64,000 bases of DNA from Planctomycetota bacterium (GTDB lineage Bacteria > Planctomycetota > UBA1135 > UBA2386), in NCBI GenBank assembly GCA_046290465.1, contig JBKAGP010000001.1:1504001-1568000 (forward strand), given 5' to 3'. The stretch's first letter is position 1; each line of letters opens with the position of its first letter. This document shows positions 1 through 64,000 of this stretch, piece by piece. Both the position numbers and the translations under genes were made by a program. Under the pieces are notes generated by a model. The model was not told the origin of the DNA and did no database searches. It saw nothing but the letters and a program-made list of their open reading frames with translations.

Positions 1-17
1 ACCGGTCGCTCGGCTGG

Positions 18-2606
18 ATGTCGTTGACCTTGGTCGAACGACCTTCACCGATGTCTGAGCAAGCCGATAGCAGTTCCGCCAGATCGACCATGGGGTGGCC
101 CTTGGTAGCCGCGCTCGCCATCACGATCGCGCTGGTGGCCGACCGGACCAAGCCGTTCGTGCACTCCCGCCCCAAACCCCGTGATCCGGCGCAAGTGTCG
201 GGAACGGTCGACGCGAGGCTCTGGCAGGATCCGATCGCCACCGCTCCTGAGATCCGAAGCTCGCCCGTGTCCTCACCGCGCGGAGGATTCGACCGGATCA
301 CCCTCGTGACGGTCCCGCCCGGACTTCGGCCTCAGCGCGTCGAGTTTCGCTGCAACACCCGCCACGCGATGCACGACGCAATGTCGACGCTCGGGTTCGT
401 CGCGAGCGTGCCTGCGCTGAGGGAATACGTCGCCTTGGAGCCAGGCGACGACCGAGCCCGGCCGGTAGACGCTACTACCAGCAAGCAAGCCGCGGCAAGG
501 TCCCCACAGAGCACGCCGACCAGGCTCTACGTCGAGAGCTTTCACGAGCAGGATGGCCGGAACCGTAGGCTCGTCGTATGGGTGCCCGAAGAACGCGACC
601 TGCACCGGAAACTGGTCGACACGAAGACCCTGCTTCGTCGTCGGGGGCTGGTCTCACGCTCGACACGCTGGGCCATCGTCGGGCCATCATCCTCCGAACT
701 GGCTGAGGAACTCGTGCCTCTGTCACGTGAGGTCTATTCGCCGTGGGCAACGACGCCCGAGGCCCAGGATTACCTCAAGCGTTCCTTCACGCCCCCGGAC
801 AGCGACCTCGCGAAGTCGATGCTGGATGAACTGAAGCTCCGCGGAGTGAGATCCAAAGACCCTGTCCTGCTCGTGCTCGAGCGCGACAGCGAATACGCGC
901 GGCGATGGCTGAAGCACCTCCAGGATCAGGGTTCCGGCGACGGCCGCCTCACGAACATCCGTACGTTCTATTACAGCCGAGGCATCGACGGTGAGTTCAC
1001 CGACCGGACGCAGCCGAACAACCAGTCAGCAGGAAACCTCGCCACCGCGGTCCAGGATCCGTGCGGCTTCGCCACCGCTGACTACCTTCGACGACTTCGA
1101 AACCGTATTCGGCAAGGGCAGGAAGGCACGCACGCGGAGGCGTCGACCCTCCAAGCCGACGCAGTCGGCATCTTCGGCAACGACATCCACGACAAGCTGC
1201 TGATCCTCCAGGCACTGCGCCCAGCCTTGCCGGGCGCGGTCTTCTTTACCAGTGACCTCGACGCCTACTACCTCGACCCCGACGAACAACCGCACACGCG
1301 GAACCTACTGGTGGTCTCTGGCCGAGGGTTGACGCCCAGGGGCAAGTCCCTGATCGGCTCGGTGGCACCGTACCGCAATGGCTACCAGACCAGCGCATTC
1401 CATGCCTTCCGCGCGGCCTTCGCACCCCGGCAGGTCACCACGCGGGAGCTGCCCCAGGTGCGCGTGTTCGAGATCGGACACGGCACCGAGGTCGACCTTT
1501 CGGAAGCCGCCGACAACGTGGCCTGGTTCGGCATGGCCCTGGCCATGTTGGGCATCGTGCTCATCGGAATCGTCAGCTACCGCCTGCTGGGCAACCACGA
1601 GGAAGGTTCGACGGCAGAATGGCCGTCACCGTCCACGCGACGTTGCACGCTGCTGGCGCTCGCCGCCATCGCCATCGCGACCCTGATCGTGATGCGAGTA
1701 GCGGAAGAGCCGATCAGCTGGACGCGCGGCATCTCGATCTGGCCAACGAACGTCTGGCGGCTGCTGGCGATCACCCTGGCGCTGATGTTCGGCCTCAAGG
1801 TACTGCGAGCGATCCAAGAGGCGCTCGAGGACCTTGGTGCCAACCCACCACCGAGCCTGTTCGGCGAGTTGGTGGAGCTCATGACCGGGGGCCGGTGGAC
1901 GCCGCGCCCGCTGTACGGCGACGCCCGAGCAACCAGGCGCGTGGCCGTCGAAGCTGGAGTCTTCGCCATTCTGATTGCGGCCGGCGTGGTTGCTTGGCTG
2001 TTGGTCAGTGGCTGGACACCTCCACCTGCACGAGGCCAGCTTGCGCGGTGCTGGGATTCGAGTGTCAAGTTCCTGGGCATGCTCGCCCTGCTCTGGTTGG
2101 TCGTTCTGGTCGTGCAGTTCGCACGCGTGCAGTCCGCCCGCTGCAGAGCCGTTCGCAGCCAGATCCCGAGGCTCGTCCGGGCCGGCCGTCTCGGAACGAC
2201 TCTGGACGAACTGGCCACAGCGGGAGGCAAAGGCATCTACGGACCGTTCTTCGTGGTCCTGGTATTGAGCCTGGGACGCATCGAGACGTTCGAGCGATGG
2301 ACCTGGCCACTCGCGCTGGTTGCCTTGTTCGTCGGCAGCACGCTCGCGATCATCGTGGCACACGTAGCGCTACACCGCAGCGCCGTTCGCCTACAAGACA
2401 AGGGAACGGAATACCTGAAGGCACAGATCGTCGCGGCCGCCGCGCCTCCTCCTCGCCTCGTGTTCAAGCTCGGCGAACTCACCCGCATGCGCCACGGCAT
2501 CCTCGCCGGCCCGGCCAACCACCCGATCCTGGTCGCGCTGCTGATCCCGTTCTCGGGCATGGGCGGCCTCTCCCTGATCCACATGATGCAGTCGCCCCCA
2601 TTCTGA
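18..2606 (+). CDS. Large membrane protein: N-terminal TM, extracytoplasmic type-1 periplasmic-binding (Venus flytrap)-like domain, about 8 C-terminal TM helices
   Basis: 862-aa ORF; hydrophobic segment WPLVAALAITIALVA; AIVGPSSS / SPWAT / PPDSDLA / ERDSEYA motifs; about 8 hydrophobic stretches after residue ~500. Start uncertain (ATG at 18, 51 or 90). Confidence 0.7.
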   Translation: MSLTLVERPSPMSEQADSSSARSTMGWPLVAALAITIALVADRTKPFVHSRPKPRDPAQVSGTVDARLWQDPIATAPEIRSSPVSSPRGGFDRITLVTVPPGLRPQRVEFRCNTRHAMHDAMSTLGFVASVPALREYVALEPGDDRARPVDATTSKQAAARSPQSTPTRLYVESFHEQDGRNRRLVVWVPEERDLHRKLVDTKTLLRRRGLVSRSTRWAIVGPSSSELAEELVPLSREVYSPWATTPEAQDYLKRSFTPPDSDLAKSMLDELKLRGVRSKDPVLLVLERDSEYARRWLKHLQDQGSGDGRLTNIRTFYYSRGIDGEFTDRTQPNNQSAGNLATAVQDPCGFATADYLRRLRNRIRQGQEGTHAEASTLQADAVGIFGNDIHDKLLILQALRPALPGAVFFTSDLDAYYLDPDEQPHTRNLLVVSGRGLTPRGKSLIGSVAPYRNGYQTSAFHAFRAAFAPRQVTTRELPQVRVFEIGHGTEVDLSEAADNVAWFGMALAMLGIVLIGIVSYRLLGNHEEGSTAEWPSPSTRRCTLLALAAIAIATLIVMRVAEEPISWTRGISIWPTNVWRLLAITLALMFGLKVLRAIQEALEDLGANPPPSLFGELVELMTGGRWTPRPLYGDARATRRVAVEAGVFAILIAAGVVAWLLVSGWTPPPARGQLARCWDSSVKFLGMLALLWLVVLVVQFARVQSARCRAVRSQIPRLVRAGRLGTTLDELATAGGKGIYGPFFVVLVLSLGRIETFERWTWPLALVALFVGSTLAIIVAHVALHRSAVRLQDKGTEYLKAQIVAAAAPPPRLVFKLGELTRMRHGILAGPANHPILVALLIPFSGMGGLSLIHMMQSPPF

Positions 2607-2625
2607 TCGCGCTATGGTGCTCGGC

Positions 2626-3354
2626 ATGGCACCTGGTCTGTTCGTCAAGCGGATCGCGATCGACGAGATCGACGAGGATCTCGCGGACGAGCATCCGTTC
2701 GACCTGCCGGCGGTGCAGCGCTTCGGAGAACGCAGACTGACGTCGCCCGTCACCGTGTTCGTCGGCGAGAACGGCAGCGGCAAGTCGACGCTGCTCGAAG
2801 CGCTCGCGGTGGCGCTCGGACTCAACGCCGAGGGCGGCAGCCGCAACACCCGGTTCACCACCCGCCCGAGCCACTCGGAGCTGTTCCAGTGGCTGACCGT
2901 CAGCCGCAGTGCGCATCGCCCACGCGACGCCTACTTCCTCCGGGCAGAGTCGTTCTACAACCTTGCCTCGGACATCGAGAAGGTCGACCCCTCGCACACG
3001 TCGTACGGCGGCAACCCGCTGCACGAGCAGTCGCACGGCGAGTCGTTCCTCAACCTCGCGCTCGAGCGCTTCGGCGGCCCCGGCATCTACCTGCTCGACG
3101 AGCCCGAGTCGGCGCTGTCGCCGCAGCGGCAGCTGGCGCTGCTGGCGCGCATGCACGACCTCGTCGCCGCCGGCTCGCAGTTCTTCCTCGCCACGCACGC
3201 CCCCATCCTGATGGCCTACCCCAGCGCTGACGTCTGGCAGTTCACGGACGAAGGCATCACCAGCACGAAGCCGCAGGACACCGAGCACTGGCAACTGCTG
3301 CGCAGCTTCCTCAACGACCCCGACAACACCCTCGACGCCCTGCTGCAGGAATGA
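2626..3354 (+). CDS. ABC/AAA-type ATPase (COG3910-like)
   Basis: Walker A GENGSGKST, SHGESF signature, Walker B YLLDEPE, ATH switch; start chosen by TATGGT 7 nt upstream of ATG 2626. Confidence 0.9.
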   Translation: MAPGLFVKRIAIDEIDEDLADEHPFDLPAVQRFGERRLTSPVTVFVGENGSGKSTLLEALAVALGLNAEGGSRNTRFTTRPSHSELFQWLTVSRSAHRPRDAYFLRAESFYNLASDIEKVDPSHTSYGGNPLHEQSHGESFLNLALERFGGPGIYLLDEPESALSPQRQLALLARMHDLVAAGSQFFLATHAPILMAYPSADVWQFTDEGITSTKPQDTEHWQLLRSFLNDPDNTLDALLQE

Positions 3355-3977
3355 CCGACAGCTACCGCACGCTCCGAGCGCACGTCGAGCACGAACCCGA
3401 CAAGGTCAAGGGCTCGCGCCACATCGCCAACCTGTTCGCGGTGAAGAACCAGCAGGAGATCGACGACGCGCTGCAGTCGGTGCGCGCGCGCATGCCCGAC
3501 GCCAACCACCACGCGTTCGCGTGGCGACTCGGTCGCGGCGAGAACGACTTCCGCTACAGCGACGACGGCGAACCGAGCGGCTCGGCCGGGCGCCCGATGC
3601 TGCAGCAGCTCGACGGCCGCGAACTGACCGACGTGCTGGCCGTCGTGTCGCGCTACTTCGGCGGCACCAAGCTCGGCACCGGCGGCCTGGTGCGCGCCTA
3701 CGGTGGCGCGGTCAAGGAGGCGCTCGACCTGGCCGAGATCGTCGAGGTGATCCCGCACGCGACGATCCGCATCGCGCACGCCTACGAGGACTCGGGCGCG
3801 ATCGCGTCGGTGCTCAACCAGTTCGACATCCAGCCGAGCAGCTCCGACTACGGCTCCGACGTGACGGTCGAGCTGTCGATCCCGCAGGTGCGCGCCGACG
3901 AGTTTGCGCGGGCGATCACGGACGCGACGGCCGCGCGGGCGCGCGTCGACGTCGAAGGGTCCGATCGCGCTAGCTGA
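3351..3977 (+). CDS. yigZ: YigZ/IMPACT family protein
   Basis: DANHHAFAWR, SDDGEPSGSAGRPML, VSRYFGGTKLGTGGLVRAY motifs; ATGA overlap with upstream gene. Confidence 0.93.
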   Translation: MTDSYRTLRAHVEHEPDKVKGSRHIANLFAVKNQQEIDDALQSVRARMPDANHHAFAWRLGRGENDFRYSDDGEPSGSAGRPMLQQLDGRELTDVLAVVSRYFGGTKLGTGGLVRAYGGAVKEALDLAEIVEVIPHATIRIAHAYEDSGAIASVLNQFDIQPSSSDYGSDVTVELSIPQVRADEFARAITDATAARARVDVEGSDRAS

Positions 3978-4509
3978 TCAAGCCACCGAGGGCCCACCAA
4001 CCGAGCAGGGCCAACAGTGACAGGAGCAGCAGGCGGATGCCGAGGGTCTCGGCCCGCGCGGTGCGCGCGTCGGCCTCCTCGTCGAACTCGTCGCCCGGCG
4101 CGATCTTCAGCGCGAGGTCGTCGTCCTCGTCGTCGAGATCGTCCGCGGCCTCGTCCCTCTGCCAGTCGACGATCCACTGCGCCACCATCCGCCGCGCCGC
4201 GTCGACCTGGTGCTCGCGCACCGCGACGAACGGCCGGCCGTCCCCCGGCCGCTCGCGCGACAGCGTCACCTCGTCGCCATCCTCCGGCTCCTGGTTGGCG
4301 ACCGCGAACAAGCCCGCTTCGCGCAGGTCCCGTGCGAGCCACCGCGCCTGCAGTTCGTCGTCGCCGACCCAGACCTCGACGAAGTGCCCGACGATCCGCG
4401 CCCGGCGGCGGCGCGTGCGACGCAGCACCTGCCAGACGCTGACGAACAGCGCCACGATCACGATCACCGGCGCGAGCCGGGACAGGTCGAACGGGCCGGA
4501 GGCGATCAC
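3970..4509 (-). CDS. Small membrane protein with DUF2007-like central domain
   Basis: N- and C-terminal TM helices flanking 'ELQARWLARDLREAGL...VAVREHQVDAARRMV'. Confidence 0.6.
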   Translation of the reverse strand: MIASGPFDLSRLAPVIVIVALFVSVWQVLRRTRRRRARIVGHFVEVWVGDDELQARWLARDLREAGLFAVANQEPEDGDEVTLSRERPGDGRPFVAVREHQVDAARRMVAQWIVDWQRDEAADDLDDEDDDLALKIAPGDEFDEEADARTARAETLGIRLLLLSLLALLGWWALGGLIS

Positions 4510-4524
4510 GTCGCCATCATGCCG

Positions 4525-5538
4525 TCACGCCGGCACGCCGACCACGATGCCCAGCGGGCACTCGGTGGCGAGCACGCGGTCGAGCCGCAGGCCGGCCCTG
4601 GCGAACAGCGCGGCGAACTCGGCCTCGGTGCGTTCCTTGCCGCCGGTCAGCACCAGCATGTTGACGTCGAGCAGCTTGCCCCAGCTCGGCTCGTTGCCTT
4701 CGACCACGACGTTGTCGACGACGAACACCCGCCCGTCCGCCGACAGGTTGGCGCGGCAGTTCTGCAGGATCCGCACGCAGCGGTCGTCGTCCCAGTCGTG
4801 CAGGATGTACTTCATCAGGTAGGCGTCGACGCCGCCCGGTACCGCCTCGAAGAAGTCGCCGCCGGCGAACGCCACGCGCTCGCCGAGTCCCTGCAGGTAG
4901 CCCGCCTGCTTCGCCCCGTGCACGACCTGCGGCTGGTCGAACAGCACGCCGCGCAGCGCCGCATGCTGCTGCATCACGGCAGCCAGCAGGTGGCCGCCGG
5001 AGCCGCCGACATCCATCAACGAGCCGATTCCGTCGAGCGGCAGGGCCGCGGCGACGGCCGGGTTCTCGGCGCCGCTGATGCTGGCCATCGCGCGCGCGAA
5101 CACGGCTTCGTCGTCGGGGTGCTGCTGCAGGTAGGCGAAGCCCCCCATGCCGAACACCTCGTCGAATGGCGTGCGTTGCTCTCGGATGCCGACGTCGAGC
5201 GCGTCCCAGCCGTGCCAGTTGTACGACGCCGGCATCATGCGCGCGAAGTCGCGCATCGAGTCCGGCCGGTCGCTGCGCAGCGTCGCGCCGAGCTCGGTGT
5301 TGGCGTAGCGGCCGTCGCCGTCGACCGAGAACACCCCGACGCCGGTCAGCGCCCGCATCATCCGGTGCAGCCGCTCTGGATCGGCGCCGACCTCGCCAGC
5401 GACCTCGGCGGCCGTCCGGGCGCGATCGCCGAGCGCGTCCGCCAACCCCATCTCGGCAGCGACGTGCACCATCTTGGACACCCAGTACCCGTTGATCAGG
5501 TCGAGCATCTGAACCGGCAGCGGCTTCGCGTTCGTCAT
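4525..5538 (-). CDS. SAM-dependent O-methyltransferase (dimerisation + Methyltransf_2 domains)
   Basis: MDVGGSGG, GDFF, YLMKYILHDWDD, GGKERT motifs; TAGGTT 6 nt before ATG 5538. Confidence 0.92.
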   Translation of the reverse strand: MTNAKPLPVQMLDLINGYWVSKMVHVAAEMGLADALGDRARTAAEVAGEVGADPERLHRMMRALTGVGVFSVDGDGRYANTELGATLRSDRPDSMRDFARMMPASYNWHGWDALDVGIREQRTPFDEVFGMGGFAYLQQHPDDEAVFARAMASISGAENPAVAAALPLDGIGSLMDVGGSGGHLLAAVMQQHAALRGVLFDQPQVVHGAKQAGYLQGLGERVAFAGGDFFEAVPGGVDAYLMKYILHDWDDDRCVRILQNCRANLSADGRVFVVDNVVVEGNEPSWGKLLDVNMLVLTGGKERTEAEFAALFARAGLRLDRVLATECPLGIVVGVPA

Positions 5539-5622
5539 CACACGAACCTACAGCGAGCCAGACGCTGAGCCGTTACACCAGCGTTCGAACGTCCGAGAGG
5601 AGCTTGCCGGGGGCGCTGGGAG

Positions 5623-5734
5623 GCGACTCAGAGGGAGTCGCGTGGATCGCAGCCGCCAACGGCGGCTTCGATCCACACCTGACCCTGACGGGTCTGACAC
5701 TTCGCGCGCAGCGCGAAGTGGCACACCCGTCAGG
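5623..5734. repeat. Cluster of inverted repeats downstream of tRNA-Arg
   Basis: GCGACTC/GAGTCGC (5623-5641); GTGGATCG-AGCCGCC/GGCGGCT-CGATCCAC (5642-5676); 24-nt arms 5684-5707 and 5711-5734 with 22/24 complementarity. Confidence 0.8.
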
Positions 5735-5795
5735 AGTCGAACCTGAAACCTCCTGATCCGTAGTCAGGTGCTCTATCCAATTGAGCTACGGGTGC
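5719..5795 (-). tRNA. tRNA-Arg (anticodon ACG)
   Basis: Reverse complement GCACCCGTAGCTCAATTGGATAGAGCACCTGACTACGGATCAGGAGGTTTCAGGTTCGACTCCTGACGGGTGTGCCA folds as a cloverleaf with encoded CCA. Confidence 0.97.
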
Positions 5796-5810
5796 GCAGT
5801 TGGGGCGAGG

Positions 5811-5839
5811 ACGCTACCGCCTCCCCGGCCCCCTTGCAA
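5811..5839 (-). promoter_or_regulatory. Sigma70-like promoter for tRNA-Arg
   Basis: TTGCAA-17 nt-TAGCGT on the minus strand, 15 nt upstream of the tRNA. Confidence 0.6.
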
Positions 5840-5969
5840 GCGCTTTTCGTCAGCCGCATGGGCCCCTGCCGAGCCGCACTGGATACCCAGAACCCCACCG
5901 GCTAACCTGCTTCGCCCCGATTCGGACCCGCCGGATCGCATCGCCCTGATCAGCACCCCGCTTCCCGCA

Positions 5970-7550
5970 ATGTCCACCGTCGATCTTTCCCAGTACGGCA
6001 TCAAGGTCACCAACGTCCTCCGCAACGCCCAGCCCTCGGTCCTCTACGAGCAGGCGCTGGCCCGCGGCGAAGGCGAGATCGTCAGCACCGGCGCGCTCGC
6101 CGCGCGCTCGGGCGAGAAGACCGGCCGTTCGCCGAAGGACAAGCGCATCGTCGACGAGCCGAGCACGACCGGCGACATCTGGTGGGGCGACGTCAACATC
6201 AAGCTCCAGGAGAAGACGTTCGAGATCAACAAGCGCCGCGCGATCGACTTCCTCAACACGCGCGACCAGCTCTACGTCGTCGACGGCCTGGCCGGCTGGG
6301 ACCCGAAGCACCAGATCAAGGTGCGCATCATCTGCCTGAACGCCTACCACGCGCTGTTCATGCACAACATGCTGATCCGCCCCACCGCGGAGCAGCTGGC
6401 CGAGTTCGGCGAGCCGGACTACGTGATCTTCAACGGCGGCCTGTTCCCGGCCAACCCGCTGACCAACGAGATGAGCAGCTCGACCTCGGTCGACCTCAAC
6501 TTCGCCAAGGGCGAGTTCGTGATCCTCGGCACGCAGTACGCCGGTGAGATGAAGAAGGGTGTGTTCACGATCATGAACTACCTGCTGCCGAAGAAGGACA
6601 TCATGTCGATGCACTGCTCGGCCAACGAAGGCGAGGGCGGCGACGTGTCGCTGTTCTTCGGCCTGTCGGGCACCGGCAAGACGACCCTGTCGGCCGACCC
6701 GCGCCGCAAGCTGATCGGCGACGACGAGCACGGCTGGTCGGACGACGGCGTGTTCAACGTCGAGGGCGGCTGCTACGCCAAGTGCATCGACCTGAGCCAG
6801 GAGAAGGAGCCCGAGATCTGGGACGCCATCCGCTTCGGCTCGGTCGTCGAGAACGTCGTCTACGACCGGCACACCCGGGTCGTCGACTACACCGACAAGT
6901 CGATCACCGAGAACACGCGCTGCAGCTACCCGGTCGAGTACATCCCCAACGTCAAGATGCCGTGCGTCGGCGGCCACCCGAAGAACGTCATCTTCCTGAC
7001 GTGTGACGCGTTCGGCGTGCTGCCGCCGGTCAGCAAGCTGACCCCGGAGCAGGCGATGTACCACTTCATCTCGGGCTACACGGCCAAGGTCGCCGGCACC
7101 GAGATGGGCGTGACCGAGCCCGAGGCGACGTTCTCGGCGTGCTTCGGCGCCGCGTTCATGGTCTGGCACCCGGCGAAGTACGCCGAGCTGCTGGCCGACA
7201 AGATCGCCAAGAACGGCTCGACCGCGTGGCTGGTCAACACCGGCTGGAGCGGCGGCGCCTACGGCACCGGCGCGCGCATGAGCCTCAAGCACACCCGCGC
7301 GATGCTCGACGCGATCCACGACGGCTCACTGCAGAACGCGCCGACCGAGGTCGACCCGATCTTCGGCCTCGAGATCCCGACCGAGTGCTCCGGCGTGCCG
7401 AGCGAGATCCTGATCGCGCGCAACACGTGGACCGACAAGAACGCCTACGACGAGAAGGCCAAGCACCTCGCCTCGCTGTTCCACAAGAACTTCGAGAAGT
7501 TCGCCGACCAGGCGAGCGACGCGATCAAGGGCGCGGGCCCGAAGCTGTAG
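5970..7550 (+). CDS. pckA: Phosphoenolpyruvate carboxykinase (ATP)
   Basis: [55 protein letters not shown] motifs. Confidence 0.98.
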
Positions 7551-7583
7551 GTCGGTCGGGCCGCAGGATTCGCACGCGCGCCC

Positions 7584-9398
7584 TCACGGCCGCCGCGCGT
7601 CCCCGACTGCGAGGCTGCGCACGCCGTCATCGGCGTCGAACGCAGCCTCTCCGGCCAGCAGCGCGATGCGATGCTGCTGCGCCGCCGCGCCGCGCAGCGC
7701 CCGGTAGGCAGCAAAGCGCAGCTCGGCATCGCGATGCGTGGTGCGCGCGCCGACGAACCGCGCCACCGAGGCGCTCCACTTCGGCGCCTCTTCGAGCGCT
7801 GCGACCAACGCCCGCTGGAACACCACCGACCGCCGTGCCGGCGCCGTCTCCACCAACGCCAGCAGCGACTCGTGATCGCGTTCGGCCTGCGCCGCGACGA
7901 GCGGCTCGAAGACCGTTGCCGCCCCCACCGCGAGAGCGGCCGCTGCGGGCTCGCCGACCCGGAACGTGACCGCGATCTCGGCCGCGAGCCGCGCGCGCGC
8001 GGCACCTGCACCGCGCAGTTCGGGGAGCATCCCGCGGATCACGTCCCGCCCGCCGTCGACCGCCGCGAGACGGCGACAGGCGGCGCGCGCCAGCCGCGGA
8101 TCGCGGGCGCGGCACCAGCGCGCCAGCACGGTTCGTTCGCGACCCGCGTCGAGCGCGGGTGCGCGCAGCAGCACGTGCCGGATCCACGCCGCGCGCAGGC
8201 GCGGCGACCGACGCGGCGCCACCTCGAGGCAGTCGTCGAGGCGCCAGCTGGTCCGCGATCCCAGCCGCCTCCAGATCCGCAGCAGGTCGCCGACGTCGGC
8301 GTCCGCGAGCGGCAGCATGTCGAGCTGCAGCCAGTCGCGCGTCGGCCCGCCGTTCGGCAGCGCGAGCAGGCGGTGCCTGGTCGCGCATCGCACGGCCTCG
8401 CCCACCGGGCCGGCTGCGAGGTTCTGCTCCAGCCAGGCGAGGCGGTGCGGCGCCGCCCGCGGCAACACGCCGACGAGGACCATCACGACGCCGTACTGCC
8501 ACGCGTTGAGCCCCTGCTGCGGCTGCTCGTGCCACTTCGCGGCGGCATTGGCGTACCACCCGAACCACGTGTCCGCGGCCTGTGCATCGACGTCCGGAGC
8601 CGTCAGCGAATGACACAGCAGCACGATCCTCGGGTCGTGCGTCCCGGGCCCGATCGCGTCCCGCCAGCGACCGCCGGCATAGGCAGCCGCCAGAACGTAG
8701 CGTCGCGACCGCGGGTCGGCCGGAGCCGACAGGGCGTGCAGCGTCTCCATGCGCGGCGCGCTGCGACGGTTCGGCTCCCAGGCGCCGAAGGCAACCTGCT
8801 TCGGCGGCATCGCATGCGGCGCCCGCGCCCCGAGCCGTCGACGCAGCTCCGTCGTTGCGCCGTGCTGGTCGAGCACCAGCACGAACTGCTGCCAGGCGAG
8901 GCTCGCGACCCGTTGGTCTCGATGATCGAGCAGCGGCAGCAGCAGCGCCTGCACCCGAGCGGGATCGGCCCGACGCAGATCGTCGAACGCCGGCACGGCG
9001 ACGGCCAGCCGCGCCAGCTCCGCATCCGTCGTCGTGTTGGCGAGCGCAAACAGCGCTTCGACGCCCTTCGGGTCGGCGACAACCGCCTCCGCGAAGCACC
9101 TGCGCACGTCCTTGGCAGCGTCTGCGCGAGCGCCCTGGCCCTCGGCCCCGGCCGCGCCGGCCAGCCGTAGACCATGCTGCAGGCGCTGCATCGCGCGGCG
9201 CCAACCGACGGCGCGGCTGCGCAACGCTGCCGAGCGCGGCTTCTGCGGCAGCGACCATTCGCGTCGAAGCGACCGGTAGCGCTGCCACGCCACGAACCGC
9301 GGATCTTCCGGCGGCTCGGCGACGACCGGTTCGGGAGCCTGCGCCGCGACCGGCAGCAGCAAGAGGGCCAGGACCATCGATCGCATCACTGCCTGCAT
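7584..9398 (-). CDS. Hypothetical secreted alpha-helical (HEAT-like) protein
   Basis: 606-aa ORF with signal peptide (VLALLLLPVAAQ) and Ala/Leu/Arg-rich helical repeats; start uncertain. Confidence 0.55.
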   Translation of the reverse strand: MQAVMRSMVLALLLLPVAAQAPEPVVAEPPEDPRFVAWQRYRSLRREWSLPQKPRSAALRSRAVGWRRAMQRLQHGLRLAGAAGAEGQGARADAAKDVRRCFAEAVVADPKGVEALFALANTTTDAELARLAVAVPAFDDLRRADPARVQALLLPLLDHRDQRVASLAWQQFVLVLDQHGATTELRRRLGARAPHAMPPKQVAFGAWEPNRRSAPRMETLHALSAPADPRSRRYVLAAAYAGGRWRDAIGPGTHDPRIVLLCHSLTAPDVDAQAADTWFGWYANAAAKWHEQPQQGLNAWQYGVVMVLVGVLPRAAPHRLAWLEQNLAAGPVGEAVRCATRHRLLALPNGGPTRDWLQLDMLPLADADVGDLLRIWRRLGSRTSWRLDDCLEVAPRRSPRLRAAWIRHVLLRAPALDAGRERTVLARWCRARDPRLARAACRRLAAVDGGRDVIRGMLPELRGAGAARARLAAEIAVTFRVGEPAAAALAVGAATVFEPLVAAQAERDHESLLALVETAPARRSVVFQRALVAALEEAPKWSASVARFVGARTTHRDAELRFAAYRALRGAAAQQHRIALLAGEAAFDADDGVRSLAVGDARRP

Positions 9399-9568
9399 GG
9401 GCATCCTCCGTCACGTGTTGCACAACTACTCTCCCATGCAAAGCTATCGGCATCACACAGTGTCCGCAACCACCCCGGCAAGCCCGACAACCTGCGGCCG
9501 TCGTGGCGGCGCATGGTCTCGCACGTGACCAGGCCGGCAGCCAATGGTGCGACGCGCTGCCGGCGCGC

Positions 9569-9796
9569 ACCAACCCGCGCGGCTGGCCCGACGCCGAACC
9601 GCTGGCCGTCCGGCGACCTGGCTCGCGACGGATCCTCGCGCTCGGCGACTCGATGACGTTCGGTGCCAAAGTCGACTACGGCCAGCGCTTCACCGAGGAT
9701 CTCGAGGACGAACGGACCGAGGTCCTCGACCCCGGCGTCTCTGCGTACGGCACCAACCAGCAACTACGTGCCGAACTGGCCCGCCGCGGTTGGTAG
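9569..9796 (+). pseudogene. Truncated remnant of an SGNH/GDSL hydrolase gene
   Basis: TNPRGWPD...RILALGDSMTFG...EVLDPGVSAYGTNQQL matches GDSL blocks I-II, then TAG; no blocks III/V and no obvious start. Confidence 0.65.
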
Positions 9797-9846
9797 CGAT
9801 TCCGCAACGCGGTCGTGCCGACCGGCCGGTGCCCTACCATGTCTCG

Positions 9847-11523
9847 ATGCGTATCCGTGCCGCGCTGCTGACGTCCGCCCTCGCCACCGCCTCCGCGTTC
9901 GCCCAGCAGAGCGAGCTGCGCGAGCGCATCGAGACGTTCTCCGCGGACCTCGCCGACCTCAACCGCCGCTACGACACACCGATGTCGGACGAACGGCGCG
10001 ACCGGCTGCGCCGCCGCTACAACGAGGAGCTGCGCGCGCTCGACGGCCTCGACTTCGAGGCGCTCGCTCGCGACGGGCGCATCGACTGGATCCTGTTCGA
10101 GAACCACCTGCGGCGCGAGCTGCACGAACTGCAGGAGCAGCAGCGGCGCGACGCCGAGCTGGGCACGCTGCTGCCGTTCGCCGACCAGATCACCGCGCTG
10201 TGCGACGCGCGCCGCAAGCTCGACGGCGTCGACGCGCGCAAGACGGCCGAGATCGTCGACGGCATCGCCAGGAGTGCCGCCGAGGTGCGCGCCCGCCTGC
10301 AGCGGGGCGAACTCGACGACACCCCGCCGCCGATCCGCGAGCGCGCCGCGCGCCGCCTGTCCGAACTGCGCCGCGCGCTGCGCGGCTGGTTCCGCTACCG
10401 CGACGGCTACGACCCGCAGTTCTCGTGGTGGGTGCGCGCGCCGCACGAGCAGGCCGACACCGGCATCGAGCGTCTCGGCGCTGCGCTGCGCTCGCTGCCG
10501 CGCGGCCAGCAGGGCGTCGACCGCACGCTGATCGGCGACCCGATCGGCGACCAGGCGCTGCAGCAGGCGCTGGCGTTCGAGTGGATCCCCTACACCCCCG
10601 CCGAACTGGTCGCGATCGCCGAACGCGAGTTCGCCTGGTGCGACGAGGAGATGGCCAAGGCCACCGAGGAGCTCGGCTGCAAGGACTGGCGCGAGGCGCT
10701 GGAGAAGACCAAGCAGAGCCACCGAGACCCCGGCGAGCAGCCGCAGCTGATCAAGGAACTGGCGCACGAGGCCATCGACTTCCTCGAGCAGCGCGAGCTG
10801 CTGACGATCCCCGAACTCGCCAAGGAGTGCTGGCGCATGTCGATGATGTCGCGCGAGGCGCAGCGGGTGAACCCGTTCTTCCTCGGCGGCAACACCATCC
10901 AGGTCAGCTTTCCGACCGACGCGATGGCGCACATCGAGAAGCTGCAGGCGCTGCGCAGCAACAACGAGCACTTCTGCCGCGCGACCGTGCACCACGAACT
11001 GATCCCCGGCCACTGGCTGCAGCAGTACTCGCAGGCCCGCCACCGCACCTGGCGCGCGCCGTTCCGGACGCCGTTCTGGATGGAGGGCTGGGCGCTCTAC
11101 TGGGAGATGCGGCTCTACGACCTCGGCCTCGCCAAGAACGCGATGGACCGGGTCGGCATGCTCTACTGGCGCAAGCACCGCTGCGCGCGGATCGTGTTCT
11201 CGCTGAACTTCCACCTCGGCCGCTGGACCGGACCGCAGTGCGTCGAATACCTGATCGAGCGCGTCGGCCACGAGCGCGCCGCGGCCGAGGGGGAGGTGCG
11301 GCGCTCGGTCGGCGGCGCATATCCGCCGCTCTACCAGGCCGCCTACATGCTCGGCGGCCTGCAGATCCGGGCCCTGCACCAAGAGCTGGTGGTGTCCGGC
11401 GAGCGCACCGAGAAGCAGTTCCACGACGAGATCCTGCGCCACAACTCGATTCCGATCGCGGTGCTGCGGGCGGCAATGGCATCGCAGCCGCCGGCCCGCA
11501 GGCTGTCGCCCTGGCGATTCTGA
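9847..11523 (+). CDS. DUF885 family secreted protein (zincin-like)
   Basis: Signal peptide; HHELIPGH, EGWALYWE, YQAAYMLG motifs; TACCAT 6 nt before ATG. Confidence 0.88.
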   Translation: MRIRAALLTSALATASAFAQQSELRERIETFSADLADLNRRYDTPMSDERRDRLRRRYNEELRALDGLDFEALARDGRIDWILFENHLRRELHELQEQQRRDAELGTLLPFADQITALCDARRKLDGVDARKTAEIVDGIARSAAEVRARLQRGELDDTPPPIRERAARRLSELRRALRGWFRYRDGYDPQFSWWVRAPHEQADTGIERLGAALRSLPRGQQGVDRTLIGDPIGDQALQQALAFEWIPYTPAELVAIAEREFAWCDEEMAKATEELGCKDWREALEKTKQSHRDPGEQPQLIKELAHEAIDFLEQRELLTIPELAKECWRMSMMSREAQRVNPFFLGGNTIQVSFPTDAMAHIEKLQALRSNNEHFCRATVHHELIPGHWLQQYSQARHRTWRAPFRTPFWMEGWALYWEMRLYDLGLAKNAMDRVGMLYWRKHRCARIVFSLNFHLGRWTGPQCVEYLIERVGHERAAAEGEVRRSVGGAYPPLYQAAYMLGGLQIRALHQELVVSGERTEKQFHDEILRHNSIPIAVLRAAMASQPPARRLSPWRF

Positions 11524-11876
11524 GCGACCTCGGATGGAGCTGACCACCTGGTTGTTGGTGGCCGCGGCGACCGTGCACGGTCGGTCGGAACTCTGGTCCG
11601 CATTTCGTGAGGAACCGCCCGGCTTGGCCCTCCGGTGGCGCCCCAAGGCCAGCAGACGGCCTTGCCGACGGCTCTGGAGGCCGTGGCTGCCTCGTTGCGC
11701 GGCGGACCAACAGCCAAGTGATCCGTCGCCCTGGTGAGCGGACGCGGGCCGGCGAGAGGGTAAATCACAAGGCGAGGCCGGTCGGGGGTTTGCCTCCACC
11801 GGACAGATCGCCGATAACATCAGCCCGCGCACGGTCGTCCGTGCGCCAACACGCCCCACCAATGGAGCAAGACCCT

Positions 11877-12470
11877 ATGCGATTGACTGCAAGTGCCCTG
11901 CTTGCGGTGTGCGCTCTTGCGGCTCCGACCCTCGCCCAGACCAAGGGCCAGGAGATCAAGCCGAAGGTCGACACCGAAAAGCACTGGCGTATCGAGTGCT
12001 CGGGAATCGGCGGCTGAAGCGCGGCCGGCACCGCCCAGAGGGTCAGTTCGATCCTCAAGAAGCACAAGAACATCAAGAACCTGATCTTCGACACCACCGG
12101 TGGCGGGTACTTCCAGCTGAAGGACCCCAAGAAGGTGGTGGAGCTCGCCGACCTCAACCTGCTGCTCGAGAAGAAGCGCGCAGGCAAGAAGGTCCGCGTG
12201 CGCAAGCTCGAAGAGGTCGACCTCGAGAAGGCGGACATCGTCTACGAATGTTCGATCTCCGGCCTTGGTTGAGGGGGCACCGCCATCGAGACGCGTGACG
12301 TCTTGAAGAAGCTGGACGGTGTCATCCGCGTTCACCCGAACGGGGTGAACGGCAAGGCGCTGGTCTTCGTCAAGGACAAGAAGTCGCTGACGGAGGAGAA
12401 GGTGGAGACGGCCCTCAAGGCCACCAAGAAGCTCCGCCTGCGCAAGTTCAAGAAAGCCACCGACGTCTAG
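11877..12470 (+). CDS. Putative secreted selenoprotein with two tandem HMA-like domains and two in-frame UGA (Sec47, Sec132)
   Basis: GGAG SD at 11864-11867; signal peptide MRLTASALLAVCALAAPTLAQ; in-frame TGA at 12015 and 12270 within ECSGIGG*SAAGTA and ECSISGLG*GGTA; HMA-like sequence continues after each; host-like codon usage up to TAG 12468; strong hairpin follows. Confidence 0.8.
12038..12056 (+). promoter_or_regulatory. Candidate bacterial SECIS element 1
   Basis: GAGGGTC-AGTTC-GATCCTC: 7-bp stem, loop begins 27 nt after UGA 12015-12017, G at loop position 2. Confidence 0.6.
12286..12306 (+). promoter_or_regulatory. Candidate bacterial SECIS element 2
   Basis: TCGAGACG-CGTGA-CGTCTTGA: 8-bp stem, loop begins 21 nt after UGA 12270-12272, G at loop position 2. 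Confidence 0.65.
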
Positions 12471-12493
12471 TCGACGGCCGACTGACCGAACGC

Positions 12494-12532
12494 GAACGGG
12501 CCGCCACGTCCTCGAGACGTGGCGGCCCGTTC
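12494..12532. terminator. Strong hairpin between convergent genes (likely terminator)
   Basis: Perfect 17-bp stem GAACGGGCCGCCACGTC/GACGTGGCGGCCCGTTC, 5-nt loop, 23 nt after TAG 12470; U-tract weak. Confidence 0.7.
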
Positions 12533-12599
12533 TGCGTCGTGGTCGCGGCTCGACGGCCTCTACCGCCGCCGCGACGGACGGCAGGCGCGGCCCCGCACA

Positions 12600-13160
12600 T
12601 CACGCGGCAGCCGGCAGGCTGCCCAGACGCCGCACCGAGGCGGTCGTCGCGACGGCGGCGGCGACCACCGCGATGCCGAGCCCGATGTGCGGCCCGACCG
12701 GCCCGCCAAGCTGCGTGCAGGCGTAGAGCGAGAAGCAGGTCGCGAGCACCGAGCCCACCAGCGAGACCGTCACCATCGTTCGCGCCGATGCGTCGTCGGC
12801 CGACGACGCCACCAGCTGCAGCGTCGCCGAGACCGCGAGCAGGATCAGCACGGTGACGCCGACCCAGCTGTCGATGCCCGCGGCGGTGACCGTGCCCTGC
12901 ACGCCGAGGGTGCCGAACACGCCGTTCATCGCCTCGCCGAAGCCCGCCATCGGCGCGCCTTCGATCTGCACGTTGCCGAGTCGGCCGAACGCGTCGTTCG
13001 CCGCGTGGTCGAGGGCGGCGCCGAGCTTGGACAGGTCGACGCGGAACCACGGCAACAAGCACGCGATCGCGCCGGCGGCGGCGGCGAGGGCCGGGGTCAG
13101 GGCACCGGCGGTGGCGGGACGGGACGGGTACGGACGGGTGGCGGCAACGGCTTCGGGCAT
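12600..13160 (-). CDS. Hypothetical integral membrane protein (~4 TM)
   Basis: AAGGAG SD before ATG 13160; LLPWF motif and four hydrophobic helices. Confidence 0.7.
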   Translation of the reverse strand: MPEAVAATRPYPSRPATAGALTPALAAAAGAIACLLPWFRVDLSKLGAALDHAANDAFGRLGNVQIEGAPMAGFGEAMNGVFGTLGVQGTVTAAGIDSWVGVTVLILLAVSATLQLVASSADDASARTMVTVSLVGSVLATCFSLYACTQLGGPVGPHIGLGIAVVAAAVATTASVRRLGSLPAAA

Positions 13161-13308
13161 GTGGCTCCTTTTGAACGTGAGGGGGGCGACCGATCTCCTT
13201 CCACGGCGGTCGCGGCGAATGCGGCGCCCCCTACGCGTTCGGCCGGGATGATTTGCGGATCGTCGCCGGGTCGCAGGCCGCCGTGAGGAACGGTGCCCGG
13301 GCATTGCT

Positions 13309-13350
13309 CCTCCTACATTTTGTAGTAGACCTCCGACAAGATGTAGGAGG
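13309..13350. promoter_or_regulatory. BlaI/CopY-type operator (two TACA-N3-TGTA-like boxes)
   Basis: TACA-TTT-TGTA (13314-13324) and GACA-AGA-TGTA (13335-13345) inside inverted repeat CCTCCTACAT/ATGTAGGAGG, just upstream of the BlaI-family gene. Confidence 0.7.
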
Positions 13351-13371
13351 TATCGGCGACGATGGGCCGCG

Positions 13372-13785
13372 ATGGCATCCCGACGCAAGCAGGCCGACGA
13401 CCGCACGCCGCAGATCACCGAAGCCGAACTGACCGTGCTCAAGTCGTTCTGGAACGACGGGCCGGCGACCGTGCGCGACCTGCTGACCCGGCTCGGCACC
13501 GAGTGGGCCTACACCACCGTGCAGACGCTGGTGTCGCGGCTCGTCGACAAGGGCCACGTGCGCGCCGACCGCCGCGGCGTCGCCCACGTGTTCGCGGCCG
13601 CGCGCGACCGCGAGGAATTCGCCCAGCTGCGCGTCGAGGAGGTCGCCAGCTCGCTGCTCGACGGCGCGGTCGCGCCGCTGGTGCTGCGGCTGGTCGAGAA
13701 CGGCAGGTTCTCCACCGACGACATCAAGCACTTCCGCAAGCTGCTGCGCGACGCCGAGCAGCGCAACAAGGGAGGCGACGCGTGA
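13372..13785 (+). CDS. BlaI/MecI/CopY family transcriptional repressor
   Basis: ITEAELTVLKSFW, ATVRD, WAYTTVQTLVSRLVDKG winged-helix motifs. Confidence 0.93.
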   Translation: MASRRKQADDRTPQITEAELTVLKSFWNDGPATVRDLLTRLGTEWAYTTVQTLVSRLVDKGHVRADRRGVAHVFAAARDREEFAQLRVEEVASSLLDGAVAPLVLRLVENGRFSTDDIKHFRKLLRDAEQRNKGGDA

Positions 13786-15692
13786 CGTTCCTGCTCGCCA
13801 ACGCCGCGATCGCGACCCTGCTCGCGGCGATCGTCTACGCGGTCGGTCGGCTGGCCCGGCCGCAGCCGGCCGTCATGCACGGGCTGTGGCTGCTGGTCGT
13901 GCTCAAGCTGGTCACGCCGCCGCTGTTCGAAGTGCCGGTCGACGCCTCCTGGTGGCGCACGGCCGAGCCGGCCGCGCGCGAGGCGTCCGGAGCCAACGCG
14001 TCGCCCACCACCCTCGCCACGTCGCCGCCGCGGCTCGGCCCCGACGACGTCGTGACCGTGCACCCGCTGCCGCCGGCCGCAGCGGCCGCCGCCCCGCCGA
14101 GCGGGCTCGAAACGACGTTGCTGGTCGCGTGGACCTGCGCCAGCATGCTGGTGCTGCTGGTCACCGCCGCCGGTGCCCTGCGCGGAAGCCGGCGCCTGCG
14201 TGCGCTGGCGCCGGTGCCGCCTTGGTTGCGCCGCGAGGTCGAGCAGCTCGCCGCCCGCATGTCGCTGCGCGTTCCCGAGCTGTGCGACGACCCGAGCGCA
14301 GCGGGCCCCTACCTGTGGACGCTCGGCCGCACGCGGCTGGTGCTGCCGGCCAGGTTGCTGCAGCAGCAGCCAGAACGCGGCCGCGCCGCGGTGCTCGCCC
14401 ACGAGCTGGCCCACCTGCAGCGACGCGACCACTGGGTCGCGCGCGCCGAGGTGTTGCTGACCGCGGCGTTGTTCTGGCACCCGCTGTACTGGTTCGCGCG
14501 GGCCCGCATGCGCCTGTGGGCCGAGCTCGCCAGCGACGCGGTCGCGGTGCGCACGGTGCCCGGCGCGAGCCTCGAATACGCGTCGATGCTCGTCGACGCC
14601 GCCGCGCGTCCGGCGTCCCCATCCACCGGTCCGGTGACCGCGGTGCTCGCAGCGAGACCGTCGGCACGGGCCGCATTCGAACGGAGGTTGAAGATGATCC
14701 TGAACGAGAACCTGCCCCGCCGCGCCTCGCGCGCCTGGCTCCTGCCCTTTGCCGGCCTGTTCGCCGGCCTGTTCGCCCTGCCGGTCACGGCACAGGACCC
14801 AAAGCCGCGCGAGACCGTCAAGGTCGAGATACGCGTCAACGGCAAGAAGGTCGAGGGACTGACCGGCGCGCAGCAGAAGGCCCTGCTCGAGCTGCTGCAG
14901 CAACGCGACGGCCAGAGCCGGGATCGCGCGGCCGGAAGGCGCCGCGCCAGCGAGCGCGCCGGGCGGATCGTCGACCGTTCGCGTCGGCCGGGCATCCGCG
15001 TCGACGGCAGCATCGGCGAAGAGATGCGCCGGGGTCTGGCCGAGGCGCGGCGTGAGATCCAGAAGGACCAGGACCTGGCCGAGCTCGGCATCACCGACGA
15101 GGTCGTCAAGATGATCGACGGCATCGCCAACGGCGACGGCATCGAGCAGCACCTCGACGGCGTCATCAAGGCCGCGATGGAAGGCGCCGGCGACCTGGTG
15201 CTCGACGAGCTCGAGAACGACCCCGACCTGCAGAAGCTCGGCCTCGACAAGGGCATCGCCAACCTGGTGAAGGGCTTCCTCGGCAACCAGCACAACCAGC
15301 GCATGATCGGCGACCTCGCCCGCACGGCGATCGACTCGGCGCTCTCCGAAGCACGCGCCGAGATCCGCAACGACCAGGACCTCGCCAGGCTCGGCATCGC
15401 CGGCGACGTCGAGAAGCTGATCGACTCGGTGATCTCGGGCGGCGGCGACTTCGAGGGCGACCTGGAGCGCGTCGTCGAGCGCGCGATGAAGGCCGCGATC
15501 GAGCCCGAAGGCCGTTCGCCGCGCACGCGCGGCAAGCTGCGCGTCGGCCGGAAGCCGCAGCAGCCGAAGGCCGAGCAACAGCCCGCCGACCGCGAACTGC
15601 GCGAACTCGAGCGCGCCCTCGAGCAGGCCAACGCCGAGCTCGAACGCGCCAAGGCCCGCCTCGACGAGCTGCGCCGCCAGCGCCGTCGCTAG
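13782..15692 (+). CDS. M56 (BlaR1/MecR1) family membrane metallopeptidase with a helical-repeat C-terminal domain
   Basis: GTGA overlap with repressor; LWLLVVLKLVTPP, LAHELAHLQRRD, FWHPL, ELASD, FERRLKMIL. Confidence 0.9.
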   Translation: MTFLLANAAIATLLAAIVYAVGRLARPQPAVMHGLWLLVVLKLVTPPLFEVPVDASWWRTAEPAAREASGANASPTTLATSPPRLGPDDVVTVHPLPPAAAAAAPPSGLETTLLVAWTCASMLVLLVTAAGALRGSRRLRALAPVPPWLRREVEQLAARMSLRVPELCDDPSAAGPYLWTLGRTRLVLPARLLQQQPERGRAAVLAHELAHLQRRDHWVARAEVLLTAALFWHPLYWFARARMRLWAELASDAVAVRTVPGASLEYASMLVDAAARPASPSTGPVTAVLAARPSARAAFERRLKMILNENLPRRASRAWLLPFAGLFAGLFALPVTAQDPKPRETVKVEIRVNGKKVEGLTGAQQKALLELLQQRDGQSRDRAAGRRRASERAGRIVDRSRRPGIRVDGSIGEEMRRGLAEARREIQKDQDLAELGITDEVVKMIDGIANGDGIEQHLDGVIKAAMEGAGDLVLDELENDPDLQKLGLDKGIANLVKGFLGNQHNQRMIGDLARTAIDSALSEARAEIRNDQDLARLGIAGDVEKLIDSVISGGGDFEGDLERVVERAMKAAIEPEGRSPRTRGKLRVGRKPQQPKAEQQPADRELRELERALEQANAELERAKARLDELRRQRRR

Positions 15693-15700
15693 GAGCGCGG

Positions 15701-17221
15701 CTACTGCCGGTAGCCGCGCACGCCGCGCTCGGACCGCACCAGCACGTCGAGCATCGCGGCCATCTCGGCGACCCGCTGCGGCTGTTCGGCCGCGAGGTCG
15801 CGCTGCTCGCCGACGTCGCTCGCGAGGTCGTAGAGCTCGGCCTTGCGGTTGCGGCTGCGCGGCCGGATCAGCTTCCAGTCGCCGATGCGCAGCGCCAGCC
15901 GCCGCGCCTCCTCGATCAAGAACGGCACCCCGTCCGGATCCTGGCCGAGGAACGCCGCCAGCGTGTCGCGCGAGTCGATCGCCTGGTCGTCCGGCAGTTG
16001 GTAGCCGAGCATGGCCGCGAACGACGCCAGCAGGTCGATCTGGTTGACGGTCGCGTCGCTGACGCCCGGCTGCACCCGGCCCGGCCAGCGCACCAGCAGC
16101 GGCACGCGCGTGCCGCCTTCGTAGACCTGGTACTTGCCGCCGCGGAACGGCCCCGAACCGTCGTGGCCGCGATCGCGTTCCTTCGTCGACGTCAACACCT
16201 CGGTGCCGTCGACGTAGCCGTCGTCGTAGACCGGGCCGTTGTCGGACGAGAAGATCACGATCGTGTGCTCCGCCAGTCCGCCGCGATCGAGCGCGCGCAG
16301 CAGCTGCCCGCAGGCCCAGTCGAGCTGCACCATCGCGTCGCCGCGATGCCCGAGTTCGCTCTTGCCGCGGAACCGGCGGTGCGGCGCGCGCGGCACGTGG
16401 ATGTCCTGCGAGGAGAAATAGAGGAAGAACGGCTTGCCGGGCCGCTGCTGCTGCAGCCACGCGACCGCCTTGTCGACGAACACGTCGGCCATCGTCTCGT
16501 CGCTCCACACCGCGCTGCGGCCACCCCACATGTAGCCGATGCGACCGATGCCGCCGATCACCGACTGGTCGTGGCCGTGGCTCGACGGGTAGTAGGTCAT
16601 CGCCGAGCGGTCCTTGCGGCCGTCGGGATAGACCGTGCCGGAGAAGCCCTGCGGCCGCTTGCCGACGAACAGCGGATCGGCCGGGTCGAGCCCGACGACG
16701 GCGTGGCCCTCGAGGTAGACGCACGGCACGCGGTCGTTGGTCGACGGCATCAAGAACGAGTAGTCGAAGCCGACCTCGAGCGGTCCGGGCCCGACCTTGC
16801 CGTTCCAGTCGACCGGTCGCTGGCCGTCGCCGATGCCGAGGTGCCACTTGCCGACGACCGCGGTGCGATAGCCGTTCGCGCGGAAGACCTCGGGCAACGT
16901 CAGCATGCCTGGGCGGATCGTCATCGGCGCATTCGGCGGCAGCACCCGGACGCCGTGGCGGAAGCCGTGCCGGCCGGTCAGCAGCGAGAACCGCGACGGC
17001 GTGCAGGTCGCCGCCGAGCAATGGCCGTCGGTGAAGCGCAGCCCCTGGCGGGCGAGCCGGTCGAGGTTCGGGGTCGGGATCTTCTCGGCGCCGTAGCAGC
17101 CGAGGTCGCCGTAGCCGACGTCGTCGCCGTAGATCACGACCACGTTCGGGCGGGCGTCCTGGCTCGGCAGCGACGGGCCGAGCAGCAGCGACGAGAGCAG
17201 CAGGAACAGGCGCAGGCGCAT
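15701..17221 (-). CDS. Arylsulfatase (formylglycine-dependent)
   Basis: PNVVVIYGDDVGYGD, CTPSRFSLLTGR, GKWHLG, SSDNGP, YEGGTRVP. Confidence 0.95.
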   Translation of the reverse strand: MRLRLFLLLSSLLLGPSLPSQDARPNVVVIYGDDVGYGDLGCYGAEKIPTPNLDRLARQGLRFTDGHCSAATCTPSRFSLLTGRHGFRHGVRVLPPNAPMTIRPGMLTLPEVFRANGYRTAVVGKWHLGIGDGQRPVDWNGKVGPGPLEVGFDYSFLMPSTNDRVPCVYLEGHAVVGLDPADPLFVGKRPQGFSGTVYPDGRKDRSAMTYYPSSHGHDQSVIGGIGRIGYMWGGRSAVWSDETMADVFVDKAVAWLQQQRPGKPFFLYFSSQDIHVPRAPHRRFRGKSELGHRGDAMVQLDWACGQLLRALDRGGLAEHTIVIFSSDNGPVYDDGYVDGTEVLTSTKERDRGHDGSGPFRGGKYQVYEGGTRVPLLVRWPGRVQPGVSDATVNQIDLLASFAAMLGYQLPDDQAIDSRDTLAAFLGQDPDGVPFLIEEARRLALRIGDWKLIRPRSRNRKAELYDLASDVGEQRDLAAEQPQRVAEMAAMLDVLVRSERGVRGYRQ

Positions 17222-17331
17222 CGCCGCAGCCTACGGCGCGGCCCCGCGCGCCCGCCGTCGCAGCCGTCACTTTTTCGCGGCGGCACCACCGCCCTTGCCC
17301 GGCACCCGCACGACGCGGCTATCCTGCGGCG

Positions 17332-19761
17332 ATGAACGGGTCGACGTGCGCGTTCCTGCTTCTGGCGACGGCGATGGCGACGGCCGCGGTCGCGCAGCAG
17401 GACCTCCCCCGACGGATCGTGCGCGGCCACGTGGTCGACGAGACCGGCGCCGCGATCGCCGGCTGCGCGGTCGCGCTGCTCGACCGCGCCGAGGCGGTCG
17501 ACGTGCGCGCGATGCTGCGCAAGCCGACGCACACCACCGACGACGACGGTCGCTTCGAACTGATCGTGCCGGCCGGGCGCTACCGCGCCAACGTGCTGCT
17601 GCTGGCCGGGCGCGGCCGGCAGGCAGCGGCGCGCACGCTGCCCTATTCGCAAGAGGCGCGCGTCGACCTCGGCCAGTTCGTGCTGCCGCCGGCCGCGACG
17701 CTGGTCGGACGCGTGCGCGACGCGGCCGGCGAACCGCTTTGCGGGGTGCAGGTCTCGGTGACCGACGCCGTGCAGACGACCTGGAACGACCAGCACCATC
17801 CGCGCTCGGGTGGGGTCAGCAACCAACAGGGCATCTTCCAGGTCCCGTGTGTGCCGCGCACCGGACTGCTGCTGACGGTCATGAAGGACGGCTACGCGAC
17901 CCGCGAACTGCTGGCGTCGCACGACTCGCCGCTGACGCTGACGATGCAGCCGGCGTCGCTCGCGCGCGGCCGCCTGCTGACGGCCGACGGCGAGCCGCTC
18001 GCTGACGCCAACCTGACGATCCAGCACGAGGGCCCGCGGACCCGCAACCTGCCGATCCGGCGCACCGACCGCGACGGGTCGTTCGCGGTCACCGTGCCGG
18101 CCGCACCAGAGCGCTACCGGATCACCGCTACCGAGGCGCAGAAGCCCCACCGCCGCTTCGAGTCCGACCTGCTGCGCGGCGGCCGAGACGACGTGACGTT
18201 CACCGAGATCGTCGATGCCCAGGAGACGGGCCAGGAACTGATCGTGCGCGTCGTCGACAAGGCCACCGGCGAGCCGCTCGACCGCCTGTCGGTCGCCACC
18301 ACCGGCATCGACAACGCCAGCCTGCAGGTGGCGATGTTCCACGCCGACCACTCGTGGCGGGACTACCGGCAGGAGGCGCGCATCCCACTGCGCACCCACG
18401 GCATCAAGACGCTGCTGATCCGCGCGCCCGGCCACGCGTTCGAACGCGTGACGATGCCCGAGAAGATCGACGAACCGCTGGTCGTCGAGCTGGGCCCGGA
18501 GGCCGTGCTGCAGGGACGCGTCGTCGACGAGGCCGGCGCGCCGGTCGTCGGCGTCGCGGTGCGCGCGCTGCCCGACGGCAACAGCACCGGCAGCAGCGGT
18601 TCGATCGGCGAGCACTGGCCGCGCACCGACGCGCAGGGCCGCTACCGCATCGGCAGCCTGCAGCCCGGCAAGTACGGCGTGCAGGTCTATCCCGAGCAAT
18701 GGCCGGCCAGCGACGTGTTCGCCGCCGAGGTGCGCGTCGAGCAACCCACGACGCTCGACCTGACGATCCCGGTGCAACGACGACTGACCGTCGAGATCGT
18801 CGGCGACCTGCCCGACGGCCCGCTGCCGACGCTGCGTGCGTCGCGGTTCCAGCAGCGCGGCGGCCGCAACGCGGGCTTCCGCCACTCGGTGACGCCGCCG
18901 CAGCCGCGCCCGCTGCGCGCCGACGAGCGCACGTTCGCGTTCGGTCCCGCGGTCGACGACCGCGCCTCGTTCGAGCTGTTCGTGCCGTCCCGTACGCGGG
19001 TCGGTGCTGGCACGACGCTGCATCTCGAAGGCATCGAGGTCGACGACGGCAAGGCGCGGCTCGAACTGCCGGACCTGCAGCGACACCTGGTGCGCGGCCG
19101 CATCCGCGTCGACGGCGCGCTGCCGACCGCGCGCTTGGCGGTGCTGGCCGTGCGCGACGAGGAGAGCGGCCCGTTCCGCGTGTTCCGCAACGACAAGAGC
19201 ACCGTCGGCGTGTTCGGGGACGGCACCTTCCAGATCGACCTGCCGCCGGGCACCTACTGCATCCAGCTCGTCGACGTGACCACCGGCATCGTGTTCCACA
19301 CCGAAGCCACCGACCTCGAGGTCGGCGGGGAGACCGGCGAGCTGACGCTGAAGCCGGAGCTGCACTGGCTCGAGGTCGTGCTGCAGGACGAGGACGGTGC
19401 CGCCGCGCGCACGCACAGCTTCGTGGTGACGCTCGACCGGCCGCGCGGCGGCGAGCAGGGCGCGTTCCTGCGCAGCCATCGACGGCGCAACCAACGCGAC
19501 ACGCAGACCGTGCACGTCTACGGCGAGGCAACGCGGCATCGCTGGCTGGTGCCCGCGGGCCAGCTCGACCTCGACGTCAACCTGATGCGCAGCGCGCTGC
19601 AGCGCGGCCAGCGCTACTACAGCACGACCAAGGTCACCGGCGAGGTGCTCGACATCCAAAGGCCCGAGCACCGCATCGTCGTCGAGGTGCCGCGCGCGCC
19701 GACGGACGCGCAGCTCGAGAAGCCCGCTGACGGCACGCCGTGGGAGGACTTCGGCAAGTAG
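17332..19761 (+). CDS. Secreted protein with carboxypeptidase-regulatory-like beta-sandwich repeats
   Basis: Signal peptide; repeated GRVVDExGxPxxG...TDxxGRF/Y motifs. Confidence 0.8.
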   Translation: MNGSTCAFLLLATAMATAAVAQQDLPRRIVRGHVVDETGAAIAGCAVALLDRAEAVDVRAMLRKPTHTTDDDGRFELIVPAGRYRANVLLLAGRGRQAAARTLPYSQEARVDLGQFVLPPAATLVGRVRDAAGEPLCGVQVSVTDAVQTTWNDQHHPRSGGVSNQQGIFQVPCVPRTGLLLTVMKDGYATRELLASHDSPLTLTMQPASLARGRLLTADGEPLADANLTIQHEGPRTRNLPIRRTDRDGSFAVTVPAAPERYRITATEAQKPHRRFESDLLRGGRDDVTFTEIVDAQETGQELIVRVVDKATGEPLDRLSVATTGIDNASLQVAMFHADHSWRDYRQEARIPLRTHGIKTLLIRAPGHAFERVTMPEKIDEPLVVELGPEAVLQGRVVDEAGAPVVGVAVRALPDGNSTGSSGSIGEHWPRTDAQGRYRIGSLQPGKYGVQVYPEQWPASDVFAAEVRVEQPTTLDLTIPVQRRLTVEIVGDLPDGPLPTLRASRFQQRGGRNAGFRHSVTPPQPRPLRADERTFAFGPAVDDRASFELFVPSRTRVGAGTTLHLEGIEVDDGKARLELPDLQRHLVRGRIRVDGALPTARLAVLAVRDEESGPFRVFRNDKSTVGVFGDGTFQIDLPPGTYCIQLVDVTTGIVFHTEATDLEVGGETGELTLKPELHWLEVVLQDEDGAAARTHSFVVTLDRPRGGEQGAFLRSHRRRNQRDTQTVHVYGEATRHRWLVPAGQLDLDVNLMRSALQRGQRYYSTTKVTGEVLDIQRPEHRIVVEVPRAPTDAQLEKPADGTPWEDFGK

Positions 19762-19767
19762 CAGCGC

Positions 19768-21444
19768 TCAGCGGCGCACGGCCTCGGCCAGCAGCTGGCC
19801 GAGCCACACCACCGCGGCGGTGTCGAACACCAGTTGCCGATCCTGCGGCGGCGGCTCGAACGCCTCGACGTGCTGCATGTGCGGATCCGCCGCGCACAGC
19901 TCGCGCACCATCGCCACCGGGTCGACGCCGTTGACGTCGCGATGGTCGGTCGGCCGCTGCTGGCTGACGACCCAGCGCAGCTCGGGCATGCCGAGGTCGC
20001 GGCGCAGCTGCGCTGCGAGCTCGCCGAGCCACTTCGCCGCCTGCCGGCGGTGCGGGGTCCACGACATGTCGTTCTCGCCGAGGTGGTAGACGATCGCGCG
20101 CAGCCGGACCTCGTGGCCGCGCCGTTCGAGGTCCTGCACCGACTCCTTCACGAACGCGAGGAACCGCGGGTAGAGGTTGCGCGCCTTCGCGACGCTGCCG
20201 TCCGGGGCCCAGTCGACGATCTGGGAGCCGCTGTGGGTGAACTTGGCGATCGCGAACGGACCTGCGCGCTGCTCGTGCAGCGCGTGTGCGAACGACACCT
20301 CGGGACCGAACGTGTCGAACGGACCGGCGACGCCGAGCGGCTCCCAGCCGTTCGAGATCGCGGCGCCGCCGCCGACGTCGTAGCGGAACGCGACCTGGCC
20401 GAGGTCCCGGCGCAGGGCCTTGCCGCCCTTCACGTCGCCGAGCTGCTGCACGAACGCGCGTTCGCCCTCCATGTTGCGGTGGCCGGCGAGCACGTAGAGG
20501 TCGACCGGCTTGCCGCTTGCATACGGCCACCGCGTCAGCTTGCGCTCCCGCCCCGGCAGCGCGTCGACGTTGCGCAGGTAGGCGTCGGCGTAGCACTCGC
20601 CGTGCTCGAGCTGGCCGAGCGTGCCGTAGTGGTAGTGCAGGCCGACCCCGCCACCGATCTCGACGCCGATGTGCGCGTTGCGCACGTACTGGGCGAGCGG
20701 GTCCGCATCGGTGGCCGCCCGCTGGCCGATGGCGATGTCGTTCATGCGCGGCCGCAGGTCCATGCCCCAGATCGTCTTGGTGCACAGCTCGCCGACGTAG
20801 AAGCGCAGCGCCGGCGCATCGAGGTCGCGACGCCAGCGCGCCATGAAGGCCTTCAGGTTGTCGCCGTAGGCAGCCCGGAAGCCCTCGTCGAACATGTCGT
20901 TCTCGCCCTGGTGCCAGACGAAGCCCTCGAGCCGCCATCGCACGCGCTGCCGGTCGAGCGCCCGCAGCGCCCGCTGCACGTGGTCGAGCGCCAGCGGGTA
21001 GAGCTCGAAGCCCTGCGGTTCCTCGGGGTTCCAGTCCGCGCCGAGCGTCGTGCCGCCCGCGGCCACCTTGATGATCGCGATCGGTGCGCGGATGTTGGCG
21101 GTCACCTTGCGGGCGAAGCTCAGCTCCGGCCCCACCATCCCGCGCGCCGGTCGCAGCGCGGTCCAGCCGTCGGATGCCTGCTTGTTCTCGCGGCCCAGGC
21201 AGTACCAGAACCGCACCTTCGGCTGCGGCTCGCCCAGGCCGGAGAACGGCGGGAAGCGCTCGATGTCGGCGACCTTGGAGTCGGCGCCCTCCATGTTGGA
21301 CTGGCCGGCGAACACGAACACGCGCAGCGTGCGGTCGTCGCGCTGCGCCAGCGCGCACGTCGCACCGAGCAGCAGCACCAGCAGGATCGTCGCCAGCCGA
21401 CTCGTCGCCAGCCGACTCGTCGGCATGGTCATCAGCGTGGTCAT
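19768..21444 (-). CDS. Sialate O-acetylesterase (SASA/CE6-like) with two tandem domains
   Basis: FAGQSNMEG, GPELSF, WHQGEND; second domain LAGHRNMEG, GPEVSF, YHLGEND; start overlaps upstream stop. Confidence 0.85.
   Translation of the reverse strand: MTTLMTMPTSRLATSRLATILLVLLLGATCALAQRDDRTLRVFVFAGQSNMEGADSKVADIERFPPFSGLGEPQPKVRFWYCLGRENKQASDGWTALRPARGMVGPELSFARKVTANIRAPIAIIKVAAGGTTLGADWNPEEPQGFELYPLALDHVQRALRALDRQRVRWRLEGFVWHQGENDMFDEGFRAAYGDNLKAFMARWRRDLDAPALRFYVGELCTKTIWGMDLRPRMNDIAIGQRAATDADPLAQYVRNAHIGVEIGGGVGLHYHYGTLGQLEHGECYADAYLRNVDALPGRERKLTRWPYASGKPVDLYVLAGHRNMEGERAFVQQLGDVKGGKALRRDLGQVAFRYDVGGGAAISNGWEPLGVAGPFDTFGPEVSFAHALHEQRAGPFAIAKFTHSGSQIVDWAPDGSVAKARNLYPRFLAFVKESVQDLERRGHEVRLRAIVYHLGENDMSWTPHRRQAAKWLGELAAQLRRDLGMPELRWVVSQQRPTDHRDVNGVDPVAMVRELCAADPHMQHVEAFEPPPQDRQLVFDTAAVVWLGQLLAEAVRR
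21388..21423. repeat. 15-bp tandem repeat in signal-peptide region (TSRLA x2+)
   Basis: cgtcgccagccgact x2 plus a partial third copy. Confidence 0.75.
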
Positions 21445-24400
21445 CACTTCGCCTCCGGCATGCGGTGGATGGTGCCGTGTATGGTCGCGCGCAGCGGTGC
21501 GCCCTCGGCCGTGTCGAGGTCGACCTTGACCTCCAGGCACATGGTCGCTTCGAGGTCGGGGATCTTCAGCAGCACGGTGCGACCGTCGGCCGACCGCGTC
21601 GCCGCGGCGACCGCCAGCGCCCGTTCGTCGACGTGCTTGCTGCCGTAGCTCTTGCTGCGCCGCAGCTGCCACGTGCGCACCCCGAAGCTCTGCGGATCGG
21701 CCGCCAGCTCCTCGTCGACCGCACAGCCGAAGGTCAGCTCGAGGCCGCCGGGCACGGCGTGCATCGCGACCGGCACCGCCACCGGCGCACCGGTGTAGCG
21801 CACCCGGTAGAAGCCTCCCGGTCGCGTGCGCGCACCCGACCAGCCGTAGAGGCCGCAGCAATAGAGCTGGCCGTTGCCCGGGTGGAACCGGCCGCGCATC
21901 ACGCCGGTCGCAAACGGGCCGAACGGCAGCGCGACCATCGCGCCCTGGTGGCGGCCGTCGACCTCGTCCTCCAGCACCAAGAACACCCGCCCCATGCCGT
22001 ACGACACCTCGAGCAGCGCGTTGTCGGGCAGCCCCCACCGATCCCCGCGCACCCGCACCAACTCGGCCGGCGAGCGGTCGAACGCGTTGGTGATCCAGCA
22101 CAGCGGCTGCTGCATGTCCTCGTCGGCGGTCGAGGTGCGGTCGTGGTAGCCCATCATGTTGCCGTAGAAGCCACCCTCGACGACCCGGTTGATGCGGTTC
22201 TTCGGCGTCCAGTGGCCCTCCTGGTCGGTCACGTAGAACGAGCCGTCGCCGTTGATGCAGACGCCGTTGGCGGCGCGGAAGCCGTTGGCGACGATCGTCG
22301 TCCTGCTGCCGTCCTTCGACACCCTTAGCAACGTGCCGTGGTGCGGCACCAGCGCGGTCTTGGCGTGGCGCGCCGACTTGGCGTAGTAGAAGTTGCCGTC
22401 CGCGTCGGTCTGCAGGCCCATCGCGAACTCGTGGAAGTGTTCGGTGACCTGATGGTCGTTGTTGAAGCAGCGGTAGTGGTCCGCCTCGCCGTCGCCGTTG
22501 GTGTCCTCGAGCACGCAGATCTGGTCGCGGCACGCGACGTAGATGGTCTCGTCAACGATGCGCACGCCGAGCGGCTGGAACAGCCCCGCCGCGAACCGAC
22601 GCCAGGTCAGCGGTCCCTGCTTGCGGTCGATGCCGGAGACGATCCAGACGTCGCCGTTCCAGGTCGAGACCGCCGCCCGACGGCCATCGGCGAAGAAGTC
22701 GAACGCACCGAGCCGCATCCAGCTGCGATACGGATTGCGGTCGGTGTCGGGCAGCGCGAACTCGTCGACGACCCAGATGCCGTCGTCGCCGCCGGCGCGA
22801 ACCTGCGAACGGGCGGTCTGCTGCCACCTGGACGTGGGCGGCGCCGACATGCGTGCGAGTTCGTCCTCGAGGGACCTGGCGATGCCCGACGTCACGCTAC
22901 CGACGCCGTGCAGGCTGCCGAGGAACACCTGCAGGCCGACCTCTTCGTCCCCGGGGCCCAGGATCAGCACGTGGTGGCCGTCGACCACGTCGACCTCGGC
23001 ACGACGCGTGCCGGTCCTGCTGCGCAGCAGCACGTGCTCGACGGCGCCGGGCTTCGCCGCCGGCCCCGACACCGCGTGCGGGCTGCCCTTGGGACCGATG
23101 CGCATGCGCAGTTCGTGCCGGCTCGGCGCGACCGACAGCGTGCGCACGAACACGAACCTGCCGTTGTGCTCCAGCGCGCTGGGCAACTCCCGCACCCGCG
23201 CACCGCCGACCTCGTACTCGAGCATGGTGCGCCCGCCGACCTTGCGGCTGCCGAGGAACCGCCCCCATTCGCGCGCGATCGGCCCGAACCGACGACCGTC
23301 GCGGCCGACCAACCGTTGGTCCGAGAAGTCGCCGGTGCCCGGCCGCGCCCAGCCGGGACCGAGTTCGTTGCGCACCTCGATGTCGCCGACGATGCTGGCG
23401 TGCGAGTTGTGCGAGCCGTCGAAGGCGACGCCCTTCCAGTCGATGAAGCCCGTGCCGCTCCACGCCGCCGCCATCGCCAGCGTGTCGAGGTCGTAGACCA
23501 TGAACGCGTAGCCTCGCGACACGCCGCCCTCGCCGCCGTCGAGGCGCACCGCCAGCCCCTTCTGCACGATGTTGCGGTCGTCGCCGACCTGGTAGGTCCA
23601 GTGCAGCGCGTCGCCGTAGTCCATCTTGCGGTAGTCGGGCCAGCGCGAGTCGTCGAGCGCCGAGCGCGGCGCATCGATGCCGACGACGTCGTCGAGCGGC
23701 TCGACCCAGACGTTGGCGAAGCGCACCGCGGCGCAGTCGGCCTGCAGCCGGATCGGCGCCTCGACGACCTTGGCCGCGACCTCGGGCCGTTCGTCGACCG
23801 GCTGCTTCGGCGGCTCCCACCGCAGCGACGGCGCCCCCATGTCGATGACCTCGCCGCGCGTCCACTGCGCGGCCTTGTCCTGCGGCACGTTGTGTTCGAA
23901 CACCGTGACGTCGGAGATCTCGCCGCGGAAGGGCATGCCGAAGTCCGGCGACGCCGCGCCGACCTTGAACACGTGGCCCTCGTCGTCCTCCTTGACGAAG
24001 TCCTCCTTGCGGGCGACCCGTTCGCCGTCGACGAACAGCAGCGCGGTGCCCTCGTCGTCGTGCGTCAGCAGCACGCGGTGCCACTTGCCGTCGTCGTAGC
24101 GCTCGCGGGTCTGCATCTGCCCGACCCAGCCGATGTCGTAGACCAGCCGGCCGCCGCGCAGGAACAGCGCCTTGGCGTCCGGCTGCCACGGCCCGGTCGC
24201 GGGCGACTTGGACGCGATCGTGCCGTTGGCCGTGGACTTGAAGCGCGCCGCGATCGTGAACACGCCGTCGCCGAACCGGAACGAGTTGTCGGGCTTGCGC
24301 GCGTAGCGCACGCCGCCACCGGCGACCGCCGAGCGCGCGCCGGCGGCAGCCGCGCGGAAGCCGTAGGTCGTGCGCTCGCGGACGGTGACCCGGTCGTGGA

Positions 24401-25688
24401 TCCGTTCGCCGTTCCACGACGCACGGATCACCGGGTCGCGGTCCTGCACCTGGCTGAAGTGCACGTCGAGCGCATGCCAGTGCCCCGCTGCCGCCGGCGC
24501 CGCCGCCGCGAGCTGGCCGTAGATCGCGCCGTTGCCGAAGCGGTCGCCGGTCGCACCGGCGATCTCGATCTCGTAACGACCCGCCAGGAACACGCCGCTG
24601 CGACCACCGAACGTGGCCGGCGTCCCCTGCGGGGCGGCCGGCACGTAGACGTCGGCGTGCAGGTGGTAGTTGCCGAACGACGCACGCGTCACGAGGTCGC
24701 CGAAGCCCGGTCGCGCGACCAGGGCGCGGCCGTCGACCTGCCAGCGGGCGCCTTCGTAGGTGGGCCCGCCGGCGGACGTGTCGGCGCGGCGGTCGATGCC
24801 GATCGCCTGCGGCTCGACGCTCGGATCCCAGTGGCGCCACGCCGAGGTGTCGCCGTCGCCGAACAGCACCGTCGCGCGCTCGGGTGCGGCCAGTTCGGGC
24901 GGAGCCGGCGGCGCGGCCGGCACGAACGGCTCGCGCGCGCGTCCGCCCGCGAACGCGCCCGAAGCCGGCACCTCCCTGCCGAGTGCCCACAGCACCGCGT
25001 TGCCGAGCAGGCGCTGGAAGTCGTCGCGCTCGAAGTTCTCGCGGCTGCCGAGCGACGTGTAGAAGATGCGCGACTCGGGCCGGTAGCGGTGGATCCACGC
25101 GACCGGCTCGCACGGCAGTGCGCCGGTGCGGCCGAACAGGATCGGCGTGGCGGCGTCGGCCAGCGGCTGCGCGTTGTAGGTGCCGCCGTGGCCCATCTCG
25201 AAGCTGCGCGCGATGCCCCGCACCAGCGGGTGCAGATCCTGGCGCGGGTCGACCCAGGCGACCGTGCCCTGGCCGTTCGGCGCGTGCGCCTTGTAGTGGC
25301 CGCCGAACAGCGGCGGGAACCAGCCCTTGTCGTTGCGGAACGCGTGGCTGGTCGTGCGCAGCGCGACGCACGGACGGCCGTCGTCGAACCACCGCCGCAA
25401 CCGCGCGAACTGCGCGTCGGTCGCCTCGCGGAAGCGCAGGAACAGCACCAGCAGGTCGGCGTCGCCGAGCGCTGCGAGGTCGGGCAGTTCGTTGCGGCGG
25501 CTCTGCAGCACGGTCGTGCGCAGCGACAGTTCGTCCTCGAGGCGGCTGGCGAACGCGGGCATCGTGCGCTCGGAGCCGTATTCGCGTTCGCCGACCAGGA
25601 ACACGACGTGCGGCTTCCGCTGCTGCGGCTGCTGCGCCGGCAGCAGACCGGCGACGGCGAGGACGACCAGGGCGATCCAGCTTCGCAT
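21444..25688 (-). CDS. Large multidomain secreted protein: ThuA-like + DUF1080-like + LamG-like + PVC-type beta-propeller region
   Basis: Signal peptide; LVGEREY..RTTSHAF..IFYTSLG (ThuA); FGNYHLHAD..SGVFLAGRYEIEI..IRLQ..VRFANVWV (DUF1080); DDGKWHRV (LamG); GLFQPLG, HFHEFAMGL, GFRAANG, DQEGHW. Confidence 0.8.
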   Translation of the reverse strand: MRSWIALVVLAVAGLLPAQQPQQRKPHVVFLVGEREYGSERTMPAFASRLEDELSLRTTVLQSRRNELPDLAALGDADLLVLFLRFREATDAQFARLRRWFDDGRPCVALRTTSHAFRNDKGWFPPLFGGHYKAHAPNGQGTVAWVDPRQDLHPLVRGIARSFEMGHGGTYNAQPLADAATPILFGRTGALPCEPVAWIHRYRPESRIFYTSLGSRENFERDDFQRLLGNAVLWALGREVPASGAFAGGRAREPFVPAAPPAPPELAAPERATVLFGDGDTSAWRHWDPSVEPQAIGIDRRADTSAGGPTYEGARWQVDGRALVARPGFGDLVTRASFGNYHLHADVYVPAAPQGTPATFGGRSGVFLAGRYEIEIAGATGDRFGNGAIYGQLAAAAPAAAGHWHALDVHFSQVQDRDPVIRASWNGERIHDRVTVRERTTYGFRAAAAGARSAVAGGGVRYARKPDNSFRFGDGVFTIAARFKSTANGTIASKSPATGPWQPDAKALFLRGGRLVYDIGWVGQMQTRERYDDGKWHRVLLTHDDEGTALLFVDGERVARKEDFVKEDDEGHVFKVGAASPDFGMPFRGEISDVTVFEHNVPQDKAAQWTRGEVIDMGAPSLRWEPPKQPVDERPEVAAKVVEAPIRLQADCAAVRFANVWVEPLDDVVGIDAPRSALDDSRWPDYRKMDYGDALHWTYQVGDDRNIVQKGLAVRLDGGEGGVSRGYAFMVYDLDTLAMAAAWSGTGFIDWKGVAFDGSHNSHASIVGDIEVRNELGPGWARPGTGDFSDQRLVGRDGRRFGPIAREWGRFLGSRKVGGRTMLEYEVGGARVRELPSALEHNGRFVFVRTLSVAPSRHELRMRIGPKGSPHAVSGPAAKPGAVEHVLLRSRTGTRRAEVDVVDGHHVLILGPGDEEVGLQVFLGSLHGVGSVTSGIARSLEDELARMSAPPTSRWQQTARSQVRAGGDDGIWVVDEFALPDTDRNPYRSWMRLGAFDFFADGRRAAVSTWNGDVWIVSGIDRKQGPLTWRRFAAGLFQPLGVRIVDETIYVACRDQICVLEDTNGDGEADHYRCFNNDHQVTEHFHEFAMGLQTDADGNFYYAKSARHAKTALVPHHGTLLRVSKDGSRTTIVANGFRAANGVCINGDGSFYVTDQEGHWTPKNRINRVVEGGFYGNMMGYHDRTSTADEDMQQPLCWITNAFDRSPAELVRVRGDRWGLPDNALLEVSYGMGRVFLVLEDEVDGRHQGAMVALPFGPFATGVMRGRFHPGNGQLYCCGLYGWSGARTRPGGFYRVRYTGAPVAVPVAMHAVPGGLELTFGCAVDEELAADPQSFGVRTWQLRRSKSYGSKHVDERALAVAAATRSADGRTVLLKIPDLEATMCLEVKVDLDTAEGAPLRATIHGTIHRMPEAK

Positions 25689-25726
25689 GTCGAAGAGCGT
25701 AGCCGCACGGCGATCCACCACCTACC

Positions 25727-26743
25727 ATGCCGCCGCCCTCTGCCCTCGTCCCGATGCCCTCCCCCGCACCAGCGCAACCGCTCGGCGTCGCCTTCCTCGG
25801 CGCCGGCGACGTCTCCGAACTGCACGCAGCCGCGGTCGCGTCGTGCGACCGCGCCGTGCTGCGTGGGCTCTGGCACCTCGACCCGGAGTCGGGCCGCCGG
25901 CAGGCCGAGCGCTACGGCTGCCGCAGCTACCCGTCCGCCGAGGCCGCGGTCGGCGATCCGGACGTGCAGTGCGTGTCGGTGCTGACCAACCTGGAGACGC
26001 ACCGGCGGTACGCCGAGCTGGCGATGCGCGCCGGCAAGCACGTGCTGGTCGAGAAGCCGGCCGGCGCGTCGCTCGAGGAGGTCGCGTCGATGCAGCGCTG
26101 CGCCGCCGAGCACGGCGTGCAGTGCGTGCCGGTGCACAACTACGTCTACGAGCCGGCGCTCGAACGCACCCGCACGCTGCTCGACCGCGGCGACCTCGGG
26201 CGGCTGGTCTCGGTGCACGTGCTCTACAACATCCACCACCCCGAGGCGGTCGCGCGGCGCTATCCGGGGGTGATCCGACAGATCATGACCCACCACGCCT
26301 ACGTGCTGCTCTACCTCGCCGGCATGCCGGTGTCGGTGGCGGCGATGCGGGCGACCATCAACGACGACTCGGTCGAGCAGGAGAACCTCGCCGTCGCGAC
26401 GCTGCAGCTGCCCGACGGCGCGATCGCGACCCTGCAGGCGAGCTTCGCCGCCGACGACCACTCCGGCGACCCGTGGACGTTTCTGGTCAAGGTCCTCGGC
26501 ACCAACGGCGCCACCCGGTTCAGCTACCGCGACTGGGTGCAGAACGAGCAGGCGCAGGTGCACTCGCACACGTTCAGCGCCTATCCATTCCATCTCGAAC
26601 GCACCGTGCACCACTTCCTCGACCGCTGCGTGCGCCGCGGCGAGGCGCCGCTGTCCGGCATGCAGCAGGCCTACGACGCGCAGCGCATCGTCGAGGCCGT
26701 CGAGACCTCGGCCGACGAACGACGATTCCTCCAACTGACATGA
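25727..26743 (+). CDS. Gfo/Idh/MocA family oxidoreductase
   Basis: AFLGAGDVS, AGKHVLVEKP motifs; start uncertain. Confidence 0.9.
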   Translation: MPPPSALVPMPSPAPAQPLGVAFLGAGDVSELHAAAVASCDRAVLRGLWHLDPESGRRQAERYGCRSYPSAEAAVGDPDVQCVSVLTNLETHRRYAELAMRAGKHVLVEKPAGASLEEVASMQRCAAEHGVQCVPVHNYVYEPALERTRTLLDRGDLGRLVSVHVLYNIHHPEAVARRYPGVIRQIMTHHAYVLLYLAGMPVSVAAMRATINDDSVEQENLAVATLQLPDGAIATLQASFAADDHSGDPWTFLVKVLGTNGATRFSYRDWVQNEQAQVHSHTFSAYPFHLERTVHHFLDRCVRRGEAPLSGMQQAYDAQRIVEAVETSADERRFLQLT

Positions 26744-27498
26744 GCAAGCACTTCGACCTGTCCGGCCGCGTGGCCGTGATCACCGGCGGCGCCCGCGGCA
26801 TCGGGCTCGCTGCCGCCCAGCGCATGGCCGACGCCGGCGCCGACATCGCGATCGTCGACCGCGACGCCGAAGCGGCGGCCGCGGCCGTCGCCGACATCGA
26901 GGCGCGTGGCCGCAAGGCGATCGCGTGCCCGATCGAGCTGACCGACGAACAGGCCGTGGTCGCGATGACCGACGAGGTCGTCGCCAAGCTCGGCGGCTAC
27001 CACATCCTGGTCTGCGCCGCGGCGATCGTCGGCCGCAACGCGTTTGCGTGGGAGACCACCGCCGAAGAATGGCGCAACGTGATGGAGATCAACACGACCG
27101 CGCTGTGGCTGTGCAACCGTGAGGCGCTGCGACCGATGCGCGCGCAGAACTACGGCCGGATCGTCAACATCGCGTCGATCGCCGGCAAGGAGGGCAACCC
27201 CAAGCTCGGTCCCTACTCGGCGTCCAAGGCCGCGGTGATCGGCATGACCAAGTCGCTCGGCAAGGAGGTCGCCAACACCGGCATCCGCGTCAACTCGGTC
27301 GCGCCTGCCGTGATCCAGACGCCGATGCTCGACCAGGTCAGCCAGGAGACGATCGACTACATGGTCAGCAAGATCCCGGTCGGCCGCACCGGCAAGACCG
27401 AGGAGGTCGCCGCGCTGGTGCACTACCTGGCCAGCGAGGAGTGCGGCTTCTCGACCGGCGCGTGCTTCGACATCTCCGGCGGTCGCGCGACCTACTGA
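26740..27498 (+). CDS. SDR oxidoreductase, 2-keto-3-deoxy-L-rhamnonate dehydrogenase (LRA5)-like
   Basis: TGGARGIG, NIASIAGKEGNP, YSASK, C-terminal DISGGRATY; ATGA overlap. Confidence 0.85.
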   Translation: MSKHFDLSGRVAVITGGARGIGLAAAQRMADAGADIAIVDRDAEAAAAAVADIEARGRKAIACPIELTDEQAVVAMTDEVVAKLGGYHILVCAAAIVGRNAFAWETTAEEWRNVMEINTTALWLCNREALRPMRAQNYGRIVNIASIAGKEGNPKLGPYSASKAAVIGMTKSLGKEVANTGIRVNSVAPAVIQTPMLDQVSQETIDYMVSKIPVGRTGKTEEVAALVHYLASEECGFSTGACFDISGGRATY

Positions 27499-27590
27499 GC
27501 GGCGACGGCGCCGACATGCCCATGCCGCGGGCGTCTCGGCGCGGCAGAACGCCCCCTCGTTCTGTCGCGGGTGTGGCTTAGAATCCCGGC

Positions 27591-28610
27591 GTGAACGAGT
27601 ACGGCTACAACCCGACGCTGTTCAAGCTGTGGCGCCTGCTGACCAGCAACTTCTCGCTGGGCACGTGGTTCGGCGTGCACGTCCGGATGTACTGGGCGGC
27701 GCTGATCCTGATGCCGCTGATCTTCTTCAGCCGGCTGGCGATGCTCGGCGCCGGCTTCGCGCTGCTGCTGGGCCTGACCTACTTCGCCCTGCTGTTCCTG
27801 ATCATCTGGACGCACGAGATGGGCCACATCGCGTGCGGCTGGCTGTACCGCATCCGCACCGACAAGATCACGCTGGGCCCGCTCGGCGGACTCGCGCACA
27901 TGAACTCCGGCGCCGGTGGGCCGCGCGAGGAGCTGTGGATCGCGCTGGCCGGTCCCGCCGTGCACCTGGTCTGGCTGGTCGTGTTCCTGCCGATCGAGTG
28001 GTGGGTCCCGGGCGCGACCGGCGACACCTGGTTCGGCTGGACGATCTGGTATCTCAACGCCACCAACATCGGGTTGCTGCTGTTCAACCTGCTGCCGATC
28101 TACCCGCTGGACGGCGGTCGCGTGCTACGCGCTCTACTGGCGATGCGCGTGCATCCCAACCTCGCGACGCTGTGGGCCACCAACGTCGGCATGGTCGGCG
28201 GCGGCCTGCTGATCGCGGCAGCCCTGTTCCAGGTCGGCCCCTACGGCACCATCGCCCTGTTGATCGGCCTGACCTGCATCCTGCGTTCGCTCGACGAGAA
28301 GCGGCGCGCGCGCCACGTGCTCGTCTACCAGCACGTGATGCGTCAGGATCCGTGGGAGCAGGATCCGGACGCGTGGAAGCGCGGGGCCGCCACCAGCGGG
28401 GCCGAGCCGCGACAGCCCGGTTGGTTCGCGCGTCGCCGCGAGGCGCGCGCCAAGCAGCAGGCCCGGGCCCGAGCCGAGCACGACCGCGCACTCGACGCGC
28501 AGGTCGACGCCGTGCTCGAGCGCGTCAGCGAGGTCGGCATGAGCGGCCTGAGCGACAAGGAGAAGGCCATCCTCAAGAAGGCCAGCGACCGCCGGCGCGG
28601 CGCCGGGTAG
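27591..28610 (+). CDS. M50 family site-2 protease with C-terminal helical domain
   Basis: HEMGH, ALAGP, FNLLPIYPLDGGR; tail VDAVLERVSEVGMSGLSDKEKAIL. Confidence 0.92.
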   Translation: MNEYGYNPTLFKLWRLLTSNFSLGTWFGVHVRMYWAALILMPLIFFSRLAMLGAGFALLLGLTYFALLFLIIWTHEMGHIACGWLYRIRTDKITLGPLGGLAHMNSGAGGPREELWIALAGPAVHLVWLVVFLPIEWWVPGATGDTWFGWTIWYLNATNIGLLLFNLLPIYPLDGGRVLRALLAMRVHPNLATLWATNVGMVGGGLLIAAALFQVGPYGTIALLIGLTCILRSLDEKRRARHVLVYQHVMRQDPWEQDPDAWKRGAATSGAEPRQPGWFARRREARAKQQARARAEHDRALDAQVDAVLERVSEVGMSGLSDKEKAILKKASDRRRGAG

Positions 28611-28692
28611 GCGGACGACGGGACGGGCCGACGCGGCACGGGGCTGGGGCCTGGGAGCTGGCGCCGCGACCTTCGACGGCCGTCACGTTCGG

Positions 28693-28730
28693 CGAAAGTT
28701 GGAGGATGAACCGTGTACCGTACGGCAACT
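28693..28730. repeat. Dispersed 38-bp repeat, copy 1
   Basis: cgaaagttggaggatgaaccgtgtaccgtacggcaact; 35/38 identical to 63361-63398. Confidence 0.85.
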
Positions 28731-31363
28731 CAGAGGGAGATGCCGAGGGGGCCTCGGGTGAGTTGGAAGCGGACGTTGCCGGTGGCGGTGGCGTTGGGGC
28801 GGTAACGGCGGGAGAGGGTGTCGGCGATGCGGGTGGCGAGGTCGTCGTCCGGGCCGACGTCGGCGTCGATGGCGGCGCCGATCTGCAGCAGGGGCACCAT
28901 CGGGTGGGCCTGGACCGGTGCACCGTCGACGAGCGCCAGCATCGCCTCGGCGCCGGTGCCGCCGAGGCCGGTCACGGTCTCGCTGCGATCGGCGGTCGGC
29001 GCGCGCATGACGTGCAGGCCGCGGCGCTCGACCCGCTGGCCGTAGGCGAGGCTCGGGACCGGCGTCGCGGCGAACAGCGCCGTGACGAATCCGGGTTCGC
29101 GCAGCAGCGCGTCGTTGTCGGGCACCACCACCGTGCCGCCGGCGGCGACCGCCTGCGCACAGAACGCCGCGACCATCCGGGCGCGCGCCGCGTCGACGGC
29201 GCCGGACGAGAACACCGCGAGGCGCAGGTCGGCCGCGCTCGCCTGCACTGCCTCGGGCACTGGCACGCCGTCCAGCTGGGCCGAGAACCAGGCGACGATG
29301 CGCGCCCGCACCTTCTCGATGCCGCCGTCCAGCTGCACGCTGGCATAGCCGAAGCCGTCGGTCGCCTCGCCGCGCTCGCGCAGCCAGTGCTGCACGGCGT
29401 CGTTGTGGGTCTTCTCGCAGCCGTGCTCGAGCAGCACCGCGCGCTGCGTGAACGGATGGCGCAGGTGGCCCAGCAGCGTCTCGAGGTAGAGGTCGTCGGC
29501 GTTGGCCGCACCGCAGCCCTCGGTGTGCGCCAGCGCCACGAACCGCGACAGCCCGGCCCCGAGCTCGCCGCGGGCGTTGAGGTCCTGCACGACCAGTTCG
29601 GCGACCTGGCCGGAGCAGATGCTGGTCGGCATCACCAGACCGACGCGGTCGGCGACCGGCCCGTCGGCGCCGGCGAACGCGTGGTAGCGCAGCTGCAGCG
29701 GCGCGGCCGCCACGGCCGGCAGCGGCGCGCCGTCGGGCCGCGGCTCGGCGCGCAGGCCGGCGAGCCGGGAGCCGTCGTCCTGCTGCCACTCGCGCCAGAT
29801 CGAGACCTGCGCGTGCCCGGCAGCCTCGCCCTTGCTGCGCTCGCCGGACGCCACCCGCCGCACCAGCTCGAAGGTCTCGGCCCCGAGTTCGTGCATCGGC
29901 ATGCCGTCGTTGTAGCGGCCGGCGTTGACGTCCATCTCGTTGGCCAGCATCTCGAAGCGACCGGTGGTCGTGACGAACTTGAGCGTCGGCACGAACGGGA
30001 AGTTGGTGATCGAACCGTTGCCGGTGATGAACAGGATCAGGTTGCAGCCCGACGCGACCTGGCCGGCGATCGACTCGAGGTCGTTGCCCGGGCTGTCCAT
30101 GAAGTAGTAGCCGCCCTCGTGCATCGGCTGGCCGTAGTCGAGCACGTGGTCGAGCCGCACGTCGGGGTCCTTCTTGCGAGCCGCGCCGAGCGACTTCAGC
30201 GCGATGTTGTAGAGGCCGCGATAGTTGTTGCCGCCCGACGGGTTGCCCTGCGCGCTCGCGCCGTGGCGCTCGGTGCGCTCCTTGAACACGTCGATCTTGT
30301 CGAGGAAGCGCTCGGCGACCTCGCGGCTGCGCACGTTCTGCAGCACGTACGGCTCGGCCCCGATCAACTCGTCGGTCTCGGCGAGGTTGGCGGCACCGCC
30401 GTGGCGGATCAGCTCCTTGGCGACCCAGCCGGCGAGCGCGTTGCCCGACACGCCCGAGAACGCGTCGGAGCCGCCGCACTGCAGCGCCAGCCGCAGGCCC
30501 GACAGCGGCTGCTCGCTGCGCTCGCTGCTGGCGGCCTGCTGCAGCAGTTCGAAGGCTTGCGCCGCGGCCTGCGACACGGCGCGTTCGAACGAGCCGTCGA
30601 CGGTCACGAACGCGTGCGGCACCGCGTCGATCGGGTAGCCGTGTTCGCGCGCGAAGCGCTCGAGATCGCGGTTGCGGTAGCTGCCGACGCCGTGGTCGAC
30701 CACCAGCACCGCGCCGGTGTTGCCGTGCACGCACCAGCCGGCCAGCGCGCGCAGCACGAACGCGAGGTTGTGCGGCGTGCGCTCGCCGCCGCCCTCGGTG
30801 TGGGTCACCGCGGCGACCTCACAGCGCTCCGGGCCGACGCCGCCGTCGCGCCGCACCCGCTCGGCGACCGCGGTCGCCACCGCCGCGTCGTTCGAGGTCA
30901 GCCCGATCACCACCAGGAAGTTGCGCGTGCCGATGCCGCGACCACCGGGGCGTCCGTAGCCGGCGAAGGTGCCCGGGACCGCGACCGGCGCGACCTGCAC
31001 CCCCGGCTCGATGCGCGCCGTCGCCAGGTCGAAGCGGTCGAACCGGTCGGTGAAGTTGGCCTCGGCCGGCAGCGCGAAGTCGAGGTCCCGCTCGCCGAGG
31101 GCCCGCAGGATGCGCTCGTTGCACAGGTAGTCGCCCGGGGAGAGGTCGCGCGTCGCGTCGCCGAACGGCAGCCCCCACGACAGCAGCGGCTCGCCGGCTG
31201 CGATCGGCGCGAACGCGAACCGGTGGCCCTCGAGCACCGTGTGGCCGACCGCGAACGTCGCTCCGTCCCGCTCCAGCACCGTGCCCTGCTCGAGCCGACG
31301 CACGGCGATCGCGACGTTGTCTCCCGGCGCCGGCAGGCGGCTGCAATCCTCGAAACGCATCAT
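28730..31363 (-). CDS. UxaA/GarD family sugar-acid dehydratase (SAF domain + internally duplicated core)
   Basis: DNVAIA..GHRFA (SAF); GYGRPGGRGIGTRN; QCGGSDAFSG; GNPSGGN; KSLGA; DSPGND; second copy HTEGCG, EHGCEK. Confidence 0.88.
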   Translation of the reverse strand: MMRFEDCSRLPAPGDNVAIAVRRLEQGTVLERDGATFAVGHTVLEGHRFAFAPIAAGEPLLSWGLPFGDATRDLSPGDYLCNERILRALGERDLDFALPAEANFTDRFDRFDLATARIEPGVQVAPVAVPGTFAGYGRPGGRGIGTRNFLVVIGLTSNDAAVATAVAERVRRDGGVGPERCEVAAVTHTEGGGERTPHNLAFVLRALAGWCVHGNTGAVLVVDHGVGSYRNRDLERFAREHGYPIDAVPHAFVTVDGSFERAVSQAAAQAFELLQQAASSERSEQPLSGLRLALQCGGSDAFSGVSGNALAGWVAKELIRHGGAANLAETDELIGAEPYVLQNVRSREVAERFLDKIDVFKERTERHGASAQGNPSGGNNYRGLYNIALKSLGAARKKDPDVRLDHVLDYGQPMHEGGYYFMDSPGNDLESIAGQVASGCNLILFITGNGSITNFPFVPTLKFVTTTGRFEMLANEMDVNAGRYNDGMPMHELGAETFELVRRVASGERSKGEAAGHAQVSIWREWQQDDGSRLAGLRAEPRPDGAPLPAVAAAPLQLRYHAFAGADGPVADRVGLVMPTSICSGQVAELVVQDLNARGELGAGLSRFVALAHTEGCGAANADDLYLETLLGHLRHPFTQRAVLLEHGCEKTHNDAVQHWLRERGEATDGFGYASVQLDGGIEKVRARIVAWFSAQLDGVPVPEAVQASAADLRLAVFSSGAVDAARARMVAAFCAQAVAAGGTVVVPDNDALLREPGFVTALFAATPVPSLAYGQRVERRGLHVMRAPTADRSETVTGLGGTGAEAMLALVDGAPVQAHPMVPLLQIGAAIDADVGPDDDLATRIADTLSRRYRPNATATGNVRFQLTRGPLGISL

Positions 31364-31511
31364 CGGCGGAGAGCTTACCGCGGCCCGGCCCGCCAGACCG
31401 CACCCGCCCCGACGGCACGTGGGACACCTCTGGTGCACGGATCGAGCCCGACCGGTTGACGGCCGGACGCGTTCGCAAGAACATGCTGCGGCCCCCTCCC
31501 CGAGTGATCTC

Positions 31512-33470
31512 GTGCCCAGCCACTCGCCCCTCCCCCGTCTGCCACTCCCCCGTCTGCCACTCCCCCTTCTGGCACTCCCCCTTCTGGCACTGCGCCAGCT
31601 GGCGGTCGCCGCCCTGTCGGCGTTCGCCCTGACCGCGCAGGCCAAGGTCCACCCCGACGAACTCAAGCTCAAGCCGCAGATCGACAAGGCGATCGAACGC
31701 GGCGTGGAGTACCTCTGCAACGAGCAGCTGCGTGACGGCTCGTGGGGTCTGCACGGCGACTACATCGGCGGCCGCGGCGGCCTGGTGCTCTACACCTTGC
31801 TGCAGTGCGGCGTCAGCCGCGACCACCCGGCCGTGCAGCGCGCGGTGGCCTACCTCGAGGGCTGCGATCCCGATCGCACCTACGCCACCACCACCATGCT
31901 GCTCGCCTACGACGCGCTGCGCGACGGCAAGCGCAAGCGCCGCATCGAGCAGCTGGTCGAGAAGCTGCTGCTGTGGCAGAAGCCCGGCGGCGACTGGGGC
32001 TACCCGCACGCCGGCCCCGACCTGTCGTGCACGCAGTACGCGGCGCTCGGCCTCTACATCGGCCAGAAGCACGGCATCAAGATCGATCCGTCGCACTTCC
32101 TCGATCTGCTCGACTCGCTCGAGGACTACCGCGGCGACGTCGACAAGATCACCAACCCCAACGTCGGCGAGGGCCGCACCGGCGCCGCCAAGGTCGAGAT
32201 CGCCGGCTATCGCTATCGTCGCCACGCCGAGGGCGAGCCGTGCACCGGCTCGATGACGACCGCGGCGCTGGCGGTCATGCAGATCTGCAAGGCCGGCCTC
32301 GGCAAGAAGCTGCGCCGCACCACCCGCAACCAGATCGAGCGCGCCAGCGACGCGGCGATGATCTGGATGGGCAAGCACTTCACGCCCGACAAGAACCCGT
32401 TCGGCGGCCACCACTACTACTACCTCTACGGCTGCGAACGCGCCGGCGCGCTGCTGCGCACCGAGCAGTTCGGCCAGCACTGGTGGTACCTCGACGGCGC
32501 GAAGTTCCTGGTCGGCAGGCAGGACAAGAAGGACGGCAAGTGGAGCAACGTGACCGACACGTGCTTCGCGCTGCTGTTCCTGCGCCGCGCGACCAGCGGC
32601 CACGCGCCGACCACCGGCCTCGGCGGCGCCAACACCCACAGCTTTGCGGTCGGTGACGAGAACAGCGACGTGCGCCTGCGCGGCGCCGGCCAGCAGCCGC
32701 TGTCGATGTGGATCGACGGATTCGGCAAGGACCTGCTCGACCTGCACAGCGAGTACGGCCTGCGCGTCGTCTCGGTCACCTACGAGGACGACCAGGGCAA
32801 CGTGCTCGGCAAGGTCGCCAGCGATCCGAGCAAGACCTGGAACACCGAGACGTATCTCTACCGCGACAAGGCGATCGCCCGCGGCGCGCACAAGATCCGC
32901 GCCAGGCTCGAGGTGCTGACCAACGACAGCATTCCGGGGCAGACCGACGCGACTGCGGAGCTGACGTCGGGCTGGATGGAGGTCAAGATCCGCGACGTGC
33001 TGGCGCCGTGGATGGAGACCGCGACCAACGCCTACCGCGAGAACATCCTGCGCCTGCAGAAGGCCAAGGTGACGGTGTCGAGCGCGGCGGATCGCAACCC
33101 CGGCGAGCACCTGATCGACGGCTTCGAGTCACGACGCTGGCTGGCCGAGGCCGAGGACGACGAACCGACGGTGACGTTCTCGTGGCGCAAGGCGCAGAAG
33201 GTCGGCCGCATCATGCTGACCGGCCTGGCCCAGCACGACCGGGAGCTCGGTCGCTTCGACGGCTTCGCGATCGAGTTCGCGGTCGGCAACGACCGCCGCC
33301 GCTGGACCCGCATCGACGTGCCGAGCGACTCGCTCGAACCGGTGGTGTTCGAGCTCGACAAGCCGCGCAAGATGCGCAGCCTGAAGATCCGCTTCGTCGA
33401 CCGCGTCAAGCGCAACGGCCAGCTCGGCCTGTCCGAGTTCGCGCTGCTGCCGCCGGCCAAGAAGCGCTGA
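31512..33470 (+). CDS. Secreted prenyltransferase/squalene-cyclase-repeat protein with C-terminal F5/8C (discoidin)-like domain
   Basis: QLRDGSW, QKPGGDWGY, DLSCTQYAALGL, GSMTTAAL, YYYLYGCER, DTCFALLFLRRA; LIDG..RRW. Start (GTG 31512) uncertain. Confidence 0.8.
   Translation: MPSHSPLPRLPLPRLPLPLLALPLLALRQLAVAALSAFALTAQAKVHPDELKLKPQIDKAIERGVEYLCNEQLRDGSWGLHGDYIGGRGGLVLYTLLQCGVSRDHPAVQRAVAYLEGCDPDRTYATTTMLLAYDALRDGKRKRRIEQLVEKLLLWQKPGGDWGYPHAGPDLSCTQYAALGLYIGQKHGIKIDPSHFLDLLDSLEDYRGDVDKITNPNVGEGRTGAAKVEIAGYRYRRHAEGEPCTGSMTTAALAVMQICKAGLGKKLRRTTRNQIERASDAAMIWMGKHFTPDKNPFGGHHYYYLYGCERAGALLRTEQFGQHWWYLDGAKFLVGRQDKKDGKWSNVTDTCFALLFLRRATSGHAPTTGLGGANTHSFAVGDENSDVRLRGAGQQPLSMWIDGFGKDLLDLHSEYGLRVVSVTYEDDQGNVLGKVASDPSKTWNTETYLYRDKAIARGAHKIRARLEVLTNDSIPGQTDATAELTSGWMEVKIRDVLAPWMETATNAYRENILRLQKAKVTVSSAADRNPGEHLIDGFESRRWLAEAEDDEPTVTFSWRKAQKVGRIMLTGLAQHDRELGRFDGFAIEFAVGNDRRRWTRIDVPSDSLEPVVFELDKPRKMRSLKIRFVDRVKRNGQLGLSEFALLPPAKKR
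31527..31601. repeat. 15-bp tandem repeat (4-5 copies) in signal-peptide region
   Basis: cccctcccccgtctg, ccactcccccgtctg, ccactcccccttctg, gcactcccccttctg, degenerate fifth; encodes PLPRL/PLPLL/ALPLL. Confidence 0.85.
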
Positions 33471-33492
33471 CGCGCCGCCGACGACGCGGGGA

Positions 33493-34059
33493 CTACCGGT
33501 GCCGCTTCCAGGCGCGCTCGAGCGCGTTGGCGAACTTGCGGTCGCCGCCGCTCTCGCCGGCGACGTAGAGCACGAACTGGCTGCCGTCGTCGCGCTCGAT
33601 CGTGATCAGCGCGTCGTCGACCCAGCCCTCCGCGTAGCGCACGTCGACGTCGGCGATCTCCTCGTACGGCGCCGCATCGACCTGCAGCTGCTCGTCCTCG
33701 GTCCAGTAGCTGATGACCCGCCGGTCGGTGCACAGATTGCCGTCCTCGAGGTAGTCGAACAGGCCGCCGCAGTACAGGTAGAGCACCCGCTCGTCGTCCT
33801 CGAGGATGTCGGCGTCGCGCAGCCTGGCCACCACGCGCGCCGGCACGTCGTCGCCGGCGACCGCGGCCGTGTCGGGGAAGTAGCCGAGTTCGAACGCCAT
33901 GCCGATCGCCACCAGCGACAGCATCAGGATGCCGGCGAGCACGAAGCCGACGATCGCGACGGCACCCCCGGGCGAGCGCCAGAAGCTCTTCTTCACGCGC
34001 TTCTCGGGCAAGTCGGGCGGTAGCGGCGGCGGGGTGCTGGCGATCACGTCCTCGGACAT
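33493..34059 (-). CDS. Hypothetical single-pass membrane protein
   Basis: One TM helix then acidic domain (EDGNLCTDRRVISYW); TAGGAT 6 nt before ATG. Confidence 0.75.
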   Translation of the reverse strand: MSEDVIASTPPPLPPDLPEKRVKKSFWRSPGGAVAIVGFVLAGILMLSLVAIGMAFELGYFPDTAAVAGDDVPARVVARLRDADILEDDERVLYLYCGGLFDYLEDGNLCTDRRVISYWTEDEQLQVDAAPYEEIADVDVRYAEGWVDDALITIERDDGSQFVLYVAGESGGDRKFANALERAWKRHR

Positions 34060-34241
34060 GCAGCCATCCTAGTCCACGGGGTCGCGCGAGTTCGCGGCGA
34101 ACCGCCGACCGCAGTGTCAATGCAGCGCGCCGCATCGGAGCACGTTCGTAGCGCGTCTCGGTGGTTTCCCGGGCAGAAGCCGACGCGCGCATCGGCCATA
34201 CTCCGCCTCGAACAACTCGCTACGAACCTACTCCGAAGAAC

Positions 34242-35264
34242 ATGCACACCCCCCTGCTCGCCCGTAGTCCGCTCTCCCGCACCCTCTTGACCGTCTCGCT
34301 GCTGGCCGCCACCCCGCTCGTCGCGCAGACGAGCACCGCGTCGACCGTGATCACCCACGACGGCGTCGGCTGCCAGTACGGCAACGGCTGGCTGACCAAC
34401 TACGTGACCCCGGGCGCCGGCATCACGTTCGCCTACGACCAGTCGACCGGCGTGCTCGACGTCACCATCGACAACACCACGCCCGTCGTCGCCGGCGAGG
34501 CGACCGCGACGATCAGCGAGGTCCACTTCAACCTGCCGCCCGGTGCCGTCACCGGTGCCGTGCTGGCGAACCAGACCGGCGCGGGCGGCGCCACGCCGGC
34601 CTTCACGCTGAGCTTCGACGCCGACACCGCTGCCGCGCCCAACCCCAACGGCGCCGGCTGCCTGGGCAACTTCAACGTGACGCTGAGCGGTGGCGCGATC
34701 GCCAACGCGGCGGCCACCAACGTCGCGACCGCCAACCCGACGATCGGCCCGGTCACGTTCTCGATCCAGCTGACCGGCCCGGGCACCGACGGCATCGACG
34801 CGGAGGCCGCGATCGCGACGATCTCGCAGAACGCCACCATCGCGACCAACGTCGCGGCGACGTTCCAGGACGGCGGCGTCACCGGCACCGACGCCGGCAT
34901 CTCGGGCGCCTGTGACTTCTGCCGCACGGCGATGTACACGACCGGCAGCCGCACGCCGGGTGGCCAGTTCGACATCTGCGTCTCGGGCGGCTACGGCTGC
35001 CACGCCTGCGTCTGGGTCTCGGCCACCGCCGGCCCGACCACGGTCGGCAACGAAACGATCCCGATCGGCCTGCCGATCGCGGCAGCCTGGACGCTCGGCA
35101 ACTTCGGCCTCGCGGGCGCCGGCAACTCGTTCTGCATTCCGGTCAACGTGCCGAACAACCCGCAGCTGAGCGGCTTCACGTTCCACGTCGTGAACATCAC
35201 CTACAACGCGCTGAACGTCGTCGACTACAGCTTCTCGGCGCCGCTCGAGATCGTCATCAACTGA
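34242..35264 (+). CDS. Secreted Thr/Ala/Gly/Asn-rich beta protein with C-terminal beta-sandwich
   Basis: Signal peptide ending PLVAQ; C-terminus VPNNPQLSGFTFHV..FSAPLEIVIN. Confidence 0.8.
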   Translation: MHTPLLARSPLSRTLLTVSLLAATPLVAQTSTASTVITHDGVGCQYGNGWLTNYVTPGAGITFAYDQSTGVLDVTIDNTTPVVAGEATATISEVHFNLPPGAVTGAVLANQTGAGGATPAFTLSFDADTAAAPNPNGAGCLGNFNVTLSGGAIANAAATNVATANPTIGPVTFSIQLTGPGTDGIDAEAAIATISQNATIATNVAATFQDGGVTGTDAGISGACDFCRTAMYTTGSRTPGGQFDICVSGGYGCHACVWVSATAGPTTVGNETIPIGLPIAAAWTLGNFGLAGAGNSFCIPVNVPNNPQLSGFTFHVVNITYNALNVVDYSFSAPLEIVIN

Positions 35265-35559
35265 TCGTCCGCAGCCGCAGCCGGACCGCGCCGCGCTCGA
35301 CGGCGCCCATCTCACGCCAACGGGTGATCTCGTCGACGGTCCGGCCGCAGCCGCGACAGAGGGTGCGCGCCTCGTCGAGCGTGCACAGGCTGACGCACGG
35401 CGACGGCACCTCGCCGGCGGCGCACGAACGGCACAGCTGCCGCTGGTCGAGGCCGTGATGGCTGGCGAACACCAGCACCTCGGCGACCGCCGACCGCGTC
35501 CCGACCTCGTTGCGGGGCACCACGGCGGAGCAGATCGGACACGAGACGTCGGCGTTCAC
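35257..35559 (-). CDS. DUF1289 family Cys-rich protein with an extra N-terminal Cys-rich motif
   Basis: SPCVSLCTLD..LCRGCGRTVDEITRW preceded by CPIC and CRSC. Confidence 0.8.
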   Translation of the reverse strand: MNADVSCPICSAVVPRNEVGTRSAVAEVLVFASHHGLDQRQLCRSCAAGEVPSPCVSLCTLDEARTLCRGCGRTVDEITRWREMGAVERGAVRLRLRTIS

Positions 35560-35629
35560 GGGGCGAAGACGAGACCCGAATCGAGGCCTCGGCGCAATCC
35601 TCGGCCGTCCCGCCGCTAAGCTCTGCGCC

Positions 35630-38236
35630 ATGCACGTCGCAGCCCTCGCCTCGTGGCTCTCCCTCGTCCCGCTGGCCGCCCAACAGCATCCGGAGCGCGA
35701 ACCGGTCCCCGCCAAGGTCGCCCGCGCCCGGCCGCAGTCGCCCGAGCAGGCGATCGCCTCGTTCCAACTGCCAACCGGCTACCGGCTCGAGCTGGTCGCA
35801 AGCGAACCGATGATCCAAGAACCCGCGGTGCTCGCGTGGGACGGCAACGGCCGCATGTACGTCGCCGAGATGCGCACCTACATGCAGGACATCGACGGCA
35901 CCGACGAACTCGCCGCCACCAGCCGCATCAGCCTGCTCGACGACACCGACGGCGACGGCCGCATGGACCGGCACTCGGTGTTCGTCGACGGGCTGGTGCT
36001 GCCGCGCATGCTGCTGCCGCTGCAGGACGGCGTGATCGTGCGCGAGACCGGCACGCTCGACCTGCATCTCTACCGCGACACCGACGGCGACGGCAAGGCC
36101 GACGACAAGCAGCTGGTGTTCGCCGGCGGCAAGCGCGGCGGCAACCTCGAACACCAGCCGTCCGGCCTCGACTGGAACGTCGACAACTTCCTCTACGTCA
36201 CCTACACCAACCGCCGCTATCGCTTCCGCGACGGCAAGGTCGAGGCCCACCCGATCGCCGCCGGCGACGGCCAGTGGGGCATGACCCACGACGATTGGGG
36301 CCAGTGCTTCTACTCGCGCGCCGGCGGCGAGGTGGTCGCGTCGAACTTCCAGCAGAACCTGCAGTACGGCAAGCTCGCGCTGCCGGGCCAGCTCGAGCAC
36401 GGCTTCCACGAGTGCTGGCCGATCGACGACATCCCGGACGTGCAGGGAGGTCTGCGGCGGGTGCGCGACGACGGTTCGCTCAACCACTTCACCGGCTGCT
36501 GCGGCCAGAGCGTGTTCCGCGGCGATCGCCTGCCCGAGGAGCTGCGAGGCAACCTGTTCGTGCCCGAGCCGGTCGGCCGCCTGATCCGCCGCGCCACCGT
36601 GCACGACGTCGACGGCACCCGCGTGCTGCGCAACCCGCACGTCAGGTCCGAGTTCCTGCGCACCAGCGACGCCAACTTCCGGCCGATCAACACCTACACC
36701 GGCCCCGACGGCACGCTCTACATCGTCGACATGTATCGCGGCATCATCCAGGAGGGCAACTGGGTGCGGAAGGGCAGCTACCTGCGCGGCGTGGTGCAGG
36801 AGTACGGCCTCGACCAGAACATCGGCCGCGGCCGCATCTACCGCCTGGTCCACGACGACCATCAGCCGGGCCCCCGCCCGCGCATGCTCGACGAGAGCAG
36901 CGCCGAACTGGTCGCGCACCTGGCCCACCCCAACGGCTGGTGGCGCGACAACGCACAGAAGCTGCTGGTGGTCCGCGACGACCGGTCGGTAGTGCCGGCG
37001 CTGCAGCAGATGATGCGCGGCCACCGGAACCCGCTGGCGCGGCTGCACGCGATGTGGACGCTGCACGGCCTCGAGGCCTTTGCCAGCGACGACGCGGTGC
37101 GCTGCCTCGCCGACGCGGACCCGCGCCTGCGGGCCGCCGCGATCCGCGCCGCCGAGCGCTTCCTCGGCGAACAACCGTCGGCCGACGTGCGCACCGCGGT
37201 GGTCTCGCTGGCCACCGACGACGACCTGCAGGTCGTGCTGCAGGTGCTGCGCACCGCGCTCTACGCGCGCCTGCCCGGCTACGAGGAGCTGGTGCGCAGC
37301 ATCGTCGCCGCCCACCCCGACAACGCCGCGATCGAGGGCACCGCCCGCAGCTACTTCGAACGCGTCGCGCGCGAACGGCAGGAAGCCGCCGAGCGCGCCG
37401 CGATCGCCCGCAAGAACGCCGAGCTCGCCGACGCCATCCAGCGCGGCGCCAAGATCTACAAGTCGCTGTGCTTCACCTGCCACGGCAGCGACGGCAAGGG
37501 CGCCCCGGTCGTCGGCATCGAGGGCATGAAGCAGGCGCCGTCGCTGATCGGCTCGCCGCGCGTGCTCGGCTCGACCGAACGCCTCGGCCGGATCGTGCTC
37601 AACGGCCTGCAGGGTCCGGTCGACGGCAAGACCTACATCGCCGCGATGGCGTCGATGTCGATGAACGACGACGCCTGGATCGCCGACGTGCTGACCTACG
37701 TGCGCAACAGCTGGGGCAACCAGGGCGAACTGGTCACCGAAGCCGAGATCGCCCGCGTGCGTGCGGCGTGCAAGGACCGCAGCGAGCCGTGGACGCTCGC
37801 CGAGCTGAAGCCGTTCGACCCGGTGCTCGAGGGCCGCAGGCGCTGGAAGCTGACGTCGGATCGCAACCAGGCCGAGCTCACCGGCTGCATCGACGGCGAC
37901 CCGTCGACGCGCTGGACGACCGGCGAGACCCAGCGGCCCGGCACCTGGCTCGTGATCGAGCTGCCCGAGGCGGTCGAGGTCGCCGCGATCGACCTCGACA
38001 CCACCGCGTCACCCGGCGACTGGCCGAAGCGCTACGAGCTGCGCACGTCCGAGGACGGCAAGCAGTGGAGCCGGCCGATCGCCAGCGGCAAGGGCTCGAA
38101 GGACGCGTCGCGCATCACCTTCGCGCCGGTCACGACGCGCTGGCTGAAGGTCACGCAGAAGGGCAAGAAGGGCGGCCTGTGGTGGTCGATCCACGAACTC
38201 AACCTCTACGGGCCGAAGGCGACTAGCGCCCGTTGA
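35630..38236 (+). CDS. PVC-type membrane-bound dehydrogenase-like protein: propeller + HEAT + cytochrome c + F5/8C
   Basis: ELVASEPMIQEP, DTDGDG repeats, GPDGTLYIVDMYRG, CFTCH heme motif, IADVLTYVRNSWGN, IDGDPSTRWTT. Confidence 0.9.
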   Translation: MHVAALASWLSLVPLAAQQHPEREPVPAKVARARPQSPEQAIASFQLPTGYRLELVASEPMIQEPAVLAWDGNGRMYVAEMRTYMQDIDGTDELAATSRISLLDDTDGDGRMDRHSVFVDGLVLPRMLLPLQDGVIVRETGTLDLHLYRDTDGDGKADDKQLVFAGGKRGGNLEHQPSGLDWNVDNFLYVTYTNRRYRFRDGKVEAHPIAAGDGQWGMTHDDWGQCFYSRAGGEVVASNFQQNLQYGKLALPGQLEHGFHECWPIDDIPDVQGGLRRVRDDGSLNHFTGCCGQSVFRGDRLPEELRGNLFVPEPVGRLIRRATVHDVDGTRVLRNPHVRSEFLRTSDANFRPINTYTGPDGTLYIVDMYRGIIQEGNWVRKGSYLRGVVQEYGLDQNIGRGRIYRLVHDDHQPGPRPRMLDESSAELVAHLAHPNGWWRDNAQKLLVVRDDRSVVPALQQMMRGHRNPLARLHAMWTLHGLEAFASDDAVRCLADADPRLRAAAIRAAERFLGEQPSADVRTAVVSLATDDDLQVVLQVLRTALYARLPGYEELVRSIVAAHPDNAAIEGTARSYFERVARERQEAAERAAIARKNAELADAIQRGAKIYKSLCFTCHGSDGKGAPVVGIEGMKQAPSLIGSPRVLGSTERLGRIVLNGLQGPVDGKTYIAAMASMSMNDDAWIADVLTYVRNSWGNQGELVTEAEIARVRAACKDRSEPWTLAELKPFDPVLEGRRRWKLTSDRNQAELTGCIDGDPSTRWTTGETQRPGTWLVIELPEAVEVAAIDLDTTASPGDWPKRYELRTSEDGKQWSRPIASGKGSKDASRITFAPVTTRWLKVTQKGKKGGLWWSIHELNLYGPKATSAR

Positions 38237-39206
38237 GCCTGGTCAACGCCTCCAGGTAGACGGCGCGGCGCTGCCGCAGGTCCCAGACCGTCGAGCCGTC
38301 GGGCTGGTGCACGAGGACGCCCTCGGTCGCCGCGAGCAGCTGCAGCAGCCGTTCGGTGTAGTTGCGGAAGCCCCACGTGCCGAGCCGCTCGACGGCCCAG
38401 GTCTCGAACTCGGGCACGACGTTGTGCGACTGCTGCTCGAGGAAGGTCACGATCCGCTCCTTGTGCAGGTCGAACACCGGATACTCGATCGACGCGAGGT
38501 CGACGAACGTGCGCCGCTCGAGGCTGTAGACCAGCAGGCGGCGGGCTCGCCAGCGCTCGTCGATGTCGGGCACCAGGTAGCGCTGGCGCGCGCCGGTGTT
38601 GACCCACAGCAGCAGGTCCCCGAGGCGCAGCATCAGCCGGTCCGGCATCGCCGCCTCGGCGGTCGCCGCGCGCGCCAGGTCGTCGTCGCAGATCTCGAGG
38701 ATCTCCTGCAGCGGCGTCGCCGTGTGCCGTTCGACGTCGACCTCGAACGACGCGACCTGCAGCAGCCGCCGCACCCGGCGCACGACGACGCACTGGTCGC
38801 CGAGGAAGTGCACGCGGCCGCCCCGGTTGGTGTTGAGGTCGTCGTAGTCCTCGGTGCCGCAAGGCGTGCGCGGCTGCAGCGGGTAGGCGAGCCGCTCGCC
38901 GTCGGCGAACGACAGGAACGGCGGCCCCCCGACCGGGTCGACGAAGCACAGCCCGTCGTCGCGCAGGAACACCGCCGCAGCCCCGGTCGAGTCCTCCTGG
39001 TGGATCCGCCGCCCCTGCTCGGCGCCCGGCGCGAACCGCAGCACCTCCTGCCCGAACCTCGGTGCGTGCGCCCCGGGGCGCGACGTCTTCGTGTAGTGGA
39101 TCTCGACCCGCCAGTCCCCCGCGACCACGACCTTCGGTTCCCTCGCGCGGTGCTGCGCCGGGAGCGCAGCGACCAGGACCGGCAACAGCAGCGACGCCAC
39201 CTTCAT
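38223..39206 (-). CDS. Hypothetical secreted protein
   Basis: Signal peptide MKVASLLLPVLVAALPAQ; TAGCAT 7 nt before ATG. Confidence 0.7.
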   Translation of the reverse strand: MKVASLLLPVLVAALPAQHRAREPKVVVAGDWRVEIHYTKTSRPGAHAPRFGQEVLRFAPGAEQGRRIHQEDSTGAAAVFLRDDGLCFVDPVGGPPFLSFADGERLAYPLQPRTPCGTEDYDDLNTNRGGRVHFLGDQCVVVRRVRRLLQVASFEVDVERHTATPLQEILEICDDDLARAATAEAAMPDRLMLRLGDLLLWVNTGARQRYLVPDIDERWRARRLLVYSLERRTFVDLASIEYPVFDLHKERIVTFLEQQSHNVVPEFETWAVERLGTWGFRNYTERLLQLLAATEGVLVHQPDGSTVWDLRQRRAVYLEALTRLNGR

Positions 39207-39274
39207 GAGCCGGATGCTAGCGGCGACGGCGAAGCGCGCGTGTCAGGGATCGGTAAGCGCCGTACGATGCCGGC

Positions 39275-40819
39275 ATGATCCTGACCGCCGCCGCGTTGGC
39301 GCTGCTGCTGCAGCAGCAGCCCGAGCGCTTCCCCGCAAAGCCCGAGCAGGACGCGCGCCGCTACGAGCTCGACCTGCGCGTCGACCTCGACGCGCAGCAG
39401 CTCCACGGCACCGTGGTCTACACGTTCACCGCGCTGCAGGACCTGACCTCGATCCGCCTCGACGCGAAGCGCTCGGCCGACTGGACGGTGCGGTTCACGA
39501 CCATGAGCGGCCAGCCGATCGAGGCCGAGTGGCACGCCGAGCACTGCATCGTGCCGCTCGCCCGCACCGCCGCGAAGGGCAGCGACGTGCGCTTCCGCGC
39601 CGAACTGTCGGGCAGGCCCGTCGACGGCTTCTACTTCCAGAAGAACCGCTACGGCGCGCCGATGGCGTTCACCGACCATTACTCGATCCGCGCCCGCGGC
39701 TGGCTGCCGTGCGAGGACCACCCGTCCGACCGCGCGGTGTTCGTCACCACGCTGCGCTGTGCGAGCGACCAGCAGGCGGTCGCGTTCGGCCTGTCGCAAG
39801 GCGTGCTCGGACCGGCCGAGAAGGGCTACGTGAGCCGACGGTTCGTCGGCGGCAGTGAGATCCCGCCGTACATGTACGCGCTGGTCGTCGGCCCGCTGGA
39901 GCGGGTCGCCGAGGCCGGCGACCCGCGGCTGGTCGACCACTTCGTCTACCCCGAGGACGTCGCCAAGGCGAAGCGCTCGCTGGTCCACCACGCCGCCTGG
40001 ATCGCGGCGATGGAAGCGACCTTCGGCGCGTACCCGTACGGCAAGTACACGACCGTGCAGTGCCCGACCCGCTGGGGCGGCTTCGAGGCGCCCGGCAACG
40101 TGCAGCTGGCCGAGGGCCTGTTCGATCGCGGCGGTGTCGGCACGCTCGCGCACGAACTGGTGCACATGTGGTTCGGCGACGCGATCGGCTACGCCGCCTG
40201 GCGCGAGGTCTGGCTCAGCGAGGGCTTCGCCAGCTACTTCGGGCCGTGGCTGCACGCGCGGACCGGCGGTCCGACGCTGCAGCAGAGCCTGGCCAACCTG
40301 CGCGAACGCTGGCGCAACAGCTTCGAGGGGCGCACCAAGACGATCCGCGACGACCGCTTCGCGCACCCCGACCAGGCACTCAACGCCAACACCTACCCGA
40401 AGGGCGCGTGGGTGCTGCACATGCTGCGCGGTGAGGTCGGCGACGAGGCGTTCTTCGCGGCGCTCAAGGCCTACGTCGCGCAGTTCCGCGGCCAGTCGAT
40501 CACGACCCGGCAGTTCGTCGCATGCATCGAGCAGCAGACCGGCGAAGAGCTGAGCTGGTTCTTCGACCAGTGGCTCGACCGCGTCGGTTGCCCGACCCTG
40601 CAGGTCGCACGCACCTCGACCGGGCTCCGCATCGAACAGATCCAGAAGGGCGCGCCGTACCGCTGCTGGCTGCGGCTGCGCTGGCAGGGCCAGGACGGTC
40701 GGCCAGCCGAGCGGCGGGTCCGCCTCGACGGCGCGCGGACCGACGTCGCGATCGACGGCCCGTGCGACGAACTGCAGCTCGACCCCGACGTCGAGCTGCT
40801 GTTCCGCAGCGCGAAGTAG
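39275..40819 (+). CDS. M1 family aminopeptidase
   Basis: WLPCEDHPSDRA, GGFE, AHELVHMWFGD, WLSEGFASY, YPKGAWVLHMLR. Confidence 0.95.
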   Translation: MILTAAALALLLQQQPERFPAKPEQDARRYELDLRVDLDAQQLHGTVVYTFTALQDLTSIRLDAKRSADWTVRFTTMSGQPIEAEWHAEHCIVPLARTAAKGSDVRFRAELSGRPVDGFYFQKNRYGAPMAFTDHYSIRARGWLPCEDHPSDRAVFVTTLRCASDQQAVAFGLSQGVLGPAEKGYVSRRFVGGSEIPPYMYALVVGPLERVAEAGDPRLVDHFVYPEDVAKAKRSLVHHAAWIAAMEATFGAYPYGKYTTVQCPTRWGGFEAPGNVQLAEGLFDRGGVGTLAHELVHMWFGDAIGYAAWREVWLSEGFASYFGPWLHARTGGPTLQQSLANLRERWRNSFEGRTKTIRDDRFAHPDQALNANTYPKGAWVLHMLRGEVGDEAFFAALKAYVAQFRGQSITTRQFVACIEQQTGEELSWFFDQWLDRVGCPTLQVARTSTGLRIEQIQKGAPYRCWLRLRWQGQDGRPAERRVRLDGARTDVAIDGPCDELQLDPDVELLFRSAK

Positions 40820-40851
40820 GCGCAGCGGCGGCCGCTGCTATCGTGCACGCC

Positions 40852-41283
40852 ATGTCCCCGATCCCGGCCAGCGTGCGCATCGCGCGCCCGACCGACCGAC
40901 TCGAACCGCTGGTCCGCCAGTACGAACAGGCGCTGGGCCTGCAGCGCCTCGGCGGGTTCGACGACCACGACGGCTTCGACGGCGTCATGCTCGGCCATCC
41001 CGGCCAGCCGTGGCACCTCGAGTTCACGCGCGAACGCGGCGCAGCGGCCGGCGGCGGCCCGAGCCCCGAGCACCTGCTGGTGCTCTACCTCGGCGACGAG
41101 TCGGCACACCGGGCGGCGGTCGAGCGCGCACGCGCCGCCGGCATGCGTGAGGTCGCGGCGCACAACCCGTATTGGGCGCGCACCGGCGTGACGTTCGAAG
41201 ACCTCGACGGCTACCGCGTCGTGCTGGCGCCGGGCACGTGGCCCTCGACGGCGGGCGACCCGGCCGTCGCAGCAGCGCGATGA
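40852..41283 (+). CDS. VOC/glyoxalase family protein (YycE-like)
   Basis: RIARPT, HDGFDGVMLG, HLEFT, LLVLY, NPYW..GVTFEDLDGYRVVL. Confidence 0.9.
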   Translation: MSPIPASVRIARPTDRLEPLVRQYEQALGLQRLGGFDDHDGFDGVMLGHPGQPWHLEFTRERGAAAGGGPSPEHLLVLYLGDESAHRAAVERARAAGMREVAAHNPYWARTGVTFEDLDGYRVVLAPGTWPSTAGDPAVAAAR

Positions 41284-41906
41284 TCGAAGCCCTGCAGTAC
41301 CTCGCCGTCGTCGCGTCCGGGCTGTTCGGCGTGCTGCTCGCGCGCAGCAAGGGCATGGACGTCGTCGGCATCGCGTGGGTGGCGTTCATCGTCGCGTTCG
41401 GCGGCGGCACCCTGCGCGACGTGCTGCTCGATCGCGGCACGCTGTTCTGGATCGAGCACGAGCACTACGCGTGGACCCTGTTCGCGATCGCGGTCGCCGG
41501 CGCCGTGCTGCCGCGGCTGCCGCGACGGCTCGAGTCGTGGCTGCTGATCCCCGACGCGCTCGGCATGGCGCTGTTCAGCATCGCCGGCGCCAAGATCGCG
41601 ATCGACGCCGGGATGTCGCCGTTCCTGGCGTCGCTGTTCGGGGTCATCACCGGCTCGTTCGGCGGCGTCATCGCCGACGTCGTCTGCAACGAAGTGCCGC
41701 GCATGTTCCTGCCGACGATGCCGTTCTACTCGGTCTGCGGGTTTGCCGGCTGCTGGCTGTTCCTCGGACTGCGCGCCGCCTCGGTGCCCGAGGACGTGAC
41801 GCTGTGGGCCGGCGTCGCCGCGGCGGTCGTGCTGCGGCTGCTCGCCCACCACCGCGGCTGGCGCTTTCCCAGCCGGGATGCCGAGGCGCCCGCGAAGCGA
41901 AGCTGA
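41280..41906 (+). CDS. Trimeric intracellular cation channel (TRIC/UPF0126) family protein
   Basis: AFGGGTLRDVLL, DALGMALF, GSFGGVIADV; about 7 TM. Confidence 0.92.
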   Translation: MIEALQYLAVVASGLFGVLLARSKGMDVVGIAWVAFIVAFGGGTLRDVLLDRGTLFWIEHEHYAWTLFAIAVAGAVLPRLPRRLESWLLIPDALGMALFSIAGAKIAIDAGMSPFLASLFGVITGSFGGVIADVVCNEVPRMFLPTMPFYSVCGFAGCWLFLGLRAASVPEDVTLWAGVAAAVVLRLLAHHRGWRFPSRDAEAPAKRS

Positions 41907-41968
41907 ACTGCGCCCCGGCGACCGCCGGAGCCCCGTGCGGATAGAACGTGCGGACAACCCGTTCGGAC

Positions 41969-42001
41969 AAAAAAAGAGCCCCGCGGGTTCGCCGCGGGGC
42001 T
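41969..42001 (-). terminator. Intrinsic terminator downstream of tRNA-Asn
   Basis: 10-bp stem AGCCCCGCGG/CCGCGGGGCT followed on the minus strand by a 7-U run. Confidence 0.85.
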
Positions 42002-42025
42002 GCTTGGTCCGTCAACGCGGACGAA

Positions 42026-42101
<76 letters not shown>

Positions 42102-42294
42102 TCGCTCCGAAAGGGATTCGACCCGATCGGGGCGGAAACCTTAGCCGAGCTTTCGAACAGTTCAAGCGCCGTCTCAAGATCGACCCGGCACCGCGCGCGT
42201 GGGTCGAAGCCCCGGCAGCACCGGACGGTGGCGGCCGGCCGGATGGGCCGAGGGTGCCAGCTCGAATCCGCCGCCGCGCTGGTAAGGTGCGCGC

Positions 42295-43725
42295 GTGCGC
42301 GCCCTCTTCGTCCGGATCTCTGCCTGCCTGCTGCCGCTGGCGTTCGCCGGGGCACAACAGGCTCCCGCCGCGGTCCACATGGCCAACGGCATCAAGGTCG
42401 GCGACATGCGCGGCGACCGCTGCGCGGTCTGGGTGCGGCTGACGTCGGTGCCGCTCGCCGACCAGCAGGGCCTCGCGTTTCCCCGGCGCAAGCCGCACGA
42501 ACCGCAGTTGCCCGACGGCGCGACGCTCGATCGCATGGCCGGAGCGGTGCCCGGCGCTGCCGGCGAGGTGCGGCTCTCCTACCACCGCGAAGGCGCGGCC
42601 GACCAGGCCCGCACCACCGCGTGGGTCGAGGTGAGCGCGGCGCGCAACCACGCGCACACGTTCGCCCTGCGCAACCTGACGCCCGGCGCGCGCTACCGGC
42701 TGGAGGTCGAAGGCCGCGCGTCCGCGGACCGTGACGTCGACTGCCAGGTGCGCGGTTCGTTCCGGCTGCCGCCGGCCGCCGACCAACGCGAGGCGGTGTC
42801 GTTCTGCGTCATCGCCTGCCAGGACTACCACCGCCGCGACGCCGGCGCACAGGGCCACCGGATCTACTCGCACATGCTCGACGTCGCGCCCGATTTCGTC
42901 GCGCACTGCGGCGACACGATCTACTACGACAAGCCGAAGCCGTGGGCCGACACGGTGGCGCTGGCGCGCTTCAAGTGGAACCGCTTCTACGGCCTGCCGC
43001 TGCAGCGCGACTTCCACGCCAGGGTCGGCACCTACTTCGTCAAGGACGACCACGACACGCTCAAGAACGACTGCTGGCCGGGCCAGCGCTACGGCGAACT
43101 GACCTGGGAACGGGGCCTGCAGCTCTACCGGGAGCAGCTGCCGCTGCTCGAGGGCCTGCCGTACCGCAACGTGCGCTGGGGCGCGCTGCTGGAGGTCTGG
43201 TTCCTCGAAGGGCGCGAGTATCGCTCGCCGAACCGCATGCCCGACGGCCCGGACAAGACCATCCTCGGCGCCGAGCAGTGGCGATGGCTCGAGCGCACGC
43301 TGCAGCAGAGCGACGCGACCTTCAAGGTGATCGTGTCGGCGACGCCGATCGTCGGCCCGGACCGCAAGAACAAGAACGACAACCACGCCAACCTCGGCTT
43401 CCGCAGCGAGGGCGACCGGCTGCGCAAGCTGCTCGCCGCGCACGGAGCCCACGTCGTCTGCGGCGATCGCCACTGGCAGTACGCATCGCACGACCCGACG
43501 ACCGGCCTGCGCGAATGGTGCAGCGGCGCCGCGTCCGACCAGCACGCCGGCGGCTTCCACCAGAAGCTGCGTACCGAACAGCACGACTACCTGCGCATCC
43601 GCGGCGGCTTCCTGCACGTTCGCGCCGAGCCGGACGGCGACGGCGCGCGCCTGTGGATGCGGCACGTCGACACCGACGGCAAGGTCCAACACGAAGACGT
43701 CCTCACCCCCTCGAGCCCCAAGTGA
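42295..43725 (+). CDS. phoD: Alkaline phosphatase D family protein
   Basis: HCGDTIYYD, KDDHD, EGREYRS, TILGAEQWRWL, CGDRHWQY. Confidence 0.88.
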   Translation: MRALFVRISACLLPLAFAGAQQAPAAVHMANGIKVGDMRGDRCAVWVRLTSVPLADQQGLAFPRRKPHEPQLPDGATLDRMAGAVPGAAGEVRLSYHREGAADQARTTAWVEVSAARNHAHTFALRNLTPGARYRLEVEGRASADRDVDCQVRGSFRLPPAADQREAVSFCVIACQDYHRRDAGAQGHRIYSHMLDVAPDFVAHCGDTIYYDKPKPWADTVALARFKWNRFYGLPLQRDFHARVGTYFVKDDHDTLKNDCWPGQRYGELTWERGLQLYREQLPLLEGLPYRNVRWGALLEVWFLEGREYRSPNRMPDGPDKTILGAEQWRWLERTLQQSDATFKVIVSATPIVGPDRKNKNDNHANLGFRSEGDRLRKLLAAHGAHVVCGDRHWQYASHDPTTGLREWCSGAASDQHAGGFHQKLRTEQHDYLRIRGGFLHVRAEPDGDGARLWMRHVDTDGKVQHEDVLTPSSPK

Positions 43726-43730
43726 TCGCC

Positions 43731-44903
43731 ATGAACCGCGCCCTGCTCCTGTTCTCGCTGCTGACCTTCGCCGCCTGCGAGTCCGCCCCGCCCCGCTGGT
43801 ACAAGGGCAACCTGCACACCCACACGCTGTGGAGCGACGGCAACCACTTCCCGGAGATGGTCGTCGACTGGTACGCGCAGCGTGACTACGACTTCCTCGC
43901 GCTCACCGAGCACAACATCGTCGCCGACCACGAACGCTGGATGCAGAACGACCAGGTCGTGCGCCGCGGCGGCCGCACGGCGCTGGCCGACTACCGGGCC
44001 CGCTTCGGCACGGACTGGGTCGAGGAGCGCCAGCGCGACGGCAAGCTCGAGGTGCGGCTGAAGCGGCTCGACGAGATCATGCCGCTGTTCGACCAACTGC
44101 TGCTGATCCCGGCCGAGGAGATCACGACGTCGTTCGAGAAGAAGCCGATCCACATCAACGCCAGCAACGTCGCGGCGAAGATCCCGCCGAGCACCGGCAC
44201 CAGCGTGCAGGACGTGATGCGCAAGACGCTGCAGGCGGTCGCCGCGCACGCCGCGGAGCACGATCGGCCGGTGCTGGCGCACCTCAACCACCCCAACTTC
44301 GGCTGGGGGGTCACCGCCGACGACCTGGCCCAGGTCCAGGAGGAGCACTTCTTCGAGGTCTACAACGGCCACCCGAGCGTGCACCACCGCGGCGACGCGA
44401 CCCGTCCGGGCACCGAGCGCATCTGGGACATCGCCAACACCACGCGCCGCCGCGACCTCGATGCGCCGCTGCTCTACGGCCTCGGCACCGACGACTGCCA
44501 CAAGTACCACAACGCAGCGGGCTCGACGCCCGGCCGCGGCTGGGTGATGGTGCGCGCCCGCGCATGCACCACCGAAGCGCTGCTGGCGGCGATCGAAGCC
44601 GGCGAGTTCTACGCGTCGAGCGGCGTCGTGCTCGACGACGTGACGTTCGACGGGCGCACGATGACGATCGACATCGCCGCCCAGGGGAACGCGAGCTACG
44701 TGACCGAGTTCGTCGGCACGCGCCGCGACGGCGAGGTCGGCGAGGTGCTGGCCCGCGTCGAGGGCCTGCGGCCGACCTACACCGCGCGCGGCGACGAGCT
44801 GTTCGTGCGCGCGACCGTGACGTCGACGCTGCCGGCCGACAACCCGGTGTGGGAAGGCCAGCCCCGCCAGGCCTGGGTGCAGCCGGTCACGCTGGCGCCG
44901 TAG
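43731..44903 (+). CDS. PHP-domain metallohydrolase lipoprotein
   Basis: Lipobox-like FAAC; WYKGNLHTHTLWSDG, LTEHN, NHPNF, EVYNGH, TDDCH. Confidence 0.85.
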   Translation: MNRALLLFSLLTFAACESAPPRWYKGNLHTHTLWSDGNHFPEMVVDWYAQRDYDFLALTEHNIVADHERWMQNDQVVRRGGRTALADYRARFGTDWVEERQRDGKLEVRLKRLDEIMPLFDQLLLIPAEEITTSFEKKPIHINASNVAAKIPPSTGTSVQDVMRKTLQAVAAHAAEHDRPVLAHLNHPNFGWGVTADDLAQVQEEHFFEVYNGHPSVHHRGDATRPGTERIWDIANTTRRRDLDAPLLYGLGTDDCHKYHNAAGSTPGRGWVMVRARACTTEALLAAIEAGEFYASSGVVLDDVTFDGRTMTIDIAAQGNASYVTEFVGTRRDGEVGEVLARVEGLRPTYTARGDELFVRATVTSTLPADNPVWEGQPRQAWVQPVTLAP

Positions 44904-45057
44904 CCGCGGCAAAGCCTCGGCAGCGACAACGCCGCGCTACGTGCGCCTGCATGAGCGAACCGGACGCCGCATGGATCCGGCTGTGCGAGGTCGTCGCCGA
45001 CTGCGCCGACGCCAACCGCATCGCCGGCGGCCTGGGCGTGACGCTCGAGCGCTGCGT

Positions 45058-46911
45058 TCAGCGCGGCGCGGCGACGCGCACCAGCACCGCGCGATCCTCG
45101 AGCGTCACCAGCGCCAGGCCGTGCCGCGGCCGGAAGTCGACGTGCCGCGCCCACGATCCCAGCGCCAGCCGCGGCCCCACCACGCCGTTCTGCACGTCGA
45201 GCACGGCCAGCTGCTGCTCGTCGTCGACGCCGAGCAGGCGCCCGTCGTCGAGCCAGTGCACGTGGTGCAGCTTGCGGCCCAACCGGCCCTGCTCGGTGAG
45301 TGCGGGCAGCGCTCGCAGCACGACCTGCTCGTCGTAGACGACCGCGACGCGGCTCGCGTCCGGCGACACGGCCAGGCCCCGGAAGCGGTCGTCGGCGTCG
45401 ATCGAACCGAGCAGCCGACCGTCGGCGGCCAGCACCCGGAGGCCGTCGCGCAGCCCGAACGCGCCCGACGTGCGCACCAGCATCTGCCCCGCACGCGTTC
45501 CGCCGAGCGGCTTCACCTGCTGGATGCGTTGGTTCTCGAGCAGCACGTCCTGGTGGTCGAACACCGACTGCGCCGGGCCCCCGGCCACCAGGTCGACGAC
45601 CTGGTCGCCCCAGGTCAAGAACCGCTGGTCCTGGGACAGCGACGGCCAGCCCTCGTGGCCGCCGCGCTGGCGCAATTCGAGCTCGAACGGCACCGAACGC
45701 ACCAGGTCGACGCGCGGCTTGCCGCCACCCGAGATCTTCCACAGCTGCAGTTCGCGTCGTTCGCGTTCGTCGGTGTTGGACTTCAGCACCATCAGCGCCA
45801 GCTCGACGCCGGAGCGGTTCTCGAGGAACGTCGCGTCCTCCGGCAACCCCGCCACCGGCAGGCGGCGGCCCGACGCGACCTCGAAGATCTCGATCGAACC
45901 CGAACGGAAGCTCGGCGCCAGCGCCGCATGGCGGCCGTCGCTGGTCAGGATCGCCGACGTCGGCTGGCGCGCGTGCAGGTTGGCGAGCCGACGCGGCGCC
46001 GCACCTCGGGCATGCAGTTCGATCGCGCCGTCGACGACGCGTGCCCAGCTGCTGCCGTCGGCGCACAGCGCGACCGGCCCGCTGTCGCCGAGCGATTCCG
46101 GCTCGCCGCCGTCGACGATGCGCAGCAGGCCCTGGCCGTTGCGCACCAGCACCGTGCTGCCGTCCGCGGTCGCGTCGAGCGAGACTCCGAGGATGCCGAC
46201 CGAACGGTCCTTCCCGAGCCCCTGCAGCTTGCCGTACCAGCCGAGCCGCAGCAGCCGGCCGTCGCCGAGCCAGACCATGTCGTGCACCCAGCCGGCCTGG
46301 CGACGCCGCTCCGACAGGTCCCCCGACGTGGCGTCGAACACCAGCGTCTCGCGGCGCCGCGTGCCGACCGCGACCCGCTTCGACGCACGATCGAACGCGA
46401 TCACGTCGGCGCTGAGGTCGTCCCCGATCGGCAGCGAGCGCACCACCTCGAACGTCGCGCCGTCGAGCAGTTCGGCGTAGCCCTTCTTGCGCAGCACGCA
46501 CAGCCGTCGACCGTCGCCGCTCCAGTCGAGCGCGCGCGGGTTGGCGCACGGCGAGTCGTGCAGCAGCTCGCCGCCGCGCAGGGAGAACACCCGCAGGCGA
46601 TCGCCGACGGCGGCCAGCCGCCGGCCGTCGGGCGAGAAGCAGACGCGGCCGATCCAGTGGCCGCCTGCCGAAAGCCGGTGCCGCAGTTCGCCGCTGGCGA
46701 CGTCGTAGACGAGCACCTCCCCGCGTTCGCCGCCGGACGCCAGCTGCGTGCCGTCGGCCGAGAACTGCAGCGTCTGGCTGCGCCCGCCGCTCAGCCGGAA
46801 GGTCCGTTCGAGCCGCAGCGGTGCCGCGACCTGCGCCGGCAACCACGACGCCAGCACCGCGACCAACAACGCCGCACCTGCGGCGATCCGCGCCACGCCG
46901 GCCTGGCCCAT
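45058..46911 (-). CDS. Secreted WD40/beta-propeller protein
   Basis: Signal peptide; repeated FSxDGxxLA / SPDG motifs. Confidence 0.8.
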   Translation of the reverse strand: MGQAGVARIAAGAALLVAVLASWLPAQVAAPLRLERTFRLSGGRSQTLQFSADGTQLASGGERGEVLVYDVASGELRHRLSAGGHWIGRVCFSPDGRRLAAVGDRLRVFSLRGGELLHDSPCANPRALDWSGDGRRLCVLRKKGYAELLDGATFEVVRSLPIGDDLSADVIAFDRASKRVAVGTRRRETLVFDATSGDLSERRRQAGWVHDMVWLGDGRLLRLGWYGKLQGLGKDRSVGILGVSLDATADGSTVLVRNGQGLLRIVDGGEPESLGDSGPVALCADGSSWARVVDGAIELHARGAAPRRLANLHARQPTSAILTSDGRHAALAPSFRSGSIEIFEVASGRRLPVAGLPEDATFLENRSGVELALMVLKSNTDERERRELQLWKISGGGKPRVDLVRSVPFELELRQRGGHEGWPSLSQDQRFLTWGDQVVDLVAGGPAQSVFDHQDVLLENQRIQQVKPLGGTRAGQMLVRTSGAFGLRDGLRVLAADGRLLGSIDADDRFRGLAVSPDASRVAVVYDEQVVLRALPALTEQGRLGRKLHHVHWLDDGRLLGVDDEQQLAVLDVQNGVVGPRLALGSWARHVDFRPRHGLALVTLEDRAVLVRVAAPR

Positions 46912-46918
46912 CGCAGCG

Positions 46919-47920
46919 CTACTCCGGCAGGCGCAGACCCGACAGGGTCCAGCGCGGGTGCCAGTAGTCGAACCCGACCTTCATCTCGCCGCCGGCGACG
47001 GTGAAGTAGACCGAGCAGCTGCCGTCGGCGCGCATGCCGCCGATGCGCGCCTCCTCGAGCACCGGGCGGCGCTCGTGCCACTCGCGGCGTTCGAGCAGCG
47101 TCGCGAGCGAGTTCGCCAGGCGACCGTCGGGGATCCGCGTCAGCTCCTGCAGGCCGTCGCAGCCGGGTGCGCCCCAGGCCGCCCGGAACGCCGCGACGCC
47201 CGAGTCGACCGACGGCGGCTGCCACTCGGGCCACGCGAAGCGGGTGATGCGCCAACGATCGTTCTCGGTCAGCAACCACGCGACCCGCAGCTTGTCGCCG
47301 GCACAGTCCCACGACGTGGCCGCGCGGCGGTCGCGCCGCTCGATCTCGCACGTGCCGAGGGTGGGCATGTCGGCGAGCCAGCCCCGCTTGGTCAGCTTCG
47401 CCTTCAGCTTCGACGACGTGCGCGCGCTGTTGGCGTCGATCCTGTCGATCATCGCGTCGGCGTCGCCGGCCTGCCACAGCGCCTCGAACTCGGCCGCGGC
47501 GTCCTCGATCGCCGGCGGCAGGGTCATCGCCCAGACACCCCCGCCGACCAGGAACAGCGCCCCGACCGTCACCAGGATGATGCGCAGCGCCGACGAGTTG
47601 CCCTTCTGCGAACGCTCGCGACGCCGGGTTCGCGAACGTTCGCCGACGCCTTCTTCGGCGATGCGTTCGGCGCGGCTCTTGACGCCGTACTTGCGGCTCG
47701 GCGAGGCCACCCGCGCGGCGCCGCGCACCTCCGCCGGCGTGCGCGCCTTGCGCGCCGAACTGCCGGGCACCGGCGGCGGCGCGGGACCACCGGCCGGCGG
47801 CAGCGGCGGCGGCGCGGCCGACGGCGTCGCGGCCGGCTTCAGGCTCGCGCCGCATGCGACGCAGACCTCGGCGTCGGACTTGTTCAGGGCATCACAGTGC
47901 TCGCACGCGATCATCGGCAT
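46919..47920 (-). CDS. Zinc-ribbon + Pro-rich + single-TM membrane protein
   Basis: CEHC..CVAC N-terminus, PPPLPP linker, TM IILVTVGALFLVGGGVWAM. Confidence 0.75.
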   Translation of the reverse strand: MPMIACEHCDALNKSDAEVCVACGASLKPAATPSAAPPPLPPAGGPAPPPVPGSSARKARTPAEVRGAARVASPSRKYGVKSRAERIAEEGVGERSRTRRRERSQKGNSSALRIILVTVGALFLVGGGVWAMTLPPAIEDAAAEFEALWQAGDADAMIDRIDANSARTSSKLKAKLTKRGWLADMPTLGTCEIERRDRRAATSWDCAGDKLRVAWLLTENDRWRITRFAWPEWQPPSVDSGVAAFRAAWGAPGCDGLQELTRIPDGRLANSLATLLERREWHERRPVLEEARIGGMRADGSCSVYFTVAGGEMKVGFDYWHPRWTLSGLRLPE

Positions 47921-48025
47921 GACGGTCTCCGGGGGTTCTTCCAGCCCGGAGCTTAGCGGATCGGACGCGGCCGAACACAGCGACCATCGACCGACAGGGC
48001 CCGCGGGCCGCGCCGGGCAGGCGGC

Positions 48026-48898
<873 letters not shown>

Positions 48899-48909
48899 GT
48901 GCAGTCCTG

Positions 48910-50229
48910 TCAGTCCTGATCGTCGTCGTATCGCAGCACGGAGCGCGCCCGCAGGTCGCGGCCGCCGCGGCCCCGACCTCGGTCGCGGTCGCGGTCGCGG
49001 TCGCGATCGTGACCCCGACCGTGCGGCTCCGGCGGGTGCATGCGGTCGTTGGGCCGGCTGTACCAGCTCGGCGCGAACAGCCGCTTGATCAGCATCGTCG
49101 CGTAGGCGCCGCGCGGCAACGAGAACTGCAGCGTCGCCTTGACCTGCCCCTCGTGCATGTCGTCCGGCTCGATGCGCACGTCGGCGACGTCCTTCGGCTT
49201 GACGAACGCGTCGCGCTGCTCGTGCTTCCAGATCATGCCGGGCACCTCGTGCTCGACGAAGTCGGTGCGGCGCAGTTCGGCGCGCTTCAGCTCCTCGACC
49301 ATCGCCTTCTTGAACGGCGGGCTGCCGCCGTCGCCGTCGAGGCCGAACAGCGGCGTGCGCATCGCCTTGAGCTTCTCCTCGCGTTCGGGCGACAGGTACT
49401 TCCACGCCAGCAGGTCGCCGGCGAGCGTCGACAGGCGCAGGCGCTGCGCGCCGCGCACCGCCACCCGCAGCAGGTTGCTGAGCGCGCGGTTCCACAGGAA
49501 GCTCTGGAACGCGAACGCGTGGATCACGCGCAGGCGCAGCGGCACGAACGGCAGCGCGCCGCGGAAGTCGCGCGGGTTGTTGCAGAGGTGCTCGAACAGC
49601 GGCTCGTAGGCCGGGCCGCGCGCGATCCGCAGGCACGCCTCCCAGTCGCCCCAGCGCAGCTGCAGCGCCTTCTTGAGCTTGACGTCCCCGCTGATCGCGA
49701 CCGGCGACGGCTCGGCCACCAGCTGCTGCAGCGCGCGCTCGAAGTTGCCGTGCAGCACGCTCTGCATCGGGAACCCCTGGCCGTGGCGCAGGCTGCCGAA
49801 GCGCTGGTCGTCGAAGTAGTTCGGAAAGCCCGTCTTGACCAGCGACGGCATGCTGCGGCGCAGCGTCGCGGCCTCGGTCGGACGCAGGTCGCGCACCGTG
49901 ATCGTGAACGCGTTGCCGTCGGACTGCTTGGACGTGATCGGCTTGTCGGTGGTGCCGCACGGCGTGACGCGCAGGTTGGCGAGCTTCAGCTCGACCGCGC
50001 GCCGCTCGATGGTGATGAACTGATCGGTGACCGCCTGGCGGTCCTTGAGGCCGGCGTAGGCGATCTTGGCGCGCTCGACGTCGGCGTCGCGCGACAGCAT
50101 CGTCAGCGCCTCCGGCGTCGACAGCTTCTCTTTGTGCAGCTTGTGCACGACGAAGTCGCCGTCCGGCACTTCGTCCCATTCCAGCAGTTCGCGAACGCGG
50201 AAGTCTTCGGGCGTGGTCTTCAGTCGCAC
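48910..50229 (-). CDS. truD: tRNA pseudouridine(13) synthase TruD
   Basis: LKTTPEDFRVRE, YAGLKDRQAVTDQ, GNAFTITVR, PNYFDDQRFG, FQSFLWN, FSLPRGAYAT. Confidence 0.93.
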   Translation of the reverse strand: MRLKTTPEDFRVRELLEWDEVPDGDFVVHKLHKEKLSTPEALTMLSRDADVERAKIAYAGLKDRQAVTDQFITIERRAVELKLANLRVTPCGTTDKPITSKQSDGNAFTITVRDLRPTEAATLRRSMPSLVKTGFPNYFDDQRFGSLRHGQGFPMQSVLHGNFERALQQLVAEPSPVAISGDVKLKKALQLRWGDWEACLRIARGPAYEPLFEHLCNNPRDFRGALPFVPLRLRVIHAFAFQSFLWNRALSNLLRVAVRGAQRLRLSTLAGDLLAWKYLSPEREEKLKAMRTPLFGLDGDGGSPPFKKAMVEELKRAELRRTDFVEHEVPGMIWKHEQRDAFVKPKDVADVRIEPDDMHEGQVKATLQFSLPRGAYATMLIKRLFAPSWYSRPNDRMHPPEPHGRGHDRDRDRDRDRGRGRGGRDLRARSVLRYDDDQD

Positions 50230-51221
50230 TTGGGTCTCCGCGTGCTGTTGGCGTGCTTCTCGACGTGTCGCAGGGCGACCGCGAGGTCTTCGGGCAAAGG
50301 GGCTTCGACGTCGATCTCGGAACCGTCGACGTCACGGAACGACACGCGCTCGGCGTGCAGGAACATGCGCTGCAGCAGCGGACGTTCCTCGACACCCGTG
50401 CGCTTCTTGTAATCCGGCTTGAGGCGCGACAGCAACAACCGTTCGCCGCCGTAGTCCTCGTCGCAGACGATCGGGTGGCCGACCGACTGCAGGTGCACGC
50501 GCAGCTGGTGGCCGCGGCCGGTGGTCGGGTGCAGCGCGAGCAGCGCGTGGCGGCGGAAGCGCTGCCGCACGCGCACGTCGGTGTGCGCCTCGCGGAAGCC
50601 CTTCTTGTCGCGATCGGAGGCCACCACCATGCCGGGCCGGCGCCGATCGGGGCCGAGGAACGCGTCGATCGCGAACTCGTCCTGGTGCGGCACGCCCGCG
50701 ACCAGCGCCACGTAGGTCTTGCGCACGTGCCGTTCGCGGAACTGCTGGTCGAAGTGGCGCGCGGCCTCGAGGCCCTTGGCGAGCACCAGGCAGCCCGAGG
50801 TGTTGCGATCGAGCCGGTGCACGATGCGCAGGTCGTCGTCGGGCCGCAGCTCCTGCAGGCGGCCGTGCACCCCCGGCTCCTTGCCGTGGCGCGTCGGCAC
50901 CGACGGCACGCCGGCCGGCTTGGCGACGACCAGCGCGGTGCCGGTCTCGGCGAGCACGACGAGGTCGACGCGCGGCGCAGCGGGCGCCTCTGTGGCCGGC
51001 TCGCGCGACTCGGGCACCTGGGTCAGCGTCACGACGTCGCCGACGCGCAGGCGCCGGTCGCTGACGCACTCCTCGCCGTTCACGCTTACCTCACCGCCCG
51101 CAACGATTTGGCGCAGATCGCTGCGACGGACCCCGGGCCACGAGCGGGCCAGGAGGTCGTGCAGACGGATCCCAGCCAGCTCGCGCTCGACGACCAGGAC
51201 TTCGAACTCGGACGCGCTCAA
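50220..51221 (-). CDS. RluA family pseudouridine synthase with S4 domain
   Basis: KPAG, VHRLDRNTSG, TGRGHQLRVHL, GHPIVCD, FLHA; TTG start. Confidence 0.93.
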   Translation of the reverse strand: MSASEFEVLVVERELAGIRLHDLLARSWPGVRRSDLRQIVAGGEVSVNGEECVSDRRLRVGDVVTLTQVPESREPATEAPAAPRVDLVVLAETGTALVVAKPAGVPSVPTRHGKEPGVHGRLQELRPDDDLRIVHRLDRNTSGCLVLAKGLEAARHFDQQFRERHVRKTYVALVAGVPHQDEFAIDAFLGPDRRRPGMVVASDRDKKGFREAHTDVRVRQRFRRHALLALHPTTGRGHQLRVHLQSVGHPIVCDEDYGGERLLLSRLKPDYKKRTGVEERPLLQRMFLHAERVSFRDVDGSEIDVEAPLPEDLAVALRHVEKHANSTRRPKCD

Positions 51222-51790
51222 GGGGCGAACAGGATACGGAGCACCCGACGAGGCTCAAGCCCCCATACGGCCCAACCGTGGTCGGTAACGACCCTGTCTC
51301 GACCCGCCGCGGCCCTTGCGACACTGTCCGACGCATGAGAGCATTCCGTCTCGCGTCCGGGACACGGTAGTCCCCAACCCCGGACGCGCTCCCCTAAGTA
51401 GCCTGATCTAAACCTCTTGAGTTTTTTTTGCCAACGCGGCACGGTCCTCGCTAAGAACGAAGCATGCAGATGAGAGGCCCGTTCCAGAGTGCGAGTCGGC
51501 GGGAGCCCAAGGCCCGTCCGGCAACCGGCTTCGGAGCGGGTTCAAGCAGAGAGCTGTGTGGAGAAGACACGACGCTGATGGCCTTGGTTGGCGAGACCCA
51601 GCCATCTGGCGTAGGTCGTCGATCCGGTCGGTTGCCAGTGGCGAGCTGGCAGCAGGCCTCTGCGAAGCACCCCAGGTGCTGACGCAGGTCGGCGGCCAAG
51701 GATGAGGGGTAACACCCCATTCCCACTGCCCGGCGTTCGAGAGAACGTCGGGCAGTTTTTTTTGCCGGCCGAACTGCCGATGACACCGGC

Positions 51791-53179
51791 ATGCGGTGCT
51801 CGGTCGTCATCCCCTGCCACAACGGCGTGGAGCTGACCCGTGCCTGCCTGCAGACGCTGCTCGCGCAGACCGCGCCGCCCGACGAGATCCTGATCGTCGA
51901 CAACGCCAGCGACGACGCAACCACCGCGCTCGCCGACGAGTTCGGCCCACCGGTCCGCGTGCTGCGGCAGCAGCGCAACCTCGGCTTCGCCGGCGGCGTC
52001 AACGCGGGCCTGCGGGCCGCCAGCGGCGAAGAGCTGCTGGTGGTCAACAACGACACCCAGGCGGCCAACAACCTGATCGCCGAGCTGCGCCGCGCGCTGC
52101 ACCACAGCCCCACCATCGGTGCGGTCGCGCCGGTCAGCAACCACGTCAAGGGCGACGCCCACCTGATGGTCGGCGAGTTCGCGCGCGATCCGGAGCAACG
52201 CGAAGCGCTCGCCGAAGAACTGCAGCAGGCGCCGCTGCTGCAGGACGTCGACACGCTCGCGGGCCTGTGCCTGATGGTGCGCCGCGGCACGCTGGCCGAG
52301 GTCGGCCTGCTCGACGAACGCTTCGGCCACGGCAACTACGAGGACGACGACTTCAGCCTGCGGCTGCGCCTGCACGGCTATCGGCTGGCGGTCGCCCGGC
52401 GCGCGTTCCTGCACCACGAGGGACACGCGACGTTCCACGCGCTGGGCATCGACCTGTTCGACGAGATCGAGCGGCGTCTCGGGCAGTTCCGCGACAAGTG
52501 GCAGCACCACCCGGCCGGGCTGGCGACCATCGCCAACCTGCACAGCGACCTGCGGCTCGCCGCCGCAGCGGCCGAGGAGGCCCGGCGCCGGTGCCCGCAG
52601 TGGCTCGACGCCGACTGGCTGATCGGCCGCTTCCACGAACGCCGCGGCGACGCCGACCGCGCGATCCGCCACCTGCGCACGTTCTTGCGCCACTGCCCCG
52701 AACACGTCGAAGCCCGCCTGTTCCTCGGCACCGCGCTGCTGCGCGCCGGCCGCACCGACGAGGGCACCGCGGTGCTCGAGGCGACGCTGCGCCGGCACCG
52801 GCCGACGCGCGGCCAGGAGACCCACATGCTCGAACGGCTCGGCGAACTCGCCTACCAGCGCGGCCAGCACACCGCCGCGCTCGAGCACTTCTCGCTGGCG
52901 ACCGGGCTGATGCCCGAACGCAACGAACTGCACAACTGGCGCGGCCTGTGCCTGCTGGCGCTCGGCCGCGTTGAGGCGGCCCGGCACTCGTTCGCGCGTG
53001 CGATCGAACTGGGCCACGCGCTCGCGCACAGCAACCTCGGCGTCTGCCTGCACCGACTCGGCCACGAGGACGAGGCGTTCCGCAGCTTTGAGCAGGCGGT
53101 GGTGCTGCTGCCCGAAGACCCGATCGCGCGCGCCAACTACGACGCCGGACTGGCGGCGCGCAGCCCCGCGCCCTGCTGA
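51791..53179 (+). CDS. GT2 glycosyltransferase with C-terminal TPR repeats
   Basis: SVVIPCHN, VDNASDD, NLGFAGGVNAG, NNDT, GNYEDDD; TPR-type AHSNLGVCL..P..PIARAN. Confidence 0.9.
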   Translation: MRCSVVIPCHNGVELTRACLQTLLAQTAPPDEILIVDNASDDATTALADEFGPPVRVLRQQRNLGFAGGVNAGLRAASGEELLVVNNDTQAANNLIAELRRALHHSPTIGAVAPVSNHVKGDAHLMVGEFARDPEQREALAEELQQAPLLQDVDTLAGLCLMVRRGTLAEVGLLDERFGHGNYEDDDFSLRLRLHGYRLAVARRAFLHHEGHATFHALGIDLFDEIERRLGQFRDKWQHHPAGLATIANLHSDLRLAAAAAEEARRRCPQWLDADWLIGRFHERRGDADRAIRHLRTFLRHCPEHVEARLFLGTALLRAGRTDEGTAVLEATLRRHRPTRGQETHMLERLGELAYQRGQHTAALEHFSLATGLMPERNELHNWRGLCLLALGRVEAARHSFARAIELGHALAHSNLGVCLHRLGHEDEAFRSFEQAVVLLPEDPIARANYDAGLAARSPAPC

Positions 53180-54222
53180 CCGTCCGCGAGCCGTTCGCCG
53201 ACCATGCGCGCCCGCTCGTACGCGACCACGTCGTCGACGATCGCGCGCAGCGGGGTCTCCGGCACCCAGCCGTTGGCGGCGCGCAGGCGCTCGAGCGACG
53301 GCACGCGCCGCGGCGGATCGACGAAGCCCTGCGGGAACACGTCGTGGAACGGCACGTGGTCGACGACCGAACGGCTGGCCGCCGCGGCGATCACCAGCTC
53401 GGCCAGTTCGCCGACCGAGGTCTCGAGCGCGCTGCCGACGTTGACGACGCGACCGGGCAGCGTCTTCGAACGCGCCAGGTCCAGCAGCGCCCGCGCGACG
53501 TCGTGCACGTGCGCGAAGCAGCGCGTCTGCGCCCCTTCGCCGTAGACCGTCAGCGGCTGCGCGAGCAGCGCCTGCCGCACGAACCGCGGCAACACCATGC
53601 CGTGGTCCCCGGCCTGCCGCGGCCCGACCGTGTTGAACAGGCGCACCACCACGACCGGCAGGCCCGACTGCTCGGCGTGCGCGCCGGCCAGCCACTCGCC
53701 CATCGCCTTGGCGCAGGCGTAGCCGCCGCGCAGGCCCTCGGTCGAACCCGGCATCACCGGCGCGCCCTCGACGAACGGCACCGGGCCGTCGCCGTAGACC
53801 TCACTGCTCGACGTGATCAGCGCCGGCACGCCGCGATCGGCGGCGGCCTGCAGCATCACCTCGGTCGAGCGCAGGTTGGCCTGCATCACATCGAGCGGCT
53901 CCTCGGCCAGGCGCCGCACGCCGACCACGCCCGCCAGGTGGAACACCAGATCGGCCTGCGCGACCGCGTGGCGCGCGACCTGCGGCGCCGCCGCCGACGC
54001 GACCGTCACGCGCAGCTGCGGGTGCGCCTGCACGGCGGCCAGGTTGTCGAGGCTGCCGGTCGACAGGTCGTCGACGACGTGCACCGAAAAGCCCTCGGCG
54101 AGCAGCCGCTCGACCAGGTGCGACCCGATGAAGCCGGCGCCGCCGGTGACGACGGCGCGGCACGGCTCGGTGCAAAGCGGAGCTGGCGGCGGCGTTGCGC
54201 CGGATGGAAACGGTCGGGTCAT
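53137..54222 (-). CDS. NAD-dependent nucleotide-sugar epimerase/dehydratase
   Basis: VTGGAGFIGSHL, FHLAG, SSSEVYG, YACAK, RLFNTVGPRQ, QTRCF. Confidence 0.93.
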   Translation of the reverse strand: MTRPFPSGATPPPAPLCTEPCRAVVTGGAGFIGSHLVERLLAEGFSVHVVDDLSTGSLDNLAAVQAHPQLRVTVASAAAPQVARHAVAQADLVFHLAGVVGVRRLAEEPLDVMQANLRSTEVMLQAAADRGVPALITSSSEVYGDGPVPFVEGAPVMPGSTEGLRGGYACAKAMGEWLAGAHAEQSGLPVVVVRLFNTVGPRQAGDHGMVLPRFVRQALLAQPLTVYGEGAQTRCFAHVHDVARALLDLARSKTLPGRVVNVGSALETSVGELAELVIAAAASRSVVDHVPFHDVFPQGFVDPPRRVPSLERLRAANGWVPETPLRAIVDDVVAYERARMVGERLADGQQGAGLRAASPAS

Positions 54223-54332
54223 GCGCGATCAGGAACATAGAGCGTCGGCGCCACGGCGTCGCCAGTCCATGCCACTGGCTCCGCAAAACGTGACGCCGAC
54301 GGTCGGTGCATCCGACGCCGACCGACCTCCGA

Positions 54333-55433
54333 CTATTCCCGGCCGCGCTTCAGCTCTTCGAGAAGCTTGCGCAGCTCCTTCAGCTCGGCGCGCAGTTCGC
54401 GCAGCTCCTGCTGCAGGTCCGCGCCGTTGGCCGGCGCCCGGCGCCCGGGGCGGATGCGGCTCGGGCCGCTCGGGCCGGCCTGCTCGGGCTGGGTCGCCTC
54501 GGCGGCGCGCGCGGGCCTGGCCGGACGGGCAGGGCGCGCCGGCTTGGCGGGACGCGCCGGGCGCGCGATGCGGCGCGGCTTCGCCGGCACGACCTCGATC
54601 TCGACGACCTCGGGCTCGTGCGCCTCGACGACCACTTCGCGGGCCGGCTTCGGCTCGTGGGCTTCGACGACGACCTCGCGGGCGACCTCGGGCTCGTGGG
54701 CCTCGACGACGACCGGTCGACGGGTCGGGCGCGCGATGACGGCGCGCTCGGCACGGTCGCCGCCGCGGCTGCCGGTGGTGATCACGAGCTGCTTGACGCC
54801 GCCGTCGCGCCGCACGCCGAGGTAGGTCTTGCGACCGGCGCCGACCTTGCCGAGCGCCGTGTCGAGGTCGTCGAGGGTGCGGGTGCGGTGGTCACCGAGG
54901 TTGACGATCACGTCGCCGCTGCGCACGCCGGCCTTGGCGCACGGGCCGTCCTCGAGCACGCGGTCGACGGCGAGGCCGTCGTCGGCTTCGCGGACGCTGA
55001 CGCCCAGGTAGCCCTTGCCGCGCGGCGCGGCGATCTCGGCGACCGGCTTCGGCTCCGGTGCCGGCGGTTCTTCGCGCACCTCTTCGACGGCGACGCCAGC
55101 ACCCGCGCCGGGCTGCTCCTGGCGCTCACCGAGCTTGACGACGACGACCCGATCGCGCTTGCCGCGGCGCAGCTTGATGCGCACGCGGTCGCCGGACTGG
55201 TGGCCCTGGATCGCCTCGACGAACGACTGCCGCGTCGGCGTCTTGGTGCCGTCGACCGCGAGCATCACGTCCCCGGCCTTGATGCCGGCCTTCTGCGCGG
55301 CGGTGCCCGGGATGACCTCGCGCACGACGGCCTGGTCGGACTCCTTGAGGAAGACGCCGAGGTAGCCGGGGCCGAAGGTGGCCGCCGGGGTCATCAGCAG
55401 GAACGAGAGAAGGGTAGCGGTGAGTGCGTGCAT
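54333..55433 (-). CDS. Secreted tandem-PDZ protein with low-complexity repeats and C-terminal coiled coil
   Basis: Two GYLGV PDZ motifs with AGIKAGDV/AGVRSGDV; ELRELRAELKELRKLL tail. Confidence 0.85.
   Translation of the reverse strand: MHALTATLLSFLLMTPAATFGPGYLGVFLKESDQAVVREVIPGTAAQKAGIKAGDVMLAVDGTKTPTRQSFVEAIQGHQSGDRVRIKLRRGKRDRVVVVKLGERQEQPGAGAGVAVEEVREEPPAPEPKPVAEIAAPRGKGYLGVSVREADDGLAVDRVLEDGPCAKAGVRSGDVIVNLGDHRTRTLDDLDTALGKVGAGRKTYLGVRRDGGVKQLVITTGSRGGDRAERAVIARPTRRPVVVEAHEPEVAREVVVEAHEPKPAREVVVEAHEPEVVEIEVVPAKPRRIARPARPAKPARPARPARPARAAEATQPEQAGPSGPSRIRPGRRAPANGADLQQELRELRAELKELRKLLEELKRGRE
54507..54713. repeat. Coding tandem repeats: 39-bp (VVVEAHEPxxARE x3) and 9-bp (ARP x~6)
   Basis: Read directly in the PDZ protein translation and DNA. 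Confidence 0.8.
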
Positions 55434-55638
55434 CGTTGGGGACTCCGATAGCGGGCCGGTCCGCGCGAAGGCGCACGTCCGGTGTGGACGTAGCTACGTG
55501 CGGCCGAGCCAGGACGCAGAGCTTGTCCGAACATTCCTCGATCGCCAAACCCCAACGGCCCACCGAAGCGAATCCGGACCGATCCGGTTTGGCCGTTCTT
55601 CGTTGCCGCCCCAGCGGTTGTGTGCGACGTTCTCGGCA

Positions 55639-56727
55639 ATGGTCTGGTTACGCCGCGAGGACCACGAGGACCGCGAACTGCACTGGCTGAGCCCCTGGGC
55701 GACGCCGAGCCGCAACTCCGGCGGCCGCCGCATGGCCGAGCCGGAGGACGCGCTGCGCACTGTGTTCACCCGCGACCGCGACCGCGTCGTGCACGCGACC
55801 GCGTTCCGCCGCCTGCAGCACAAGACCCAGGTGATGGCCGCGTTCGACGGCGACCACTTCCGCAGCCGGATGACGCATTCGCTCGAGGTCGCGCAGATGT
55901 CGCGCGGCGTCGCGCGCGCGCTGCGCTGCAACGACGAACTCGCCGAGGTGATCGCGCTGGCGCACGACCTCGGCCACCCGCCGTTCGGCCATGTCGGCGA
56001 GGAGGCCCTGCACGCCAAGATGGCGGCGCACGGCGGCTTCCGGCACAACGCGCAGGGCGCGCGCACGGTCGACGACCTCGAGGACCGCTACGGCCACGGC
56101 CTCGGCCTCAACCTGACGCTGGCAGTGCGCAAGAGCCTGTTGAAGGGACGCGTGCCGGACGGCTTCCCGCTGAGCGCGGACCTGCTGCCGCAGGGCGCGG
56201 TGCCGATCGAGGCGCACCTGGTCGACCTGTGCGACAAGATCGCCTACCTGAGCCACGACCTCGACGACGGCCTGCGCGCCCGCATGTTCGCCGAGCACGA
56301 GGCCGCCGAACTGCAGCTGTGGCGCGCCGCGCGCGAGGCGTGCGGCAGCGACAACCGCCAGCGCATCGTCAGCGAGATCACGTCGCTGCTGATCCACGAC
56401 CTGGTGTCGACCTGCGACGACGCGCTGGCCAACGCCAAGGCCGGCGGCGACCTGCCGCGCATGCGCCACAGTGACGCGATGGTCGGCCAGGCGCAGGAGC
56501 TGCTCGTGTTCCTGCGCCAACGGTTCTATCGCGCCCCGCGGGTGCTGGCGGTGATGGAGGACGGCGCGCGCCGGATCGAGCGCGTCTTCGACCGCCTGCT
56601 CGTCGATCCGTCGCCGATGAGCGAACGCCGCCGCGGCCGCATCGACGACGACGGCCTGGAGCGGACCATCTGCGACTACATCGCCGGCATGACCGACCGA
56701 TTCCTGATGAAGATGAGCGCCGACTGA
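55639..56727 (+). CDS. dgt: dGTP triphosphohydrolase (HD domain)
   Basis: FTRDRDRVVH, FRRLQHKTQV, RSRMTHSLEV, HDLGHPPFGH, DKIAYLSHDLDDG, DYIAGMTD. Confidence 0.95.
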   Translation: MVWLRREDHEDRELHWLSPWATPSRNSGGRRMAEPEDALRTVFTRDRDRVVHATAFRRLQHKTQVMAAFDGDHFRSRMTHSLEVAQMSRGVARALRCNDELAEVIALAHDLGHPPFGHVGEEALHAKMAAHGGFRHNAQGARTVDDLEDRYGHGLGLNLTLAVRKSLLKGRVPDGFPLSADLLPQGAVPIEAHLVDLCDKIAYLSHDLDDGLRARMFAEHEAAELQLWRAAREACGSDNRQRIVSEITSLLIHDLVSTCDDALANAKAGGDLPRMRHSDAMVGQAQELLVFLRQRFYRAPRVLAVMEDGARRIERVFDRLLVDPSPMSERRRGRIDDDGLERTICDYIAGMTDRFLMKMSAD

Positions 56728-56728
56728 C

Positions 56729-58198
56729 ATGCACCACCGACACCTCGCCCGCACGTTCGCGCTGGTCGCGCTGCTGGCCGCGCAGCTGGCTGCGCAGCTG
56801 GCCGCGCAGCTGGCTTCCCCGGCGCGCGCCCAGCAGCCGCCGAACGTCGTCTACATCCTGCTCGACGACGCCGGCTGGGGCGACCTCGGCTGCTACGGGC
56901 AGCAGAAGCTGAAGACGCCGAACATGGATCGGCTGGCGCGCGAGGGCATGCGCTTCACGCAGCACTACGCCGGATCGACCGTGTGCGCGCCGACGCGCAG
57001 CTGCCTGATGACCGGGCAGCACACCGGCCACACGCCGATCCGCGGCAACGGCCGCGCCCCGGACCAACCGGAGGGCGTGTTCCCGATCGGCAAGGGCACG
57101 ACCACCGTCGCGTCGCTGCTGCAGCAGCGCGGCTACGCGACCGGCGCGTTCGGCAAGTGGGGTCTCGGCGGTCCAGGCAGCGACAGCGACGCGCTGCAGC
57201 TCGGCTTCGACCACTTCACCGGGTTCTACAGCCAGTCGTTCGCGCACGACTACTATCCGCGCTGGCTGTGGCGCGACGGCGAGAAGCTGCAGCTCGACCG
57301 CAAGGTCTACGCGCACGACGTCTACATGGACGACGCGCTGCAGTTCGTGAAGCAGCACAAGGACGGGCCGTTCTTCTGCTACCTGCCGGTGATCATCCCG
57401 CACGCGGCGATGCAGGCGCCGCCGGAGTACCACGAGCGATTCCGCAAGCAGTACCCGCAGTTCGACGACCAGGTCGGCAGCTACGGCGGCGACGCGCGCA
57501 CGTCGAAGGTGCAGAACCCGATCGCCGGCTTCGCCGCGATGATGGCCAGGCTCGACGACGACGTCGGCCGGCTGCTGGCACTGCTCGACGAACTCGGCAT
57601 CGCCGACGACACGCTGGTGCTGCTGTCGTCGGACAACGGCCCCCACCACGAAGGCGGCCACGACCCGAAGTTCTGGGACAGCAACGGACCGTTCACCGGC
57701 ACCAAGCGCAGCCTCTACGACGGCGGCATCCGGGTGCCGCTGCTGGCGCGCTGGCCGGGCAAGGTCGCCAACGGCTCGACGTCGGAGCTGATCAGCGCGC
57801 ACTGGGACCTGCTGCCGACGCTGTGCGACCTCGCGGGCGCCGAGGTGCCGGCCGGCGTCGACGGCCTGTCGATGAAGCCGACGCTGCTCGGCGAGAGCGG
57901 CCAGCAGCAGCACGACTACCTCTACTGGGAGTTCTACGAGCAGGGCGGCAAGCGCGCGCTGCGGTTCGGCCGCTGGAAGGCGGTGCGCAACGGCCTGCGC
58001 GACGATCCCGACGCGCCGATCGAGCTCTACGACATCACCGCGGACCTCGGCGAACGAACCGACGTCGGCAAGCAGCATCCGGAAGTCGTCGCGCAGGCGC
58101 GCACGTTCTTCGAAGCGGCGCACACGCCGGATCCGCGCTGGCGGTATCGGGGCGGGCGCCAGCAGAAGAAGAAGCAGCAGCAGAAGAAGAAGCAGTAG
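56729..58198 (+). CDS. Arylsulfatase (formylglycine-dependent)
   Basis: PNVVYILLDDAGWGD, CAPTRSCLMTG, GKWGLG, SSDNGPH, YDGGIRVP; signal peptide with LAAQ x3 (12-bp repeat). Confidence 0.95.
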   Translation: MHHRHLARTFALVALLAAQLAAQLAAQLASPARAQQPPNVVYILLDDAGWGDLGCYGQQKLKTPNMDRLAREGMRFTQHYAGSTVCAPTRSCLMTGQHTGHTPIRGNGRAPDQPEGVFPIGKGTTTVASLLQQRGYATGAFGKWGLGGPGSDSDALQLGFDHFTGFYSQSFAHDYYPRWLWRDGEKLQLDRKVYAHDVYMDDALQFVKQHKDGPFFCYLPVIIPHAAMQAPPEYHERFRKQYPQFDDQVGSYGGDARTSKVQNPIAGFAAMMARLDDDVGRLLALLDELGIADDTLVLLSSDNGPHHEGGHDPKFWDSNGPFTGTKRSLYDGGIRVPLLARWPGKVANGSTSELISAHWDLLPTLCDLAGAEVPAGVDGLSMKPTLLGESGQQQHDYLYWEFYEQGGKRALRFGRWKAVRNGLRDDPDAPIELYDITADLGERTDVGKQHPEVVAQARTFFEAAHTPDPRWRYRGGRQQKKKQQQKKKQ

Positions 58199-58225
58199 CA
58201 GCAGGAACGTCCGCGGCGCCCCCAC

Positions 58226-59422
58226 TCAGCGGCCGGACACGCGCGTCAGCGTCGCCGCGGCCCGCCCACCCCGGGCCTGCCAGCGCAGCTGCAGCGCGTC
58301 CTCGGGAGCGAACGGCTCGGCGAGCGACGCGCACTGCCTGCCCCGCCGGACCACCAGCTGCACGTCGCCCTGGTCGGGCAGGTCGTCGAACGCGAACCGG
58401 CCGGCCTCGTCGGTGCGCCGGAGCGACGGGAACCGCGGCGCGTCGTCGTTGGCGGCGGCGGCGACCGCCACCGTGGCGCCGACGATCGGGCGTCCGCCCG
58501 CGTCGACGAGCGTGCCGCGCAGCTTGCGTCCGGCCTGCACGGCGACGCGCGCGCGCTGCTGGTCGCGCACGCGTTCGGCAGCGACCTCGACCCGCGGGAG
58601 GCGCCGCAGCTTCGACAGCCGCGACGGGTTGCCAAGGACGCGATCGCGCCCCGGCGTCGGCGCCACCTGCGCCCCGTGTTCGTAGGCGAGTTCCGAGACC
58701 GCGACCAGCGCCACCGCGTAGCCGTCGTCGCCGCTGGTCGCGACGCTGGTCGGCAGGCCGCTGTTGGTCGGAGCGGTGCCGGCCGAGCGCTGCTGTTCGC
58801 CCGGGATCACGACCGGAAAACGCACCGCGACGCCTGCCAGCGGCCGGCCGTCGTCGCCGACGCAGCGGACCCGGCACAGCAGGTCGAACACGTAGTCGCG
58901 CTTGGCCGCCTCGACGTGCACGTCGGGCTTGCCGGCGTTGGCCGCGGGCACGGTCATGTGCCGTGCGAGCGCCGTCGCGATGTCGGCGGGCACGAAGCCG
59001 TTGGCGCCGCGCTCCTGCACGAGCGTGCGCCGGACGGCCGACGGATCGGCGAGTTCGACCTTCTGCAGCGACGACAGCTTGGGCAGCTTCCAGTTCCGGC
59101 GCTGGTGGCCGCGCGCGATCCACACGGTCGCGTCGCCGGCGCGCCACAGCACACACCAGTGCTCCTTGTTGCCGAACGCATCCGACGCGACCTCGCTGCG
59201 ATGGTGGCGCGGCGGCTCGGCGCCGTCCTGCGGCCAGCGCACCTTGAGGAACGTGTGGTAGTCGGCGCCGTGGTAGAGCCGGCTGTGGATCTCGAGCGTG
59301 GTCTGGCCGGCGAACGTCCAGGTGCCCGGACGGGTCGCCACCTGCACCTTCGCCTGCGCCGCTGCGACCGGCAGCAGCAGCGCGAACCAGACCAACGCCC
59401 CGATGCAACGCGCGCACAGCAT
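58226..59422 (-). CDS. Secreted protein with carboxypeptidase-regulatory-like repeats
   Basis: Signal peptide; DDGRPLAGV and LVDAGGRPIVGATV..TDEAGRF motifs; TAGCAT 6 nt before ATG. Confidence 0.7.
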   Translation of the reverse strand: MLCARCIGALVWFALLLPVAAAQAKVQVATRPGTWTFAGQTTLEIHSRLYHGADYHTFLKVRWPQDGAEPPRHHRSEVASDAFGNKEHWCVLWRAGDATVWIARGHQRRNWKLPKLSSLQKVELADPSAVRRTLVQERGANGFVPADIATALARHMTVPAANAGKPDVHVEAAKRDYVFDLLCRVRCVGDDGRPLAGVAVRFPVVIPGEQQRSAGTAPTNSGLPTSVATSGDDGYAVALVAVSELAYEHGAQVAPTPGRDRVLGNPSRLSKLRRLPRVEVAAERVRDQQRARVAVQAGRKLRGTLVDAGGRPIVGATVAVAAAANDDAPRFPSLRRTDEAGRFAFDDLPDQGDVQLVVRRGRQCASLAEPFAPEDALQLRWQARGGRAAATLTRVSGR

Positions 59423-59481
59423 CCGGCCATGCTACCGGCGCAACCTGAACCGGGTTCGGTATGCGGTGTTTGGGGGGTGGC

Positions 59482-60321
59482 TCAGCGGCGGTCGGCGGTG
59501 AGGGCCTGCTGGAGGAAGGTGACGAGGCGGCGTTCGAACTCGTCGCGGCGCACGGTCCACGGCGAGAAGTGCGCGGCCTCGGGCACCAGCCACAGCTCCT
59601 TGGGCTCGCGGGCCTGCTCGAACAGGCGCTTGCCGAACGCGACCGGCACGATGTGGTCGCGCTCGCCGTGGATGACCAGCAGCGGCGCCGGCGACAGTTC
59701 GGCGAGCACGTCGGCCGGGTCGTGGCCGTCGGAGACGAACAGCGGCACCAGGGCCGAGAACAGCGGCGCCTTCGAACGCGCGATCTCGCGGTAGTCCGAG
59801 AAGGTCGACTCGGCGACGACGCCGCGCACGGCATCGCGACGCGCGGTGGCGGCGATCCCGACTGCGCCGCCGAGGCTGTGGCCGAACACCACCGTGCGGT
59901 CCGGATCCCGCTGCAGCGCGAAGTCGATCGCGGCGACCGCGTCGTCGACCGAACCGGCTCGGGTGATCGTGCCGGCGCTGCGACCGTAGCCGCGGTAGTC
60001 GAACACGAGCACCGCGTAGCCCTGGGCCGGCAGCCACGCGACGTAGCGCGTGTGCAGCGTCAGGTTGGCGGCGTTGCCGTGGCAGTAGACGACCGTGCCC
60101 TTGCGCTCCCCCTCGGCCTCGAGCCACCAGCCATGCAGCTCCGGCCCGCCCGGCGCCGCGAACGAGACCTGCTCGACGTCGACGCCGTAGCTGCCGGGAT
60201 CGGCGTGCACGCGGTCGTCGGGGAAGTAGAACCAGCCATCGCCGATCCACAGCATCACCGCGAAGCCGAGCACGATCGGCAGCAGCAGCACGCAGAGGGC
60301 GATGCGGAGCTTCGGGGACAT
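59482..60321 (-). CDS. Alpha/beta hydrolase with N-terminal TM (YfhR-like)
   Basis: CHGNAAN, FDYRGYGRS, GHSLGG, IHGERDHIVP; start ATG 60321 or GTG 60333. Confidence 0.9.
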   Translation of the reverse strand: MSPKLRIALCVLLLPIVLGFAVMLWIGDGWFYFPDDRVHADPGSYGVDVEQVSFAAPGGPELHGWWLEAEGERKGTVVYCHGNAANLTLHTRYVAWLPAQGYAVLVFDYRGYGRSAGTITRAGSVDDAVAAIDFALQRDPDRTVVFGHSLGGAVGIAATARRDAVRGVVAESTFSDYREIARSKAPLFSALVPLFVSDGHDPADVLAELSPAPLLVIHGERDHIVPVAFGKRLFEQAREPKELWLVPEAAHFSPWTVRRDEFERRLVTFLQQALTADRR

Positions 60322-60485
60322 CTTCTTGGCCACGGTGTGGTCGCGCGGCGACGCTGGTCGCCAGGATGCCGGGGCGGGGCCGTTCGGGCCAGTAGCCGTG
60401 CGGCGCGAGGGCCGCGCCAGAAGGGCCGCCAGATCGGCCGGTCTGTGCAGCATCCGGCGGGCAGATCCAGGGCCGTACAAAGCAC

Positions 60486-60521
60486 TCGCGTTGGCGGCTC
60501 CCGGAGGAGCCACCAACGCGA
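60486..60521 (-). terminator. Hairpin immediately downstream of tRNA-Gln
   Basis: TCGCGTTGG-C-GGCTCC / GGAGCC-A-CCAACGCGA; the mismatch becomes a G-U pair on the minus strand. Confidence 0.65.
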
Positions 60522-60522
60522 T

Positions 60523-60598
60523 TGGTTACCCCGCCTGGACTTGAACCAGGAACCAACAGTACCAAAAACTGCTGTGCTACCGATTACACCACGGGGCA
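60523..60598 (-). tRNA. tRNA-Gln (anticodon TTG)
   Basis: Reverse complement TGCCCCGTGGTGTAATCGGTAGCACAGCAGTTTTTGGTACTGTTGGTTCCTGGTTCAAGTCCAGGCGGGGTAACCA; cloverleaf with CCA. Confidence 0.96.
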
Positions 60599-60958
60599 GT
60601 GCGGGCGGAGACTATAGCAACCGGATCGGCGAACACAAGGCCTCTCGCCCGCCGGTTTTCCCGGCGCCACCCGCCTTCGGACGCTGCCGCGATCGGCGTC
60701 CCTCGCGCAGCGCGCGCAGCTGCTCGCGGTAGCGCAGCCGCTTCGGCGCGACCTGCCTGGCGCTCCCGCGCGGTCCACTCGTGGATCGCCTGCCAGAAGC
60801 CAGGGCTCGCGTTGCCGCTGCGCAGCCAGTGGCATCGCCGACAGCGCCGCGAGCGGGACCACGAACGGCGACACGGCCCGCATCCCCCCGAGCGCAGCTC
60901 GGGGTTCTCCCTCGCACGGCGCCATCGACGAGGGCGGATCGTCGGATACCCTTCGACG

Positions 60959-62188
60959 ATGCGCCTCCTCGCCGGCACCACCATCGCGCTGCTGCTCGCC
61001 GCAGCCGTCCCCGCTCAGGGCAAGAACCTGCTCTTCTACGGCAACAGCTATACGTTCCTGGTCTGGGGCTACGGCGTGCCCGAGGTCGTCGAGTGGATCG
61101 CCACCGAGGCCGGCCACCCGACCCCCAACGTCACCCAGGCGCTGATCGGCGGCTCCAACCTGAGCATGCACGCCGCCGACCCCGGCCAGGTCGCGGCGAT
61201 CTCGACGCTGCCCGCGGGCCAGACCTGGGACCACGTCGTGATCCAGGGCCACTCGCTCAACGCGACGCCGTACTTCGGCTTCTCGGTGCCGCAGTTCCGC
61301 GCCGACGCGGTCACGATCGCCGGCAACGTGCGCGCGCACAGCCCCAACGCCGATGCCGTGCTCTACCAGACCTGGGCGCGCGCGCACGGCTCGCCGCTGC
61401 ACTACCCGTCGCCGTGGGTCGACCCGATGGCGATGCACCAGATGGTGCGCGGCAACTACGACCTCGCGGTGGCCGACATCAACGCGACGTTCGGCGCCGG
61501 CACGGCGCAGAAGGCGGCGGTCGGCGATGCGATCGCGCTGCTCGAGTGGGACCCGATCTGGTACGACCCGGACCTGTCCCACCCGACTGCGGCGATGTCG
61601 ATGATGGCCGGGATGGTGATCTACACGTCGATCTACGGCGGCCGTGTCTGCGACGTGCAGGTCGACTGGAACAACCCGCAGAGTCCGCTGGTCGCGGGAC
61701 TCGCGAGCCAGGGGCTCGGCGAAGCGGCGTGGAACCTGTTCCGCGGTCTCGCCGACCGCAGCGCCCATCCGCAGAACCGCCGCTACCCGGGATCGGGCGA
61801 CCACTTGCTGCTGCGTTCGGCGATCGATGCGGCGCCGCTGTCGGCGTGCCCGGTCGAGACGATCACCACCGGCAGCCAGATCCAGGTCGAGCTGCGCTCG
61901 ATGAACGGCGTCTACGACGGCGCGATGGGCTTCCTCGGGATCGACTTCTTCGCCACCAACGCTGCGCCGGGTGCAAGCGCGACCTGGCCCGAGTTCCAGA
62001 TCGACACGACGCGCAGCGCGTTCCTGCCGATCGCGCCGCTGTCGACGCCGCTGGTCGCGCAGCTGCAGCTGCCGTTCACGCTGCCGGGTTACTCGCTGCT
62101 CGTGCAGGGCGGCGCTCTGCAGGCGAGCGGCGAGACCGGCAACGCGGTGTTCACCACGACCGACGCGCACGAGCTGGTGTTCCAGTAG
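60959..62188 (+). CDS. Secreted SGNH-like hydrolase with C-terminal beta-sandwich
   Basis: Signal peptide; LLFYGNSYT, WDHVVIQ, LYQTWAR, DLSHP (DxxHP). Confidence 0.8.
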   Translation: MRLLAGTTIALLLAAAVPAQGKNLLFYGNSYTFLVWGYGVPEVVEWIATEAGHPTPNVTQALIGGSNLSMHAADPGQVAAISTLPAGQTWDHVVIQGHSLNATPYFGFSVPQFRADAVTIAGNVRAHSPNADAVLYQTWARAHGSPLHYPSPWVDPMAMHQMVRGNYDLAVADINATFGAGTAQKAAVGDAIALLEWDPIWYDPDLSHPTAAMSMMAGMVIYTSIYGGRVCDVQVDWNNPQSPLVAGLASQGLGEAAWNLFRGLADRSAHPQNRRYPGSGDHLLLRSAIDAAPLSACPVETITTGSQIQVELRSMNGVYDGAMGFLGIDFFATNAAPGASATWPEFQIDTTRSAFLPIAPLSTPLVAQLQLPFTLPGYSLLVQGGALQASGETGNAVFTTTDAHELVFQ

Positions 62189-63248
62189 GCGGCGGGGTTC
62201 CCGGCTGGCCGCGCCGGCTTGCCAGCAGCTGCACGTGCACCCGGCGCCGTTCGTCGGTCGGGTGCCTAGCGACGATCGCCCGCACGCCCGCGGCCGCGCG
62301 GTCCGGTGCGCCGCCGGCGCCCGTGACGACGAACGCATAGAGCGCCGGCTGGTCGTTGAGCAACAGCGTCAACGGCACGCTCCACAGCTCGTGGCCGTGC
62401 CCCTCGTAGACCGACGCCGGCACGCGACGGGCGGCGAAGAAGTCCACCGACAGCGCCATCCGCACCTTCATCGTGGTCACGATCGACCACAGCGTCGGCA
62501 GCGCGACGACCTCGTAGAGGATGTCGCGCGTGACCGGGTTGCGCTGCAGCACGCGGAACAGCAGTTCGCAGGCACCGACCCCTTCGGCCACGCACATCAC
62601 GTCGTCGTGGTCTTCGTCCGAGAGCTGCAGCGTCTCGGCATCGTCCCCGAGCGCCACCCGACCACGCATGGTGGCGCGCTGGCGGAACCCGGCGAGGCAC
62701 GACGCCTGCAGCGCCTTCAGCGTCGACAGGGTCACCAGCGACTCGGCGGTCGCGAGCGGCGCTGCGTGCGCGTCGAACGCGTCGACCCGGATGCGCGCAC
62801 ACGGCAGCTGCCATCGTTCCGCCGGATCCATCGCGCGGAACGCCTGCCAGACCTCGCGGCTCTGCTCGAGCAGCTGCCGCTGCCGTTCGGCGCTCGGCCT
62901 GACGCGACGCTCGAACGGCGTCTGGCGCCGGCCACCGATGCCGTCGCCGACCTCGAACGCGACCACCTGCAGGCGCAGGTACCAGGTGCGCGGCTCCGAA
63001 CCGGTCTTGAGGCTGACGCCGAACAGCAGTTGGTCGCCTGGTGCGAGCGGCGCGTCGGCCGTCGGTGGCGCCATACCGGAGAGGATCGCGGCGCCGTTCG
63101 CGAACCGGTCGGCGACGTCACAGAGCTCGGCGCGCAGGTCGCGCTCCCAGCCCGTTCGCGGCGGCACCGTGCACGACGCGAGCCAGACCGCGAGGCAGCA
63201 GGTGGCGGACCGTCGCCAACGGTTGCGCGCGACGGTGTGCGTTCCCAT
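62151..63248 (-). CDS. Hypothetical lipoprotein
   Basis: Lipobox-like LASC; TACGAT 6 nt before ATG 63248; 3' end overlaps the convergent gene by 38 nt. Confidence 0.6.
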   Translation of the reverse strand: MGTHTVARNRWRRSATCCLAVWLASCTVPPRTGWERDLRAELCDVADRFANGAAILSGMAPPTADAPLAPGDQLLFGVSLKTGSEPRTWYLRLQVVAFEVGDGIGGRRQTPFERRVRPSAERQRQLLEQSREVWQAFRAMDPAERWQLPCARIRVDAFDAHAAPLATAESLVTLSTLKALQASCLAGFRQRATMRGRVALGDDAETLQLSDEDHDDVMCVAEGVGACELLFRVLQRNPVTRDILYEVVALPTLWSIVTTMKVRMALSVDFFAARRVPASVYEGHGHELWSVPLTLLLNDQPALYAFVVTGAGGAPDRAAAGVRAIVARHPTDERRRVHVQLLASRRGQPGTPPPTGTPARARRSW

Positions 63249-63360
63249 GCGTGCATCGTAGGCGGCGACCACCGTGGATCCGAGACAACGGCTACGACGG
63301 CCTGGTGGCGGCTTCTACGGAACCTTCCAGGGACGCCGTACGCGCAGCAGCACGCGCGCG

Positions 63361-63412
63361 CGAATGTTGCAGGATGAACCGCGTACCGTACGGCAACTTC
63401 CGTACGGCAACT
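63361..63412. repeat. Dispersed 38-bp repeat, copy 2, with internal 13-bp duplication
   Basis: cgaatgttgcaggatgaaccgcgtaccgtacggcaact then t-ccgtacggcaact. Confidence 0.85.
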
Positions 63413-64000
63413 TAGCGGGCGGGGACTTCGGGGGTGGGGTCGGGGTTGGTGAGCCAGGGTTGGGCGCGGTAGCGGTCCCAGCTGTCGCAGCCGATGGTGA
63501 CGACCGGGCCGTCGAGGTCGTTGCGGGTGGCGACCTGCAGGGCGGCGGCGATGTTGGTGCCGGCGGAGCCGCCGAGCAGCAGGCCTTCGTCGCGGATGCA
63601 GCGGCGCGCGGTCTCGAAGCTCTGTTCGTCCGGGATGCGCAGCGCTTCGTCGATGACGGAACGGTCGAGGTTGGCGGGCGGCTGGCTGCTGCCGATGCCC
63701 TCGACGAGGTAGTCGGCCGACGGGCCGACGGTGCCGCTGGTGACCCAGTCCGCGAGGCCGGAGCCGACCGGGTCGGCGAGCACGATCCGCACGTCGGGGC
63801 AATGGCGCTTCAGCCGACGGCCGACGCCGGTGATGGTGCCGCCGGTGCCCGCGCCCGCGACGAACGCGCCGATCCGCCCGCCGGTCTGCTCGAGCAGTTC
63901 GCGCGCGGTCTGCTGCTCGTGCACCGCGACGTTGGCCGGGTTGCGGAACTGGTCGGCGAGGAACCAGCCGTGCTCGCGCGCCATGCGCTCGGCGACATTC
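63412..64000 (-). CDS. PLP-dependent cysteine synthase / cystathionine beta-synthase family protein (5' part outside window)
   Basis: DQFRNPAN, GAGTGGTITG, LADPVGS, VEGIG, EGLLLGGSAG, VVTIGCDSWDRY. Confidence 0.92.
   Translation of the reverse strand, partial: NVAERMAREHGWFLADQFRNPANVAVHEQQTARELLEQTGGRIGAFVAGAGTGGTITGVGRRLKRHCPDVRIVLADPVGSGLADWVTSGTVGPSADYLVEGIGSSQPPANLDRSVIDEALRIPDEQSFETARRCIRDEGLLLGGSAGTNIAAALQVATRNDLDGPVVTIGCDSWDRYRAQPWLTNPDPTPEVPAR

Follow-up and report, generated by a model that had tools for sequence, protein, structure and literature searches.

The interval 11877-12470 of the analysed DNA is, taken as a whole, best explained as one intact gene for an exported double selenoprotein with tandem HMA-type domains. 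We consider this explanation highly probable. The DNA is a stretch of 64,000 nucleotides from a Planctomycetota bacterium (the window), and all positions given here refer to it. Comparison with homologues shows, at the level of sequence, one gene with two selenocysteine (Sec) codons and two SECIS hairpins. Its second domain is by comparison of the HMA type, with Sec at the position of the first Cys. The gene founds a Planctomycetota family that is present in public databases only as fragments. With it, the prokaryotic selenoproteome gains a well-supported family from a phylum barely covered by the selenoprotein surveys that we compared.

The gene consists of one frame of 197 codons on the forward strand, from the ATG at 11877 to the TAG at 12468-12470. 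Two in-frame TGA codons interrupt it, at 12015-12017 (codon 47) and at 12270-12272 (codon 132). A Shine-Dalgarno-like GGAG (11864-11867) is located 9 nt 5' of the ATG. An earlier reading of this DNA, made from its sequence only, had claimed exactly this frame with its GGAG, two TGA codons and TAG, and all of these elements were found in the sequence. Translation with table 11 breaks the interval into short ORFs only. Read through both TGA codons, the coding sequence (11877-12470, TAG included) would encode a 197-residue selenoprotein precursor. The assignment draws on 43 distinct homologous coding sequences, and the homologues share a Met-Arg start. By eye, residues 1-21 (11877-11939, ending in A-Q) form a putative Sec-type signal peptide, through which the protein would be exported to the periplasm. 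This region has a basic N-terminus and a hydrophobic core, and A20, Q21, and T22 are nearly invariant in the alignment of homologues. In the AlphaFold model, residues 1-30 have a pLDDT of about 50. Cleavage of the signal peptide would leave a mature protein of about 176 residues.

Both TGA codons are conserved throughout the family. A six-frame search found matches in 23 of 61 related genomes, and every full-length match carries two in-frame TGA codons at 27-77% identity. One weak match (L043 in genome G021, E 1.5e-4) lies inside a long unrelated frame and was left out of all alignments. In the alignment of the 22 full-length homologues, which covers the same range of identity (27-77%), neither Sec column varies. 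Another 38 loci, nearly all of them titled 'Planctomycetota bacterium' MAGs, came from a scan of GTDB species genomes, and these titles agree with the phylum guessed in the earlier reading. The 37 full-length loci have U at both sites, and the remaining locus, a fragment, has U at site 2. We pooled 59 coding sequences, which reduced to 43 distinct ones, and TGA is present at both columns in all 43. Assembly errors were also considered as a source of the two TGAs. Independent assemblies keep both codons: the contigs X2 and X7, from two other runs, differ from the window by 1 and 12 letters, respectively, and show no difference at either TGA.

The genome has the machinery needed to read these codons as Sec. 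The search for selA, selB, selC, and selD found selA (453 bits), selB (354 bits), selD (352 bits), and a tRNA-Sec (72.8 bits), all over their curated cut-offs. ARAGORN also reports a tRNA-SeC with the anticodon TCA. Of the 61 relatives, 60 have selA. Among them is every one of the 23 with a match at E <= 0.001, of which 22 are true homologues. The co-occurrence of selA therefore has no discriminating power. The selD of this genome is a selenoprotein gene itself (G000:C1:1309619-1311945, locus L010, outside the window). It directly adjoins selA and has an in-frame TGA in Gly-Sec-Ala-Ala-Lys. A hairpin follows this TGA about 20 nt downstream, comparable to those of the gene at 11877-12470. In the proposed mechanism, the SelB/tRNA-Sec system would decode both in-frame UGA codons as selenocysteine, each of them served by its own SECIS hairpin within the coding sequence.

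A SECIS-like hairpin was found after each UGA, both within the coding sequence. The first one (12038-12056) lies 20 nt after UGA 1. It has a stem of 7 bp (12038-12044 with 12050-12056) and the loop AGUUC, which is CGUGN in other members. The second one (12286-12306) lies 13 nt after UGA 2, with a stem of 8 bp (12286-12293 with 12299-12306) and the loop CGUGA. Both are supported by covariation. In hairpin 1, 98.7% of the cells are paired, and 4 of the 7 pairs change on both sides. None of 500 shuffles reached any of the measures, except for one measure (2 of 500), and slid controls were only 32-52% paired. In hairpin 2, the paired cells amount to 94.9%, both partners vary in 6 of the 8 pairs, and none of 500 shuffles did as well. 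Position 2 of the loop is an invariant G in both hairpins (G32 and G26 in the two hairpin alignments). In both domains, the loop lies over a conserved Arg-Asp/Ser stretch of helix 1. This suggests a module that was duplicated together with its SECIS, and the tandem domains probably arose from the duplication of such a Sec-bearing module.

The two TGAs are almost certainly Sec codons, as judged from the sequence comparisons. Their conservation in 43 of 43 coding sequences, the covarying hairpins, and the complete Sec machinery bear out the proposal of the sequence-only reading that they are not nonsense mutations. That reading also expected Cys or TGA at positions 47 and 132 of the homologues. 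TGA was found at both positions and Cys at 132, but Cys at 47 did not appear. More precisely, no Cys form of site 1 occurs among the sequences examined (database proteins, metagenome loci, and homologues). At site 2, Cys is encoded by TGC in the loci L089 and L096. It is also present in the proteins P0145, P0146, and P0154, three database clusters of the family that begin after site 1.

L089 is the DNA of one of these three clusters. It is found on a 55.7-kb metagenome contig (region 2501-2821), and its site 1 keeps the TGA with an intact hairpin 1. Site 2 has changed to TGC, and hairpin 2 has lost 3 of its 7 inner pairs, as read from the letters. One of these breaks is a synonymous Leu switch from TTG to CTG, and the rare TTG is kept in nearly all TGA-bearing sequences. 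Seven metagenome loci cover both sites. Six of them have TGA at both, with both hairpins, and the seventh is L089. The hairpin thus persists only together with its UGA, as a SECIS would be expected to do. L089 captures a conversion of Sec to Cys in which the SECIS is lost as well. In the homologue P0008 (187 aa; 82.9 bits against the family profile), the two sites carry Lys and Asp, neither Sec nor Cys, and this protein may represent a functionally different paralogue.

The family is found in databases mostly as pieces. A profile search of 1.84 billion protein representatives gave 142 matches. Of these, 29 do not extend past residue 46, 50 fall within the stretch from one site to the other, and 27 start beyond site 2. 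It means that 106 of the 142 representatives are pieces bounded by the TGAs. Likewise, a word-indexed search gave 2 near-full-length matches and 210 short ones, and 118 of the 120 listed short matches are bounded by TGAs. The claim that gene callers would split the gene thus holds in both searches. Every name given by the source among the word-indexed matches is 'hypothetical protein'. These results show how such genes vanish from databases, where a few entries also have Trp in place of Sec.

The other 36 matches of the profile search span a site. Three of them are family-like (P0002, P0061, and P0008). The remaining 33 are ordinary CxxC HMA proteins, and 27 of these align their first Cys to Sec132. 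Among the last six, P0034 has Trp at Sec132, P0091 and P0125 have Thr, and three scored too low for listing. P0034, from a related HMA family, has three HMA domains and reaches 97.9 bits with the model NF041115.

Trp at the Sec sites would be expected if TGA were a sense codon in these bacteria. P0002 and P0144, from public protein sets, have Trp at both sites, and P0061 has it at site 2, in a local alignment without site 1. Under such an explanation, TGA would be read as Trp or Gly (code 4 or 25), or it would be a leaky stop read by a near-cognate tRNA. However, TGA still works as a terminator. Of the 43 distinct coding sequences of the family, 24 end at TGA, 13 at TAG, and 4 at TAA, and 2 run to a contig end that leaves the stop unclear. 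In the window, TGA also terminates the DUF885 and SASA genes nearby, and these stops together exclude a reading with code 4 or code 25. The presence of tRNA-Sec with selA, selB, and selD argues against a decoding other than Sec, as does the covarying hairpin after each internal TGA. In addition, the natural replacement at site 2 is Cys (TGC) and not Trp. The entries with Trp (P0002, P0144, P0061, and P0034) most likely come from gene prediction with genetic code 4. For these reasons, we consider it very improbable that the TGAs are anything other than Sec codons.

We modelled the protein with AlphaFold from an alignment of 22 sequences, with Cys in place of Sec. The structure prediction with this replacement, proposed by the earlier reading, gave a confident two-domain model (pLDDT 88.5, pTM 0.78). 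It has two beta-alpha-beta-beta-alpha-beta units, residues 33-117 (domain 1, 11973-12227) and 121-193 (domain 2, 12237-12455). Each Sec is placed at the start of the first helix of its domain, with Sec47 (12015-12017) at the N-terminus of helix 1 in domain 1. The internal repeats that had been claimed are clear in this predicted structure, but they are weak in sequence (BLASTP of the halves, E 0.003 over 23 residues). The cysteine of the 'EC' before each TGA, described as a feature of the repeat, is not conserved. In the alignment, its position holds C, A, V, or T.

In the model, domain 2 is a clear HMA fold. A wide fold search (VIA) with residues 118-197 returned 29 top chains, all of them HMA domains (Z 8.2-10.9). 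The best match was 1mwz, with Z 10.9 and an rmsd of 1.6 over 73 residues. Foldseek gave CopZ 6ff2 (TM 0.88, rmsd 1.3), and MerP was also among the best matches. A profile search of PDB sequences aligned Sec132 (12270-12272) with the first Cys of CxxC in ATP7B (E 2.4e-6), CopA, MerP, and CopZ. The Pfam HMA model PF00403 matches only domain 2 of the window's member, with 20.7 bits against a cut-off of 24.8. At E <= 0.01 the same model matches 17 of 22 members (best E 9.3e-5).

Domain 1 is less certain. Modelled alone, it reaches a pLDDT of 90.5, and HMA domains lead the list of its fold search. The best Z is 7.4 and none reaches 8, a level at which the tool warns that the score can reflect a common arrangement, so domain 1 is HMA-like and not a proven HMA domain. 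When the whole model was used in the fold search, no solved chain matched the two domains simultaneously. The description of the protein as a tandem HMA thus stands for domain 2, but domain 1 is HMA-like by fold only.

No Pfam or NCBIfam model reaches its cut-off on the window's protein. The NCBIfam scores were 19.6 bits against 180 for MerTP, 17 against 95 for NF041115, and 14 against 92.55 for MerP TIGR02052. The relatives P0002, P0144, P0061, and P0008 were likewise far from the cut-off of any NCBIfam model. The loop motifs of the family depart from the classical pattern claimed for the second repeat (HMA/CopZ/MerP, with TGA at the first Cys). The HMA fold and the TGA at the first Cys were found, but the second Cys is missing. 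Domain 1 has the loop motif G-[IL]-x-G-U-[GSA]-A-[AP], and domain 2 has G-L-[GA]-U-[MGQ]-x-[TS]-[AC]. The residue at +3 from Sec is Thr, Ser, or Ala. Cys appears at +4 in domain 2 of 2 of the 43 sequences and in domain 1 of none. Moreover, 14 of the 43 sequences have no Cys at all after residue 22. With no second Cys in the loop, it is neither a CxxC nor a UxxC site. The second Cys is missing in 41 of 43 sequences, and the family does not belong to the classical HMA proteins.

We estimated the selection pressure on the three segments of the coding sequence (NG86, all pairs of the 43 sequences). The dN/dS values are 0.35 before UGA 1, 0.54 between the two UGAs, and 0.43 after UGA 2. All three segments are under purifying selection, and this includes the two downstream of a TGA, where it had been looked for in particular. 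These values bear on the possibility of a decayed pseudogene with two nonsense mutations, or of three separate small genes. Such a situation would account for the short ORFs obtained with table 11 and for the pieces listed as hypothetical proteins in databases. However, a pseudogene is at odds with two TGA codons kept in 43 of 43 sequences across 27-77% identity, and with dN/dS values below 1 in every segment. The pieces together fold confidently as one two-domain protein in the AlphaFold model. As for three genes, the first piece alone would contain the signal peptide and one strand only. We regard both possibilities as extremely unlikely.

We compared the double selenoprotein with known Sec-containing and HMA systems. 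One of the closest is NF041115 (UxxU_metal_bind). It also has an HMA-type fold, Sec at the position of the metal loop, and two Sec residues, and it is cut up by gene callers. In NF041115, both Sec residues are in one loop (UxxU) of a single domain. In contrast, the protein described here has two domains with one Sec each and no second ligand in the loop. The UxxU motif is absent, and the score on this model (17 bits against 95) places the protein outside it. MbdU (NF045648) is a proposed metal-binding protein with two Sec residues as well. However, it has a CU dipeptide motif, and there is no Cys-Sec dipeptide in the present protein. NF045648 is absent from the NCBIfam scan of the window's protein even at E <= 10.

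Sec in place of the first Cys of an HMA loop has a precedent. The cation-transporting P-type ATPase selenoprotein has UxxC in its N-terminal HMA domain (GOS survey PMC2398784; Table 1 of PMC13188914). There, the domain is part of a membrane pump and keeps the second Cys, whereas here it belongs to a free tandem protein with predicted export, no second Cys, and no neighbouring pump. MerP and CopZ (TIGR02052; 1afi, 1osd, 6ff2, and 1cpz) share the small beta-alpha-beta-beta-alpha-beta domain, and MerP is periplasmic with a signal peptide. Domain 2 matches their structures with TM 0.88 (6ff2), Z 7.7 (1afi), and Z 9.2 (1cpz). These proteins have Cys-x-x-Cys in a single domain and belong to mer or cop operons, whereas the context here is not related to metals. 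A MerP assignment finds no support in TIGR02052 (14 bits against 92.55) or in the scanned neighbours, which contain no mer genes. Two consecutive HMA domains are known from CopA of Bacillus subtilis (2rml, 1p6t) and from the tandem N-terminal HMA domains of ATP7B, which are the top Foldseek matches to the whole model. However, only one domain superposes at a time (TM ~0.3, rmsd ~14 Å, ~160 columns), and their domains each have a CxxC.

Full-text searches of the literature gave nothing closer. Table 1 of a 2026 review (PMC13188914) includes 119 prokaryotic selenoprotein families or subfamilies. Among these, NF041115 (UxxU, 2 Sec), the cation-transporting ATPase (UxxC), a putative mercuric transport protein, and MbdU (CU, 2 Sec) come nearest. 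No entry of the table describes a tandem of HMA-like domains with a single Sec in each. A 'MerP' selenoprotein without Cys homologues appears in the GOS survey (PMC2398784). The passages of the Haft preprint (10.1101/2022.07.06.499078) that we compared contain no HMA family. Neither a tandem HMA protein with Sec nor selenoproteins of this type from Planctomycetota turned up in the searches. Selenoprotein candidates of other Planctomycetes are given in supplement S9 of PMC4807772.

The neighbours of the gene in the window are PEPCK, DUF885, a BlaR1-type M56 peptidase, and a sulfatase. DUF885 is located upstream in 10 of 23 loci and PEPCK in 6, and the sulfatase is downstream in 3. We scanned ORFs of about 150 aa or more with a simple caller, in the window and in six wider loci of divergent members. 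There was no P-type ATPase, mer, cop, or cus gene among them, and a metal-resistance context was rejected. No reductase or thioredoxin-like partner gene was seen either. Neighbours of this kind give no functional lead.

Each domain of the mature protein would present a single selenolate at the N-terminus of helix 1, where the CxxC loop of HMA domains has its first Cys. The two selenolates might act together, or each might act with a neighbouring residue of its loop. Candidate partners are the Met after Sec132, present in most members, and the conserved DTTG and HPNG loops. Tentatively, we propose that the protein binds or carries a soft metal or metalloid in the periplasm, and we put this function a little short of even chances.

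A genuine double selenoprotein could also have its job in redox or chalcogen chemistry and not in metal binding. Several variants can be imagined: an inter-domain diselenide, a selenenyl-sulfide with partners, a perselenide or persulfide carrier of sulfane sulfur or selenium, or a periplasmic peroxidase-like nucleophile. The single Sec per domain, with no partner Cys in 41 of 43 sequences, would fit this chemistry. The same is true for the absence of metal genes nearby and for the housekeeping-like syntenic region beside PEPCK. Besides, most known prokaryotic selenoproteins are redox proteins (PMC13188914, section 7). However, both the fold and the place of Sec within it correspond to metal-binding HMA domains, and not to thioredoxin-like proteins or carriers of the rhodanese or TusA type. 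The 29 of 29 HMA chains at the top for domain 2 and the lack of a visible reductase or thioredoxin-like partner gene also speak against it. We consider a redox or chalcogen role less likely than metal binding.

Under the metal-binding proposal or its redox counterpart, the selenium site itself would be unusual. The family could be the first derived from HMA in which CxxC is replaced by a lone Sec. It would have a putative Se-M-Se centre between the domains, or a reversible Se-Se one, be periplasmic in Planctomycetota, and depend strictly on Sec at site 1. We rate this whole combination as rather unlikely. If true, it would represent a metal or redox site made of selenium alone, in a protein often without any cysteine. 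An HMA scaffold that has no second thiolate, and often no cysteines, offers a clean natural system for the chemistry of lone or paired selenolates in the periplasm.

Beyond the coding sequence, the 17-bp hairpin that had been claimed after the TAG is present at 12494-12532, and its pairing is perfect. The 80-nt stretch that holds it (12471-12550) folds with -58.3 kcal/mol (z -7.0), and 0 of 200 shuffles were as good. The hairpin is rich in G+C and has no U tract. It is a possible terminator or transcript stabiliser. A consensus scan for promoters and terminators called nothing, this hairpin included. Rfam found no family at threshold in 11700-12700. Its miRNA matches are spurious, drawn by the terminal hairpin. 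A sub-threshold match to the Guanidine-II riboswitch at 11800-11846 is on the minus strand, opposite the gene leader (22.9 bits against a gathering score of 32), and is probably due to chance.

Two contigs from RNA libraries overlap the gene. The first, X18 (241 nt, from a seawater metatranscriptome), runs from 11840 to 12080 and bridges UGA 1. It has two differences from the window, and one of these replaces a G-U pair of hairpin 1 with A-U. Another contig, from an RNA-library run (X20), covers 12275-12486 only, and UGA 2 is not bridged. Contigs of RNA libraries may stem from DNA, so these two are a weak hint of transcription.

The DUF885 gene of the window (9544-11523) lies upstream, on the same strand as the selenoprotein gene. 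We rejected DUF885 as an obligate partner of the selenoprotein. It was not found in four genomes of the same genus that keep the selenoprotein (89-94% complete; search with the window's DUF885 protein, E <= 1e-10). In another genome (G036), DUF885 is on a different contig from the selenoprotein gene. Finally, the gene for the BlaR1-type M56 peptidase (13362-15692) is found between the selenoprotein and sulfatase genes of the window. Three relatives have the sulfatase gene a short distance downstream of the selenoprotein gene, and the M56 gene may therefore have been inserted locally.
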